Part shown: in pieces, positions 1 through 46,991 of the stretch
Position numbering within the stretch: the stretch's first letter is position 1
Layout: each line of letters opens with the position of its first letter
Assembly: GCA_964645885.1 (NCBI GenBank)
Contig: CAZYCO010000008.1
Coordinates: 7,171 to 54,161 of the forward strand
Length of the DNA stretch: 46,991 bases
Direction of reading: 5' to 3'
Origin: an uncultured Gammaproteobacteria bacterium
Lineage (GTDB): Bacteria > Pseudomonadota > Gammaproteobacteria > CAZYCO01
Position numbers and translations under genes: made by a program
Notes under the pieces: generated by a model
The model's input: the letters and a program-made list of their open reading frames with translations, nothing else
Told to the model about the DNA's origin: nothing
Databases searched by the model: none

Positions 1-1592
1 TTTTCCTGATGTATTGAAGTGAAGAAAAATCCGCCTTTTGGATCAACAAAATCTTCTTCTATACGTTTTAATAAACTTAAAGCAAATTCAAAATGTTCGG
101 TGTTCCAACGCGCTTGTAATAATTCAAAAATAGCGTCAACTAAAAATACATAATCATCTAAAAAGCCTTCAACTTTCTTTTCGCCATTTTGATACGTTGC
201 AAAAAGAATGTTGTTTGAAAATAAATTTTGCTTAATAGAAATTAAAATCTGTTCTGCAATATAAATAAAATCATTTCGTTCTAATATTCGTCCTGCATGT
301 GCAAATGCTTTTAAAGTTAGCGCATTCCAACTGGTTAATATTTTTTCATCACGATGTGGTTTGATGCGCTTATTTCGTATTTGCAGTAATTTATGTTTTG
401 CACTTTCTATTAATTGATTAAATTTTTCTGATGTCACATTTAATTCAGTTAATATTTTTTGCTGGCTTTGAGCAATATATAAATGCCATTGATGTTCAAA
501 ATTTGGCGGAAAATCAAAGCCCATTAATTTCGAAAATGCTTGAAATTCTTCTTTTGTTAAAATGTTTTCAATTTCAGATTTATCCCATACATAAAATTTG
601 CCTTCTACACCTTCACTGTCGGCATCAATTGCTGCAAAAAAACCTTTGTTTGCAGCTTGCATTTCAGTTAATAACCAATGTGCGGTTTCTTCAATAATGG
701 TTTTAAATAAGGGATCGCGTGTGATAGCAAAACCATCAGCATAAATTGTGAGGAGTTGCGCGTTGTCATAAAGCATTTTTTCAAAATGTGGAATATTCCA
801 AAATTCATTAACACTATAGCGATAAAATCCACCAGCTAATTGATCATAAATTCCGCCAAATGCCATTGCACCTAGCGTCATATTTAACATTTCAATTGCT
901 TTTTTATAGTCTTCTGTATGTTGATACACGTGATGTAACAGGCCATGCAGTCTACTTGCTTGTGGAAATTTTGGTGCGCCACCAAAACCACCATTTTGAT
1001 AATCGTAATTTTTTTCTAGTGTTTCAAATGCGCGTTTAAATAATTTTTGATCCAATGAAATATGTTCATCATTTTTTTGATTGTCGAATTGAGAAAATAA
1101 CTGCAATAGATTTTTGTTTTGTTCTTTAATTTCAGCATTTTTTTGCTGATAAACTGTGTGAATTTGGTCAAGAATAGTTTTAAAAGCGGGAAGGTGATAT
1201 TTAGGTTCGAGTGGAAAATAAGTACCAGCAAAAAATGGCATACGATCATCTGGTGATAAAAATAATGTTAATGGCCAACCACCACCACGATTCATTAATA
1301 CTTGATAGCTAAGTTGATAAATTTTATCTAAATCAGGACGTTCTTCTCGATCAACTTTGATATTAATAAAATATTGATTCATCAATTTCGCTGTTGCTTC
1401 ATCTTCAAATGATTCATGTGCCATGACATGACACCAATGACAAGTTGAATAACCAATTGATAATAAAACTGCTTTGTTTTCTTTTTTTGCTTGCTCAAAT
1501 GCTTCATCACACCATGGATACCAATCAACAGGATTATCTTGGTGTTGTAATAAATATGGACTGGTTTCTTTTGCTAAACGATTTCTTTTCAT
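1..1592 (-). CDS. Thioredoxin-fold DUF255/YyaL-like protein, 3' end runs off the left edge (partial)
   Basis: Not in the ORF track because it leaves the window. My minus-strand translation from the ATG (rc of 1590-1592) gives [92 protein letters not shown]... This is the typical N-terminus of DUF255/YyaL proteins, and the frame stays open to position 1. Confidence 0.8.
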
Positions 1593-1633
1593 AATTTCCT
1601 CATTGTCGTCTCGGACAAGCGAAGCACAACAAT

Positions 1634-2449
1634 CTATTTCTGACATTTTGCACAAAAAACAGTAGCGCGATTATTAATTCGAACTGCTTCTAATGTTTGC
1701 TTACACACAAAACAATTTTCATTTTCACGACCGTATACTTTTAAATCTTGTTGAAAGTATCCAGGTTTACCATCAGCAGATTGAAAGTCTTTTAATGTGG
1801 TACCACCTAATTCAATGGCATAAGAAAGTACACGTTGAATTGCAGACACTAATTTTTCACAGTCCGATATTAATAGTGTAGACGCAACACGAAGAGGGTG
1901 AATATTCGCAAGAAATAGCACTTCATTGGCGTAGATGTTGCCAACGCCTACTACAATTTTTCCATCCATTAAAAATTGTTTTGTTGAAGTTATTTTTTTT
2001 CTTGAACGCTCATACAAATAATTTGCAGTGAAATTTTGATCGAATGGCTCGATGCCTAAATGTTTCAATAATTTATGTTGATGCGGATCTTTTTCAGTCC
2101 AAATTAATGCACCGAAACGCCTTGGATCATGAAAACGCAAAGCTAATTTTTTAGAAAAAATAAAATCAGCATGATCGTGTTTTTTAATGTTAGTAGTTGG
2201 ATCAATTAAATGTAATCGTCCTGACATGCCTAAATGAATGAGTAAAGAACCGGCATTTGAATTTAATAGTAGATATTTGCCACGACGTTCAACAGTTTTT
2301 ATTTTGTTACCTGCAACATTTTTTTCGAAATTTTTAGGAATGGCCCAGCGTAAACGTCGATCGCGAATAATTACGTCAGAAATTATTTTGCCTTTAATTA
2401 CAGGTTCAATTGCACGTTTAACTGTTTCTACTTCCGGTAATTCTGGCAT
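1634..2449 (-). CDS. mutM: Formamidopyrimidine-DNA glycosylase
   Basis: N-terminal [10 protein letters not shown] hallmark. C-terminal zinc finger CFVC...x16...CAKC. 271 aa. Confidence 0.95.
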
Positions 2450-2506
2450 GAGAAAGTCCTAAGAAATAAAAGGCATATTGAATTATAACGTTGCGATAAG
2501 TAATTG

Positions 2507-2592
2507 GTAGGGTGGGCAAAAAACGCGAAGCGTTTGTGCCCACCTTCTAGATATTTGGTGGGCACGGAGCGTTGCTCCTTTGCCCACCCTAC
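2507..2592. repeat. REP doublet (REPIN-like): two GTAG-headed palindromic units in inverted orientation
   Basis: Unit A (2507-2544) is GTAGGGTGGGCAAA..GTGCCCACC, followed by a 12-nt spacer. Unit B (2557-2592) is its inverted copy, ending TTTGCCCACCCTAC. The same unit recurs at 6431-6471, with a degenerate copy at 38171-38204. Confidence 0.7.
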
Positions 2593-2624
2593 AAAAAATT
2601 ACAACTATTTAGCTAAAAATTAAT

Positions 2625-4610
2625 TTATATCTTTATCGAATTATTATTAATGCTTTTTACTTCTTCTGCAGTTTGATTGTTATTGCATGAATCATCATTA
2701 GCTGAAAGTTTGATATTGTCGTTTTTATGTGTAGTTGGTTTAAAAAAGCGCCAAAGAATAGGTGTGTGCGCTTCTGTTTTAGTAGCAGAAATTGGTTCTG
2801 CTTCGATGCGATGATCCATTGGTGCAATACTAATTTTCAAACCAGTATGGAGATGAATATCTTGAATTACTTTTGGTTCATCAGTTTCTGTAGATTTAGG
2901 ATCATACACATTCACATGAAAATCCCTGTCTTTTGTTATCACAATTCCTGTTTTTGAATCCGTTACTAAATGCGCTTCATCAAACTTAGTTTCATATAGT
3001 GCTAATTGCTCAACTGAAATTCCCAGTTTTTTTATATCTTGATCATTAGGGTGAAAATCATAAATGCCATAAAAAACACCGTCAGGTATATCAGCACCTG
3101 TTAATTCGCGCACAACAGCATGCTCGTATTTTTTAGGAACAAAGAAATGTAATTCACGCGCAGTGTAAGTATTGGGTGGTTTAGGTGGCTGTTCCGCATT
3201 GTTATTTTCTTCGACTCTAGGTGTGCCTCGAGTTTTTAATTTTGGTTGTTTTTCAATATTTTCATTTGGTGAGGGGTTATCCGTTTGATTATTATTTTCT
3301 TTCGGTTTTTCTTCAGGAATAAGCGGTGTTTCAGCACTGGCTTCTTTAAGAGCTTCATTTACTTTGTTATTACTTTCTTCTAAGTCTGCTAAATGGTTGA
3401 AAAAGTTCTCTAATGCAAGAACGATTTCTCCAAATAAAGAAGGGCAAATCTGTCCCGAATTTTTTAAAGTCAAAGTCAAATTTTCATAAGTCCAATCAAT
3501 AAATTTTTCAAATTTAATTAAAATAGATGGGTGAAAAAATTTTTTCGTGAAATGAAAGTGAATTAGTTTTTTTTCTGCATCAACTTCCCATTCGAAATTT
3601 GGAGTGATTAATAACTTCAAATTGGTTGAATGTTGTAGAAAATGACGCTCATTAATATCTTTAACAACTGGAGAATTTGATCCAAAGCAGATACATGCTA
3701 CTTGATACATTCTGCTAAATAAAATCGCAGCGTATAATGCAGAATGTTGAAGTTCAATATTATTCAAATGTTCTGCCAAGTTAAGATACATTGAAAAAGC
3801 AGTTTTTTTACAATGAGTAAATAATGCAACTTCAGAATAACATCCTGGTAGAGGTGGTTGTTCAGATAGTTCTGATGCATGTTGATGTAACAATTGAAAC
3901 AAGGGGATGGTTTTTTCAAGATAATCAAGAGCAGTTTTGAAATGGTGTTTATCAAAATAAAATTTTGCCAAATTTGTTTTTTTCAAAAGTAATTCAAGAT
4001 ACAAAGTGCTTCTAGATGTGAATGGTTGATTTTTTTTAAGTTGTATTAATTTATTTAGCGAAATAATACTCAATAAAATGTTATCTAAATATTCAACTTC
4101 GCTGGTATTTCTTTTAGCTGGTAATATGTAGTCACGAATAAGTACACTATGTTCCAAAAAATCTTCGTATGATTTCTGATAATTAATATGTGCAGTATTT
4201 ATAACTTTAAAAGTTTTTTTATGCGTGGCTCTGAATTTTTCAAATAATTCAATAAAAGAATAGGCTTTTTGCACAAGTTTATCATCGAACATTTTTGACT
4301 GATTTAGTGCAGCAAAAGTTTTAGCAATAAAATTTAAAACTTGACTATGCATAATAATCATAGAAATTATTGCATCGAGCGAAGGACTTTTTTGCTTACT
4401 ATAAGATTGATTAGCTTTTTTGATTTCTGTATTTAGTTTTTCTAATGCCGTACAAAGTTTTTTTATGAGTAACTCTGTCATTTTTGGGTTTTCAGGATTA
4501 CTTTTTAATTTCTCCAATGTTTGTTGTATCGCTTCTTCTTGTTCAACTATAGAAGAAAAGAAACGATTCATAATATTTTGTTTGAATTCTTCAGGGGTAA
4601 ATTTCGGCAT
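2625..4610 (-). CDS. Orphan 661-aa protein: helical N-terminal region, Pro/Asn/Glu-rich linker, beta-rich C-terminal region. No family recognised.
   Basis: Long uninterrupted ORF with host-like codon usage. I recognise no catalytic or family motif. Linker is PLIPEEKPKENNNQTDNPSPNENIEKQPKLKTRGTPRVEENNNAEQPPKPPN. Polar C-terminus is ...NNNQTAEEVKSINNNSIKI. Confidence 0.7.
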   Translation of the reverse strand: MPKFTPEEFKQNIMNRFFSSIVEQEEAIQQTLEKLKSNPENPKMTELLIKKLCTALEKLNTEIKKANQSYSKQKSPSLDAIISMIIMHSQVLNFIAKTFAALNQSKMFDDKLVQKAYSFIELFEKFRATHKKTFKVINTAHINYQKSYEDFLEHSVLIRDYILPAKRNTSEVEYLDNILLSIISLNKLIQLKKNQPFTSRSTLYLELLLKKTNLAKFYFDKHHFKTALDYLEKTIPLFQLLHQHASELSEQPPLPGCYSEVALFTHCKKTAFSMYLNLAEHLNNIELQHSALYAAILFSRMYQVACICFGSNSPVVKDINERHFLQHSTNLKLLITPNFEWEVDAEKKLIHFHFTKKFFHPSILIKFEKFIDWTYENLTLTLKNSGQICPSLFGEIVLALENFFNHLADLEESNNKVNEALKEASAETPLIPEEKPKENNNQTDNPSPNENIEKQPKLKTRGTPRVEENNNAEQPPKPPNTYTARELHFFVPKKYEHAVVRELTGADIPDGVFYGIYDFHPNDQDIKKLGISVEQLALYETKFDEAHLVTDSKTGIVITKDRDFHVNVYDPKSTETDEPKVIQDIHLHTGLKISIAPMDHRIEAEPISATKTEAHTPILWRFFKPTTHKNDNIKLSANDDSCNNNQTAEEVKSINNNSIKI

Positions 4611-4662
4611 GGGGTTCTCTAACTAAAGTTAAGTTTTATAAATTAAAACCTAAATTTAGCTA

Positions 4663-4684
4663 GAATTTATTAAGAATTTATTAA
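4663..4684 (-). promoter_or_regulatory. Perfect 11-bp tandem direct repeat (TTAATAAATTC x2 on the gene strand) upstream of the 661-aa ORF; candidate response-regulator site
   Basis: Plus strand reads GAATTTATTAA GAATTTATTAA at 4663-4673 and 4674-4684. The repeat lies 53-74 nt upstream of the ATG at 4610. A possible -10 (TATAAA, rc of 4635-4640) lies 22 nt downstream of the repeat. Confidence 0.3.
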
Positions 4685-4700
4685 TGAGAAAGAATATGAA

Positions 4701-5792
4701 CTAAACATTAAACCTAAAATGCATAACATCGCCATCTTGTACGATATATTCTTTACCTTCTAAGCGTAATTTTCCTGCTTCTTTTGCGCCTTGTTCACCG
4801 CGATATTTAACGAAATCTTCGTATGCTATTACTTCAGCGCGAATAAAACCTTTTTCGAAATCAGTGTGAATTACACCTGCAGCTTGTGGTGCAGTTGCGC
4901 TTTTTTCTATCGTCCATGCCCGTACTTCTTTCACACCTGCTGTGAAATAAGTTTCAAGGTTTAATAATTTATAACCAGCACGGATTACACGATTTAAACC
5001 AGGTTCAGATAATCCCATTTCTTGTAAGAAATCTTTTTTATCTTCATCTGATAATTCTGATATTTCAGCTTCAATTGCAGCACAAACTGGTACAACTTCA
5101 GAATTTTCTTTTGCTGCAAATTCTTTTACTTGATTTAAAAGAGCATTATTTTCGAAGCCATTTTCTGAAACATTGGCAATATATAAAACAGGTTTTGCAG
5201 TGAGTAACTGGAAGCGGTACAAGATCTTTTTTTGTTCTTCATCTAGTTTTAACTGACGAACAGGTAAACCTTGATCCAATTGTTTTTTTACAAGTTCCAA
5301 AATTTCTAATTCAGCTTTTGCAATTTTATCGCCGCTTTTCGCATTTTTTTGTACTTTTAAAATTGCTTTTTCAACCGTATCTAAATCAGCCAATGCAAGT
5401 TCGGTATTAATGATTTCAATGTCATGAACTGGATTTACTTTTCCTGCAACGTGCACGATATCATCGTTTTCAAAACAACGAACAACATGGGCAATTGCTT
5501 CTGTTTCGCGAATATGTGAAAGAAATTTATTTCCTAAACCTTCACCTTGAGCAGCGCCTGCAACTAATCCAGCAATATCAGTAAATTCCATTGTGGTTGG
5601 TACAACACGTTCTGGTTTGACAATTTCAGCTAGTACATCAAGACGCGGATCGGGCATCGGTACAATGCCAACGTTAGGTTCAATAGTGCAAAATGGATAA
5701 TTTGCTGCACTAATTTGTGCTTTTGTTAATGCATTAAATAAAGTGGATTTACCAACATTTGGAAGACCAACAATTCCGCATTTGAATCCCAT
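4701..5792 (-). CDS. ychF: Ribosome-binding ATPase YchF
   Basis: [24 protein letters not shown]-loop at the corrected start (ATG rc 5790-5792), giving 363 aa as in YchF. The ORF-track start at 5861 adds 23 non-homologous residues. Conserved pth-ychF pairing. Confidence 0.95.
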
Positions 5793-5814
5793 AATAAATT
5801 CTCTCTTAAAAATT

Positions 5815-6399
5815 TTATTTTTTGTCAGTATGAAGTTGTTGCATTGCGCGAGGCATATCACCTTTTAATAACAAAGGTAATGTCGCATATGCATCTTCGA
5901 TAGCTGTATCAATTTGTTTTCTATCTGAACGCGATGGTGTATGTAATACGTAGTCTAATACTTGTGATCTATCACCAGGATGACCGATACCTATGCGTAA
6001 TCGATAAAAATCATTGGTATTTAAATGTTTGATGGTGTCGCGTAAACCATTATGACCACCGTGACCGCCACCAAATTTAATACGAGCAACACCTGTAGCT
6101 AAATCTAAATCATCATGTGCAACTAAAATTGCTTGAGGAGGAATAGCATAAAAATCTGCAAATTTACGAATAGAAATACCGCTTTTATTCATAAATGTTG
6201 AAGGAAATAACAAACGACAAACATGATTGTCTACTTCAAATGTTGCTATTAAACCTTGGAATTTTTTTTCAAAACGAAGTTCGGCATTAGCGTGATTTGC
6301 AATTGCTTCTATAAACCAAACCCCGGCGTTGTGACGCGTGTTGATATATTCATCACCAGGATTTCCTAAGCCTACAATTAACTGAATGGGTGATGACAC
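5815..6399 (-). CDS. pth: Peptidyl-tRNA hydrolase
   Basis: [22 protein letters not shown] motif. The corrected GTG start (rc 6397-6399) gives 194 aa. The track ORF extending to 6633 reads through a REP element and overlaps rplY, so that extension is spurious. Confidence 0.9.
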
Positions 6400-6430
6400 G
6401 TGTTTTCTCGCTTTAGAAAAGAATCCTTTT

Positions 6431-6471
6431 GGTAGGGTGGGCAAAGAAGCGAAAGCTTCGTGCCCACCTAC
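6431..6471. repeat. Single REP unit (GTAG-headed imperfect palindrome) between rplY and pth
   Basis: Sequence is GGTAGGGTGGGCAAAGAAGCGAAAGCTTCGTGCCCACCTAC. Outer stem is GTAGG(G)TGGGCA/TGCCCACCTAC and inner stem is GAAGC/GCTTC. Confidence 0.7.
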
Positions 6472-6490
6472 AGAGATGACAATACGATTA

Positions 6491-7180
6491 TTATTCTTTT
6501 GATGATTTATTTTCTTCTTCACCAGCAGCAGCTTCGCCTTCAGCACTTTCAGCGCTGGCAGCTTCAACTTCAATTGTTTCAGTTGCAACAGGTTCTTCAA
6601 TAACAATTTTTGGTAAATGGATACTTGAAACAACTAAATCATTACCGTGTGCTAATGCTACTAATTCAACACCTTTTGGAAGTTTTAATTGAGAAATATG
6701 CATGATGTCATCTAATTCCATTTTTGAAACATCAACTTCAATGAACTCTGGTAAATCGCTAGGTAAACATACTACTTCAACGTTACCTAATTGATGAGAA
6801 AGAACACCGCCATTTATTACGCCTGGTGCGGTTTCTTCACCAAGGAAGTGTAATGGAACATGCATATGAATTTTTTCTTTACCAGTGATTCTTAAAAAAT
6901 CCATATGAAGAATACGTGGTTTAACTGGATGGCGTTGAATATCTTTAAGAACAGCTTTTTGTGGTTTGCCATCAATTTCAATGGTTAAGATGTGAGAATA
7001 AAATGCTTCATGTTCTAGTGCATGAGAAACTTTTTTATGATCAAGCAAGATAGATAAAGGTTGTTCTTCACCGCCGTAAAGTACAGCTGGAACTTGATTA
7101 TTTAAACGACGCATGCGGCGGCAAGCAGCTTTACCGTGTTCGTTACGTTTTTCAGCGGTTAAAGTGAATTGGTTTGACAT
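6491..7180 (-). CDS. rplY: 50S ribosomal protein L25 (long Ctc form)
   Basis: N-terminus LTAEKRNEHGKAACRRMRRLNNQVPAVLYGG with an acidic C-terminal tail. 229 aa. Position upstream of pth is conserved. Confidence 0.9.
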   Translation of the reverse strand: MSNQFTLTAEKRNEHGKAACRRMRRLNNQVPAVLYGGEEQPLSILLDHKKVSHALEHEAFYSHILTIEIDGKPQKAVLKDIQRHPVKPRILHMDFLRITGKEKIHMHVPLHFLGEETAPGVINGGVLSHQLGNVEVVCLPSDLPEFIEVDVSKMELDDIMHISQLKLPKGVELVALAHGNDLVVSSIHLPKIVIEEPVATETIEVEAASAESAEGEAAAGEEENKSSKE

Positions 7181-7238
7181 AGTAGTTGTTCTCTTGGATT
7201 GATAAAGAAATTAATAAAGGCGCGGATTATAAAAGCTT

Positions 7239-8795
7239 TTAACTTTGTTTCAACCGAGGCCTGCATAAGTAAAGTGTTACCACATAGGTAACTAGGCCAA
7301 CCAAAACCCATAAAAATAGATTTAAGAAGCGCCATTGCCAGCCCCAATCTAACCATACCGATAATTCTGGCAATGGTAGATATAAAACGGCGGCCATTAA
7401 ACCAGTAGAAAGGGTTAATCTGAATAAAAACCACTTCCAACCAGGTTGTAATTCGAAAATGCCTAATTTTTTTAATTTAAACCAGAGTAATCCTGCATTT
7501 AGAAAAGCAGCTAATGAGGTTGCCAATGCAAGGCCCGCATGGGCTAAATAATGAATCAAAATAATATTTAGAAAAATATTAGTAACCATAGCAATAACCG
7601 CTATACGTACAGGGGTACGAATATTTTGCGTTGAATAAAATACAGTTGCTAAAACTTTTACTGCCATAAAAGCAGGGATCCCCATAGCGAACGCAAGCAT
7701 GCTTTTCTTTGTCATTAGAACATCGTAAAGCTGAAATTGGCCTCTTTTAAAAAGAGTAACGAGTATGGGATCAGCCAATATGAAAAGTGCCACCATGGAA
7801 GGAACACTTAACATTAAAATATTTCGAAGCGCCCAGTCTGTTGTACGTGAGAAATCTTGTTTTGAATTTGCGGTATGTTTTCGCGATAAATGCGGCAAAA
7901 TAACAGTTGCTAATGCCACTCCAAATACTCCCAGAGGAAGAGAAGTAACGCGATCGGAGTAATAAAGCCAAGATACGCTTCCAATTGGTAGAAAGGAGGA
8001 AAATAACGTATCGAACATTAAATTGATTTGCGAAACAGAAACCCCAAAGAGAGCGGGGACCATTTGTTTTAAAACTCGTTTAACGCCAGGGTCATGAGGT
8101 TGGAACCTAGGGATGGGTAATAGATCGAGCGATTTTAATTTTGGAAATTGATAGACCAATTGCAAAATGCCACCAATAAAAACACCCCAAGCTAAGCTTT
8201 CAACACTAGGATGAACGATTGGTGCTAATAAGAAAGCAGTGACAATCATGGCGATGTTTAAAAGAATAGGAGTAAAAGCAGGAATGCCAAACGCGCCATA
8301 CGTATTTAAAACGGCACCACCTAACGCTGCGAGCGAAATTAAAAATAAATAAGGGAAGGTGATTCTAAGCATTTCGGCAGCCCAAACGAAGCGGTCGCTG
8401 CCAGGTTCAAATCCTGGGGCAAAAATTCTTATTAAAATTGGTGCAAAAATTATAGAAGCAATCGTAACCATAAAAACAATTACACCTAACATCCCAGTTA
8501 CCATACTGACAAAAGGTTTTACTTCTTCTTGAGTTTTATGGTGTTGGTATTCAGAAAGAATAGGGACAAATGCTTGAGAAAACGCGCCTTCAGCAAATAA
8601 TCGACGCATAAAATTTGGAATTTTAAATGCAACAATAAAGGCATCCATTCCGACGGCTGCACCAAATAAGTAAGCGGTTACCATATCTCGAGCAAAACCT
8701 AGCACACGAGAGAGCATAGTCATTGAGGCAACTACAGAAGTATGTCGCCATAGGCTTGCGTGAATACGTTGTCGGAGTGAATTCAACATTTCCAT
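7239..8795 (-). CDS. murJ: Lipid II flippase MurJ (MviN)
   Basis: SMTMLSRVLGFARDMV N-terminal signature. About 14 predicted TM segments. 518 aa. Divergent from rpsT. Confidence 0.9.
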   Translation of the reverse strand: MEMLNSLRQRIHASLWRHTSVVASMTMLSRVLGFARDMVTAYLFGAAVGMDAFIVAFKIPNFMRRLFAEGAFSQAFVPILSEYQHHKTQEEVKPFVSMVTGMLGVIVFMVTIASIIFAPILIRIFAPGFEPGSDRFVWAAEMLRITFPYLFLISLAALGGAVLNTYGAFGIPAFTPILLNIAMIVTAFLLAPIVHPSVESLAWGVFIGGILQLVYQFPKLKSLDLLPIPRFQPHDPGVKRVLKQMVPALFGVSVSQINLMFDTLFSSFLPIGSVSWLYYSDRVTSLPLGVFGVALATVILPHLSRKHTANSKQDFSRTTDWALRNILMLSVPSMVALFILADPILVTLFKRGQFQLYDVLMTKKSMLAFAMGIPAFMAVKVLATVFYSTQNIRTPVRIAVIAMVTNIFLNIILIHYLAHAGLALATSLAAFLNAGLLWFKLKKLGIFELQPGWKWFLFRLTLSTGLMAAVLYLPLPELSVWLDWGWQWRFLNLFLWVLVGLVTYVVTLYLCRPRLKQS

Positions 8796-8966
8796 GAAAA
8801 AGGGAAACCAGTTCGATAAAAAGCTTCGAGATAGTAGGGAGTTTCGCGAAAATCTACAATGATTTTTCCCATTAAGTTATTGACAACATAAACACTGCCT
8901 CGGCATGATTCGCCTCTTTTTTAATCATTGTAAATTCTTAGTTTAATTTTTGGAGAGAGAATTCCT

Positions 8967-9251
8967 GTGGCTAATACAAAACAAGCTAAAAAACGTGCAC
9001 AACTATCTGAAGAACATCGCCAACGTAATATGGCTCTTCGCTCAAAATTCAGAACTTTTCTAAAAAAAGTAGTTTCTGCTATTGAAGGTGGTAATAAAGC
9101 GCAAGCTCAAGAAGCATTTAAAGAAGCAGTTCCAGTAATTGATAGAATGGTCGGTAAAAAAATTATTCACAAAAACAAAGCAGCACGCCATAAAAGCCGT
9201 TTAAGCGCTCGTATTAAAAATATGGGTAAAGAAGCAGGCTCTGCAGCTTAA
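8967..9251 (+). CDS. rpsT: 30S ribosomal protein S20
   Basis: GTG start preceded by GGAGAGAG. MANTKQAKKRAQLSEEHRQRN is typical of S20. Confidence 0.95.
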   Translation: MANTKQAKKRAQLSEEHRQRNMALRSKFRTFLKKVVSAIEGGNKAQAQEAFKEAVPVIDRMVGKKIIHKNKAARHKSRLSARIKNMGKEAGSAA

Positions 9252-9262
9252 ATCTTGATTAT

Positions 9263-9298
9263 CTTTTGTAGGGCGCTTTTTTTGCCGTCCTACAAAAG
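9263..9298. repeat. GTAGG...CCTAC hairpin between convergent rpsT and obg (REP-like, possible bidirectional terminator)
   Basis: CTTTTGTAGGGCG-ctttttttg-CCGTCCTACAAAAG forms a 10+2 bp stem. There is no clean U-tail on either strand, so the terminator call is tentative. Confidence 0.45.
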
Positions 9299-9321
9299 AA
9301 AAAATAAGAAAATTGACTAAA

Positions 9322-10377
<1,056 letters not shown>

Positions 10378-10391
10378 TTAAAAGACAATAA

Positions 10392-10673
10392 TTATTCAGA
10401 TACTTGTGCTTCAACTTCAACAGGTTTAATGCTGACTACCGTGCGTTTTTTAACGCCATTTGTTGAAAATTGAACTAAACCAGTTACTAAAGCGAAGAGA
10501 GTATGATCTTTACCAACTCCAACGTTAGGGCCAGCCATCATTCTTGTTCCACGTTGACGTACTAAGATATTACCTGCTTGTACAAATTGGCCGCCAAAAC
10601 GTTTTACGCCCAATCGCTGCGCTGCTGAGTCGCGGCCGTTTTTAGAACTACCGCCTGCTTTTTTATGTGCCAT
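10392..10673 (-). CDS. rpmA: 50S ribosomal protein L27
   Basis: [28 protein letters not shown]. Confidence 0.95.
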
Positions 10674-10690
10674 TGTGAGAGTCCTCTAAT

Positions 10691-10999
10691 TTATACAATC
10701 TTTGTAATTTTAACTTCTGTGAAATCTTGACGATGTCCCATCTGTTTCATGTGATGTTTACGACGACGGAACTTGATAATACGAATTTTTGGATGTCGAC
10801 CGTGACGAACAACTTCGGCAGCAACTTTAGCTCCAGAAATAAGAGGGGTGCCTACTTTCACAGAATTACCATCGCTGACTAAAAGGACTTCTTCAAAATT
10901 AATCGAAGCACCTGGATCTGCAGGAAGTTTTTCTACTTGAAGAAGCTGGCCTTCAGAAACGCGGTATTGTTTACCACCGGTTTTAATTATCGCGTGCAT
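10691..10999 (-). CDS. rplU: 50S ribosomal protein L21
   Basis: [17 protein letters not shown]. The ATG at rc 10997-10999 lies 9 nt after GGAG. The track start (GTG at 11005) is only 3 nt from the RBS. Confidence 0.93.
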
Positions 11000-11089
11000 A
11001 TGCACTTACTCCACAAAAGTTATTATTGAAATTTAGAAAGGTCGCGATTATAGGAAAGTAGTTTCATATCGGCAACCTAATTTTCTACC

Positions 11090-11118
11090 ATGACATCCAA
11101 AATATGAGCACGTATAAT
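11090..11118 (+). promoter_or_regulatory. Candidate sigma70 promoter of the gcv operon
   Basis: ATGACA (11090-11095), a 17-nt spacer, then TATAAT (11113-11118). It lies 35 nt upstream of the corrected gcvT ATG. The ORF-track start at 11117 sits inside the -10. Confidence 0.45.
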
Positions 11119-11152
11119 GCCCCGCGTTTTAAACAACTTTAGAAACAACTCT

Positions 11153-12238
11153 ATGTCAAAACAAACACCACTATATTCTGAGCATGTTCGTTTAGGAGCC
11201 AAAATAGTTGATTTTGGTGGTTGGCAGATGCCACTTCATTATGGATCACAATTAGAAGAGCACGAGCGCGTCCGACGTGATGCAGGATGGTTTGATGTAT
11301 CGCATATGACTGTCGTTGATTTATTAGGTGTAGGCGGACGTTCTTTCCTTCGATACCTTCTTGCTAATGACGTAGATAAGCTACAACAAGGCCAAGCCCT
11401 TTATTCATGTATGTTGAATGATCAAGGCGGTGTAATTGATGATTTAATTGTTTATTACCGTAGTCCAGATAACTATCGTTTAGTGTTAAATGCGTCTACT
11501 CGCGATAAAGATTTAGCATGGATTCATAAACAAGCAGTTGGTTTTTCAGTTGGCGTACAAGAACGAACTGATCTTGCAATGATTGCAATTCAAGGACCAA
11601 ATGCAATTTCAAAATTAAAGTCAATTGATCAACAGTTTGAACAACTTTCAAATCTGAAAAATTTTTACACATTAGAACAAGCAGATTTATTTATTGCTCG
11701 TACAGGTTACACAGGTGAAGATGGCGTAGAAATTATTTTACCTCAAACTCAAATCGTAGAATTTGCACAAAAACTCGTAGAACACGATATTAAACCTTGT
11801 GGTTTAGGTGCACGTGATACATTGCGTTTAGAAGCAGGACTAAATTTATATGGCTCTGATATGACAGAAGACACTTCTCCACTTGAATCTAATCTTGCTT
11901 GGACAATTGCTTGGTCACCTGATGATCGAGAATTTATTGGCAGAACAGCATTGGAAGTGCAAAAACGTGCTGGTATTCGTCAAAAATTAGTTGGACTTAT
12001 CTTAGAAGACAAAGGCGTGATGCGCAGTCATCAAAAAGTAATTGTTACTGATAAAGGTGAAGGAGAAATTACCAGCGGTACATTCTCTCCAACACTTAAT
12101 TGCTCTATTGCATTAGCACGTGTTCCAGCTGCTACTACTAACACTTGTTTTGTTGATATTCGTGGAAAATTAATGCAAGCAAGAGTTGTAAAACCACGTT
12201 TTGTAAAACACGGTAAATCAATTGTTGAAAATATTTAA
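11153..12238 (+). CDS. gcvT: Glycine cleavage system aminomethyltransferase (T protein)
   Basis: MSKQTPLYSEHVRLGAKIVDFGGWQMPLHYGSQLEEH. 361 aa from the corrected start. Confidence 0.95.
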   Translation: MSKQTPLYSEHVRLGAKIVDFGGWQMPLHYGSQLEEHERVRRDAGWFDVSHMTVVDLLGVGGRSFLRYLLANDVDKLQQGQALYSCMLNDQGGVIDDLIVYYRSPDNYRLVLNASTRDKDLAWIHKQAVGFSVGVQERTDLAMIAIQGPNAISKLKSIDQQFEQLSNLKNFYTLEQADLFIARTGYTGEDGVEIILPQTQIVEFAQKLVEHDIKPCGLGARDTLRLEAGLNLYGSDMTEDTSPLESNLAWTIAWSPDDREFIGRTALEVQKRAGIRQKLVGLILEDKGVMRSHQKVIVTDKGEGEITSGTFSPTLNCSIALARVPAATTNTCFVDIRGKLMQARVVKPRFVKHGKSIVENI

Positions 12239-12259
12239 AGAGAATAGGGGAAAAATAGT

Positions 12260-12655
12260 ATGAGTAGTATGGTTCCAAAAGAATTGAAATATACCCAAAC
12301 TCATGAATGGGTTCGTGAAGAAAGTAATGGGACATTAACTGTTGGTATTACGGATCATGCGCAACAATTATTAGGTGACATGGTTTATGTTGAATTACCT
12401 GACGTTGATAAAACATTAAAAGCTACAGTTGAAGCAGGTGTTGTTGAATCTGTGAAAGCAGCATCCGATATTTATAGTCCTGTTTCGGGAAAAATTACCG
12501 AAGTGAATCAAACTGTTGTAGCTAATCCAAGTATTGTAAATAGTGATCCATATGGTGAAGGTTGGTTATTTAAAATTGAACCTGAGCAAAAACAAGATAT
12601 AAATCAATTACTGGATGCAAATGCATACAGTACTCAAATTGCTGATGAAGAATAG
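12260..12655 (+). CDS. gcvH: Glycine cleavage system H protein
   Basis: ELKYTQTHEWV plus the lipoyl-lysine motif VESVKAASD. Confidence 0.95.
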   Translation: MSSMVPKELKYTQTHEWVREESNGTLTVGITDHAQQLLGDMVYVELPDVDKTLKATVEAGVVESVKAASDIYSPVSGKITEVNQTVVANPSIVNSDPYGEGWLFKIEPEQKQDINQLLDANAYSTQIADEE

Positions 12656-12670
12656 AAGAGAAAGTTAGTT

Positions 12671-14077
12671 ATGCCATTTATTCCACATACTGAAAATGAT
12701 ATTGCAACTATGTTAGATGCTATCGGTGTCGACAGTATCGAAACACTTTTTGATGAAATTCCAGCGCATTTACGTGCTCGTGGGTTACAACACGTTCCAT
12801 CAGGTTTAACTGAAGTTGAAATGGCTCGTGTCATGCGCGAAAAAGCAGCTGCTGATAAAAATGACCTTTGTTTTATTGGTGCTGGTGCATATGAGCATCA
12901 TATCCCTTTTGCTGTATGGGATATTGCAAGTCGTGGCGAATTCATGACGGCTTATACGCCTTATCAAGCAGAAGCAAGTCAGGGCACATTACAATTGTTA
13001 TATGAATATCAAACAATGATGGCCCATTTAATGGGATTAGATGTTTCAAACGCGTCTTTGTATGACGGTGCATCTGCGGTAGCTGAATCAATTTTAATGG
13101 CTGTACGTGCTAATCGTAATAACACTTCTAAAAATGTTTTATTTTTAGGAACAATTCATCCGTATTACAAACGAGTCATTCAAAGTATTGTTTCTCATCA
13201 AGGTATTAACTTAATTGAAATTCCTTTTTCGTCTAAACAAGGTCGTGTTGAAGCAAACCAACTTGATCAATTTGCAAAAGAATCACCAGTTGCATTAATT
13301 ATTCAACAACCAAATTTCTTTGGCGTAATTGAAGAAATAGATCAACTAACAGATTGGGCCCATGCACAAAATGCTTTTGTAATTGCTGTGGTAAATCCAA
13401 CTGCAACAGCAGTATTAAAAGAACCTGGTAAATGGGGACAAAAAGGCGCAGATATTGCATGTGGTGAAGGACAACCATTAGGTGTACCACTTGCATCAGG
13501 TGGGCCTTATTTTGGTTTTATGTGCTGTAAGCAAGAGCTTGTTCGCCATATGCCTGGACGAATTATTGGTCGAACAGTTGATCGTGATGGTAAACCTGGA
13601 TTTACTTTAACTTTGCAAGCACGTGAACAACATATTCGTCGTGCAAAAGCGACTTCTAATATCTGTACCAATCAAGGATTACTCGTAACAGCAGCAACAA
13701 TTTATATGAGCTTATTAGGCTTTGAAGGATTACGCTCTGTTGCTTTGCAATCTCATCAAAATACTAAAAAACTGTTAGAAAAATGTTTATCAGTAAAAGG
13801 TGTTGAGCAAGTATTTCATACGCCATTTTTTCATGAAATTGTTTTACGTATGCCAATTTCGGCATCAATTGTCTTAGAAGAGATGGCTGCACAAGGTATT
13901 CAAGCAGGTTTTGATCTTTCAGAAGAATATCCAGCATTTTCAAATTGCTTATTAATTTGCGCAACCGAAACAAAATCAGAACAAGATCTTGAAAAATTTG
14001 TGCAAGTTTTGAAGTCAATTATGAATAAACATAATTCTGGAGCTGGTAATCATTTATCTACAAATGCTCTAGTTTAA
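12671..14077 (+). CDS. gcvPA: Glycine dehydrogenase (decarboxylating) subunit 1
   Basis: [19 protein letters not shown]. 468 aa, the N-terminal half of a split P protein. Confidence 0.93.
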
Positions 14078-14120
14078 CAATTAGTAAATACATCTTTTTA
14101 TTATTTATAAAGGTATCGTT

Positions 14121-15389
14121 ATGGTTTTATCGCATAAGTATTTTCCAATGTGGGTTCGAATTTTTTTGGGCCTCATACTCGGTGTGGTAGCAGGATTTGT
14201 AATTGGTGAACCTGTCAAACATTTAAAACCTATTGGCGATATTTTTATTACATTAATACGCATGGTTGTCATGCCTGTGATTTTCGTTTCACTTGTTTGT
14301 GGTGTGACAGCCATGAAAGATTTGAAGCAAATGGGACGAGTCGCTTTTAAAACATTAATTATTTACTCGTTCACTATGGCATTTGCAGCAGCCATGGCAA
14401 TGATTTTGTCTACAGCTTTTCACGTTGGTGATGGTCTAAATTATAGTGTAACGTCCTCCGGTACAGGTGCAGGCGCTGAAAAAATTCCAACGCTTTACGA
14501 TACATTAATGAGTATTTTTCCATCCAATCCATTTAAAGCTTTAGCAGAAGGACAAGTTTTACCAGTAATCTTGTTTGCTATATTTTTTGGTCTTGCGATT
14601 AATCTTTCAGGAAAACAAGGTGAAGCAGTTCGCAATTTCTTTGATTCAATGAATCATGTGGTATTTAGATTAATTAATATGGTTTTGTGGTTTGCACCAT
14701 TTGGTATTTTCGCATTAATGGCATATGTCACTGCAGATAATGGTTTTTCTATTTTAGAGCAGCTCGCGAAAGTTGTAGGCACTATGTATTTATCATGTTC
14801 AATTTTGATTTTGGGTGTCTATAGTCTGTTGCTTGTTGTATTTGGTATTAAACCATGGCCTTTCATTAAAAAAATGTTACCGGTGCAATTGTTTGCTTTT
14901 TCAACCACAAGTAGTAATGCAACTTTGCCACTTAATATGAAAACTGCTGAAACACAATTAGGTGTACCAAATAGTATTGCGAGTTTTGTATTACCGCTTG
15001 GCGCCACTATAAATATGAATGGTCTTGCGACATATTTAGGAATCGTCACTATTTTTGCAGCGAATGCTTACGGCATACATTTAACACTCGCACAAAAATT
15101 CACAGCAGTATTAACAACAACATTAGCTGCAATTGGTGCTGCAGGTGTGCCGGGTACAGCATTAGTTGTAATGAGTTTAGTTTTAGCTTCAGTTGGTTTA
15201 CCACTAGAAGTAATCGCAGTTATCGCTGCAGTTGATCGTATTCTCGATATGATGAGCACATTAACTAACGTATCTGGTGATACTTTAGCAGCAGTTCTTG
15301 TTGCTAAAACTGAAAAAGATTTAGATAAAAAAGTATATGAAAGCAAGATGAGTGAACATGATGATCTTGCTGAAATTCCAGAGAAATAA
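14121..15389 (+). CDS. Dicarboxylate/amino acid:cation symporter (DAACS/GltP family), predicted neutral amino acid substrate
   Basis: Family motifs are present: IRMVVMPVIFVSLVCGV, SSNATLP, NMNG (the NMDG position) and DRILDMMSTLTNVSGD (the DxxxDRxRTxxNVxGD position). About 8 TM segments plus hairpins. 422 aa. Confidence 0.85.
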   Translation: MVLSHKYFPMWVRIFLGLILGVVAGFVIGEPVKHLKPIGDIFITLIRMVVMPVIFVSLVCGVTAMKDLKQMGRVAFKTLIIYSFTMAFAAAMAMILSTAFHVGDGLNYSVTSSGTGAGAEKIPTLYDTLMSIFPSNPFKALAEGQVLPVILFAIFFGLAINLSGKQGEAVRNFFDSMNHVVFRLINMVLWFAPFGIFALMAYVTADNGFSILEQLAKVVGTMYLSCSILILGVYSLLLVVFGIKPWPFIKKMLPVQLFAFSTTSSNATLPLNMKTAETQLGVPNSIASFVLPLGATINMNGLATYLGIVTIFAANAYGIHLTLAQKFTAVLTTTLAAIGAAGVPGTALVVMSLVLASVGLPLEVIAVIAAVDRILDMMSTLTNVSGDTLAAVLVAKTEKDLDKKVYESKMSEHDDLAEIPEK

Positions 15390-15410
15390 TTAACAGCGAA
15401 ATTTTCGCTA

Positions 15411-15468
15411 ATGAACCCTCACCTGCCCATGACAAGCGTGGGCATTCTCTCCCGCGACGCGGAAGAGG
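15411..15468 (+). repeat. Family-2 intergenic palindromic repeat, copy 1 (within the gcv operon)
   Basis: ATGAACCCTCACCTGCCC..TGCCCAtgacaagcgTGGGCA..CTCTCCCGCgacGCGGAAGAGG. It shares an 18/19-nt head and double-hairpin organisation with 21134-21190. Confidence 0.65.
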
Positions 15469-15489
15469 AAAATAAGGAGTAAATTTTAT

Positions 15490-16947
15490 ATGGCTGAATT
15501 AATTTTTGAATTATCACAACCAGGGCGCGTTGCAAAACCACATGTTTTAGCAACAACGGAAAATCTAAGCGATATTCCAAAAGAATATTTACGCCAACAA
15601 AAACCATTGATGCCTGAAGTTTCAGAGCTACAAGTTGTTAGACATTACACTCGTTTGTCCCAACAAAATTTTTCAATTGATACGCATTTCTATCCGCTTG
15701 GATCATGCTCGATGAAATACAATCCACGCGCAGCACATCGATTGGCATCGCTACCAGAATTTTTAGCCCGCCATCCTTTAACACTGGAAAAAAATAGCCA
15801 AGGTTTTTTGAGTTGCATGTATGAATTACAAGAGATTTTAAAAGATGTAACTGGCATGAAAGGTGTTTCATTAACACCAATGGCAGGTGCGCAAGGTGAA
15901 TTTGCTGGTGTATCAATGATTCGCGCTTATCACGATGCTAGAGGCAATCATGCAAGACGTGAGATCTTAATTCCTGATGCAGCACATGGAACAAATCCTG
16001 CAACTGCAATGATGGCTGGTTTTTCCGTCAAAGAAATTCCAACTGATGCTGAAGGTGATATTGATTTAACTGCATTAAAAGCAGCACTTGGGCCACAAAC
16101 TGCAGGGATTATGTTAACTAATCCATCAACAATTGGTGTATTCGAACGACAAATTGAAACTATTGCAAAAATGGTACATGAAGCAGGCGGATTACTTTAT
16201 TACGATGGTGCAAATTTAAATGCGATTCTCGGAAAAGTACGTCCTGGTGATATGGGTTTTGATGTGATGCATTTAAATTTACATAAAACATTTGCGACAC
16301 CACATGGTGGTGGCGGTCCAGGATCAGGGCCAGTTGCAGTTGCTGAACGCTTAGTTCCATTTTTACCAACACCAATAGTTGGTTTGGAAAATGGTCAATA
16401 TCGTTGGCTGACCCAAAACGATTTACCACAAACAATTGGTCGTTTATCTGCGTTCATGGGCAATGCAGGTATTTTAATGCGCGCTTATATTTATGCGCGT
16501 TTACTTGGAAAAGAAGGTTTAGTGCGAGTTGGTGAATTTGCCACACTAAATGCAAATTATTTGATGAAGCAATTACAAAAAGCTGGTTATCAATTAGCGT
16601 TTCCAAAACGTAGAGCAACACACGAATTTATTGTGACGCTAAAACAAGAAGCAAAACAACTGGGTGTTACTGCAATGGATATCGCAAAACGCTTACTTGA
16701 TTATGGTTTTCATGCACCAACAACTTATTTCCCATTACTTGTTCCAGAATGTTTGTTAATCGAACCTACAGAAACAGAAGCGAAAGAAACACTTGATCAA
16801 TTTGTTGTTGCTATGACAAAAATTTTGGAAGAAGCGAAAACCAATCCTGAATTACTTAAAAATGCACCAGTCACACAACCAGTGAAACGTTTGGATGATG
16901 TTAAAGCAGCTCGTGAATTAGATTTAGTGTGGGAAAAGAAAGATTAA
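15490..16947 (+). CDS. gcvPB: Glycine dehydrogenase (decarboxylating) subunit 2
   Basis: PLP-lysine region [18 protein letters not shown]. 485 aa. RBS AAGGAG. Confidence 0.93.
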
Positions 16948-17081
16948 TTCTTGATTAAGAGATATAAAAAATAAACTCAACTTTTTTATTCTATTAAGTT
17001 TTTGCTAATGCAATGATGAGAAAATTCTCATAGACTCCGCGCGCAAAAACATAATAAATAAATAAGTTGAGGATTTTTTAA

Positions 17082-18650
17082 ATGATTAGCACTGAAGATT
17101 TAAAATCAGTGCAGGATGCAGAACAACCACAAGGATCAGTTTTAATTTCAAATAATCAAACTGCAAATTATTCATCAAACACTGCGGCTTTAGGTAATCT
17201 CAAATTAAAAAAAGATAATACAAAACAAGTCTTAAAACTTGAGCGCAAAGCTAGTCTCGCAAAAAATCTTTTTCCTGAAGAAAATAAAGAAAATGAAGCA
17301 CCAAATGATAATGTACAATCTACACCACAACGTTCTTCGCGCCGAATAGCAGGCTTGCCCTTAACTGAAGAAGAACAATTTTTATATAATATTAATGCTC
17401 ATGACAAAAAAACACCTATCATTGCGCCACCTATCAAATATCCACATCGTTTTGAAAAAACACCAGCACAATTGAAAGTAGTTCCTAGGCCATATCAAGA
17501 CGAAAGCAAAAAAAAATTAGCTATTCCACAAGAAAAAATAGATAAAGATTTAAAAAATTTAAAAAACTTTAAAGAAGAAAAAGTTCAAATTGAATCGCAA
17601 AAAGTAAACGGTGTACGAATTTGTAAAGATGCGAATGATGTTGTACTGGAAAAATATTTCACAGTTAAATTAACTTGCACTAAATTAACTTTTTTTGCTA
17701 GTCCTCTTCTGCCTACAGACCGTCGTAGACATTTTGGCAATGTAAGATTTGATCAATCCATAATGGACTCGAGAATAAAAAAAATAGAAGAATTAAATAA
17801 AAAATCAAAAACAGATATTAAAACATTGCAAAAAGTTTCTTTAGATAAAATTAATGAGAATGAAGATTATTTGCTATCAATTCAACCCGCACCACAAGTT
17901 GCAGTTAAAGAATTTTTTCGCGTTCCAGTGACTTGGGATGTAATAAAAAGATGGCAGAGGATCGCACAAAGCGGTCGTAAACCTTCTCAATGTGATGTAA
18001 TGGGAATTAGTGCCGGTGAATATGTACAACTTTTCGGTTTTGATGATCCATTAGATTTGCGAGGTAAAAGTAATTGGGAATGGTTACATTTGCTCGCGTT
18101 TTCATTAGGTGGCCCAGATAATAAATATCCACAGTTAGATAAGAATTGGGATGGCGATATTAAAAATTTGCAAGGTCCGCAGTCATGTAGAAATTTAGTT
18201 GCAGGCCCAGTAGGGACCAATACCTGGATGATGATAGGTGAATTCCCACCACATTATTTATTAGTTGATCACAAAGCTAAAGTTGAGAAAGTTTTTATTT
18301 CTGCGCGAGCAGAATTATTTCCAAATACACATATCGCGAAAAAAATTCTTTACACAATTGCTTGGACGCCTAAAGGTTGTACTGAAGAAAAATCAGTTAG
18401 TTTTAAATTTAATCCACTACGTTTTGATGCGCCAACTAAAGCATTAGAAAATTATTTAAGAAAAATTATTGATCGAGAAATGAAACATCAGCATACACAA
18501 AATGATGTCTCTAACACCACAACTCAAAATAAAGTTGCACTCAAACCACAATTTATCGATTTAGATGAAGTTGATGAGTTAAATAACAACAATAATAATC
18601 AAAATAACGATGATGTAACGCCATCTGTATCAATTGCAATAAAACAATAG
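17082..18650 (+). CDS. Orphan 522-aa protein: disordered Lys/Glu/Asn-rich N-terminus and a C-terminal domain with an HNH/His-Me-finger-like motif
   Basis: RBS GAGGA 8 nt upstream. The motif is NWEWLHLLAFSLGG...(insert)...NLQGPQSCRNLVAGPVGTNTWMM at about nt 18072-18233. Poly-Asn acidic tail is DEVDELNNNNNNQNNDDVTPSVSIAIKQ. No family recognised with certainty. Confidence 0.7.
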   Translation: MISTEDLKSVQDAEQPQGSVLISNNQTANYSSNTAALGNLKLKKDNTKQVLKLERKASLAKNLFPEENKENEAPNDNVQSTPQRSSRRIAGLPLTEEEQFLYNINAHDKKTPIIAPPIKYPHRFEKTPAQLKVVPRPYQDESKKKLAIPQEKIDKDLKNLKNFKEEKVQIESQKVNGVRICKDANDVVLEKYFTVKLTCTKLTFFASPLLPTDRRRHFGNVRFDQSIMDSRIKKIEELNKKSKTDIKTLQKVSLDKINENEDYLLSIQPAPQVAVKEFFRVPVTWDVIKRWQRIAQSGRKPSQCDVMGISAGEYVQLFGFDDPLDLRGKSNWEWLHLLAFSLGGPDNKYPQLDKNWDGDIKNLQGPQSCRNLVAGPVGTNTWMMIGEFPPHYLLVDHKAKVEKVFISARAELFPNTHIAKKILYTIAWTPKGCTEEKSVSFKFNPLRFDAPTKALENYLRKIIDREMKHQHTQNDVSNTTTQNKVALKPQFIDLDEVDELNNNNNNQNNDDVTPSVSIAIKQ

Positions 18651-18674
18651 AATTTTAAACATGAAATAAGCAGG

Positions 18675-19667
18675 CTATTTAGTCTGCTTATTTTTCTTAC
18701 TATCTATTCGCAACTCTTCAACTAAGTTTCTCATATCATCAGGAAGCGGCGCTTCAAATTTTAAAAGTTTTTTAGTTTTTGGATGCGTTAATTCTAAACA
18801 TCTAGCATGTAATGCTTGATGTTTAAATGAACGAAAACAATCTTTTAATTCTTCCGAAGCGTTTTTAGGAAATTGCAGGCGACTGTATTCTTGATCACCG
18901 ATTAACGGATGACCTAAGTGCGTCATATGCACTCGAATTTGATGCGTACGTCCGGTTTCTAACACAACTCGAATCCAAGTATGTGCGCGAAATTTTTCCT
19001 GAATACGAAAGTGAGTAATGGCTTCTTTACCATCTTCAGTTACTGCCATTTTGGTACGAAGAGTAGGGTGTCTACCAATTGGTTTATCGATAGTGCCGCC
19101 ACTAATTAAAATACCATTAACGATTGCATCATATTCACGATGAATATTTCTTGCTTGTAATGCTTTTATTAAATAAGTGTGCGCTTCTAATGTTTTAGCA
19201 ATGACTAATAGACCTGAAGTATTTTTATCTAAACGATGCACAATACCAGCACGTGGTAATGCTTTTAAATTTGGATCGTGATGAAGTAGTGCATTTGCAA
19301 GAGTATGTTCGCGATTGCCTGCACCTGGATGGGTTACTAAGCCAACTGGTTTATTAATAATTAAAATATCTTGGTCTTCGTAAATAATGTTCAGTGGAAT
19401 ATCTTCTGGTTTACATTCTGTTTGAATGCAAATCGCGGCATTAATTGCAATATGTTCGCCGCCTTTTACTTTATCTTTGGCGCGCATCGCTTTGCCATTA
19501 ATCTGAATCCATTCTTTCTTTAACCATTCTTGTAATACCGTTCTAGAATAGTCTGGGAATAACTCTTGTAATGCTTGATCAAGTCGTTTACCTGCAAAAT
19601 CATCAGGAACAACAGCTTCAAGAGATACTTTTTTTTGGTTTTCTGTAGGCGTAGGATTTAATGACAT
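18675..19667 (-). CDS. rluD: 23S rRNA pseudouridine synthase D
   Basis: S4-like N-terminal domain, catalytic HRLDKNTSGLL, and GRTHQIRVH. Divergent from bamD, as in E. coli. Confidence 0.93.
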   Translation of the reverse strand: MSLNPTPTENQKKVSLEAVVPDDFAGKRLDQALQELFPDYSRTVLQEWLKKEWIQINGKAMRAKDKVKGGEHIAINAAICIQTECKPEDIPLNIIYEDQDILIINKPVGLVTHPGAGNREHTLANALLHHDPNLKALPRAGIVHRLDKNTSGLLVIAKTLEAHTYLIKALQARNIHREYDAIVNGILISGGTIDKPIGRHPTLRTKMAVTEDGKEAITHFRIQEKFRAHTWIRVVLETGRTHQIRVHMTHLGHPLIGDQEYSRLQFPKNASEELKDCFRSFKHQALHARCLELTHPKTKKLLKFEAPLPDDMRNLVEELRIDSKKNKQTK

Positions 19668-19714
19668 GATCGCTTAGAATCGCTCAACTTTTTTATATGG
19701 ATTGGAAAGTTGCC

Positions 19715-20647
19715 ATGATAACAAAAAATTTCAAATTATTTTTAGCTATTTTGATTGGAATTTTACTTATTTCGGGGTGCAGCAAGTCAAAAAGTGACCC
19801 TTTTAGAAAGTTTAATGCTCAGCAACTTTATGAAAAAGGCGAGTTCAACTTAGCCAACAAGGAATACCAAACGGCTATTTCTCTTTTTGAAGCCTTAGAT
19901 GCGCGTTATCCGTTCTCAATTTATGCCGAACAAGCGCAACTCGATATTATTTACGCTTACTATAAAGCTGGTGACAAAGCTTCTGCAGTAGCAGCAGCTG
20001 ATCGATATATTCAAATTTATCCAGCAAGTCCTAATGTTGATTACGCTTATTATTTAAAGGGAATTGCAAATTACGACCAAGAACATGGATTTTTACAACG
20101 CTACGTCAATATTAATGATGCGCAACGAGATTTAGGTACCGCTTTTGAAGCGTATCAAGATTTCAATACCTTAATTCAGCGTTTTCCAGATAGTAAATAT
20201 GCACCAGACGCCAGAAAACGAATGATTCACTTACGTGAGTTATTAGCAAGACATGACTATGAAATCGCAGAATACTATTACAAACGTGGTTCTTATGTTG
20301 CGGCAATAAATAGAGCGCAAGGGGTCATTCATAATTTCCCGCAAACTGCAGCAACTGAGCCAGCGCTTATTTTGCTATTTAAAGCCAACCGGAAATTAGG
20401 CTTAACCAAAGCGGCAGACGATGCTTTGCGAATTTTGAAACTAAATTACCCAAACTCTAGTTATCTACTTAAGCATGAAGCTAAGCAAAGTAAACCTGCG
20501 GAAAATACTGAGAAAACCTCGGAAAATACGCAGAAACAGCAAAGTAGTAACGAAACCGCTCCACCTCAAAAGAAGAAAAAATGGGCTATGCTTTATCAAA
20601 AGCTGTTCGAAAAGGGGAGAGAACCACTATGGCAGTCCACAAACTAA
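19715..20647 (+). CDS. bamD: Outer membrane assembly lipoprotein BamD (YfiO/ComL)
   Basis: Lipobox LLISGC followed by TPR-like repeats (YEKGEFNLANKEYQTAISLFEAL...). I preferred the second ATG (19715) because of an upstream GGAAAG; 19697 is also possible. Lys/Gln-rich C-terminal extension. Confidence 0.88.
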   Translation: MITKNFKLFLAILIGILLISGCSKSKSDPFRKFNAQQLYEKGEFNLANKEYQTAISLFEALDARYPFSIYAEQAQLDIIYAYYKAGDKASAVAAADRYIQIYPASPNVDYAYYLKGIANYDQEHGFLQRYVNINDAQRDLGTAFEAYQDFNTLIQRFPDSKYAPDARKRMIHLRELLARHDYEIAEYYYKRGSYVAAINRAQGVIHNFPQTAATEPALILLFKANRKLGLTKAADDALRILKLNYPNSSYLLKHEAKQSKPAENTEKTSENTQKQQSSNETAPPQKKKKWAMLYQKLFEKGREPLWQSTN

Positions 20648-20664
20648 CTATTGGTAAGGTGATT

Positions 20665-21129
20665 ATGAATAACAAACATTCAGGCATTCAGGATAAGAAA
20701 GCGGTTGTTGAAAAATTGTGTCACGTACTTGCCGACACTTATTTGCTCTATCTTAAAACTCAAAATTTTCATTGGAATGTACGAGGTCCATTATTCCGCG
20801 ATCTTCATAAATTATTTGAAGAGCAATATACCGAACTTGCAGAAGCGATTGATGTTGTTGCAGAACGTATTCGTGCTTTAGATGCTTTTGCACCTGCTTC
20901 ATTTGCAGAATTTTCTAAACTTTCTCAAATTAAAGAAGAAACAAAGCATTTAAAAGCGGAAGCGATGATCAAACAATTAATTTCTGATCATGAAAAAATA
21001 GATGCTTATTTACATGAAATTTTTAATTCTGTTCAAAGTACGGGTGATGAAGCAACTGCTGATTTGCTTATTGAACGAATGACAGCGCATGAAAAAACAA
21101 TCTGGATGTTGAAAAGTTTTTTTGAATGA
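20665..21129 (+). CDS. dps: DNA-binding ferritin-like protein Dps
   Basis: LYLKTQNFHWNVRGPLFRDLHKLFEEQY ferroxidase-site region. The corrected start (ATG 20665, RBS AAGGTG) gives 154 aa. The track ORF from 20581 overlaps the bamD end. Confidence 0.9.
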   Translation: MNNKHSGIQDKKAVVEKLCHVLADTYLLYLKTQNFHWNVRGPLFRDLHKLFEEQYTELAEAIDVVAERIRALDAFAPASFAEFSKLSQIKEETKHLKAEAMIKQLISDHEKIDAYLHEIFNSVQSTGDEATADLLIERMTAHEKTIWMLKSFFE

Positions 21130-21133
21130 TTAA

Positions 21134-21190
21134 ATGAACCCTCACCCGCCCGCACTTCGTTTGGGCGACCTCTCCCGCAAGCGGGAGAGG
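21134..21190 (+). repeat. Family-2 intergenic palindromic repeat, copy 2 (between convergent dps and comF; likely bidirectional terminator)
   Basis: ATGAACCCTCACCCGCCC..CGCCCgcacttcgtttGGGCG..CCTCTCCCGCaaGCGGGAGAGG, with a perfect 10-bp second stem. It starts 5 nt after the dps stop. Confidence 0.65.
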
Positions 21191-21203
21191 TGGACGGTGG
21201 TTT

Positions 21204-21953
21204 CTATTTCAACACTGTTCTCGCACACACCCATACTGCAATAAATTCCACACCATTTTCTTTTAAAGTTTTACAAAATTCTTTAATGGTACTTCCAGTT
21301 GTCACTACATCATCAATCACTAAAACTTTTTTTGCAGAAAATTTTTTATCAACAACAAATGCTTTTTTAATATTTGAAGAACGTTGCTCAAATGTTAATT
21401 GAGATTGCGCATTGGTATTTTTAATTCGCTTGCATTGATGTAATAGCAATGGAATGTTTAATTGTTTACTGATAGGTCTTGCAATTTCCACTGCTTGATT
21501 AAAACCTCTTTTTTTTATGCGTGAGCGATGCAGTGGTACAGGAATAATAAAATCAAAGTGATGTTTCATATCTTCTGCAAAATAATTTGTCATTAATAAG
21601 CCAAATATGCGTGCATAAATTAAATTTTCATGAAATTTTGTTTGAGTAATCCAATCATCGATAGGATGTTCATATAGAAATAATGATTTGATTTCATCAA
21701 AAGGAGTTTGTTCGTTTAAACATGCACCACAAATTAAATTTTTAACAGAAGATGGTGGAAGAGGTTCGGCGCAGCGATAACAGCTAAAACGTAAAAACGG
21801 CAAGGTTTTCTCACATGAAACACAAAGATTAATTTTTCTATTACTTAACTCTTTGCAAATAACGCAAGTTGAGGGAAAGACGAAATTGAACACAGATAAA
21901 TACTTTGTATTGTCAGTGCTGACAGTTTTATAAATTTGTTTGATTAATTGCAT
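21204..21953 (-). CDS. comF: ComF family phosphoribosyltransferase-like protein
   Basis: N-terminal Cys clusters (CVICKE..CVSC, CYRC..CGAC) and PRTase motif VLVIDDVVTTGSTI. Confidence 0.85.
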   Translation of the reverse strand: MQLIKQIYKTVSTDNTKYLSVFNFVFPSTCVICKELSNRKINLCVSCEKTLPFLRFSCYRCAEPLPPSSVKNLICGACLNEQTPFDEIKSLFLYEHPIDDWITQTKFHENLIYARIFGLLMTNYFAEDMKHHFDFIIPVPLHRSRIKKRGFNQAVEIARPISKQLNIPLLLHQCKRIKNTNAQSQLTFEQRSSNIKKAFVVDKKFSAKKVLVIDDVVTTGSTIKEFCKTLKENGVEFIAVWVCARTVLK

Positions 21954-23230
21954 CTCTTGTAATTACCGCTAATTCTTCAATTGTTTCAACACTTGTATTT
22001 AAAGGTGGTAACCAATAAATCGTGTTTCCTAATGGTCGAAGAAGCGCGCCTAATTTCATGGCTTGTTGAAATACTAAAAATCCACCACGCGATTTTTCAG
22101 TAATAAGATCACATGCGACATGCATACCAATATGCCGAATGTTTTTAATTTTTCCGGTTTGATCTGAAACCCACTGCATCTTCGCCAACAGTATAGAAGA
22201 ATTTTTTTCAACATCTTGTAAAATCTGTTCTTCTCGAACAATTGCTAATGTCTCTAATGCAACAGCAGCACATAATGGGTTGCCACTGTGTGTATGCGAA
22301 TGCAAAAAATTTTTTTGCTTTTCATAATCATCATAAAAAAGCTCAAATATAGTTTGAGAAGTTAGTGTTGCACTCATTGGCAAAAAACCAGCAGTTAAGC
22401 CTTTTCCTAAACATAAAAAATCCGGTGTGATGTCAGCATGTTCACACGCTAACATTTTTCCAGTACGACCAAATCCAGTCATAATTTCATCTGCAATTAA
22501 ATGAATGTCGTGTTGTTTAGTCCAAGTGCGTAATCGTTTTAAAAAATCTTGGCTATATACTTGCATGCCACCTGCGCCTTGCAAAATAGGTTCAATTACA
22601 ATTGCAGTTAATTTTTCTTTATAAGGTTCAAGTTGTTTTTCAACTTTTTGCCAATGTAATTCTGCGTTGTGCCATAGTGCATCTTGTTTGGATGAAACAT
22701 AGGGAACAGGTTGTATAAATACAGGCTGAATCAAAATTGCTTCGTATGATTTTCGATAAAGTCCTAAATCGCTTATACCTAAACTTAATCCAGTTTCACC
22801 GTGATAACTATTTTCTAATGATGCAAATAACTGTTTTTGATGTTGTTCTTGAATTCTTCTGCTGTGCAGACTTAATTTCATTGCCATTTCGACTGCACAA
22901 GAACCATCACTGGCATACATAATTTTATTTAAAGGCGGCATTAAAGTCGCAAGTTGTTCGGATAATTGAATAATTGTTTCGTTAGTCGTATTTGCAAATA
23001 TGTCCCAATCTTTCCACCTGCCTAATGAGTGCTGCTTTTAAGCGCGGATGATCATGTCCTAATGATTTGCACCACCAACTTGAACCAGCATCAATAATCT
23101 TTTTACCGTCTAAAGCTTCTAAATAACTACCATACGCACGATTTATAACGACGGGTGGAAACGTTTCACAATCTTTCATCTGAATACAAGGGTGCCAGTT
23201 GTGTTTTAAATCGCGTGTGAGTAAGTCCAT
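21928..23230 (-). pseudogene. bioA: Adenosylmethionine-8-amino-7-oxononanoate aminotransferase, interrupted by a frameshift near 22996-23001
   Basis: The N-terminal 82-aa ORF (..GSSWWCKSLGHDHPRLKAALIRQVERLGHI) and the 337-aa ORF are consecutive parts of BioA. The +1 frame reads ..DIFANTTNETIIQLSEQLATLMPPLNKIMYASDGS, continuing the alignment (E. coli ..[37 protein letters not shown]). The shift lies at ggacatATTTgcaaat on the gene strand. Confidence 0.8.
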
Positions 23231-23327
23231 GCATTTGTTCCTTTACGTTAACTCTAAAAATAATTTTTGGTTGACAATAAAAGGTTCTTTAGAAAAACTC
23301 CACCAGATTCATCGCAAGGGGAACGAT

Positions 23328-24293
23328 ATGACTTGGCAATTTGAGCAAGTAAAAGAACTATTTGAGCAGCCGTTTTTAGATTTGGTTTATCAAGCGCATG
23401 TTATTCACCTTCAAAACTTTAAACCAAATGAAATCCAACTCTCTTCGCTCCTAAATGTAAAAACTGGTTTATGCCCAGAGAATTGCGGATATTGCAGTCA
23501 AAGTGCGCATCACAAGACAAATTTAGTTACAGAAAAAATGAAGCCATTAGACGAAGTGAAACGTGAAGCCCAAATAGCTAAAGATCTAGGTGCTACTCGT
23601 TTTTGTATTGCTGCTGCATGGCGTTCGCCTCCTAAGAAAGGCTTGGATGACATTATTGCTATGGTGAAAACAGTAAAAAATTTAGGCATGGAATCATGTG
23701 TCACACTTGGTATGTTAACCGATGACCAAGCTCGGCAATTAAAAGAAGCTGGAGTGGATTATTACAATCACAACCTTGATAGCTCGCCTGAATATTACGA
23801 AACAGTGGTTACCACTCGTACTTATCAAGATAGATTAGATACCTTAGAAAGAGTTCGAAACGCCGGTATGAATGTTTGTTGTGGCGGCATTATTGGCATG
23901 GGTGAATCTCATGATGATCGAATTGAATTACTAAGACAGCTGGCCAACCTTCCAGAATATCCGTTAAGTGTGCCGATTAATTTATTGTCGCGAATTAAAG
24001 GCACACCTTTAGGCGAATCATCACCACTCGATGTATTTGAATTGATTCGAACCATTGCTACAGCTCGTATCTTAATGCCAAAAGCAAAAGTACGTTTATC
24101 TGCAGGGCGCATTGAAATGAGTCAAGAAGCACAAGCATGGTGTTTTTTTGCCGGTGCAAATTCTATTTTTTTACGAGAAAAACTGTTAACTACACCTAAT
24201 CCAAGTGAAGAGAAAGACGAAGAATTATTTCAAAAATTAGGATTAGTTGCAGAAGAAAACCCATGTTGCGACAACGAATTAGTCACAAGTTAA
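23328..24293 (+). CDS. bioB: Biotin synthase
   Basis: Radical-SAM CPENCGYCSQS motif. The corrected start (ATG 23328, RBS AAGGGGA) gives 321 aa. The track ORF from 23199 overlaps bioA. Confidence 0.95.
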   Translation: MTWQFEQVKELFEQPFLDLVYQAHVIHLQNFKPNEIQLSSLLNVKTGLCPENCGYCSQSAHHKTNLVTEKMKPLDEVKREAQIAKDLGATRFCIAAAWRSPPKKGLDDIIAMVKTVKNLGMESCVTLGMLTDDQARQLKEAGVDYYNHNLDSSPEYYETVVTTRTYQDRLDTLERVRNAGMNVCCGGIIGMGESHDDRIELLRQLANLPEYPLSVPINLLSRIKGTPLGESSPLDVFELIRTIATARILMPKAKVRLSAGRIEMSQEAQAWCFFAGANSIFLREKLLTTPNPSEEKDEELFQKLGLVAEENPCCDNELVTS

Positions 24294-25426
24294 TTAAAAA
24301 ACAACAACAATTTTTAATGCGTGAACGTTTATCTGTGGAATTATTAGAAAATAATAATTGCATCGTAAATGGGAAAGCCTGCATTCAATTTTGTAATAAT
24401 GATTATTTAGGTTTATCTAAACATCCTGATATCAAAAAAGCTGTTATTTCTGCAGTAAATACCTTTGGTGTTGGTGCGACTGCTTCACCATTGATAGTTG
24501 GTTTTTCCAAACAACATCAACAATTAGAAGAGGAAATAGCTGAATTTGTAGGACAAAAACGCGCTTTAATTTTTTCTTCAGGATATGCAGCAAATTTAGC
24601 GTTAATCTCTACACTTACATCTAAAGACGATTTTATTTTTGCTGATAAATTAAATCATGCTTCTTTAATTGATGCTTGTCGGTTTAGTCATGCTGCTTCT
24701 AAACGTTATAAACATAGCGACATGGCACAATTAGAAGTTTTTTTAGAGCAAAATAAAGCAGCTCATCAATTTATTGTTAGCGATAGTGTTTTTAGTATGC
24801 AAGGTGATATTGCAGCTATTGATAAACTCAGTATGTTGGCTAAAAACTATAATGCATCTTTGATTTTGGATGATTCGCATGGCATTGGCGTGCTTGGAAA
24901 AAATGGTAATGGCGTTGCAGAATCATTTTTTTCTGAAGCCAAAAAGCCTATTTTAACCGCAGGATTTGGTAAGGCGTTTGGTTGTAGTGGTGGCTTTATT
25001 GCAGGAGATACAGATGAAATTGAAACCATTATTCAACAGGGTAGACATTATATTTACTCTACTGCTATCTCGCCTATTATCATTTCAGCGTTGAAAGCAA
25101 GTTTAAAAATAATACAAAAAGAAATATGGCGACGACAAAAGTTGAATATGCTAATACAATTTTTTAAAGAACAGGCTAGAGCATTAAATTTACCTGTAAC
25201 ACCATCAGTTACAGCAATACAACCTTTAATATTAGGTGATGCTAAACGGGTAATTGAGTTAGAACAATTTTTATTGCAAAAAGGAATTTTGGTGCGAGCG
25301 ATACGCCCACCATCGGTGCCAGCTAATCAATCTTTATTGAGAATAGTATTAACAGTGACACATACACCAACACAAATAGAACAATTATTGGATGCATTAC
25401 AACTATGGTTTAAACAACATGACTAA
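24263..25426 (+). CDS. bioF: 8-amino-7-oxononanoate synthase
   Basis: NDYLGLSKHP, DDSHGIGVLG, and the PLP-Lys region GFGKAFGCSGG. 387 aa. Confidence 0.9.
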   Translation: MLRQRISHKLIKKQQQFLMRERLSVELLENNNCIVNGKACIQFCNNDYLGLSKHPDIKKAVISAVNTFGVGATASPLIVGFSKQHQQLEEEIAEFVGQKRALIFSSGYAANLALISTLTSKDDFIFADKLNHASLIDACRFSHAASKRYKHSDMAQLEVFLEQNKAAHQFIVSDSVFSMQGDIAAIDKLSMLAKNYNASLILDDSHGIGVLGKNGNGVAESFFSEAKKPILTAGFGKAFGCSGGFIAGDTDEIETIIQQGRHYIYSTAISPIIISALKASLKIIQKEIWRRQKLNMLIQFFKEQARALNLPVTPSVTAIQPLILGDAKRVIELEQFLLQKGILVRAIRPPSVPANQSLLRIVLTVTHTPTQIEQLLDALQLWFKQHD

Positions 25427-26198
25427 ACTTTATTATCAAACATTAGGTAATGGTCCAGACATGGTGTTGTTACATGGTTGGGGATTACATTCTTATATTT
25501 GGCATTTACTTGTTACCGAGTTACAACAACATTTCCGTTTGCATTTAATTGATTTACCTGGATGCGGTAAGAGCAAAGAGTTTGAATCCTATCCAACAAC
25601 AATTAACGAACTAGCTGATTGTATTGTTGAAAAAACACCTAAAAATGCAGTGTGGGTAGGTTGGTCATTAGGCGGATTATTAGCTTCTTATGTTGCAATA
25701 TATTTTCCGGAACGAGTGAAACAATTAATTACAATTACTGCTACACCTAAATTTATAGCAGATGAGCAAGAGCAATGGCCTGGGCTAGCAAGTCAATCTA
25801 TACAACAATTTGCTAATGATTTAACTCATCACTATGAACAAACTTTAGTCCGATTTCTTTCTTTGCAATGGCATGGTATTCCTAATGCAAAAGTGTGGTT
25901 AAAAAAATTAGAACCTTTTTTTCTAGCAGAAAAACCTGATCTTGAAGCACTACAACATCAATTAAAAATTTTACAAACAACTGATTTACGACTTGATTGG
26001 AAAAAGATTCAATGTCCTGCTTTACATATCTTAGGACGATTAGATGCTATTGTGCCAATGCGTCTTCATGAAAAATTAAAGCAGCTTGTGCCACATCATG
26101 AAATTCATGTGATGTCTAAGGCAGCGCATTTACCGTTTTTAACGCATCAAGACGAATTTTTAACCATATTTTATTCATTTTTAAAAACAAATTTATGA
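25419..26198 (+). CDS. bioH: Pimeloyl-ACP methyl ester carboxylesterase
   Basis: Alpha/beta hydrolase with VLLHGWG and the nucleophile elbow GWSLGG. The start overlaps the bioF stop (ATGACTAA). Confidence 0.85.
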   Translation: MTKLYYQTLGNGPDMVLLHGWGLHSYIWHLLVTELQQHFRLHLIDLPGCGKSKEFESYPTTINELADCIVEKTPKNAVWVGWSLGGLLASYVAIYFPERVKQLITITATPKFIADEQEQWPGLASQSIQQFANDLTHHYEQTLVRFLSLQWHGIPNAKVWLKKLEPFFLAEKPDLEALQHQLKILQTTDLRLDWKKIQCPALHILGRLDAIVPMRLHEKLKQLVPHHEIHVMSKAAHLPFLTHQDEFLTIFYSFLKTNL

Positions 26199-27052
26199 CT
26201 AATTTAGATCTCAAATGTATCAAACAACATTTTAATAGAGCAGCAGATATTTATGATCAATTTGCAGTCATGCAATGCGAAATAGGGCAACGCTTATTTG
26301 AAAGGCTCGATTTTTTTAAAATTAATCCTAAAGTGATTTTAGATTTAGGTTCTGGAACCGGTTATTTTTCAGCACTTTTACAACAAAAATATCCTGATGC
26401 CTTAATTGTATCGCTAGATTTATCAGAAAATATGCTGAAATTTTCTAAAAAAAATAACAAAGCAAATATACAAGTTTGTGCAAATGCTTTAACCATTCCT
26501 CTAGCAGCACAGTCTGTTGATTTAGTCTTTTCAAACTTAGTTTTACATTGGTGTGAACCACTGACAGAAATTTTTAATGAACTAAAACGAATTTTAACTA
26601 AAGAAGGTTTGTTACTCTTTAGTATGGCTGGCCCTGATACATTCAAAGAATTAAATCAAAGTTTTAAAGTGATCGATAACGCTAAACACGTGCATGATTT
26701 CATTGATATGCATGATATTGGTGACATGCTATTGCATGCGCATTTTGTAGATCCGGTGATGGATATGGAAATGCTAACTTTGCATTATTCAACATTTCAA
26801 AAGTTAGTTACCGAACTACACGCTTTAGGTATTAGTAATTGTCATCAACAACGTAAACGCGGATTGATGACACCACGCCAATTTCAACGTGTACAGAAAC
26901 AATATGAATCATTGCGTGATCAAGATGAAACATTGCCACTGAGTTATGAAATAGTTTATGGCCATGCTTGGGCACCACAAATGTCTAATGAGCAAATAGA
27001 AAAAGAAGAGGGGATAGTACGTATTCCGTTGACTATTAAAACAAGGAAATAA
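26195..27052 (+). CDS. bioC: Malonyl-ACP O-methyltransferase
   Basis: SAM motif ILDLGSGTGYF. ATGA overlap with bioH. Position within the bio operon. Confidence 0.85.
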   Translation: MTNLDLKCIKQHFNRAADIYDQFAVMQCEIGQRLFERLDFFKINPKVILDLGSGTGYFSALLQQKYPDALIVSLDLSENMLKFSKKNNKANIQVCANALTIPLAAQSVDLVFSNLVLHWCEPLTEIFNELKRILTKEGLLLFSMAGPDTFKELNQSFKVIDNAKHVHDFIDMHDIGDMLLHAHFVDPVMDMEMLTLHYSTFQKLVTELHALGISNCHQQRKRGLMTPRQFQRVQKQYESLRDQDETLPLSYEIVYGHAWAPQMSNEQIEKEEGIVRIPLTIKTRK

Positions 27053-27056
27053 AACT

Positions 27057-27662
27057 ATGAAAATTATTTTTGTAACGGGTACCGATACAGAAATTGGTAA
27101 AACTACAGCAACAGTCATGCTGCAAAAACAATTTTTAAATCAAGGCTTAAAAACACTTGCACTAAAACCTATTTCAACCGGCATCCCTAATGAAGATGTT
27201 TTATTACTTAATCAACTGAATCCGCAATCAGTTTCTCAAGACATTATTAATCCTTTTCGTTTTTCATTACCTGTGTCTCCAAATTTCGCTGCTGAAAAAG
27301 AACAAAAAACATTAACCGTAGAAAAATTAATTCAATATTCTAAACAAATTGAGCAACTGGATTACGACAAAATTTTGGTTGAAGGAATAGGTGGTTGGCG
27401 AGTGCCGATTAACAATACAGAAACAACAGAAGATTGGCTGTGTGCTATGAAATGGCCTGTTATTTTAGTAGTTGGTATGCGCTTAGGTTGTTTGAATCAT
27501 AGTTTACTGACTTATCAAGCAATAAAACAAAGTGGTTGCGAAGTAGTGGGTTGGATTGCAAATCAAATTGATAAAAATATGTTGTTATTTGATGACAATA
27601 TCAAAGCATTACAGCAATTTATTTCAGAACCTTTGTTGAACATCATTCCATGGCAAAGATAA
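27057..27662 (+). CDS. bioD: Dethiobiotin synthetase
   Basis: MKIIFVTGTDTEIGKT P-loop and EGIGGW. Confidence 0.9.
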   Translation: MKIIFVTGTDTEIGKTTATVMLQKQFLNQGLKTLALKPISTGIPNEDVLLLNQLNPQSVSQDIINPFRFSLPVSPNFAAEKEQKTLTVEKLIQYSKQIEQLDYDKILVEGIGGWRVPINNTETTEDWLCAMKWPVILVVGMRLGCLNHSLLTYQAIKQSGCEVVGWIANQIDKNMLLFDDNIKALQQFISEPLLNIIPWQR

Positions 27663-27663
27663 T

Positions 27664-27921
27664 TTAATCTCTTACTTCTTTCATAAAATCATTAATCATT
27701 TTTTGTAAACGAATAACATCGGTTTCAATATTTTCAATTACTTGTAACAACAAATTAATATTATCTTGTGAGATGGCGTGTTGTGGTTGTTTGCCATTCA
27801 GTAAATTTTCATAGTTTTGCAAAATTAATGGCAAATAATTTTTGATACCACTTGCACCAAGTTGAATTGATGCAAGTGGTGTACGGATATCATGAACAAA
27901 TTTTTCAATCATCTCATTCAT
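27664..27921 (-). CDS. Stand-alone histidine-kinase DHp (HisKA) domain mini-protein, 85 aa, no ATPase domain
   Basis: H-box EKFVHDIRTPLASIQLGA followed by a second amphipathic helix (NLLLQVIENIETDVIRLQKMINDFMKEV). The ATG lies 2 nt after the ispA stop. The stop is 1 nt from the bioD stop, so there is no room for a CA domain. Confidence 0.6.
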   Translation of the reverse strand: MNEMIEKFVHDIRTPLASIQLGASGIKNYLPLILQNYENLLNGKQPQHAISQDNINLLLQVIENIETDVIRLQKMINDFMKEVRD

Positions 27922-27923
27922 GT

Positions 27924-28760
27924 TTACGCTCTCAAATAATCACAAAGTTGTTCTAAGTAGATTTTATTTTTTCCGAATGGTGCCAGCATAGTTTTACATT
28001 CAATAAATAATGAATTTACTAATTGATTTGCTTTTTCAACGGACACAACTTGTAACATCGAAGAATTTTCATTGGTTTGCTGTTGATCAAGTACATCGTC
28101 TCTAATTTGAAATGCTAATCCAAATTGATTGCCAAATTGTTTTAACAATTTTAACTCTTCGGTACTGATATTTTCGTGTGCATAGGCACCAAGTTCTAAA
28201 CTTGCACAGAAAAGTTCCGATGTTTTCAATTGTTGAATATGTGAAATTTGTTCTTCTGTTTTTTTATTGGTATCTAAATCGAGCATTTGGCCTGCGATCA
28301 TGCCTTGATAACCTGCAGCTCGACTAAGTGATTGGATCATATTTAAACATTGTTTAGGCTGAAGTTTGTTGCGACTGGTATCGCCTAAAATTTCAAATGC
28401 CAATGTTAATAAAGCGTCTCCAGTTAAAACTGCAGTGCTTTCTGAAAATTTTTTATGGCAACTCAATTTACCACGACGATAATCATCGTTATCCATTGCA
28501 GGTAAGTCGTCATGAATTAATGAGTAAGTATGAATAAGTTCAATTGCAACAGCGGGTATATTTAATTTTTCTATAGGTACATTAAATAATAAACCCGATG
28601 CATAAACTAAAACTGGTCGTAAACGTTTACCGCCATCTAATAACATATAAGACATTGCATCTTTAATTTCGATTGCCGGTGTTTCAAGAGAATTTAAAAA
28701 TTGAGTTAAGTAATTTTCAAAATGTTGTTGCGCTGATATTAAAAAGTTTTCTGATTCCAT
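27924..28760 (-). CDS. ispA: Farnesyl diphosphate synthase
   Basis: FARM LIHDDLPAMDNDDYRRG and SARM FQIRDDVLD. The corrected start MESENF (ATG rc 28758-28760, 7 nt after the xseB stop) places GGKRLRP at the same offset as in E. coli IspA. Confidence 0.92.
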   Translation of the reverse strand: MESENFLISAQQHFENYLTQFLNSLETPAIEIKDAMSYMLLDGGKRLRPVLVYASGLLFNVPIEKLNIPAVAIELIHTYSLIHDDLPAMDNDDYRRGKLSCHKKFSESTAVLTGDALLTLAFEILGDTSRNKLQPKQCLNMIQSLSRAAGYQGMIAGQMLDLDTNKKTEEQISHIQQLKTSELFCASLELGAYAHENISTEELKLLKQFGNQFGLAFQIRDDVLDQQQTNENSSMLQVVSVEKANQLVNSLFIECKTMLAPFGKNKIYLEQLCDYLRA

Positions 28761-28767
28761 GTGTAAA

Positions 28768-29031
28768 TTATTCACTATCATCACTTTGTTCCAATATTTT
28801 GCTATCAAAAGTTTCAAGATTCATGGTTGAGTTTTTGGTTCTTAAAATTTGAATCCGTTGCTCAGCTGCTTGTAACGCTTTTTGGCATTGTTGGGTTAAT
28901 TGAATACCGCGTTCATAGTGCGACAGGGATTGTTCAAGACTTAAATCACCATGCTCCATTTGTTCCACAATTGTGCTTAATTCATTTAGCACTTGCTCGA
29001 AATCAACCGTCGTATTGGTCTTTTTGGTCAC
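28768..29031 (-). CDS. xseB: Exodeoxyribonuclease VII small subunit
   Basis: GTG start 7 nt after GGAGG. FEQVLNELSTIVEQMEHGDLSLEQSLSHYERGIQLTQQCQ is typical of XseB. Confidence 0.9.
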   Translation of the reverse strand: MTKKTNTTVDFEQVLNELSTIVEQMEHGDLSLEQSLSHYERGIQLTQQCQKALQAAEQRIQILRTKNSTMNLETFDSKILEQSDDSE

Positions 29032-29155
29032 TTCAGAACCTCCGTACCTAAAATGGTGGTAGGACGTTATCTGACTGCTTTGGAGCGGTCAATTGATACC
29101 TAGTCCTCAAATTACTTGCAACAGAATGCCTTTATCTTTACATTATTCAAATTAA

Positions 29156-29182
29156 TTTAAATTACATTGGATGTAATTTAAA
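29156..29182 (+). promoter_or_regulatory. Perfect 12-bp inverted repeat with TGG spacer in the leader or promoter of the 142-aa ORF (DNA operator and/or CsrA-type GGA hairpin)
   Basis: TTTAAATTACAT-TGG-ATGTAATTTAAA. As RNA, the core UACAUUGGAUGU is close to the CsrA high-affinity consensus RUACARGGAUGU. It lies 48-74 nt upstream of the ATG at 29230. Confidence 0.5.
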
Positions 29183-29229
29183 ACATTTTAGTAAAAATAC
29201 CCTAATTTTCTATTGCAGGGAGCAAAAAA

Positions 29230-29658
29230 ATGGCTGCTTTAAATACCTCAGATCTTCATATTTTTAAAATTGTTGAAATTAAAAACCCTACCAAGGATAA
29301 ATATTGGGTGGTCATAAAAATTTTAGGTTTGGACGAATTAATAGAAGAAAAACCAATTAATTTAATTGAAGATGATGTTGTCATCCAAGGGTTTTCGCCG
29401 CTAGATGTTAGAACACTTACTCTTTTAGCTTGCGCAGAATGGCATTTCCCCAATCAAACTATAGTTGCTTATGATTTTAGTGAGCCGGATAACGAAACTG
29501 TTTTTCATATTAAAGAACGACACAAATCATATGTTGTCAAAAAGAAATTAAGTGAACTTCATGCCGATCGGCAAACACTTTCGGAATTTGATCCAATTGA
29601 TGCTTACCGAATCGGATATTTTCATGGACTGAATCGTATTACTTTTAATAAAAAATAA
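29230..29658 (+). CDS. Orphan 142-aa protein, no recognised family
   Basis: ORF with a strong RBS (AGGGAG 7 nt upstream). Its stop codon directly abuts the stop of the convergent repressor gene (0-nt gap). Confidence 0.6.
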   Translation: MAALNTSDLHIFKIVEIKNPTKDKYWVVIKILGLDELIEEKPINLIEDDVVIQGFSPLDVRTLTLLACAEWHFPNQTIVAYDFSEPDNETVFHIKERHKSYVVKKKLSELHADRQTLSEFDPIDAYRIGYFHGLNRITFNKK

Positions 29659-30306
29659 TTATTCGATTAAATTAATTCGAGTCTGTACAACTACTCCAAT
29701 GATTCGATCTGTTTCACCTAACGGTACAGGCTCTAATTTATTCAAATATGGATTCAAAGACTGTAAATAGCAGTGTGCGCCATCAAGTAGAATTTGTTTG
29801 AATAATGCTTCTGCTTCATTTTGCAAATGTACAACAACAAAACTTTTATCGCGGATCACTTGTTCAGGATCAACAACTAGTAATGTCCCTTCTGGGAACA
29901 ATGTTTCCATTGCTGAGCCTTTAACACGTAGTGCAAATGCACTTTGACTTACTTTAGCATCAGAAAAAATATTTTGAGTTGCTGCAAAATATGGATTTTG
30001 TTGTTTGAGTTGCGGCCATTCAATTGCTTGTTCCCATGTGAGCAATGGTACAGAAGTTAATTGATGTGTAACGAAACGAGTATGTAATTCTTCAACCGGT
30101 GTTTCGTCTAATAGATCAGCAATAGAAATTGCTAACGCATTTGCAAGTGCAATTAGTGATTTGCGATGCGGCCTACTTGTTGCACCAGATAAAATATGAT
30201 GAACCGTTGGTTGCGGTAATGAAGCAGCACGAGCTAAATCTATTTCAGATAAGTTGCCACGGCACTTCATAAAATAACGCAGTCTGTCGCTGAGTTTATT
30301 TGTCAT
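29659..30306 (-). CDS. Lambda-CI-like HTH repressor with a degenerate (Ser-to-Ala) S24 peptidase domain
   Basis: N-terminal XRE-type HTH (LSEIDLARAASLPQPTVHHILSG). The C-terminal region aligns with the CI/LexA autocleavage domain (SAFALRVKGSAMETLFPEGTLLVVDPEQ...LFKQILLDGAHCYLQSLNP). I preferred the start at MTNKLSDRL (30306, after AGGGGAG); the track start is 30348. Confidence 0.8.
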   Translation of the reverse strand: MTNKLSDRLRYFMKCRGNLSEIDLARAASLPQPTVHHILSGATSRPHRKSLIALANALAISIADLLDETPVEELHTRFVTHQLTSVPLLTWEQAIEWPQLKQQNPYFAATQNIFSDAKVSQSAFALRVKGSAMETLFPEGTLLVVDPEQVIRDKSFVVVHLQNEAEALFKQILLDGAHCYLQSLNPYLNKLEPVPLGETDRIIGVVVQTRINLIE

Positions 30307-30508
30307 TTTTTTCTCATCTCCCCTTATTACTCCAACGATTGAAAACAAATTTTTTTCAATTTAAATTTGACAATTTAAATAATTAAGAATAAAAAAGAAT
30401 AAATGTAATTTTTAAAACGAGAGACTACCACATTTTTTTTTAAGAAGAACAGTGCTTAACACCACATGTTGAAACAAGGTTCGTTTAAATCACAAGGGAG
30501 ATGTATCA

Positions 30509-30688
30509 ATGTTAGTTCTTACACGTAAAGTTAATGAAAAAATCATAATTGGTAACAACCAAGAAATTGTTGCCAAAGTTTTGCGAATTAGAGGAGGGAA
30601 AGTTCGTATTGGTATTGAAGCACCGAAACAAGTACGTGTTTATCGAGAAGAAGTTTTAAAACAAACGCACGGTGGTGAAGCTGAATAA
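30509..30688 (+). CDS. csrA: CsrA/RsmA-family RNA-binding protein, divergent paralogue (59 aa; below the ORF-track length cutoff)
   Basis: My translation is [59 protein letters not shown]. It carries the CsrA signatures MLxLTR(K/R) and VRIGIxAPxxVxVxREE. RBS AAGGGAG is 8 nt upstream. Confidence 0.85.
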
Positions 30689-30711
30689 TTAATTTAATTT
30701 TTCATAATTAT

Positions 30712-30748
30712 TTTGTAGGGTGACGAAAAATAATTTAGTCACCCACAA
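30712..30748. repeat. GTAGGG-headed hairpin between csrA and the cupin gene (REP-like, possible terminator)
   Basis: TTGTAGGGTGAC-gaaaaataattta-GTCACCCACAA. No U-tail follows. Confidence 0.45.
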
Positions 30749-30763
30749 CAATAGGAGAAGTTA

Positions 30764-31258
30764 ATGTTACCAGCGGTAAAAACTTATATTGAAAAATATA
30801 ATTTACAACGTCATCCAGAAGGTGGTTATTTTTCTGAAACTTATCGCTCAGCAGATCATGTTGCACCGAAACACGAGCGTTATCAAAACGAAGAGCGAAC
30901 TGCAGGAACATCAATTTACTACTTACTAGAAGGAAATGACTTTTCAGCATTTCATAAAATCAAATCAGACGAAATTTGGCATTTTTATGATGGTTGTGAT
31001 GTTGAAATTTATGTGATTGATCCAACTGGTAAATTAAACAGTTATTTATTAGGTTGTGGTCTAAATGCTCATTTCCAAGTTGTTATCCCAGCAGGGTATT
31101 GGTTTGCTGCAAAACCAATTGATAGTTTATCGTTTAGTTTTGTTGGTTGTACTGTTCATCCTGGATTTGAATTCAGAGATTTTATATTGGCCGAACAACA
31201 GGTTTTTTTGAGCCAATATCCTCAATATAAAGAACTAATTCTAAAATTTACCCGTTAA
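30764..31258 (+). CDS. Cupin superfamily protein, DUF985 type
   Basis: LQRHPEGGYFSETYRS near the N-terminus and the FHKIKSDEIWHFYDG beta-barrel motifs are typical of DUF985. RBS AGGAG. Confidence 0.8.
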   Translation: MLPAVKTYIEKYNLQRHPEGGYFSETYRSADHVAPKHERYQNEERTAGTSIYYLLEGNDFSAFHKIKSDEIWHFYDGCDVEIYVIDPTGKLNSYLLGCGLNAHFQVVIPAGYWFAAKPIDSLSFSFVGCTVHPGFEFRDFILAEQQVFLSQYPQYKELILKFTR

Positions 31259-31283
31259 TCGCCTCATATTTTCTGATAAATCC

Positions 31284-31318
31284 TTGTTCTCTTACGGAAT
31301 GAGTACTATATTAGTGCT
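31284..31318 (+). promoter_or_regulatory. Candidate promoter of the Rrf2-suf operon with an overlapping imperfect palindrome (possible Rrf2 autoregulatory operator)
   Basis: TTGTTC (31284-31289), a 17-nt spacer, then TATATT (31307-31312). The inverted repeat AGTACTAtaTTAGTGCT (31302-31318, 6 of 8 arm pairs) spans the -10. Confidence 0.35.
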
Positions 31319-31342
31319 AGATAGTGAAGATGAGGATTTTTG

Positions 31343-31822
31343 ATGCTTCGGATTAGTAAATTAGCTGATTACGCTACAGTTTTAATGACTTACTTGGCAC
31401 GCCATAAAGAAGACTTAAATAATGCAACTTTGGTGGCGCAAGGAACTGGCATCAGTGTGCCAACTGTTAAAAAGTTATTAAAACTTCTGACTCAATCAGG
31501 GCTACTCATTTCACAACGCGGTACAAAAGGTGGATATTTTTTAGCGCGAGCTGCTGATCAAATTTCAGTGTTAGAAATTATCGAATCTATTGATACCCAA
31601 ACAAATATTACCGAATGCAGTGATAACCATAGCCATTGTTCATTGGAAGCAGTATGTGATGTGAAGAGTAATTGGCTTGTTATTAACAAGGCTATTCAAG
31701 CTGCACTAGCAAGTGTGATGTTGTCACATCTTGCGCAATCAAAATTATCTATTCGAACGGTTGATACCAGTAAATTACAAGCCATTCGCGGAGAAAATCA
31801 TGGCAAAAGCACCACAGAATGA
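31343..31822 (+). CDS. Rrf2-family Fe-S cluster regulator (IscR-like)
   Basis: [19 protein letters not shown] winged-helix N-terminus. Three-Cys cluster [14 protein letters not shown], as in cluster-binding Rrf2 proteins. Overlaps the sufB start by 23 nt. Confidence 0.85.
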
Positions 31823-33251
31823 ATTAGAACAATTAATAGAACAGCAATACCAGCATGGTTTTATAACAGATATTGAAACAGATATTCTTCCACCTGGTTT
31901 AAACGAAGATGTGATTCGTTTTATTTCCAATAAAAAAAATGAACCAGAGTTTCTATTAAATTGGCGCTTGCAGGCATTTCGTCATTGGTTAACGATGACA
32001 GAACCTGAATGGTCTTCGGTGCGTTATCCAAAAATTGATTATCAAGCAATTAGTTATTTTGCTGCACCAAAACAAAAAAAAGATGCGCCTAAAAGCTTAG
32101 ATGAAGTTGATCCGGAATTATTAAAAACCTATGAAAAACTAGGTATTCCACTAAAAGAACAAGAGATGTTAGCTGGTGTTGCAGTTGATGCAGTATTTGA
32201 CTCTGTTTCTGTTGCCACAACATTCAAAGGAAAATTAGCAGAGCTTGGAATTATTTTTTGTTCGTTTTCTGAAGCTGTACAAGAACATCCAGAATTAATA
32301 GAAAAATATTTAGGAACAGTCGTTCCAACCAGAGACAATTTTTTTGCAGCATTAAATTCTGCTGTATTTAGTGATGGTTCATTTATTTATATTCCAAAAG
32401 GTGTGCGCTGCCCAATGGAATTATCTACTTATTTCCGTATTAATGCTAAATCAACCGGACAATTTGAACGAACACTTATTATTGCAGATGAAGATAGTTA
32501 TGTAAGTTATTTAGAAGGCTGTACCGCACCTATGCGTGATGAAAATCAATTACATGCTGCGGTAGTTGAATTAATTGCACTAAAAAATGCGCAAATAAAA
32601 TATTCTACCGTACAAAATTGGTATCCAGGAGATAAAGAAGGTAAGGGTGGTATTTATAACTTTGTAACCAAACGCGGTGCATGTCGTGGCGCCAATTCTA
32701 AAATTTCCTGGACGCAAATTGAAACTGGTTCTGCAATTACTTGGAAATATCCAAGTATTATTTTACAAGGTGAGAATTCAATTGGTGAATTTTACTCTGT
32801 TGCATTAACAAACAATTATCAGCAAGCAGATACTGGCACCAAGATGATTCATTTAGGACGCAATACTAAAAGTACAATTGTTTCTAAAGGTATTTCCGCA
32901 GGATTTGGTCACAATGCTTATCGCGGTTTAGTACGTATTTCACCTAATGCTGAAAATGCTCGAAATTATACCCAATGTGATTCTTTATTAATGGGCAATC
33001 GTGCAAGTGCGCATACATTTCCCTATATCGAAGTAAAAAATTCATCCGCTCAAGTCGAACATGAAGCAACGACATCTAAAATTTCTGACGAACAATTATT
33101 TTTCTTACAACAGCGTGGTTTATCACAGGAAGATGCAGTTTCCATGATCGTGAATGGTTTTTGTAAAGAAGTATTACGCGAATTACCAATGGAATTTGCA
33201 GTAGAAGCGCAAAAATTATTAGGAATCAGTTTAGAAGGCAGTATTGGATAA
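31800..33251 (+). CDS. sufB: Fe-S cluster assembly scaffold SufB
   Basis: The corrected start [12 protein letters not shown] (RBS GGAGA) gives 483 aa. Conserved C-terminal ...[40 protein letters not shown]. Confidence 0.95.
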
Positions 33252-33268
33252 AAATACAGGTAAAAAAT

Positions 33269-34021
33269 ATGTTAGATATTAAAAATTTAAAAGTAGCAGT
33301 TTCAGAAAAATTAATATTGCAAGGTATTGATTTACAAGTAAAACCAGGCGAAATCCACGCAATTATGGGGCCAAACGGTTCTGGTAAGAGCACACTTGCT
33401 AATGTACTTGCTGGTCGTAATGGTTATGACGTTGTAACTGGAAGCGTTACTTATTTTAATAAAAATTTATTTGATATGTCCGTTGAAGAACGCGCGAACT
33501 CAGGTTTGTTTTTAGCATTCCAATACCCAGTTGAAATTCCTGGTGTAAGTAATATCAGCTTTTTAAAAGCGTCAGTAAATGCAAAACGTAAAGCCAATAA
33601 TTTACCTGAATTAGATGCAATGGATTTTCTTTCATTGGTAAAAGAAAAAGTAAAAGCAGTAAATATGAAAGAAGATTTTTTATATCGTTCTTTAAATGAA
33701 GGGTTTTCTGGTGGTGAAAAGAAACGTAATGAAATTTTGCAAATGTTATTACTTGAACCATCACTTGCAATTTTAGATGAAACCGATTCAGGTTTAGATA
33801 TTGATGCATTAAAAGTAGTTGCTGATGGCGTGAATACACTTCGTTCGCCTGATCGAGCAATTATTTTAGTTACTCATTATCAACGCTTATTAGATTACAT
33901 TGTTCCAGATTATGTTCATGTGTTATCACAAGGAAAAATTATTCGTTCAGGCGATAAAAATTTAGCGCTGGAATTAGAAGCAAAAGGCTACGGTTGGATT
34001 AAACAATCGGAGGCAATATGA
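33269..34021 (+). CDS. sufC: Fe-S cluster assembly ATPase SufC
   Basis: Walker A GPNGSGKST, ABC signature FSGGEKKR, Walker B LAILDETDSGLD. Confidence 0.95.
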   Translation: MLDIKNLKVAVSEKLILQGIDLQVKPGEIHAIMGPNGSGKSTLANVLAGRNGYDVVTGSVTYFNKNLFDMSVEERANSGLFLAFQYPVEIPGVSNISFLKASVNAKRKANNLPELDAMDFLSLVKEKVKAVNMKEDFLYRSLNEGFSGGEKKRNEILQMLLLEPSLAILDETDSGLDIDALKVVADGVNTLRSPDRAIILVTHYQRLLDYIVPDYVHVLSQGKIIRSGDKNLALELEAKGYGWIKQSEAI

Positions 34022-35280
34022 ATTTAGATTTTGTCCATTTACAAAAACAATTACCTGGCTCTAATTTAAAATGGTTACAGCAATTGCGTAATGAAGCTTT
34101 TTCGTATTTTGAAAATAAAGGGTTTCCAACTCGTTTCGATGAAGATTGGAAATACATGAAAACACAAAGTTTAGCGAAAGAGTTTGAAAATCTGGCAATT
34201 CAAACAAATACATTAAATAAAACTTCAACATTTAATTTTTTAAAAACAGAAGATTATTATGTTTTGTTTATTGATGGCCAAATGATCGCAAGTCAATTGC
34301 CTAAAAATTCTAAAATTGCAATTTCATCTGTAAAGCAAGTGCTTGAACAAAACTCAAAATTAATAGAAAAATGTTTTGTACATTATCAACTTTCACATTC
34401 ATTAATTGCTTTAAACCAAGCGTTGTTATCAGATGGTGTCGTAATTCATATTGCTGAAAATACTCAATTTGATCAGCCAATTTATTGCTTATTTATGCAC
34501 GAGCAAGCAAATAGTATGAATTATAATCGTCATTTTATTATTGCTGAAAAAAATAGCGCAATTACGGTAGTTGAAAAATATTTTTCAAATCAACTGCAGG
34601 CAAATTATTTTGCTAATCACATTACAGATTGTTTTGCAGAAGAAAATGCTAGAATAGAACATATTAAAATTATTGAAGAAGCAAAAAGCAGTTTTCATTT
34701 TAGTCATCTAAATATCCATCAACAAAAATCAAGCAATGTTAAATCACATGTATTTACTTTAAGCGGTGATTGGGTTCGAAGTGACACTCACGTAAATTTA
34801 AATGATGTTGATGTCGAAGTTGAATTAAATGGTCTATTCAATGCAAAAGAAAAACAACATGTTGATCATCATACTGTGGTAAATCATTTTAAACCGCATG
34901 GTAGAAGTAGTGAAAATTATAAAGGAATTATTGATGGCGAAGCTGTTGCTACTTTTAACGGTAAAGTGATAGTGGCATTAGATGCACAAAAAACCACAGC
35001 AACACAATTCAGTAAAAATTTGTTGTTATCTAAACAAGCTGAAATTAATACCAAACCGGAATTACAAATTTTTGCAGATGACGTTAAATGTGCACACGGC
35101 GCAACAGTCGGGCAATTAGATGAAAATGCTGTTTTTTACTTATGTTCTAGAGGATTGCCGTACGCTTATGCGAAAAATTTATTGTTGTACGGTTTTGCAA
35201 TGGAACAAATCGATAAAATTTCAATTCCATTATTAAAACAAAACTTAAAACAGTCGTTGGAGCAATTACATCATGTTTGA
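34018..35280 (+). CDS. sufD: Fe-S cluster assembly protein SufD
   Basis: ATGA overlap with sufC. C-terminal ...TKPELQIFADDVKCAHGATVGQLDENAVFYLCSRGL is typical of SufD. Confidence 0.9.
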   Translation: MNLDFVHLQKQLPGSNLKWLQQLRNEAFSYFENKGFPTRFDEDWKYMKTQSLAKEFENLAIQTNTLNKTSTFNFLKTEDYYVLFIDGQMIASQLPKNSKIAISSVKQVLEQNSKLIEKCFVHYQLSHSLIALNQALLSDGVVIHIAENTQFDQPIYCLFMHEQANSMNYNRHFIIAEKNSAITVVEKYFSNQLQANYFANHITDCFAEENARIEHIKIIEEAKSSFHFSHLNIHQQKSSNVKSHVFTLSGDWVRSDTHVNLNDVDVEVELNGLFNAKEKQHVDHHTVVNHFKPHGRSSENYKGIIDGEAVATFNGKVIVALDAQKTTATQFSKNLLLSKQAEINTKPELQIFADDVKCAHGATVGQLDENAVFYLCSRGLPYAYAKNLLLYGFAMEQIDKISIPLLKQNLKQSLEQLHHV

Positions 35281-36493
35281 TGTTGAAAAAGTTCGACAAG
35301 ATTTTCCAATACTTCATCAAATGGTGAAGGGCAATCCGCTTGTTTATTTCGATAACGCAGCAACTAGTCAAAAACCTAAAGTTGTAATTGATGCAATCAA
35401 AAATTATTACGAGCAAGACAATTCAAATGTACATCGTGGCGTACACGCTTTGAGTGAACGTGCAACTAAACAATATGAGCAAGCACGAAAAAAAATTCAA
35501 AACTTTATCCATGCAAAAAGTGAACGCGAAATTATTTTTTCTCGTGGTACAACCGAAAGTATTAATTTAGTTGCGCAAAGTTATGGCAGAACCTATTTAA
35601 AACCGAATGATGAAATTTTAATTAGCACAATGGAACATCATTCAAATATTGTTCCATGGCAATTATTGTGTGAACAAACTGGCGCTATCTTGAAAGTTAT
35701 TCCAATTAATGATGATGGTGAAATCTTATTAGATGCGTATCAACAATTGTTAAATGAAAGAACTAAAATTGTTGCGATAACTCATATTTCTAATTCGCTT
35801 GGCACAATTAATCCTATTGAACAAATGATTAAGCTAGCGCATGAGAAAAATGCAGTTGTATTAATCGATGGTGCCCAAGCTGCGCCACACACAAAAATAG
35901 ATGTACAAGCATTAGATTGCGATTTTTATGTTTTTTCCGGACATAAAATGTATGCGCCAACAGGGATTGGTATTTTGTACGGTAAAGAACAATTGTTAAA
36001 TCAAATGCCACCTTATCATGGTGGTGGCGAAATGATTACTAGAGTTACATTTGAAGGTTCACAATACAAAGATCTTCCAAATAAATTTGAAGCAGGTACA
36101 CCTAATATTGCAGGTGCAATTGCAATAGGAGTTGCAGCAGATTATTTACAAAATATTGGATTCGATGTGATTCAACAGCAAGAAAAGCAATTATTAGAAT
36201 ATGCAACTCGAGCTGTAGCAGCAATTCCAGAGTTAAAAATCATTGGTAATGCTAAAAATAAAGCTGGCATCCTTTCATTCGTGATCAATGACATACATGC
36301 ACATGATATTGGTACGATTTTAAATGAATTTGGTATAGCAGTGCGTAGCGGACATCATTGCAATATGCCATTAATGCATCGATTACAACTTGCAGCGACT
36401 ACGCGTGCATCATTTGCTTTTTTTAATACCCATCAAGAGATAGATCGTTTTATAAATGCATTAATGCACGTGCGGGAGATTTTTTTAAAATGA
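35273..36493 (+). CDS. sufS: Cysteine desulfurase SufS
   Basis: FDVEKVRQDFPIL, PLP-Lys SGHKMYAPTGIG, and active-site RSGHHCNMP. Confidence 0.95.
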   Translation: MFDVEKVRQDFPILHQMVKGNPLVYFDNAATSQKPKVVIDAIKNYYEQDNSNVHRGVHALSERATKQYEQARKKIQNFIHAKSEREIIFSRGTTESINLVAQSYGRTYLKPNDEILISTMEHHSNIVPWQLLCEQTGAILKVIPINDDGEILLDAYQQLLNERTKIVAITHISNSLGTINPIEQMIKLAHEKNAVVLIDGAQAAPHTKIDVQALDCDFYVFSGHKMYAPTGIGILYGKEQLLNQMPPYHGGGEMITRVTFEGSQYKDLPNKFEAGTPNIAGAIAIGVAADYLQNIGFDVIQQQEKQLLEYATRAVAAIPELKIIGNAKNKAGILSFVINDIHAHDIGTILNEFGIAVRSGHHCNMPLMHRLQLAATTRASFAFFNTHQEIDRFINALMHVREIFLK

Positions 36494-36939
36494 ATGAATT
36501 ACGCGATCTTTATCAAGAAACTATTCTTGATCACAATAAACATCCAAGAAATTTTCATAAAATGGATCAATGTAGTTGTCACGCTGAGGGTTACAATCCA
36601 TTATGCGGCGATCAACTCGAACTCTTTTTGAATGTTGAAAATAATCTAATCCAAAACGCAAGTTTTATTGGCAAAGGCTGTGCTATTTCAACTGCATCTG
36701 CATCATTATTAACTGAAGTAGTAAAAGGGAAATCAACACAAGATGCAGAACAGTTATTTAATTTGATTCATCATTTTTTAACAGATGAAAAAAATGAAAT
36801 TGAATTATCTACATTAGGAAAACTAGCTGTATTAGCAGGCGTAAAAGAATTTCCTGCGCGTGTTAAATGTGCAACCCTAGCTTGGCACACTTTACACGCA
36901 GCATTACAAAAACAAACAAAACCAGTTTCAACTGAGTAA
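36490..36939 (+). CDS. sufU: SufU-type (IscU-like) sulfur acceptor
   Basis: YNPLCGDQLELFL, GKGCAISTASASL and RVKCATLAWHTL. No LPPVK motif. ATGA overlap with sufS. Confidence 0.85.
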   Translation: MNELRDLYQETILDHNKHPRNFHKMDQCSCHAEGYNPLCGDQLELFLNVENNLIQNASFIGKGCAISTASASLLTEVVKGKSTQDAEQLFNLIHHFLTDEKNEIELSTLGKLAVLAGVKEFPARVKCATLAWHTLHAALQKQTKPVSTE

Positions 36940-36944
36940 TTGCG

Positions 36945-37331
36945 ATGACAATTGATTTTTTAAATGAACCAGAAAAAATTGAACAAGCTGAAAAAACTAC
37001 AGATTATGTTGTTTTTGAAGGTGATGATCACGAACTGTTCAATCAAGTTGTAGCTAAATTGCAGACTATCTTTGATCCAGAAATACCTGTGAATATTTAT
37101 GACTTAGGATTGATTTATAAAATTTCTATTTCTACTCAAAACGATGTTATTGTTGAAATGACGTTGACAGCTCCTGGCTGTCCGGTGGCTCAAACTTTTC
37201 CAAATACCGTGGAAACCGCAATTATGCAGGTTGAAACTGTGAATAGCGCAACTGTGGTACTAGTTTGGGATCCACCATGGACACAAGATAGAATGTCAGA
37301 AGCTGCCAAACTTCAATTAGGTTTGCTTTAA
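36945..37331 (+). CDS. sufT: DUF59 Fe-S assembly protein SufT
   Basis: DPEIPVNIYDLGLIY...TLTAPGCPVA is typical of DUF59/SufT. Confidence 0.85.
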   Translation: MTIDFLNEPEKIEQAEKTTDYVVFEGDDHELFNQVVAKLQTIFDPEIPVNIYDLGLIYKISISTQNDVIVEMTLTAPGCPVAQTFPNTVETAIMQVETVNSATVVLVWDPPWTQDRMSEAAKLQLGLL

Positions 37332-37347
37332 AACAAGGGAAGGGTAT

Positions 37348-38163
37348 ATGAGTAATATCGTTATAAACTGGATGGCCGGTTTAATTGCTTTTGGGGTCGC
37401 GTTCTTATTTGCAGTCGTTTTTTATTTGTTTTGTACAAAGAAAAAATTTCTGAATGTCTTAGGAACACTTGTTGTATTTGGGCTTGTTTATTATGCAGCA
37501 GATATATGGACAAAACCTTATTTCGAAGCATGGCGCTATGTACAAGCAGTAAAAAAACTATCAATCGTACAAGCAATCGCAAATTATCAACCAGAACAAT
37601 TTCAAGCATTTAAAAAAGAAGTAACGCAGGTTTTCGTTAATAAAGAAAATCCAGATAAGATCAGTACTTATTTACGACAACTTGGTTTGAATGCGTTTGT
37701 TGCTAGTTTGTCACATGCATCAAATGATTCAATTTATCGCTTCTTGCAATCAACAATTGCATTTTATCAAAAATTAAATGATTCAAATCCTGAACTTGTG
37801 ATTATTATGGAAAATCCAAGTTTAATTCCTGCATCACAAAGTCCTAAAGTGTTGCAAGATCTGATGACTACAACTGAAGGTCAGGATTATGTTAAAGCAA
37901 AAGAAAACCTGATTGAGTCTCAAGTCAAAGATATTAAAAACACAATGACAGATGAACAAATTAAAAGCCAAAGCTCTGCCATTATAAAAGAACTTGGCGA
38001 TAAATATGGCGCTGAAAATGTAACTTTAGTATTTACCAAACCAGGTGATTCAAAGTTAGATAAAAAAGTTGGCGCTCAAATTATCATCGGTTTTTATCAA
38101 AAGATTAAAGATCTTGGTAAAGATAAAGCAGGTGATATTTTTAGATTTACTGCTAAGAAATAA
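37348..38163 (+). CDS. Orphan membrane-anchored protein (two N-terminal TM helices plus a Lys/Gln-rich soluble domain), last gene of the suf transcription unit
   Basis: Starts 16 nt after sufT with RBS AAGGGAAGGG. TM segments are IVINWMAGLIAFGVAFLFAVVFYLF and VLGTLVVFGLVYYAADIW. No family recognised. Followed by a REP hairpin. Confidence 0.6.
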   Translation: MSNIVINWMAGLIAFGVAFLFAVVFYLFCTKKKFLNVLGTLVVFGLVYYAADIWTKPYFEAWRYVQAVKKLSIVQAIANYQPEQFQAFKKEVTQVFVNKENPDKISTYLRQLGLNAFVASLSHASNDSIYRFLQSTIAFYQKLNDSNPELVIIMENPSLIPASQSPKVLQDLMTTTEGQDYVKAKENLIESQVKDIKNTMTDEQIKSQSSAIIKELGDKYGAENVTLVFTKPGDSKLDKKVGAQIIIGFYQKIKDLGKDKAGDIFRFTAKK

Positions 38164-38170
38164 TGAACGA

Positions 38171-38204
38171 ATGGTGGGCATGCGCTTCGCGCTTTGCCCA
38201 CCAT
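38171..38204. terminator. REP-derived hairpin between convergent genes (likely bidirectional terminator)
   Basis: ATGGTGGGCA-tgcgcttcgcgctt-TGCCCACCAT forms a 10-bp GC-rich stem with TTTT following on the plus strand. It has the same GGTGGGCA/TGCCCACC core as the REPs at 2507 and 6431. Confidence 0.6.
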
Positions 38205-38212
38205 TTTCTAAC

Positions 38213-39175
38213 TTACGCATTCTCGATTGAAAAACTAATTACTTCTTGAATAGACGATTTTTTCAATGCCAGCATAATCAAACGATCAACACCTAATGCC
38301 ACGCCAGCGCAATTAGGTAAGCCTTGATTTAATGCTGCAATTAAATTTTTATCGTATGGAACAGTAGCTAAATTAAGTTGTTGACGTAATTGTTGTTCAT
38401 GTTGAAAACGTTTTTCTTGTTCAACAGCATCGCTTAATTCATGAAAGCCATTTGCTAATTCCATACCACCTAGATAAACCTCAAAACGTTCAGCAATATT
38501 CTCGTTTTGCTGATTTTTACCAATACGAGCTAGTGCCGCTTGTGAAGCAGGAAAATCAAAAATAAAAGTTGGAACATTTTTTGATAAATTAGGTTCAATA
38601 AGATGAGTCATTAATAAATACAACCAAAAGTCTCGATCGTGTTTTTGTTCAGAAGAAAATGTTATTTCTATGTGTTGTTTCGCGATTAATTCAAGTTGCT
38701 CTATAGATGCATCTAATGGGTTGATGTCTAACAATTTTAAAAAAATTTCTTTATAAGTTATTTTTTCTGCTTTAGGTGCTTGAATGATGGTTTGCAAAAA
38801 TTCATCGATTTCATTCATCAAATCATGATGATTAAATCCAGGTCTATACCATTCAAGCATAGTAAATTCAGGATTATGTTGTTTGCCTAATTCATCATTT
38901 CGAAATGATTTAGTAATTTGAAAAATGGCACCACTACCGTTACACAATAAGCGTTTCATTGCATATTCTGGTGATGTTTGTAAGTAAAAAGTTTTATTAT
39001 GAAAAGTTGTCTCGAAGCTATATAAATTTGGATCAGTAACAGTAGCATTTGATAATAAAGGTGTTTCAACTTCTAAATAATTTCTTGCTAAAAAAAATTG
39101 TCGAATATTTTGGATGATTTCAGCTCTTTTTTTTAGCGTTTCAATAGTTGCAGTTGAGCACCAATTATTTGTCAT
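38213..39175 (-). CDS. epmA: Elongation factor P--(R)-beta-lysine ligase (PoxA/GenX)
   Basis: Truncated class II LysRS-like protein with FRNDELGKQHNPEFTMLEWY, ERFEVYLGGMELANGFHEL and GVALGVDRL. 320 aa. Confidence 0.9.
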   Translation of the reverse strand: MTNNWCSTATIETLKKRAEIIQNIRQFFLARNYLEVETPLLSNATVTDPNLYSFETTFHNKTFYLQTSPEYAMKRLLCNGSGAIFQITKSFRNDELGKQHNPEFTMLEWYRPGFNHHDLMNEIDEFLQTIIQAPKAEKITYKEIFLKLLDINPLDASIEQLELIAKQHIEITFSSEQKHDRDFWLYLLMTHLIEPNLSKNVPTFIFDFPASQAALARIGKNQQNENIAERFEVYLGGMELANGFHELSDAVEQEKRFQHEQQLRQQLNLATVPYDKNLIAALNQGLPNCAGVALGVDRLIMLALKKSSIQEVISFSIENA

Positions 39176-40374
39176 GATACGGAAATCGCTTTGTAACTTT
39201 GTTGTTTTTTATACCACCACCACAAACCGGTTAATGTAGGCAATAAGAAGATCAGTTGACTGATAATTCCTTCTTCTGTTGGGAAAATACCTAGAATTGA
39301 AATTTCTGGCATAGAATGAATTGGCGTATATGGAATCCAATTTGCTTCTTGAAGTTCTGCAATAGCGCGACCAATAAATGTGAAGGCCATGTAATACAAG
39401 AAAACAGCGGTAATTGTAAAAAAGGTACGTAGCGGTAATTTAATACTTGCACGTGTAATAGTGAAATAAAGTGCAATCAATAAGAAAATAGCAACGATAA
39501 ATCCAGTTAATAAACCACCAGTTGCACCATGACTGCTAGCAATAAGTGCTTGATAAAATAAAATTGTTTCAGCACCTTCACGATATACCGCTAAAAATGC
39601 AGCACTGCCAAGTGCAAATAAGTTACTAGTTTTTACAGCTTGTTCTATTTTGAAATTAATGGCTTTTTTCCGTTTTAGTCCATGTTCAAATATCCAATAG
39701 CTAACATAGAGCAAAACTAAAGCTGCAATAAACATGCTTGAGCCTTCTAATACTTCTTTATTAACTTGCAAACTGTTCACTAATATCGAGTACCCAAATG
39801 CAGTAGCTATACTTGCTGCTATAGCAATCATTGTGCTGTAGTGAATGATTGGAATTTTATCTTCTTGATTCATACGACGAAGATACGCAATCAGCGCGAC
39901 AATAATTAAAATTGCTTCAAAACCTTCACGAAATAAAATAATTAAAGATTGAAATGATGTTTCCCAGAAGCCTGCTTGGTGACGTACACGTAAAACAGTT
40001 AAATCGGCTTTTAATTGCTGTGATAAAGCTCCCCATATTTTTTCCAAATTTGCTTTTGGTTGGTTTTTTCCAGCAGCATTAATAAGTTGTAAAAAAAGAG
40101 CCTCAGTATTTTTTCCCATTTCAGGAGCAGCGTTTGCAACTCTGTCTTCAATGCCTTTATCTTCATATAACTCAAAATAGAGTTTGGAAAAGCCATTGGT
40201 CACTTCTAAATTATTTTGTGAATTATACTTTTGGATAAGGGCGTCGCCTTGAGCAGTAATTTGAGTAATAAGCGTGTCATATTCAGTAGCTTTTTTTTCA
40301 GATGATGCAAAAGCAAGTTGAAAAAAAAAAAAAAGGGTTAGGCAAAAAATGAGGGAAAAAATCGTTTTTTTCAT
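39172..40374 (-). CDS. FTR1/EfeU-family iron permease with an N-terminal periplasmic extension
   Basis: Signal peptide, then a soluble segment of about 140 aa, then 7 TM segments. Two REXXE iron-binding motifs (REGFEAILII, REGAETILF). Stop overlaps the epmA start (ATGA). Confidence 0.85.
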   Translation of the reverse strand: MKKTIFSLIFCLTLFFFFQLAFASSEKKATEYDTLITQITAQGDALIQKYNSQNNLEVTNGFSKLYFELYEDKGIEDRVANAAPEMGKNTEALFLQLINAAGKNQPKANLEKIWGALSQQLKADLTVLRVRHQAGFWETSFQSLIILFREGFEAILIIVALIAYLRRMNQEDKIPIIHYSTMIAIAASIATAFGYSILVNSLQVNKEVLEGSSMFIAALVLLYVSYWIFEHGLKRKKAINFKIEQAVKTSNLFALGSAAFLAVYREGAETILFYQALIASSHGATGGLLTGFIVAIFLLIALYFTITRASIKLPLRTFFTITAVFLYYMAFTFIGRAIAELQEANWIPYTPIHSMPEISILGIFPTEEGIISQLIFLLPTLTGLWWWYKKQQSYKAISVS

Positions 40375-40410
40375 GTGTTGAGCCTTGAAAATTAGAGTAG
40401 CTAGGTTAAA

Positions 40411-40430
40411 TGATAATGATTCTCATTTGT
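40411..40430. promoter_or_regulatory. Fur box upstream of the iron permease
   Basis: TGATAAT-G-ATTCTCA matches the 7-1-7 Fur consensus TGATAAT-N-ATTATCA with one mismatch. It matches 14 of 19 positions of GATAATGATAATCATTATC. It lies 37-56 nt upstream of the ATG at 40374. Confidence 0.6.
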
Positions 40431-40574
40431 AACTGCAATAGCTAAAGCATCAAAAATTGCAATGATACGAAACATTCAGCAGAATCGCTTAAATTTTTTA
40501 TAACTCGCCAATAAATTTTATTAAGATGAGATAGAGCACCAATTGGTACACCTAAGATAATTGAGGTAAGAATT

Positions 40575-40757
40575 ATGATTTTTAAAAAACTCAAAACTGA
40601 CTTTGTTAGTCCAGATGAAAAATTTCTTTATAGTCTGGATAAAAAAATCCCTTTATCTAAAAACCAGATAAAAGAAATAGAAAAAGCGAAACGGATTGCT
40701 AAGCTTCGCGATAATCCTAATCCAGAGCAAAAAGACGAAATCTGGGAAAAGTTTTAA
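40575..40757 (+). CDS. Small hypothetical protein (60 aa)
   Basis: ORF with RBS GAGGT 8 nt upstream. Lys/Glu-rich with no recognised family. Its stop shares the TTAA tetranucleotide with the stop of the convergent DUF47 gene. Confidence 0.4.
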   Translation: MIFKKLKTDFVSPDEKFLYSLDKKIPLSKNQIKEIEKAKRIAKLRDNPNPEQKDEIWEKF

Positions 40758-41437
40758 CGAGCAAGTAATAGTTCTAAGAGTCCGCCAACCGCTTGGGCTC
40801 GATCAGCTAAATCACCCGTCCATTCGATAATTTTATAAAGAAAAATCACATCTACGGGTGGTAGTGATTTTTCAAGTTCAAACAATTTTTTACGAATAAT
40901 AATCTGCATTTCGTCGGTGTCGTGTTCAATAGCATCTAGAGTGGTAATCATGCCTTCTACTAACTTCACTTCATTGCTGCCACGAAAACCAGTTTCTAAT
41001 AACTCATCTAGTTGATTGATGGCATCTCTTGCTTGTTTGGAAGCATCAATAGAGCGCTTTAAAAAACGCATAAAATCTTCAGCAATTTCTTTAGGAATCA
41101 GTAATTTGCGCCCAATGATAATACCGGCAATATCTTTCGCTTTATTTGCAAGTCGATCTTGGGTAAATAAAATTTCTAATAAGTCAGTACGTGGTACAGG
41201 TAAGAATAAACCGCGAGGCAAATGCGTTCTTAAGTCTTTCTTCATTTGATCGGCTTCGCGTTCTAACACCGAAATTTTAAGCTGTAATTTTTCAACTGTT
41301 ATCCAATCTTGCTTGAGTACCGCTTCAAAAAAGGGAATTAAAACTTCTACACAGGAATGTACTTTATCCATATGTTTTTCAAGTGGCATAAGAGGGGAGC
41401 GAGCAAACATATCGAAAATAGAAGAAGTAATAGTCAT
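40754..41437 (-). CDS. DUF47 / PhoU-like protein (TIGR00153-type, Pit accessory family)
   Basis: MTITSSIFDMFARSPLMPLEKHMDKVHSCVEVLIPFFEAV N-terminus and a helical repeat organisation typical of DUF47. 227 aa. Confidence 0.8.
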   Translation of the reverse strand: MTITSSIFDMFARSPLMPLEKHMDKVHSCVEVLIPFFEAVLKQDWITVEKLQLKISVLEREADQMKKDLRTHLPRGLFLPVPRTDLLEILFTQDRLANKAKDIAGIIIGRKLLIPKEIAEDFMRFLKRSIDASKQARDAINQLDELLETGFRGSNEVKLVEGMITTLDAIEHDTDEMQIIIRKKLFELEKSLPPVDVIFLYKIIEWTGDLADRAQAVGGLLELLLAR

Positions 41438-41549
41438 GGAACGTCCCTTATTTAAATGTATGAGATACTAAAACCTTTTTGACTAACTGAGTTGTGTTCA
41501 AGAATAATGTTATCTTTAGAAAAAACAAACTTTATTAATAGATAATTAA

Positions 41550-42569
41550 ATGAAACGCCAAGATTTTTATTACGATTTACCAGATGAATTGATTGCGCAA
41601 TATCCGTTAAAACAACGCAGTCAAAGCCGTTTATTGGTCTTAGAAAAGCAAACCGGCAAGGTATCTCATCATTTGTTTTCTGATTTAACTAATTTTCTTA
41701 ATCCCCTAGATTTACTCGTTTTTAATGACAGTAGAGTTATTCCAGCTCGCTTATTTGGTCAAAAGCAAAGTGGTGGCAAAGTCGAAGTGTTAGTTGAGCG
41801 GGTATTAGATGCACATCGAGTTTTAGCGCATGTACGTGCCAGCAAAGCGCCCAAAGCAAATAGTAAATTGTTATTGGAAAATGCAATTGAAGTTGAAATG
41901 GTAGCTCGTCAAGACGATTTATTCGAACTTAAATTTTTATCGGAAAAAACAGTATTAGAATTATTAGAACAATACGGTCATATTCCACTACCTCTTTATG
42001 TCACTCGTGCTGATGAACAAACTGACTTAGAACGTTATCAGACAATTTACGCAAAACATAAAGGTTCAGTTGCAGCACCTACTGCTGGGCTTCATTTTGA
42101 CGAAGCCATGTTTGAAAAACTAAAACAAAAAAATATTGAAACTGCTTATGTCACTTTACATGTTGGTGCTGGAACATTTCAGCCAGTTCGAGTCGACGAT
42201 GTAACCCAACATCAAATGCATACTGAGTATTTTCAAGTATCAGATGAAGTTTGCAGTAAGGTAAAAGCAGCAAAGAAAATAAATGCCCGTGTAACAGCTA
42301 TAGGTACAACTAGTGTTCGAAGTTTGGAAAGTGCAGCAATAACAGGCGAATTAGTTGCAACGACCAAAGAAACTAATTTGTTTATTTATCCAGGTTTTCA
42401 ATTTCGAGTAATAGATTCAATGCTAACAAATTTTCATTTGCCTGAATCAACTTTACTGATGCTGATATCTGCATTTGCAGGATATGAAAATGTAATGAAT
42501 GCATATAAAGAAGCGGTAAAAGAAAAATATCGGTTTTTTAGCTACGGCGACGCAATGCTTATTTTATAA
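41550..42569 (+). CDS. queA: S-adenosylmethionine:tRNA ribosyltransferase-isomerase
   Basis: [45 protein letters not shown]. 339 aa. Confidence 0.95.
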
Positions 42570-42646
42570 CTTTAAATGTTAATGTTGATCTTAATTTTCT
42601 CTCAAGGTAAGCCAAATTAAAATTATCAATGACTTAAAATAAAAAA

Positions 42647-43516
42647 TTAATGTTTATTTTTTTCTTGTTGTTGTAATTCTTTTTCTTTGCATATTTTTTC
42701 AATATCACTAGCATTGAATTCATAGCGATAATTGCAGAATTCACAAGTGACAGCGATTGCTTTATGCAAATGCAATAACTCGTCCATTTCTTCTTTGCTT
42801 AACATGCTCACAGCGCCTTCCATTTTTTCAATTGTGCATGAGCACTGAAATTCTACTTTTTCGGCGGGAAATAATTCTAAATCATGTTCATGAAATAAGC
42901 GTTTTAAAATGGTTTGATTTGGTAGCTCAAATAATTCTTGCGATGAAATGGTTTTTGCTAATTGGATAGCTTCGTCCCAAGCTATTGTTGGTGTTTCAAT
43001 TTTTCCATCTGGAATAACTTGTAAGAGTAAACCCGCAGCAGTTTGTTCATTGGCAAATAAGATAATACATGTTGCTAATTGTTCTGATTGCGCAAAATAA
43101 GTTTCAAGTGCTGATGCAATACTGCCTTGAAAATCGACTACACCTTGATAGCGGTCATTATTAGGAGCAGTGATTGTGATAACTAAGTTTCCTTTACCAA
43201 ATGCTTCTTTAGGGTTAGTTGCAACTTCACCTTCCCATTTAGCCAAACCACGAATTTTAAAAGTAGGTCGGCACTGAGTAACAACTAAATTAAGTGGGCC
43301 ATCGGTTTGAATTTGTAAAATTAATGAGCTCTCAGATTTGATAGTGCTGCTTAGCATAGGGATAGCTGCTAGTGCTTGGCCGAGTTGATACTGCACAGTA
43401 AAGGGGTAGGGGTGTCGGCTACGCACTGCTTGGTAGCTGTCGCGTAAGCGGACAATCACACCGCGAATATTGCCATTTAAAAAAAGAAATCGTTGTAATT
43501 GGTCTAGTTCGGTCAT
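42647..43516 (-). CDS. hslO: Redox-regulated chaperone Hsp33
   Basis: C-terminal zinc centre with CSC (FQCSCTIEKM) and CEFC (VTCEFCNYRYEF). 289 aa. Confidence 0.9.
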   Translation of the reverse strand: MTELDQLQRFLFLNGNIRGVIVRLRDSYQAVRSRHPYPFTVQYQLGQALAAIPMLSSTIKSESSLILQIQTDGPLNLVVTQCRPTFKIRGLAKWEGEVATNPKEAFGKGNLVITITAPNNDRYQGVVDFQGSIASALETYFAQSEQLATCIILFANEQTAAGLLLQVIPDGKIETPTIAWDEAIQLAKTISSQELFELPNQTILKRLFHEHDLELFPAEKVEFQCSCTIEKMEGAVSMLSKEEMDELLHLHKAIAVTCEFCNYRYEFNASDIEKICKEKELQQQEKNKH

Positions 43517-43638
43517 GAAAATCTCAATTTATTTTTTCTAAGGGTAAATAAATGTAACAGCAGCATACAATTGCGTCACCACCTTGAACACGGTAAATTG
43601 CCCGACTTCAAATTGACATAAACGTTTTGAGGGAAATT

Positions 43639-43977
43639 ATGAGTCTTTTTATTGCTGATGCATTTGCGCAAGCTGCTTCTGATGTACCGCCACAAGCATC
43701 AATGTTAAGCAGCGTAGGCATGTTGGTTGCGTTTATATTAATTTTTTATTTTCTTATGTGGCGTCCTCAAAGCAAACGTATGAAAGAACACCGCCAATTA
43801 GTCGCAAATTTACAAAAAGGTGATGAAGTTATTACCAGTGGCGGAATCGTTGGAACTATCTCGCGTATAGCAGGTGATTTTGTAGTTTTAACAGTTTCAC
43901 AAGGTGTTGAAATTACAGTGCAACGTCCATCTGTTGCTTCAGTGTTACCAAAAGGTACATTGAAATCATTGTCATAA
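43639..43977 (+). CDS. yajC: Preprotein translocase subunit YajC
   Basis: Single TM segment followed by MWRPQSKRMKEHRQLVANLQKGDEVITSGGIVGTI. The corrected ATG (43639) follows RBS GAGGGA. The track start at 43627 is a TTG overlapping the RBS. Confidence 0.92.
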   Translation: MSLFIADAFAQAASDVPPQASMLSSVGMLVAFILIFYFLMWRPQSKRMKEHRQLVANLQKGDEVITSGGIVGTISRIAGDFVVLTVSQGVEITVQRPSVASVLPKGTLKSLS

Positions 43978-44009
43978 ATAATTTAAAACATTTTCCTTAG
44001 GATTGTCTC

Positions 44010-45881
44010 ATGCAGAATCGCTTTCCACTTTGGAAATATATTTTACTTATCGTCATTTTGATTGTCGGTATTCTTTACGCACTACCTAATGTGTTTATGG
44101 ATGAGCCTGCAATTCAAATTTCGCCAAAAGTTGAACAAGTTACAATTGATAATAATTTCATTGCTTCAATCAAACAAAATTTAGCTGAAGCAGGCATTAG
44201 CTATAAATCGATTCAGCAACAAAATAACTTACTTTTAATTCGATTTGATTCTGTTAATCATCAATTAGAAGCAAGAAGTGCGATCAATAAATTATTAGCA
44301 AATAACAACAATTATACGCTTGCACTCAATCTTGCTCCGACAACACCAAAGTGGTTAAGCGCGCTTGGTGCGCATCCTATGAAATTAGGTTTAGATCTTC
44401 GTGGCGGTGTTCATTTTTTACTTGATGTTGATATGACAAGTGTATTTGTACGTCGCATTCAAAATTTTGCTAAATCATTTAGTAAGCAATTACGTGATGC
44501 CAACATTCGTTATCGTGGTGTATTTCCAACTAAACAAAATATTACTTTGCAATTTGATGACGCTGAATCAGAAGCGCAAGCGTACGGATTAATTCAACGT
44601 AGCGCGCCAGAATTTAGTGTTAAAAAACAAAATCAAAATGGTAATTACGTTTTGTTAGCAGAATTTACGCCGCAAGCGATCGGTGAAATTTCGCAATATA
44701 CAATTGAACAAACGATGACGACATTACGTAATCGTGTAAATGAATTGGGAGTTGCAGAAGCGCAAGTACAACAACAAGGTAGTAATCGTATTGCAGTCGA
44801 TTTGCCTGGTATTCAAGATGCTGCACATGCAAAACAAATTTTAGGTGGAACAGCTACATTAGCATTTCATTTAGTTGATTTTGAAAATGATGCCAGATCT
44901 GTTGCTGCAAGTGGTGCCATACCATTAGGCACCAAACTTTATCAATTAGATGGTCAACCTATTTTGGTAAAAAATCAGGCAGTGTTGACAGGTGATGCAA
45001 TTATTTCTGCGCAAACTGGTTTAGATGAAAACGGTATGCCTGCAGTTAACATCAGTATTGGTGGTAACGATGCTGCATTATTTTCGCGTGCTACTCGTGA
45101 AAATGTTGGTAAAAGATTAGCAATTGTTTATATCGAAACTGTTTCTGAAACTCAGGTTGTAAATGGTAAGCCAACAAAAGTTCATCGGAAAATTGAACGA
45201 GTAATTAGTGCGCCACAAATTCAAACTACACTTGGAAGTAATTTTAGGATCACTGGTTTAAGTACCAAGGAAGCGCAAGATTTAGCGCTTTTACTGCGCG
45301 CAGGTTCATTACCAGCTGCAATTGATGTAGTTGAAGAGCAAACTGTTGGACCATCACTGGGTGCTGAAAATATTAAAAATGGTATCAATTCATTAGTCAT
45401 TGGTATGACGTTAGTTATTATTTTTATGGCACTTTACTATCGTGTATTTGGTTTGATTGCCGACCTAGCTTTAATTTTTGATTTAGTGTTAATCGTTGCT
45501 GTTTTATCGATTGCAGGTGCCACACTTACGTTATCAGGTATTGCCGGTATCGTATTAACAGTTGGTATGGCAGTAGATAGTAACGTTTTAATTTTTGAGC
45601 GTATTCGTGAAGAACTGCGTAATGGTGTTAGTCCACAAGCAAGTATTCATGCCGGTTTTGAACGCGCATTAGCAACTATTATTGATTCGAACGTTACAAC
45701 ATTAATTGTCGCGATTGTGTTATTCAGTATTGGTTCTGGAGCAGTGCGCGGTTTTGCAATCACATTAACAATCGGGATCCTGACATCTATGTTAACTGCA
45801 GTCACATTTACACGTGCGATAGTAAATATGGTGTGGCAGAGCATTGAAAAAAATCTCAATTGGCATATAAAAAATTTGTGA
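44010..45881 (+). CDS. secD: Protein translocase subunit SecD
   Basis: 623 aa. GLDLRGGVHFLL, a periplasmic domain, and six C-terminal TM segments. Conserved yajC-secD-secF order. Confidence 0.95.
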   Translation: MQNRFPLWKYILLIVILIVGILYALPNVFMDEPAIQISPKVEQVTIDNNFIASIKQNLAEAGISYKSIQQQNNLLLIRFDSVNHQLEARSAINKLLANNNNYTLALNLAPTTPKWLSALGAHPMKLGLDLRGGVHFLLDVDMTSVFVRRIQNFAKSFSKQLRDANIRYRGVFPTKQNITLQFDDAESEAQAYGLIQRSAPEFSVKKQNQNGNYVLLAEFTPQAIGEISQYTIEQTMTTLRNRVNELGVAEAQVQQQGSNRIAVDLPGIQDAAHAKQILGGTATLAFHLVDFENDARSVAASGAIPLGTKLYQLDGQPILVKNQAVLTGDAIISAQTGLDENGMPAVNISIGGNDAALFSRATRENVGKRLAIVYIETVSETQVVNGKPTKVHRKIERVISAPQIQTTLGSNFRITGLSTKEAQDLALLLRAGSLPAAIDVVEEQTVGPSLGAENIKNGINSLVIGMTLVIIFMALYYRVFGLIADLALIFDLVLIVAVLSIAGATLTLSGIAGIVLTVGMAVDSNVLIFERIREELRNGVSPQASIHAGFERALATIIDSNVTTLIVAIVLFSIGSGAVRGFAITLTIGILTSMLTAVTFTRAIVNMVWQSIEKNLNWHIKNL

Positions 45882-45898
45882 CGAGGTTGTGATAAACA

Positions 45899-46819
45899 AT
45901 GGAATTTTTTAAACAAGGTACCAAAATTGATTTCATGGGCGTAAGCCGTTGGACAGCGATCCTTTCTATTTTTCTATTCGCTGTTTCAATTGGCGCCTTA
46001 ATAATGAATGGCTTACGTTTTGGTTTAGATTTTACTGGCGGTATTCAAATCGAAGCGCATTACGACAAACCTGCAAATATTGAACAAATTCGTAGCGCAC
46101 TTGCACAAGCTAATTTTAAAGAAGCTGTAGTTCAAACTTATGGCACATCAGAACAAGTACTAATTAGCATTCCTGCTAATTTAATTGCAAAAAATCAAGA
46201 AGTAGTAATAGATAAAATTATGGCAGCACTACCAGGAGCTGAAAAACAACGCGTTGATGTTGTTGGTGCACAAGTCGGGAAAGAATTAACTACGCGTGGC
46301 TTACTTGCAGTTATTGTCGCGTTATTAGCAACTATGATTTATATCGCGCTTCGATTTGAATATCGTTTTGCAGTAAGTTCAACGGTGGCACTTATTCACG
46401 ATCCAGTTTTAATTTTAGGTATTTTTGCGTTATTCCAAATTGAATTTGATTTGAAAGCATTAGCTGCTTTATTAGCAATTATTGGTTACTCACTAAATGA
46501 CACGATTGTGGTATTCGATCGAGTTCGTGAAAATTTTAGAAGAATGCGTAAATCAACGCCGCTTGAAATTATGAATGTGTCTATCAATCAAACTTTATCA
46601 AGAACAATCATGACATCAGTCTTAACCTTAATCGTGGTTGTTGTTTTGTATTTATATGGTGGAGAAATGATTCGTGGTTTCTCACTCGCACTTATTATCG
46701 GGATCGTTGTAGGTACATATTCTTCTATTTATGTTGCAGGTGCATTGGCATTGAAAATGGGATTAAGTCGTGATGACTTATTACCAAAGCAAAAGAAAAT
46801 TGTTGATGATCGGCCTTAA
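45899..46819 (+). CDS. secF: Protein translocase subunit SecF
   Basis: FGLDFTGGIQIE, YSLNDTIVVFDRVREN. 306 aa. Confidence 0.95.
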   Translation: MEFFKQGTKIDFMGVSRWTAILSIFLFAVSIGALIMNGLRFGLDFTGGIQIEAHYDKPANIEQIRSALAQANFKEAVVQTYGTSEQVLISIPANLIAKNQEVVIDKIMAALPGAEKQRVDVVGAQVGKELTTRGLLAVIVALLATMIYIALRFEYRFAVSSTVALIHDPVLILGIFALFQIEFDLKALAALLAIIGYSLNDTIVVFDRVRENFRRMRKSTPLEIMNVSINQTLSRTIMTSVLTLIVVVVLYLYGGEMIRGFSLALIIGIVVGTYSSIYVAGALALKMGLSRDDLLPKQKKIVDDRP

Positions 46820-46828
46820 AGAAAAGAT

Positions 46829-46991
46829 CTATTTTTTAATTAATGAACTGCTCATTTCTTCTTCAGCTAATTTAAGCGCGTATTTATAGTCGCTCGTAAT
46901 TTGGTTTTGTTCTTCTTGCGAAAGTTGGCTAATTCTTTGTTGCTCTCTTTGTTGTTGATCTTCGATCTCGGAAGGTTTTAATACTTTAGCA
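46829..46991 (-). CDS. 3' end of an unknown Gln/Glu-rich protein entering from the right edge (partial)
   Basis: My minus-strand translation, open to the window edge, is ..AKVLKPSEIEDQQQREQQRISQLSQEEQNQITSDYKYALKLAEEEMSSSLIKK*. Not in the ORF track because the start lies outside the window. Confidence 0.45.
   Translation of the reverse strand, partial: AKVLKPSEIEDQQQREQQRISQLSQEEQNQITSDYKYALKLAEEEMSSSLIKK

Follow-up and report, generated by a model that had tools for sequence, protein, structure and literature searches.

A promoter-overlapping array of A/T boxes upstream of an unnamed 142-aa gene: a candidate repressor operator in a chromosomal lvr-type module

Legionella-type ICEs are said to be under the control of the lvrR/lvrC module, which consists of a repressor and a CsrA paralogue (PMC3864950, PMC4471563). 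The cis-elements and targets of lvrR/lvrC are not described in these two publications. For CsrA of Legionella, the targets fleQ, lqsR and csrR carry A(N)GGA motifs in hairpin loops, one of them over the Shine-Dalgarno (SD) sequence (PMC5338858, PMC4471563). In CsrR, the Asp at residue 2 is encoded by a GGA that forms the CsrA site BS3 (PMC4471563).

Here we analyzed a locus with a repressor gene of this type and a csrA paralogue in a 46,991-bp stretch of DNA from an uncultured gammaproteobacterium (in the following, the window). A palindrome at 29156-29182 precedes a third gene, which encodes a protein of 142 amino acids. The original prediction had read this palindrome as a near-consensus CsrA hairpin that may control the translation of the 142-aa gene, and alternatively as the DNA operator of the adjacent CI-like repressor. 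With moderate confidence, we read the palindrome as the downstream half of a promoter-overlapping DNA operator array, the likeliest binder of which would be the adjacent LvrR/CI-type repressor.

The three genes and their relatives

The features of the locus are collected in Table 1. For the 142-aa protein, searches against Pfam, NCBIfam and PHROG gave no match, and a sequence search of the PDB found nothing. A profile search yielded 181 representative clusters, none of them matching Pfam, and in a few of these clusters the family is fused to LuxR-type HTH, CMD or SBP domains. An AlphaFold (AF2) model calculated from 70 sequences reached a pLDDT of 92 and consists of two beta-beta-beta-alpha units; a model from three sequences was uninformative (pLDDT 40). 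When the former model was compared with the PDB and with viral folds, only weak matches of a chromo/chromoshadow-like kind were obtained.

Table 1. Features of the locus, with positions counted from the first nucleotide of the window
Feature	Position	Strand	Remarks
xseB	28768-29031	-	
Predicted -35, TTGCAA	29116..29121	+	occupies matching columns in the three aligned genomes; surrounding CAAATTACTTGCAAC invariant
Box 1, CTTTACAT	29136..29143		degenerate; ATTTAAAT in L001 and L002; overlaps -10
Dyad O1, boxes 1 and 2	29136..29162		12-3-12; covers predicted -10 and start site
Predicted -10, TACATT	29139..29144	+	TAAATT in L001 and L002; start implied near 29151
Box 2, ATTTAAAT	29155..29162		outer left arm of palindrome; invariant in three genomes
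Dyad O2, boxes 2 and 3 with symmetric spacer	29156..29182		the reported palindrome
Left arm of O2, TTTAAATTACAT	29156-29167		
Spacer of O2, TGG	29168-29170		3 nt
UGGA, putative RNA hairpin tip	29168..29171	+	candidate upstream CsrA site; window and L001, not L002
Right arm of O2, ATGTAATTTAAA	29171-29182		
Box 3, ATTTAAAA	29176..29183		outer right arm; ATTTAATT in L001, ATTTAAAT in L002
SD hairpin UUGC-AGGGA-GCAA	29213..29225	+	GCA[G/U]GGAGC kept in three genomes; stem 2-4 bp in relatives
Shine-Dalgarno AGGGAG	29217-29222		ATG at 29230
142-aa gene	29230..29658	+	unnamed family accompanying LvrR-like repressors
CI/LvrR-like repressor gene	29659..30306 (called to 30348)	-	HTH_3/HTH_26 and Peptidase_S24; likely true start ATG 30306
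ATTTAAAT-TTGACA-ATTTAAAT	30359..30380		two boxes around perfect -35-like hexamer; CI/csrA divergent region
SD hairpin of csrA paralogue, ACA-AGGGAGA-UGU	30492..30504	+	invariant in window, L001 and L002
CsrA paralogue	30509..30688	+	59 aa; Leu at position 2; Pfam CsrA, E 1.5e-21

The proposal that the three genes form a single module agrees with their distribution, as they travel together: xseB, a 142-aa homologue, the CI-like gene and csrA follow each other in this order in the relatives L001, L002 and, far more distant, L003 (source runs ERR15087766, SRR21358121 and SRR29487294). A word-indexed search among 5.8 billion proteins found close relatives of the 142-aa protein only in L001 and L002. 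Further close relatives were found neither by tblastn against plasmids nor by exact-pattern scans of JGI metagenomes, and a search with the repressor among the GTDB species representatives gave no close genome. By its SufB protein, the window is nearest to the Legionellaceae (81-83% identity).

Homologues of the 142-aa protein share 24-41% pairwise identity. They lie directly beside HTH_26 and Peptidase_S24 repressors in L003, L004, L006 and L009, one gene away from the repressor in L010 and about 3 kb away in L007. Type IV secretion genes adjoin in two of the four loci L004, L006, L009 and L010, and the neighbors in L010 are F-type tra genes. The closest relative in an ICE context is L004, with a repressor identity of 51%. 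Here the repressor gene is divergent from a 186-aa gene, which is followed by csrA, trbC and virB3 in a classical lvr-type layout (PMC3864950), and the homologue stands directly upstream of TrbC/VirB3 genes. The repressor of L003 is 57% identical to that of the window, and the leader of its 142-aa homologue is not alignable. In L091 (repressor identity 55%) csrA is present and the 142-aa homologue is absent, so that this locus supplies no leader. Judged from its surroundings, the module copy of the window has resided in the chromosome for a long time.

Compared with L001 and L002, the repressor protein shows 95-96% identity and the third codon positions of its gene only about 59%; such near-saturated synonymous sites together with this degree of protein identity argue for strong purifying selection. 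Since the identity is also well above that of IspA (about 82%), the DNA-binding specificity is probably unchanged among the three genomes, and the sites that the repressor binds would be expected to be unchanged as well. In the window, L001 and L002 the S24 motif reads KGSAME, i.e. Ala instead of Ser precedes the invariant Met, and the Lys in LFKQ is present. All distant relatives in which this could be checked (L003, L004, L006 and L009) keep S-M. In self-cleaving S24 repressors such as LexA and lambda CI, the Ser of G-x-S-M acts as nucleophile and a Lys as general base. Because the Ser is replaced by Ala, self-cleavage of the SOS type is unlikely, and the repressor is predicted to be non-self-cleaving. 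The repressor gene abuts the 142-aa gene tail to tail.

The distance of 1.3 kb claimed for the CsrA paralogue holds, its gene starting 1.28 kb from the start of the 142-aa gene. The protein scores 68.2 and thus lies below the cut-off of 73 of the NCBIfam equivalog for canonical CsrA. An identification as CsrR was rejected because of Leu2 (MLVLTRK), CsrR having Asp2.

The palindrome, the predicted promoter and the A/T boxes

The inverted repeat at 29156-29182 is perfect over 12 bp, in 12-3-12 geometry, and matches the predicted sequence exactly. Allowing loops of up to 10 nt, it is the longest perfect inverted repeat of the window. Perfect arms of at least 12 bp are also present in 11 of 100 dinucleotide-preserving shuffles of the window, and by its length alone the palindrome is only mildly unusual for DNA of 35% G+C. 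The folding energy of the whole leader is ordinary (z = -0.26). Since shuffled windows reach the same length and the leader fold is unremarkable, the weight of the palindrome rests on its position, context and conservation.

Several other classes of element were considered. With one G-C pair in 12 the stem is nearly pure A-U and lacks a U tract, and a terminator scan of 28900-30800 found none, so that an intrinsic terminator was rejected. The covariance models of Rfam 15 matched nothing in the window at the gathering threshold and, in a permissive search of 28950-30800, gave only hits at chance level (E above 1); a tRNA/tmRNA search found none. A tyrosine-recombinase core site (10-7-10) was rejected as well, because an integrase is absent nearby, the boxes repeat at a second promoter and their position is fixed in three genomes. 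A third copy of ATGTAATTT at 30403 was attributed to chance (3 copies compared with 2.6 expected), its G not being kept in L001 or L002.

Three genomes could be aligned over the regulatory regions, namely the window, L001 and L002. Their identity at third codon positions is 0.5-0.6 in xseB, the 142-aa gene, the repressor gene and csrA, and roughly 55% identity would be expected for unconstrained DNA. The identity is 83-89% in the block 29108-29154, 93% in the 111 nt of 30340-30450 and 87-96% in 30486-30508. Measured against the neutral background of about 55%, the conservation of 29108-29154 indicates constraint. Across the palindrome, the aligned sequences are ATTTAAATT-ACATTGGATGT-AATTTAAAA in the window, ATTTAAATT-ACATTGGAAGT-AATTTAATT in L001 and ATTTAAATT-AAATTCTCTAA-AATTTAAAT in L002. 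All three share the outer ATTTAAAT(T) boxes without any change, whereas the central 11 nt differ from the window at one position in L001, by an uncompensated change that breaks the stem, and at six positions in L002. By this alignment, the UGG centre and the perfectly symmetric inner 4 bp are lineage-specific. In the spacer ACATTGGA[T/A]GT, the window and L001 agree at 10 of 11 positions; by our own binomial estimate, which assumes a neutral identity of about 55%, this would occur by chance with a probability of about 1.4% and hints that the centre may also have a function.

The block 29108-29154 contains TTGCAA-17-TA[C/A]ATT, the sole sigma-70-like -35/-10 pair that is found in matching columns of all three genomes. 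The counterpart in L003, identified by eye, is TTGCAC-17-TAATTT. From this pair, transcription is predicted to start near 29151, which would probably put the palindrome on the transcript, from about +5 to +31, and leave room for a function as RNA. A promoter on the minus strand running through the palindrome (TAGAAA-16-TAAAAT) was discarded, as by eye it is not kept in the alignment of either L001 or L002. The xseB gene has a conserved promoter-like block of its own at 29064-29092.

Together with a third copy 19 bp upstream, which is degenerate in the window, the two outer boxes of the palindrome form a regular array. The boxes start at 3910 and 3929 in L001 and at 3909, 3928 and 3949 in L002, with spacings of 19 and 21 bp. 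These spacings correspond to roughly two helical turns. The array comprises two overlapping dyads, O1 and O2, that share the middle box. The numbers of matching pairs in O1 and O2 are 9/12 and 12/12 in the window, 12/12 and 10/12 in L001, and 11/12 and 9/12 in L002. In L001 the perfect 12-3-12 palindrome is therefore formed by boxes 1 and 2, as ATTTAAATTATT-CAA-AATAATTTAAAT. In the 47-kb window only two 12-3-12 dyads have at least 11 matches. The left arm of O1 is the -10 element; if the promoter call is right, O1 cannot form an RNA hairpin, and the recurrent dyad is best read as a DNA-level feature.

These data also bear on the reading that the perfect palindrome is a functionless by-product of self-complementary A/T boxes or, at most, a generic mRNA-stabilising hairpin at the 5' end. 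It would be in line with the 11% of shuffled windows that contain an equally long repeat, with the ordinary folding energy of the leader and with the loss of the inner stem in L002. We regard it as very unlikely, given the strong conservation of the boxes and of the promoter block, the high dyad scores at both O1 and O2 in 3/3 genomes and the nearly identical spacers of the window and L001.

A second pair of boxes occurs in the divergent region between the repressor gene and csrA, where ATTTAAAT-TTGACA-ATTTAAAT is invariant in the window, L001 and L002 and lies inside the 111-nt block. The two regulatory regions, 400 bp in total, contain three copies of ATTTAAAT, compared with 0.1 expected from local composition, and none of 5000 shuffles reached three; over the whole window its eight copies correspond to chance (8.2 expected). 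A search for paired boxes at spacings of 14 or 19-21 bp, with a single mismatch allowed per pair, found them in the 47 kb only at 29155/29176 and 30359/30373, i.e. twice compared with 0.21 expected (P about 0.015, with motif and spacings chosen post hoc). An unbiased test for k-mers shared between the two regulatory regions was not significant (P 0.07-0.16). The geometry of the two pairs differs: the distance between box starts is 19-21 bp in the promoter of the 142-aa gene and 14 bp (8-6-8) in the CI/csrA region, where the 8-bp core ATTTAAAT is found twice and both the 10-bp arm and the 12-3-12 geometry are absent. In L003 and L004 no motif common to their two regulatory regions could be demonstrated.

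The alternative reading, that the palindrome serves as a DNA operator, is thus the one favored by the alignment: the outer boxes and not the tip are kept, a box lies over the -10 element, and the boxes recur at the CI/csrA region. As in operators, conserved half-sites flank a freer centre, and the position is also of the operator type, with box 1 overlapping the predicted -10 and boxes 2 and 3 at about +5 to +32. The size of an operator for one dimer (about 14-20 bp) is not matched by the 27-bp dyads, the box centres being about 20 bp apart; the dyads could accommodate two dimers or one dimer of long reach. A dyad of 27 bp with 10-bp arms exceeds the typical site of a single HTH dimer, and A/T-tract palindromes beside a -35 element could be UP-element-like promoter DNA; both points count against an operator.

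In the operator reading, a regulator bound to the boxes would block RNA polymerase at TTGCAA-17-TACATT. This role would most likely fall to the HTH repressor of LvrR/CI type encoded by the neighboring gene, a very strongly conserved protein that would also bind the two identical boxes around TTGACA between its own gene and that of the CsrA paralogue, and one protein would thereby set the transcription of all three genes. The boxes, their spacing and conservation, their overlap with the sole conserved promoter-like site and their recurrence at a second region are features of the DNA, from which we infer the start site, the identity of the binder and repression on binding. As a kind of cis-element, a repressor operator over a promoter is ordinary.

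The boxes might instead be bound by another A/T-specific factor, such as a nucleoid-associated protein or the 142-aa protein, or be part of the promoter architecture in the form of UP-element-like A/T tracts or -10-like TAAATT hexamers, with the repressor not recognising them. In this direction point the TAAATT within the box, which is a -10 candidate at both promoters, the unequal spacing of the boxes in the two regions and the weak resemblance of the 142-aa model to tandem chromo-like (SH3-like) domains. Furthermore, T(n)A(n) palindromes adjoin the TTGACA of the CI/csrA region in every lineage, with sequences that are unlike each other in L003, L004 and L091, so that part of the box signal may be promoter architecture. 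On the other hand, boxes 2 and 3 and the one that follows TTGACA lie outside the positions of UP elements and -10 hexamers, the boxes are conserved far above neutral expectation, and the fusion of some members of the 142-aa family to a LuxR-type HTH suggests a sensor or partner domain and not a DNA binder. We therefore consider this reading unlikely.

GGA motifs in the leaders and the CsrA model

The SELEX consensus of CsrA is RUACARGGAUGU, and a CsrA dimer can bridge two sites that are 50 nt apart. The leader of the 142-aa gene does have the two GGA motifs that had been described, one at the tip of the palindrome (29169-29171) and one in the SD sequence AGGGAG (29219-29221), at a distance of 50 nt. 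In the corresponding model the transcript would begin with a hairpin with a UGGA tip, and a dimer formed by either the CsrA paralogue or canonical CsrA would bridge from there to the GGA of the SD sequence and repress translation of the 142-aa gene. We regard this as doubtful, although such a hairpin may also act alongside a DNA operator.

In favor of the model, the predicted start near 29151 puts the palindrome on the mRNA, and in the ensemble predicted for the window both G residues at the tip are free of pairing (P = 1.0). The description of the tip as UUGGA needs correction: in the fold of lowest energy only UGG forms the loop, with the A of GGA in a base pair (probability of being unpaired 0.25); in L001 all three residues of the GGA are unpaired. 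Similarly, the core was said to deviate from the consensus by one extra U. One base is indeed inserted between flanks of the ACA...UGU type, and by this the R is replaced by UU, so that the tip, ACA-UU-GGA-UGU, has its A three positions ahead of the GGA and reads A-UU-GGA, which does not conform to A(N)GGA.

The stem itself has not been kept as an RNA element would be. Among its 12 pairs, seven never vary across the three genomes and five depart by breaks alone, with no compensatory change, and the predicted hairpin energy decays from -8.0 kcal/mol in the window to -5.3 in L001 and -2.0 in L002. L001 keeps the GGA at the tip despite its stem-breaking substitution, which speaks for the CsrA model. 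The leader of L002 has no upstream GGA and, with the spacer AAATTCTCTAA, forms a stem of only 9 A-U pairs, despite intact genes for its 145-aa, CI and CsrA proteins. Moreover, the DNA boxes account for 8-9 bp at the outer end of the stem. In six orthologous leaders GGA outside the SD is not enriched (about 5 upstream compared with about 4 expected), nor is the ungapped SELEX consensus enriched in the window (86 compared with 100 expected). The near-consensus CsrA hairpin of the original prediction thus finds no comparative support as a control element of 142-aa translation, its GGA being lost in L002 and its stem decaying without compensation. The leader of L003 contains CGCA-UGGAUU-UGCG, an unrelated hairpin that includes G+C and has its GGA at -61 relative to the start codon, compared with -61 in the window and -58 in L001. 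By our own rough estimate this coincidence would arise by chance in a few percent to ten percent of cases and is suggestive only.

The GGA within the SD sequence is in itself uninformative, because SD sequences contain GGA anyway. The SD sequence of the 142-aa gene is enclosed in a small hairpin, UUGC-AGGGA-GCAA, which was missing from the original prediction and the stem of which is down to 2-3 bp in L001 and L002. Its motif, CAGGGAG, fits the A(N)GGA-in-loop rule of Legionella CsrA (PMC5338858), and this GGA is a more plausible candidate for CsrA than the tip of the palindrome. In addition, the CsrA paralogue retains the signature of the CsrA fold, and its own SD sequence lies in a conserved GGA hairpin; in L003 the latter reads CCA-AGGGAGA-UGG and shows, by eye, one compensatory pair. 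In L. pneumophila the mRNA of a CsrA paralogue is a direct target of CsrA (PMC4471563).

A combination of both levels is also conceivable, in which the 27 nt act twice, as the DNA operator of a non-cleavable (Ser-to-Ala) LvrR-type repressor and, in the mRNA, as the upstream site of a dimer of the CsrA paralogue that clamps the SD sequence. Together these would lock, at both transcription and translation, a hitherto unrecognised third component of the lvr-type switch, the 142-aa protein with its two chromo-like domains, which could serve LvrR-like repressors in ICEs as a partner, sensor or anti-repressor. The copy in the window could then be a domesticated, chromosomal one without type IV secretion genes. 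Since the 142-aa gene is directed head-on into the repressor gene, with neither gap nor terminator between them, its transcription could also interfere with expression of the repressor and make the circuit bistable. We consider this combined reading quite unlikely.

Comparison with described systems

With CsrA/RsmA sites the leader of the 142-aa gene shares a GGA at the tip of a putative hairpin, flanked by ACA...UGU, and a second one in the SD sequence, 50 nt apart, as well as a csrA-family gene at a distance of 1.3 kb. It differs from them by the extra U at the tip, by the absence of the GGA in one of three close genomes, by the lack of covariation and by a stem that consists of DNA boxes. 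The SD hairpin of the csrA paralogue recalls the control of csrR mRNA by CsrA (PMC4471563).

The operators of phage CI and LexA-type repressors (OR/OL of lambda CI, LexA boxes, the sites of SetR in SXT-type ICEs) likewise consist of dyads over a core promoter, in repeated and regularly spaced sites, with related sites in the divergent promoter region of the repressor, and the HTH and Peptidase_S24 architecture of the neighboring protein is shared as well. Unlike these operators, the arms found here are nearly pure A/T and based on the self-complementary ATTTAAAT. Each dyad spans 27 bp (10-bp arms around a 7-bp centre), with the middle box common to both; the second promoter has an 8-6-8 geometry, and the repressor has Ala in place of the S24 nucleophile Ser.

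Overall, the locus is a small, chromosomal version of the lvr-type module that is free of a T4SS. It offers a candidate operator motif (the ATTTAAAT boxes), a defined candidate target promoter and a conserved partner family without a match in Pfam, NCBIfam or PHROG. Should the boxes be operators of the repressor, a 200-bp fragment and two small proteins would suffice to test the lvr-type switch. If the operator reading is true, the Ser-to-Ala change would furthermore suggest how a repressor of a mobile element may persist after domestication.

With lvrRABC (PMC3864950; PMC4471563) the locus shares an LvrR-like HTH-S24 repressor that is divergent from a CsrA-family (LvrC-like) gene, and Leu2 of the CsrA paralogue is as in ICE-borne paralogues and unlike CsrR. 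In contrast to lvrRABC, the window contains no type IV secretion genes, integrase or lvrA/lvrB, and csrA follows directly after the divergent region. The module is located between the housekeeping genes xseB-ispA and iscR-suf, with a cupin gene also among the neighbors, is syntenic in four lineages, and its repressor is predicted to be non-cleavable. A third gene, of the 142-aa family, converges on the repressor gene; such a gene is not listed among the lvr genes in PMC3864950 and PMC4471563. The locus can be regarded as a new form of the lvr-type module.

The repressor gene and its convergent neighbour

In the ORF list the repressor starts at TTG 30348, which gives a protein of 229 aa. ATG 30306, 14 codons downstream and preceded by GGGGAGATGAG, yields 215 aa and is the start used in all homologues and in the gene calls of L001 and L002, two close relatives with the same gene order. 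The S24 peptidase motif of the repressor (residues 128-134) reads KGSAME in the window, L001 and L002. Because Ser precedes the invariant Met in all more distant relatives checked (GSSME, DSSME, DASME, DVSMD), Ala is predicted to occupy the nucleophile position in these three genomes, and the repressor is probably non-cleavable. Among the same genomes amino acid identity of the repressor is 95-96% versus about 59% at third codon positions; judged from this comparison, purifying selection on it is very strong despite its probable non-cleavability.

The stop codons of the 142-aa and repressor genes converge at 29656-29661 with zero bases between them, and no terminator-like site was found between the two genes. 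Transcription from the 142-aa promoter would enter the repressor gene in antisense, so that transcriptional interference is possible. Back to back with this promoter lies a conserved TTGACC-17-TAACGT, whose GGTCAAT and ACGTTAT segments do not vary among the window, L001 and L002. It is likely to be the promoter of xseB, from which it is separated in L001 by an insertion of about 130 nt.

The 142-aa protein family and other features of the window

The family that includes the 142-aa protein has no name and comprises 181 representative clusters. The AF2 model of the protein is confident (pLDDT 92) and contains two beta-beta-beta-alpha units, for which the chromo/chromoshadow-like matches of the model are weak. 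In some members of the family a LuxR-type HTH is fused to the protein. HTH_26 + Peptidase_S24 repressors repeatedly adjoin or neighbour the family members, and type IV secretion genes, an integrase or a Vut_1 gene are often found next to these loci.

Positions of the features considered here
Feature	Sequence	Position	Strand	Remarks
142-aa gene	window	29230-29658	plus	
142-aa family member	L003	4078-4629		more distant relative, same gene order
142-aa family member	L004	2946-3398		distant homologue
142-aa family member	L006	4152-4474		distant homologue
142-aa family member	L009	3001-3501		distant homologue
142-aa family member	L010	3001-3522		distant homologue
Repressor gene	window	29659-30306	minus	
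Putative xseB promoter	window	29064-29092	minus	
Non-coding block	window	30340-30450		between repressor gene and csrA
csrA SD hairpin	window	30492-30504		
Cupin_5 (DUF985) gene	window	30764-31258		between csrA and iscR
85-aa ORF	window	27664-27921	minus	adjoins ispA
Perfect 11-bp inverted repeat	window	21168-21191		G+C-rich, ACCTCTCCCGC-AA-GCGGGAGAGGT

The sole domain match of the L001 and L002 homologues of the 85-aa ORF is HisKA (histidine-kinase dimerisation), weak or faint, and the ORF may encode a small HisKA-like protein that stands alone. The inverted repeat, flanked by convergent ORFs (20581-21129, plus; 21204-21953, minus), looks like an ordinary bidirectional terminator. L001 is without a Cupin_5 gene at the corresponding place, csrA being followed directly by the Rrf2/iscR gene.

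The repressor/csrA intergenic block and the csrA leader

The 111-nt non-coding block is 93% identical in the window, L001 and L002, exceeding every neighbouring gene in DNA-level conservation; synonymous sites in these genomes are about 55% identical. It comprises two boxes (short A/T-rich repeats, candidate operators), TTGACA and GAGAGACTACCACATTTTTTTTTA, and gave no Rfam match. The SD of the csrA paralogue itself sits in a hairpin, ACA-AGGGAGA-UGU, which L001 and L002 share without change; the L003 hairpin (CCA-AGGGAGA-UGG) differs from it by one compensatory pair. The hairpin in the window is a candidate element either for auto-regulation or for regulation through canonical CsrA, the latter being known for csrR, the core Legionella CsrA paralogue gene.

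Follow-up and report, generated by a model that had tools for sequence, protein, structure and literature searches.

A chromosomal CI-like repressor of the LvrR type with a predicted pseudo-peptidase S24 domain

In Legionella, lvrRABC and PrpA form a regulatory module of type IV secretion system (T4SS) islands (PMC3864950, PMC3218107, PMC4256840). The lvrRABC module precedes the T4SS genes on Legionella ICEs, genomic islands, and plasmids, its LvrR is also annotated as PrpA or 'phage repressor' (PMC3864950, PMC3218107, PMC4256840), and at least one Legionella ICE depends on the module for control of its excision (PMC3864950, PMC4256840). A co-opted CI-like S24 regulator, FddR of Francisella, has retained the Ser-Lys dyad as well as Ala-Gly, and DNA damage induces it (PMC13148647), and the LexA of Synechocystis sp. 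PCC 6803 is a non-cleaving LexA homolog (PMC7567884, PMC3091678).

We examined a 46,991-nucleotide stretch of DNA from an uncultured gammaproteobacterium ('the window') and found that it encodes a repressor whose identifiable relatives, judged by sequence, appear to be the LvrR/PrpA-type regulators of Legionellales T4SS islands and plasmids. The window repressor has in common with LvrR its HTH_XRE plus Peptidase_S24 architecture, sequence homology, a divergent CsrA paralog, a catalytic dyad that is not conserved, and, on a weak sequence link, a convergent orf142-like gene on its 3' side. It differs from LvrR in its housekeeping chromosomal context, which is syntenic across species-level divergence, in having csrA directly after the intergenic region, and in a W-x2-A-x2-W linker motif that is absent from two Legionella plasmid copies. 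Also missing from the window are lvrA, lvrB, a VUT-family transporter gene, and the T4SS, and the orf142–repressor–csrA arrangement looks like a Legionella lvr region stripped of these genes and chromosomally fixed next to xseB-ispA. The locus comprises the following features:

29230–29658, forward strand: orf142, an uncharacterized conserved partner of 142 amino acids, convergent with the repressor gene, the two stop codons abutting.
29659–30306, reverse strand: the LvrR-type CI-like repressor gene, 215 amino acids, with its ATG at 30306 and its stop codon at 29661-29659.
Parts of the repressor: an XRE-type HTH (about residues 6-67), a linker with W91-x2-A94-x2-W97, and an S24-like beta domain (about residues 105-210).
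30307–30508: the divergent intergenic region between the repressor gene and the csrA-like gene, 202 bp, 26% GC.
30359–30380: a candidate operator, the perfect 9-nt inverted repeat ATTTAAATT-N4-AATTTAAAT, centered on TTGACA of the csrA-side strand.
30509–30688, forward strand: a CsrA paralog of 59 amino acids in an LvrC-like position, divergent from the repressor gene (Pfam CsrA, 1.5e-21).

The ATG at 30306 is preferred over a TTG at 30348 as the repressor start, since a Shine-Dalgarno sequence (AAGGGGAGA, 7-8 nt 5' of the ATG) and the N-termini of homologs agree on it. Neighbors of the repressor gene include the bio operon, ispA, xseB, the suf operon, rluD, and bamD. Within about 12 kb of the repressor gene in the window we found no phage, ICE, or T4SS genes and no tRNA, and neither an integrase nor a cro-like partner was found nearby. 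This bears out the placement among housekeeping genes, with no prophage, that an earlier note made from the sequence alone had reported. The order csrA, repressor, orf142, xseB, ispA is kept in two relatives (L016 and L017), down to 57% identity. A prophage CI-type immunity repressor was rejected as an identity on these grounds: there is no prophage around it, and the divergent gene is a csrA paralog, not a cro-like gene or lytic operon. The same note's idea of a domesticated prophage repressor gained no support either, as the identifiable relatives are LvrR/PrpA-type regulators and the divergent CsrA paralog is kept.

The repressor has a CI/LexA-shaped architecture and fold, with an S24-like C-terminal domain that is probably a pseudo-peptidase. 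Peptidase_S24 (Pfam PF00717) matches residues 105-207 at 5.1e-17 (62.1 bits, cut-off 23.3), and HTH_3 and HTH_26 are also matched. An AlphaFold2 (AF2) model (pLDDT 91.8) has lambda repressor structures as its top Foldseek matches – 3bdn at E 7e-9 and 2ho0 at an rmsd of 2.3 Å over 102 columns – and its matches include lambda CI, LexA, and UmuD. The would-be scissile bond falls within residues 91-96, a short helix in this model (block pLDDT 95). Identity with LexA, the SOS master repressor, was rejected because the protein scores 20.3 bits on the NCBIfam LexA equivalog TIGR00498, below its cut-off of 110.95. A defense-system reading of the locus was also rejected, the sole PADLOC match being a weak capH HTH.

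Residues 113-209 align with the C-terminal domain of lambda CI at 33% identity (phmmer against PDB, E 1.7e-10), with 'vkGSAM' of the repressor over 'veGNSM' of CI, ungapped and at high posterior, and 'FKQ' over 'FKK'. In these columns CI Ser149 corresponds to Ala132 of the repressor and CI Lys192 to Lys170. Aligning a 90-sequence family profile to full-length lambda repressor (3bdn) placed P-L-L-s-W-e-q-A-a-e-W over P-V-F-S-H-V-Q-A-G-M-F, with Ala94-Ile95 of the repressor in the column of CI Ala111-Gly112. No AG or CG dipeptide occurs in the repressor linker (residues 80-104). The codons concerned are:

29911–29913, reverse strand: GCA, Ala132, which the alignments put in the S24 nucleophile Ser column (codons 131-133 read TCA GCA ATG).
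29797–29799, reverse strand: Lys170, in the S24 general-base column, where 71% of the family has Arg.
30022–30027, reverse strand: Ala94-Ile95, at the position of the CI/LexA Ala-Gly scissile bond by profile alignment to full-length lambda repressor.

Two runs of a single hot-spring metagenome study gave low-depth contigs in which the GCA codon is covered without differences. The earlier note had drawn most of this picture, and its observations held up: Pfam, phmmer to CI, and the profile to full-length CI agree that the C-terminal half matches the CI autocleavage domain; pairwise, family, and profile alignments all place Ala (codon GCA, 29913-29911) at the catalytic Ser position; the general-base Lys of FKQ aligns with CI Lys192; and the linker has Ala94-Ile95 where Ala-Gly would stand. 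A profile-alignment check of the Ser and Lys columns, set beforehand, left the adjacent Ser131 outside the nucleophile column. The orthologs point to the same assignment: GSAM is not conserved in those that are 51-57% identical, which have G-S-S-M or D-S-S-M, their Ser falling in the column of Ala132, and the same codon position is TCC and TCA (Ser) in the orthologs of L017 and L018. Of the three sequence requirements of S24 self-cleavage, the repressor lacks two, a nucleophile Ser and an Ala-Gly bond, and keeps the third, the general-base Lys.

Lambda CI is the best match of the repressor in sequence and fold, with a linker homologous to the cleavage-site region; the differences are the replacement of Ser149 by Ala132 and of Ala111-Gly112 by Ala94-Ile95, together with a setting that lacks a prophage, cro-like partner, tRNA, and integrase. 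FddR and the window repressor are both chromosomal CI-like HTH-S24 regulators of gammaproteobacterial lineages with an intracellular lifestyle, each making up a self-contained unit with a gene transcribed divergently. Unlike FddR, the window repressor is without Ser and Ala-Gly, and a RecA-dependent DNA-damage response is therefore not expected. The Synechocystis LexA resembles it as an S24-fold repressor that regulates outside the SOS response and is without canonical self-cleavage, but is of the winged-helix LexA type (the window repressor has an XRE HTH) and belongs to another lineage with another regulon.

Degeneracy of the catalytic site extends well beyond the window. The family comprises 691 cluster representatives at E<1e-30, and 156 of these were sampled for column counts. 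Cluster look-ups yielded almost no protein names. The nucleophile column holds Ser in 90 (58%), Ala in 37 (24%), and Thr in 20 (13%), and the base column holds Arg in 111 (71%) and Lys in 39 (25%); Met133 is nearly invariant (142/156). Ser and Lys occur together in only 22 of the 156, an [AC]-G dipeptide at the homologous site in only two (both with Arg in the base column), and Ser, Lys, and an [Ala/Cys]-Gly site together in none. On a rough neighbor-joining tree, the nucleophile and base columns require a minimum of 47 and 26 state changes, against 4 to 11 for the neighboring Pro135 and Met133. The alignment method can detect canonical features, since it reveals A-G, G-D-S-M, and F-K in a Chthoniobacteraceae outgroup that was aligned together with the family. 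These counts indicate that catalytic loss is an old, family-wide condition that did not come with the chromosomal residence of the window gene, and within a family that was non-catalytic before, the Ser-to-Ala change looks like drift. The earlier note's description of a non-inducible pseudo-peptidase repressor as unusual was therefore overstated: across the 156 representatives of this large family degeneracy is normal, and the window gene is an ordinary member of the LvrR-type family, not a one-off.

The link to LvrR comes from relatives on T4SS-associated loci. One relative (P0004, 51% identical) is divergent from a gene for 186 amino acids, followed by CsrA, TrbC, and VirB3; the 186-amino-acid gene next to CsrA in L018 has no homolog in the plasmid collection or among Legionella lvrA and lvrB. 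An L. pneumophila plasmid (L025) carries an XRE regulator, and divergent from it come a Vir protein, two hypothetical genes, CsrA, and TraT, onward to TraA. This regulator occupies the lvrR position, reaches 153 bits with the family HMM, matches the window protein at a BLASTP E value of 2e-15 (24% identical), and has Thr and Arg in the nucleophile and base columns; the two L. pneumophila plasmid copies read Thr/Arg and Met/Arg. Synteny and domain content suggest that the L025 regulator is the published LvrR. A tblastn search of the window at E 1e-3 gave no match to the Vir protein of L025 or to the two hypothetical genes that stand in lvrA/lvrB position there.

The CsrA paralog scores 68.2 bits, under the NCBIfam CsrA equivalog cut-off of 73, and is 59% identical to the T4SS-linked CsrA of L018 and 41% identical to the CsrA in LvrC position on the L. 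pneumophila plasmid. The divergent repressor/csrA arrangement is conserved in L016, L017, and L018, and the intergenic region presumably holds both promoters and the operator or operators; it is the gene arrangement that suggests the csrA-like gene and the repressor's own promoter as regulatory targets. The inverted repeat at 30359-30380 is identical in L016. No inverted-repeat operator with half-sites 6-7 nt long and spacers of 0-14 was common to the intergenic regions of the window, L017, and L018, so the repeat is a candidate operator for the window and L016 only, of a kind that arises easily by chance at 26% GC. A promoter consensus scan of the intergenic region returned fewer sites than in shuffled sequences.

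We estimate a probability of about 0.7 that the gene product is a dimeric repressor of the LvrR type that does not cleave itself, that acts on the divergent csrA-like gene as well as on its own gene, and whose repression is lifted by a non-autoproteolytic input. The N-terminal HTH would bind operator DNA in the 202-bp region, repressing the csrA-like gene and its own promoter, and the S24-like domain would be the dimerization scaffold that it is in CI and LexA. Two conserved Trp residues would hold the former cleavage-site segment as a short helix; anchored in this way it could not be presented as a substrate, and repression would therefore not be relieved by RecA-stimulated self-cleavage. Relief would come from another input, the most plausible ones being a protein partner (with orf142 as the candidate), a ligand, and degradation by a protease of the cell.

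That the repressor still cleaves itself, with Ser131 or another hydroxyl acting with Lys170 at a non-canonical bond such as Ala94-Ile95, is highly unlikely. Lys170 is retained, Ser131 is adjacent, and the closest orthologs (P0002 to P0004) keep both Lys and, in a Ser-Ser-Met context, the Ser; in that subclade catalysis may occur at a non-canonical site, and loss in the window lineage is perhaps only recent. However, Ala132 and not Ser131 stands in the nucleophile column, ungapped in pairwise and profile alignments. With at least 71 state changes on the same tree, column 131 varies greatly, and it shows no Ser enrichment when column 132 is Ala (10/37, versus 33/90 when it is Ser). The P1' residue would be Ile, bulky and beta-branched, and the AF2 model has the cleavage segment as a helix. 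Substitutions of the scissile-bond Gly in LexA and CI are known to give non-inducible mutants, LexA G85D (PDB 1jhf) among them. Inactivation in trans or degradation, by a competent S24 paralog, ClpXP, Lon, or an ImmA-type anti-repressor protease, is quite improbable as well. Intermolecular cleavage is established for UmuD, ImmR/ImmA of ICEBs1 provides an example of an anti-repressor protease, and some genomes have two repressor paralogs in one locus (L001, L008); yet the window region contains no ImmA-like metalloprotease or second S24 gene, and the Ala-Gly site that an S24 enzyme needs in its substrate is absent. We give almost no credence to a decaying, non-functional remnant of a mobile element. 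The catalytic residue is lost and T4SS-linked relatives suggest a mobile origin, but comparison with the relative locus L016 gave dN 0.026 and dS 1.35 (omega 0.019), which effectively refutes a pseudogene, and the intact ORF, the Shine-Dalgarno sequence, synteny down to 57% identity, and the high-confidence model also speak against it. The repressor gene is functional and under strong purifying selection (dN/dS about 0.02).

An unlikely but less remote alternative is that the S24-like domain is itself a sensor, in which a small molecule or the orf142 protein occupies the vestigial active-site cleft and switches DNA affinity. Consistent with a preserved pocket, the catalytic columns keep a small (S/A/T) and a basic (K/R) character. 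Of 23 related loci from metagenomes and genomes, 21 have an orf142 homolog immediately 3' of the repressor gene, in one or the other of two orientations, and in two of these 21 it is only a short fragment (68-72 amino acids); in tandem loci the gap ranges from a 4-nt overlap to about 30 nt, and the pair looks operonic. In 14 of 25 loci, Victivallales and Legionella plasmids included, the pair has a VUT-family (queuosine-precursor-type) transporter gene next to it, which hints at a ligand class. Against a sensor, the VUT gene is absent from the clade of the window, the linkage is equally compatible with orf142 and VUT as regulated targets, and orf142 is without a recognizable fold or family: Pfam, NCBIfam, PHROG, PADLOC, and a PDB sequence search gave no match, and its AF2 model (pLDDT 84, two beta3-alpha repeats) had no significant Foldseek match in PDB or BFVD. 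As a conserved neighbor of the repressor gene, orf142 is the best lead.

These findings bear on how such annotations are understood: a gene labeled 'S24 family peptidase / LexA family' in a Legionellales-like genome is not to be taken for an SOS- or RecA-responsive element. With a degenerate dyad and no Ala-Gly across the LvrR-type family, the signal that acts on the lvr module is probably not DNA damage via self-cleavage, and the conserved orf142 and frequent VUT neighbor offer a concrete handle on its real input. More speculatively, an LvrR-type pseudo-S24 repressor and an orf142-family protein, often with a VUT transporter, could make up an undescribed two-component switch that senses a protein partner or metabolite instead of RecA filaments. 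In Legionellales, Coxiellaceae, and further host-associated bacteria it would control CsrA paralogs and, where it sits on a mobile element, also transfer and the expression of the T4SS; we consider such a switch unlikely. There may be a weak sequence link between orf142 and a hypothetical gene of the Legionella plasmid: hhalign with another orf142 alignment gave a non-significant E of 0.11, and a broader orf142-family HMM scored 27-29 bits against a shuffle maximum of 16.

The repressor gene is flanked by an uncharacterised gene, orf142, and by a divergent csrA-like gene.

30306 to 29659, (-) strand: repressor ORF, 215 aa (from the ORF and homologue N-termini)
Repressor residues 6-67: XRE-type HTH (Pfam HTH_3, HTH_26)
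Repressor residues 105-207: Peptidase_S24 (Pfam, 5.1e-17)
29230-29658, (+) strand: orf142, 142 aa, convergent with the repressor gene, stop codons abutting
30509-30688, (+) strand: CsrA homologue, 59 aa (Pfam 1.5e-21), divergent from the repressor gene and 202 bp away

A strong Shine-Dalgarno sequence, AAGGGGAGA, lies 7-8 nt ahead of the repressor ATG (30306); an in-frame TTG at 30348 is an unlikely start because all homologues begin at the ATG equivalent. Comparison with the protein of L016, a 96%-identical relative, gave a dS of 1.35, a dN of 0.026 and an omega of 0.019, so the gene is clearly functional and under purifying selection. An AlphaFold2 model computed from a 90-sequence family alignment is confident (pLDDT 91.8), and the PDB structures closest to it are those of lambda repressor (3bdn) and the CI cleavage fragment (2ho0, rmsd 2.3 A), with LexA and UmuD next.

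The earlier note had proposed that this protein lacks the nucleophile and the Ala-Gly site while keeping the general base. A phmmer search against PDB sequences matched residues 113-209 to the lambda CI C-terminal domain (E 1.7e-10, ~33% identity) and placed the window VKGSAM over CI VEGNSM and FKQ over FKK, gap-free near both motifs – Ala132 is thus the counterpart of the CI nucleophile Ser149, and Lys170 that of the general base Lys192. Codons 131-133 read TCA GCA ATG, with the Ala codon at 29913-29911 (-), and in two runs of one hot-spring metagenome study, contigs of low depth span this codon with no differences. Profile alignment of the 90 sequences to full-length lambda repressor set the family linker P-L-L-x-W-x-x-A-x-x-W over P-V-F-S-H-V-Q-A-G-M-F and therefore put Ala94-Ile95 at the Ala111-Gly112 position. 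The proposed column assignments thus held in every detail. According to the DSSP string of the AlphaFold2 model, the would-be scissile bond falls within a short helix (residues 91-96) modelled with high confidence. Cleavage of a substrate by a protease would call for an extended loop, and this segment of the window protein, modelled as a helix, appears not to be in substrate form.

If the adjacent Ser131 occupied the nucleophile column, the protein would retain a Ser there. We examined this alternative in a family alignment of 156 sequences, comprising the window protein and the best 150-odd of the 691 proteins that reached E<1e-30 when 1.84 billion cluster representatives were searched with a profile. 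The motif is G-S-S-M or D-S-S-M in orthologues at 51-57% identity and G-D-S-M, D-V-S-M or G-R-S-M at greater distance, and Met133 is nearly invariant (142 of 156); the Ser that directly precedes Met therefore marks the nucleophile column, and Ser131 was rejected. GSAM, suggested earlier as a motif whose conservation should be checked, has Ser instead of Ala in the 51-57% orthologues and keeps its Ala in the 96%-identical relative. Column 131 is among the more variable columns (a rough neighbour-joining tree requires no fewer than 71 state changes), and Ser occurs there in 10 of the 37 sequences with Ala in column 132 and in 33 of the 90 with Ser, frequencies that give no sign of a compensating shift of Ser to column 131 in the family alignment.

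The earlier note had called such a non-inducible S24 repressor among housekeeping genes unusual; absence of the catalytic Ser proved typical of the family. The nucleophile column holds Ser in 90 of the 156 sequences, Ala in 37, Thr in 20 and other residues in 9, and the base column holds Arg in 111 and Lys in 39. Ser and Lys occur together in only 22 sequences, [Ala/Cys]-Gly stands at the cleavage-site position in only two (both with Arg in the base column), and none of the 156 aligned members carries the full catalytic set of Ser, Lys and [Ala/Cys]-Gly. That the method is able to detect a canonical protein is shown by a distant homologue from Chthoniobacteraceae, which has A-G, G-D-S-M and F-K in this alignment. 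The neighbour-joining tree requires at least 47 state changes in the nucleophile column and at least 26 in the base column, with minima of 4 at Pro135 and 11 at Met133. The two former catalytic columns are confined to a small and a basic residue, not to Ser and Lys – the signature of structural rather than catalytic constraint. Ala is also found in the nucleophile column of Candidatus Paracoxiella cheracis and uncultured Coxiellaceae copies (G-R-A-M, G-C-A-M), and drift in a family long independent of catalysis best accounts for the replacement of Ser (TCA or TCC) by Ala (GCA) in the window lineage. Residue 135, directly after the former nucleophile motif, shows a clade-specific change: Thr in the window clade (S-A-M-E-T-L-F-P) versus Pro in 148 of 156 members (S-M-E-P-x-F-P).

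The CsrA homologue scores just below the NCBI CsrA equivalog cut-off (68.2 vs 73 bits), shares 59% identity with the T4SS-linked CsrA of L018, a 51%-identical relative, and 41% with the CsrA in the LvrC position of a Legionella plasmid, and probably represents a paralogue, not the housekeeping CsrA. The divergent repressor-csrA pair occupies the same xseB-ispA site in relatives at 96% and 57% identity. In L018, the genes divergent from the repressor encode a 186-aa protein, CsrA, TrbC (VirB2-like) and VirB3, as laid out in the lvrRABC module of Legionella. Legionella lvrR encodes S24/SOS-regulator-like domains and lvrC a CsrA homologue, and T4SS genes follow the module on islands, ICEs and plasmids (PMC3864950, PMC3218107, PMC4256840).

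An 'XRE family transcriptional regulator' with HTH_3 and Peptidase_S24 domains is encoded on a conjugative plasmid of L. pneumophila; transcribed away from it are genes for a Vir protein, two hypothetical proteins, CsrA and TraT, onward to TraA. This regulator scores 153 bits on the family HMM and matches the window protein by BLASTP (E 2e-15, 24% identity). By this synteny and homology the window protein is a member of the LvrR-type family, an LvrR/PrpA-type regulator in a chromosomal form without a T4SS. The earlier idea of a domesticated CI-type repressor is thus partly supported: the CI-like fold and the absent Ser and Ala-Gly stand, origin from a prophage CI is not supported, and the relevant ancestry is a T4SS regulatory module. 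The plasmid regulator has Thr in the nucleophile column and Arg in the base column, and a second plasmid copy has Met and Arg. The named Legionella members are thus catalytically degenerate as well, with the plasmid regulator equated to the published LvrR by synteny and domain content; our literature search found no published statement of this degeneracy. Paralogous LvrR-type pairs lie a few kb apart in an uncultured Coxiellaceae MAG (L001, 6001-6633 and 9553-10119), with Ala at the nucleophile column in both, and in a Legionellales MAG (L008, 3509-3880 and 6001-6552).

An HMM built from locus ORFs identified an orf142 homologue directly beyond the 3' end of the repressor gene in 21 of 23 related loci from metagenomes and genomes (among them L002, L005-L014, L016-L018 and L020-L023); in the Coxiellaceae loci L003 and L004 it is only a 68-72-aa fragment on the opposite strand. 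The gene is in tandem with the repressor in most loci, including Coxiellaceae-like, Victivallales and other MAGs (spacing between a 4-nt overlap and a ~30-nt gap), and convergent in the window clade. Members are 142-190 aa long with conserved FSxxD and DAxxIGY motifs. Orf142 matched nothing in Pfam, NCBIfam, PHROGs, PADLOC or PDB sequences, and database hits to its alignment were all 'hypothetical proteins', encoded in MAGs of Coxiellaceae, Rickettsiaceae and Victivallales. Its AlphaFold2 model (pLDDT 84) comprises two beta-beta-beta-alpha repeats, and no structural neighbour of it is significant.

In 14 of 25 loci (L005-L013 and L021-L025; for example, 6245-6982 in L021 and 4655-5404 in L025), some of them on L. 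pneumophila plasmids, the repressor/orf142 pair has a VUT-family gene (PF02592, queuosine-precursor-transporter-type) next to it, which is absent from the window clade. The Legionella plasmid order is lvrR, VUT and then a convergent 177-180-aa hypothetical gene, whose full length is matched by the orf142 HMM at 27-29 bits (maximum of 1000 shuffles, 16); hhalign with a narrower orf142 alignment gave no significant match to it. The window locus has no lvrA or lvrB homologue and no VUT gene: the plasmid layout minus VUT, lvrA, lvrB and the T4SS is exactly that of the window (orf142, repressor, csrA).

LvrR-type regulators thus look to be pseudo-peptidases with a conserved partner of unassigned function, and for this reason the lvr module is probably not triggered by DNA damage through self-cleavage. 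This family-level point is perhaps worth a short follow-up; the single window gene is of modest weight. In the arrangement we propose, the repressor HTH would bind the divergent region and repress csrA and its own promoter, the S24-like domain would dimerise the protein as in CI and LexA, and the Trp-anchored former cleavage segment would serve as a fixed structural element. Derepression would then not involve RecA-stimulated self-cleavage but be brought about by a partner protein, a ligand or another protease. The divergent region contains a perfect 9-nt inverted repeat (30359-30380) that overlaps a TTGACA hexamer. This candidate operator is only a lead because the region is very AT-rich and the intergenic regions of more distant orthologues have no half-site in common with it. 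The same Shine-Dalgarno-region motif, GGGAGATG, precedes both divergent genes (30315-30322 and 30496-30503; inverted-repeat pair I12). CsrA proteins bind GGA-containing leaders, so the CsrA paralogue might regulate its own translation and that of the repressor.

As the earlier note had seen, no prophage surrounds the repressor. Genes within ~12 kb on either side are of housekeeping type (rluD, bamD, a Dps-like ferritin, comF-like, bioA, the bio operon, a HisKA-only ORF, ispA, xseB, a DUF985 cupin, iscR, the suf operon, an EpmA-like synthetase paralogue and FTR1), the window contains no tRNA, and GC content is flat at ~0.34. For window 29000-31300 we found no RNA run and no GTDB species genome above ~37% protein identity; near-identical DNA occurs in metagenomes only, with about half of sampled words in two hot-spring-study runs and traces in soil and aquatic runs. 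The DNA comes from an uncultured bacterium of Legionellales or Coxiellaceae-like type. Two ORFs in otherwise well-annotated housekeeping surroundings, of 522 aa (17082-18650, +) and 271 aa (37348-38163, +), are without a Pfam match at 1e-5. The 85-aa HisKA-only ORF between bioD and ispA (27664-27921, -; Pfam HisKA phospho-acceptor/dimerisation, 7.9e-08) is kept in L016 as a 93-aa gene.

Follow-up and report, generated by a model that had tools for sequence, protein, structure and literature searches.

A three-gene csrA-repressor cassette, probably akin to the modules heading Legionella T4SS loci, in a chromosomal stretch without transfer genes

In Legionella, genes of the CsrA family recur in association with conjugative elements. 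The lvrRABC genes, of which lvrR encodes an S24-like protein and lvrC a CsrA, form a Legionella-specific module located upstream of P-, F- and GI-type T4SS, at the 5' end of the lvh, Trb/Tra and GI-type T4SS loci of ICEs and plasmids (Wee et al., 2013; PMC3864950). Legionella genomes typically carry four to seven csrA-like genes, and those other than csrA and csrR all lie in ICEs (PMC4471563). CsrR (lpg1593) is a CsrA paralogue of the Legionella core genome, and canonical CsrA binds the csrR mRNA at a GGA motif near the start (Abbott et al., 2015; PMC4471563).

The locus described here has a comparable layout. In the window, by which we mean the whole stretch of DNA analyzed (46,991 nucleotides, 47 kb below), a repressor with HTH and S24 domains stands divergent from a CsrA-family gene, as in lvrRABC, and a third gene, encoding a 142-aa protein, converges on the repressor from the other side. 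From the comparisons given below, we think it probable that the three genes form a cassette akin to the lvrR/lvrC-type modules that head T4SS loci, chromosomally fixed without transfer genes and kept by selection. The features of the locus are as follows.

29145 to 29190, plus strand: second candidate operator, ATTTAAAT - TACATTGGATGTA - ATTTAAAA, upstream of the 142-aa gene
29230 to 29658, plus strand: gene for the 142-aa partner, of an undescribed family ('hyp142 family'), convergent with the repressor gene, the two stop codons abutting
29659 to 30306, minus strand: CI/LexA-like (lvrR-like) repressor with an N-terminal HTH and an S24 domain without predicted catalytic activity (Pfam, PHROG)
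30307 to 30508, no strand: divergent control region between repressor and csrA, with a conserved block of about 115 nt
30359 to 30380, plus strand: candidate operator ATTTAAAT-TTGACA-ATTTAAAT, palindromic 8-mers bracketing a consensus -35 (30367-30372)
30494 to 30505, plus strand: csrA Shine-Dalgarno region AAGGGAGATGTA, with the sole GGA of the leader
30509 to 30688, plus strand: csrA-family gene, apparently of the lvrC-like, T4SS-associated type (Pfam CsrA, 1.5e-21)
30709 to 30753, plus strand: imperfect hairpin (inverted repeat), core GGGTGAC...GTCACCC, in the csrA-Cupin_5 spacer

The 59-aa product of the csrA ORF, which starts with ATG, is identical to the protein given in the original prediction and carries the CsrA signatures that the prediction had read from the letters alone. 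It matches Pfam PF02599 with 76.5 bits (cutoff 27, E=1.5e-21), with residues 1-52 covered in a model of 53 positions, and its phmmer alignment with E. coli CsrA (PDB 1Y00) spans the full length (E=5e-11). The N-terminal strand reads MLVLTRK where 1Y00 has MLILTRR, keeping the MLxLTR pattern, and R46, in VYREEV, takes the place of the essential arginine R44 of E. coli CsrA, in VHREEI. The protein belongs to the CsrA/RsmA family and is predicted to form a homodimer that would bind RNA at GGA motifs. It is also divergent from canonical CsrA, as had been proposed: it scores under both NCBIfam canonical equivalog cutoffs (NF002469/TIGR00202, 68.2 vs 73 and 66.6 vs 70.1 bits) and, relative to E. coli CsrA, has a two-residue beta-strand insertion after the IG(D/N) turn.

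Close relatives of this CsrA are few. Among 5.8 billion proteins there are three (93%, 88% and 69% identity), encoded on the contigs referred to below as L001, L002 and L003, and beyond them identity falls to a generic 64% or less. The best 120 database matches include no Legionella protein, and an exact-sequence look-up found no second contig with the identical sequence. The two-residue insertion, in similar sequence, is common only to the orthologues of this clade and to the CsrA of the MAG GCA_054681755.1 (L005), where the segment is ENREIVAEIL/GENREIVAEIL; it is absent from the best 120 database CsrA matches and from 41 parsed metagenome CsrAs. A metagenome scan with the alignment of the CsrA sub-clade returned 80 generic CsrA loci, at 67% identity or less, none with the repressor, the partner or the insertion. 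The CsrA alignment comprises about 50 columns and is too short for a robust tree.

In gammaproteobacteria, csrA is usually positioned downstream of alaS. Here the neighbors of csrA are xseB/ispA on one side and cupin/suf on the other, and alaS was not found in the 47-kb window, nor did tblastn find a second csrA there. The hairpin between csrA and the Cupin_5 gene is without a T-run, hence it was not called in a terminator scan; it could serve as an insulator or as a weak terminator.

The gene identities agree with the flanks first named for the locus, xseB-ispA and the suf operon: xseB and ispA adjoin the module on the left, and a Cupin_5 gene, an Rrf2 regulator and sufBCDS on the right. The other window ORFs of at least 120 aa are housekeeping genes or have no Pfam match, and the genes run in this order:

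Before the module: fpg, ychF, pth, rplY, murJ, obg, gcvT/H/P, dicarboxylate symporter, pseudouridine synthase
Continuing to the module: bamD, ferritin-like protein, comF, bioABFHCD, ispA, xseB
After the module: Cupin_5, Rrf2 regulator, sufBCDS-U-T, epmA, FTR1, PhoU-like protein, queA, hsp33, secDF

The absence of a T4SS, an integrase, tRNA genes and att-like repeats, stated at first for the surroundings of the locus, was borne out across the window. None of its 42 ORFs with 120 aa or more has an integrase or T4SS domain, no tRNA was found in it, and no att-like direct repeats were found flanking the module; tblastn searches of the window for the T4SS, ParA and Vut genes of related elements, remnants included, were negative. 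The GC content of the module (0.32-0.375) equals that of its flanks. A prophage remnant was considered and rejected, as the window contains no phage genes and no PHROG matches other than the repressor and CsrA, and the nearest relatives of the module are T4SS-linked. Elsewhere in the window, the ORF at 40575-40757 is 82% identical to the CBU_0585/lpg0581-family gene of L001, which is syntenic with the window. Together with the occurrence of the accessory families in Legionella, this gene suggests a Legionellales-like affinity.

The repressor is a protein of 215 aa with HTH_3 (1.1e-5) and Peptidase_S24 (5.1e-17) domains by Pfam and a match to the PHROG family phrog_4, 'transcriptional repressor' (9.7e-27), which agrees with the phage-type repressor originally called. 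The distance of 160-200 nt to the divergent csrA also agrees: it is 202 nt from ATG to ATG, and about 160 nt if the repressor starts at the upstream TTG at 30348. Only eight relatives of the repressor are detectable. With lambda CI it has 25% identity, and it has the two-domain HTH and S24 architecture of CI and LexA with the general-base lysine kept (K170, equivalent to CI K192). No prophage accompanies it, and, unlike CI and LexA, it has lost residues of self-cleavage. In the HMMER alignment, G130-S131-A132-M133 falls on G147-N148-S149-M150 of CI, so that the nucleophile serine (S149) is replaced by alanine (A132); in a MAFFT alignment, the CI cleavage site HVQA/GMF (A111/G112) corresponds to WEQA/IEW (A94/I95), Ala-Ile in place of Ala-Gly. 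The spacing from cleavage site to active site is 38 residues in both proteins.

These losses extend beyond the window. The L001 and L002 repressors likewise have Ala for the nucleophile Ser and Ala-Ile for Ala-Gly, while Ser is retained in L003 and L005. Among 15 members of the repressor family, Ala-Gly, Ser and Lys occur all together in a single one (L096), which is also the only one with Ala-Gly; most members have Arg in place of the Lys, and the copy on a Legionella pneumophila plasmid has Met in place of the Ser. Without the S24 nucleophile and the Ala-Gly bond, the window repressor is predicted not to self-cleave and is probably unable to do so. In the family at large the S24 domain seems to serve as a scaffold rather than a protease, and induction, if any, would then come by another route, for which the protein constantly encoded next to the repressor is, speculatively, the natural suspect.

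That neighbor is the 142-aa partner, which has no match in Pfam, NCBIfam or PHROG. An exhaustive HMMER search of 1.8e9 proteins gathered a family with 162 representative sequences of clusters (E<=1e-3), usually 160-175 aa in length; the window protein is without an N-terminal helix of about 25 residues that most family members possess. At all 11 independent loci (11/11: the window clade, L005, L007, L008 with two pairs, L011, L012, L014, L095 and L096), a gene of the partner family directly adjoins an S24 repressor belonging to the window repressor's family, or sits no more than about 2 kb away from one. L011 is a Legionella pneumophila plasmid and L012 is Legionella fairfieldensis. A tblastn search of plasmids with the partner protein gave no match. 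An AlphaFold (AF2) model built with 52 homologues (pLDDT 88) consists of two tandem units of three strands plus a helix. Foldseek found nothing for it at E<=1e-3 in PDB and BFVD, the top match being a tandem chromodomain protein (E=0.011, TM 0.24-0.31). The module is therefore one of three genes (partner, repressor and csrA), not two. Both genes of the repressor/CsrA module first proposed are part of it; its two-gene extent did not stand, the partner and the lost self-cleavage residues having been overlooked.

The comparison of synteny at xseB/suf, suggested along with the original prediction, places the trio in the same position in related lineages. In L001, L002 and L003 the partner-repressor-csrA trio again adjoins xseB-ispA. 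L001 also shares the bio and suf flanks with the window; L003 has other genes on the right (lolB among them) and an IspA of only 42% identity.

Outside this clade, the nearest repressor is that of L005 (51% identity). There the partner (35% identity, E=6e-26) is convergent with the repressor and csrA (59% identity, E=2e-19) divergent from it, the same arrangement as in the window, and the divergent operon reads ORF186 - CsrA - TrbC/VirB2 - VirB3. L005 is the only T4SS-linked module with all three homologues; a complete T4SS is not demonstrated in it because the contig stops right after virB3. Its 186-aa ORF had no tblastn match in plasmids or in the window. In L. fairfieldensis, an S24 repressor (31% identity) and a partner face two csrA genes that lead a P-type T4SS: the genes TrbI..VirB4-VirB3-VirB2-VirB11-CsrA-CsrA lie on one side and S24 repressor - partner on the other, with ParA nearby, and the operon continues after the csrA pair as VirB11-VirB2-VirB3-VirB4-VirB8-VirB9-TrbH-TrbI. 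The original prediction of an ICE-style, lvrR...lvrC-like module is supported by these two loci, the L005 arrangement with all three homologues and the csrA-T4SS head of L. fairfieldensis.

The repressor/partner pair has other settings as well. It is also found in chromosomes without T4SS or csrA, often with a Vut_1 transporter (L008-10, L014, L095 and L096), so the pair is not specific to ICEs. The CsrA and repressor proteins had only distant tblastn matches in plasmids, and a Legionella plasmid S24 gene (26% identity) faces an F-type tra operon without csrA. Scans of genome contigs with the repressor alignment and with the partner alignment yielded no relative.

The trio is a working cassette under purifying selection and not a decaying relic. 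Among the window, L001 and L002, where dS is saturated (1.0-2.1), dN/dS is 0.05-0.06 for csrA (full range 0.05-0.13), 0.02-0.04 for the repressor and 0.06-0.10 for the partner, compared with 0.04-0.07 for xseB and 0.08-0.09 for ispA. Between the window and L001/L002, amino acid identity is 95-96% for the repressor, 82-83% for IspA and 71-76% for XseB. The locus had at first been described as either a relic of a mobile element or a chromosomally fixed switch. Because the genes are under purifying selection and keep their place across diverged lineages, with GC content ameliorated and the control region conserved, we reject the relic and favor the fixed switch.

The control region between repressor and csrA contains a block of about 115 nt (roughly 30343-30455) that is nearly invariant among the window, L001 and L002. 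As synonymous sites of the flanking genes are saturated over the same distances, such conservation is unexpected for neutral DNA. Two ATTTAAAT boxes in this region bracket the -35 hexamer, which is followed after a 17-nt spacer by a candidate csrA -10, TAAAAA (30390-30395), with the final T missing. The pattern ATTTAAAT-N4-8-ATTTAAAT occurs once in the window, vs 0.02 expected, and L001 and L002 carry the double-box segment at the csrA promoter, a 9-nt inverted repeat without mismatches, in unchanged form. The second site, upstream of the partner gene, has a similar box pair around a TACATTGGATGTA palindrome (an inverted repeat), in a segment conserved in L001 and, in part, in L002. The 10-mer AATTTAAATT has only two copies in the 47 kb, one in the csrA promoter (30358) and one at 29154, 75 nt upstream of the partner gene. 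From these patterns we infer that both box sites are operators by which the repressor would control csrA and the partner gene. Against this, a simple scan for promoters gave 4 sites, below the 9.7 of shuffled sequence.

The Shine-Dalgarno region of csrA had also been likened to a CsrA binding site, a claim that was upheld in part. The csrA Shine-Dalgarno sequence CACAAGGGAGAUGU includes GGA and is invariant in four lineages: the segment CAAGGGAGATG is the same in the window, L001, L002 and L003, and the remaining intergenic region of L003 is unalignable. As an argument for a CsrA site this is weak, since any good Shine-Dalgarno sequence includes GGA, the leader has a single GGA, and its predicted fold is not significant vs shuffles (z=0.48). 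Autoregulation or cross-regulation by CsrA protein at this site is possible. The octamer GGGAGATG lies upstream of the start of both csrA and, on the opposite strand, the repressor. The csrA leader also carries GGGAGAUG. The 202-nt gap between repressor and csrA contains no plausible small ORF, and no Rfam family matched the module or any other part of the window. A riboswitch or sRNA as the reason for the conserved intergenic block was rejected, given the lack of an Rfam match and a leader fold no better than that of shuffles.

Compared with lvrRABC, the window module shares more than its divergent layout, in that its repressor belongs to the family that heads the P-type T4SS of L. fairfieldensis and the VirB2/VirB3 module of L005. 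It differs in having no lvrA or lvrB equivalents, the gap between repressor and csrA holding no credible ORF for them (in L005 this position is taken by the 186-aa ORF), and in having a third conserved gene, of the 142-aa family, that is absent from lvrRABC as described. It is also without T4SS, integrase, tRNA or att site, it is fixed beside xseB-ispA and vertically inherited under purifying selection, and its repressor is without the nucleophile Ser. By the descriptions in PMC5655016 and PMC4471563, which cite Abbott et al. (2015/2016), L. pneumophila CsrT and the ICE-borne CsrA paralogues resemble the window protein in being divergent members of the CsrA family with an ancestry in conjugative regulation, and the window protein retains the RNA-binding residues; unlike them as there described, it is not on an ICE. 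With CsrR, as that gene is described, window csrA has in common that it is chromosomally fixed, conserved and outside mobile elements, with a conserved Shine-Dalgarno sequence containing GGA. Pairing of csrR with an S24 repressor is not reported in PMC4471563.

Three other explanations for the locus need to be weighed against a fixed cassette of T4SS-module type. One is that the 59-aa protein is the sole housekeeping CsrA of its lineage, divergent and with a dedicated repressor, in which case the similarity to T4SS modules would be secondary. We consider this unlikely, though credible. No other csrA turned up in the 47-kb window, the RNA-binding residues of the protein are intact, its scores lie barely under the NCBIfam equivalog cutoffs, and very strong purifying selection, synteny in four lineages and ameliorated GC content would all suit a housekeeping gene; the explanation is even compatible with an ICE origin, where an ICE-derived copy replaced the canonical one. 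Against it, the scores do fall under both curated canonical-CsrA cutoffs, the two-residue insertion is common to the T4SS-linked CsrA of L005, and it is all three genes of the cassette, not csrA alone, that have T4SS-linked homologues. Nor does csrA occupy the usual alaS-linked position, no alaS being present in the window. The four to seven csrA-like genes typical of Legionella genomes (PMC4471563) also speak against a single copy.

The other two explanations concern the history of the trio. If the chromosomal form were ancestral, conjugative elements would have captured it (chromosome to ICE), and the commonness of the repressor/partner pair in chromosomal settings without T4SS fits such a course, as do the age of the window-type trio, which has been retained across lineages with IspA only 42% identical, and the single occurrence of a T4SS-linked trio. 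We find this distinctly improbable, however, given that S24 repressor and CsrA are regularly associated with several types of T4SS in Legionella (PMC3864950, PMC4471563), that the csrA-linked chromosomal form is limited to one small clade, and that T4SS association is seen also in L. fairfieldensis with a distant member of the repressor family (31% identity), from which it follows that the association spans the diversity of this family. We infer the opposite direction, from ICE to chromosome. A non-functional relic of an excised ICE or prophage would account for the lack of transfer or integration genes nearby, for the missing catalytic Ser and cleavage site of the repressor and for the missing N-terminal helix of the partner, but it is essentially refuted by reading frames intact in four lineages with dN/dS of 0.02-0.13 at saturated dS. 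The repressor has also changed less than IspA or XseB, the control region is conserved, and there are no phage genes or PHROG matches besides repressor and CsrA; we regard a relic as extremely improbable.

For the favored reading of a fixed, selected cassette of T4SS-module type, we propose the following working. A repressor dimer would bind the ATTTAAAT boxes around the csrA -35 and the similar pair upstream of the partner gene, thereby governing transcription of the csrA and partner genes and probably also its own. The repressor would not be inactivated by RecA-stimulated self-cleavage, and derepression would need some other input; the partner protein, as the constant neighbor of the repressor, is the evident candidate for relieving repression. 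Once made, the CsrA-family protein would bind GGA-containing leaders of target mRNAs and alter their translation or stability, the targets lying in host genes or in an element at another place in the genome. A more far-reaching version, in which the locus is a domesticated switch whose non-cleaving, partner-controlled repressor gates a CsrA that governs host genes and is possibly the only CsrA of the lineage, strikes us as rather unlikely.

CsrA paralogues are known from Legionella ICEs, and the locus bears on how they and the lvrR-type repressors are controlled and on their fate after loss of the element. It shows a theme specific to Legionella in a low-GC relative that is uncultured, and does not overturn current understanding. 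It is a natural experiment in which the regulatory head of a conjugative element is present without its machinery and, in several diverged lineages, is constrained more than the neighboring housekeeping genes. If the more far-reaching version were true, the repressor/partner pair would be a general RecA-independent means of induction for mobile elements of the Legionellales, which would fit organisms such as Legionella that reportedly lack LexA and an SOS response (Charpentier et al., 2011). Three testable implications are that this repressor family has largely given up LexA-type self-cleavage, that the unannotated partner family is a candidate for the missing induction signal, and that RNA-level regulators of mobile elements may be recruitable into host regulation.

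A Vut_1 gene (a YhhQ-type queuosine-precursor transporter) is recurrently linked to the S24 repressor and the partner of the 142-aa family. This three-way association occurs on plasmids and elements of Legionella and also at chromosomal loci that have neither a type IV secretion system (T4SS) nor csrA.

L008-L010, 8001-9982: repressor/partner and Vut_1, chromosomal
L095, 7363-9206: the same linkage, chromosomal
L096, 5271-8540: the same linkage, chromosomal
L011, 5995-7910: the same linkage, Legionella pneumophila plasmid
L012, 7334-9744: the same linkage, Legionella fairfieldensis
L014, 7292-16540: repressor/partner pair by NRPS/PKS, on a 1.78-Mb contig

At the last of these loci, an amidase gene and a giant NRPS/PKS gene (>3100 aa) lie immediately downstream of the pair, with transposases and an integrase fragment on its opposite side, and the cassette there may control a secondary-metabolite island.

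Short repeated elements flank the module in the metagenome-assembled genome GCA_054681755.1 (L005, ~1-290 and 2650-2930), such as tatagtcttcacactcgaaaa(a/c)ggga...gtcaccctgagccgc.... The repressor and partner genes have one copy between them, and two follow virB3 at the contig end. The elements look like MITE/REP-type repeats, and they may have broken the assembly.

Several other genes of the window were compared with L001 and L002, contigs of diverged lineages that carry the same trio beside xseB-ispA, or searched against Pfam.

30764-31258, plus strand: Cupin_5 (DUF985) gene, between csrA and the Rrf2/suf operon
27664-27921, minus strand: stand-alone 85-aa HisKA protein (HisKA match, E=7.9e-8)
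21928-23230, minus strand: bioA in two reading frames, matched to the L001 orthologue
12671-16947, plus strand: gcvP1 and gcvP2, interrupted by a symporter gene
2625-4610, minus strand: ORF of 661 aa
17082-18650, plus strand: ORF of 522 aa
37348-38163, plus strand: ORF of 271 aa

The Cupin_5 gene is missing from the corresponding position in syntenic L001 and is therefore a lineage-specific indel adjoining the module. Directly downstream of ispA, the HisKA protein has the phospho-acceptor (DHp) domain as its sole domain match, with no sensor or ATPase domain; it is kept in L001 (66% identity) and L002, and may be a mini-protein interfering with a histidine kinase.

The N-terminal part of bioA lies in frame -2 (23230-22952, residues 1-92 of the orthologue) and the remainder in frame -3 (23001-21931, residues 79-435); the gene is a frameshifted pseudogene or was misassembled. 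Between gcvP1 and gcvP2, the glycine dehydrogenase halves, lies the gene for a sodium:dicarboxylate symporter (14121-15389). The three ORFs, set amid housekeeping genes, gave no significant Pfam match; they may be lineage-specific proteins and, if the host is an intracellular relative of the Legionellales, perhaps effectors.
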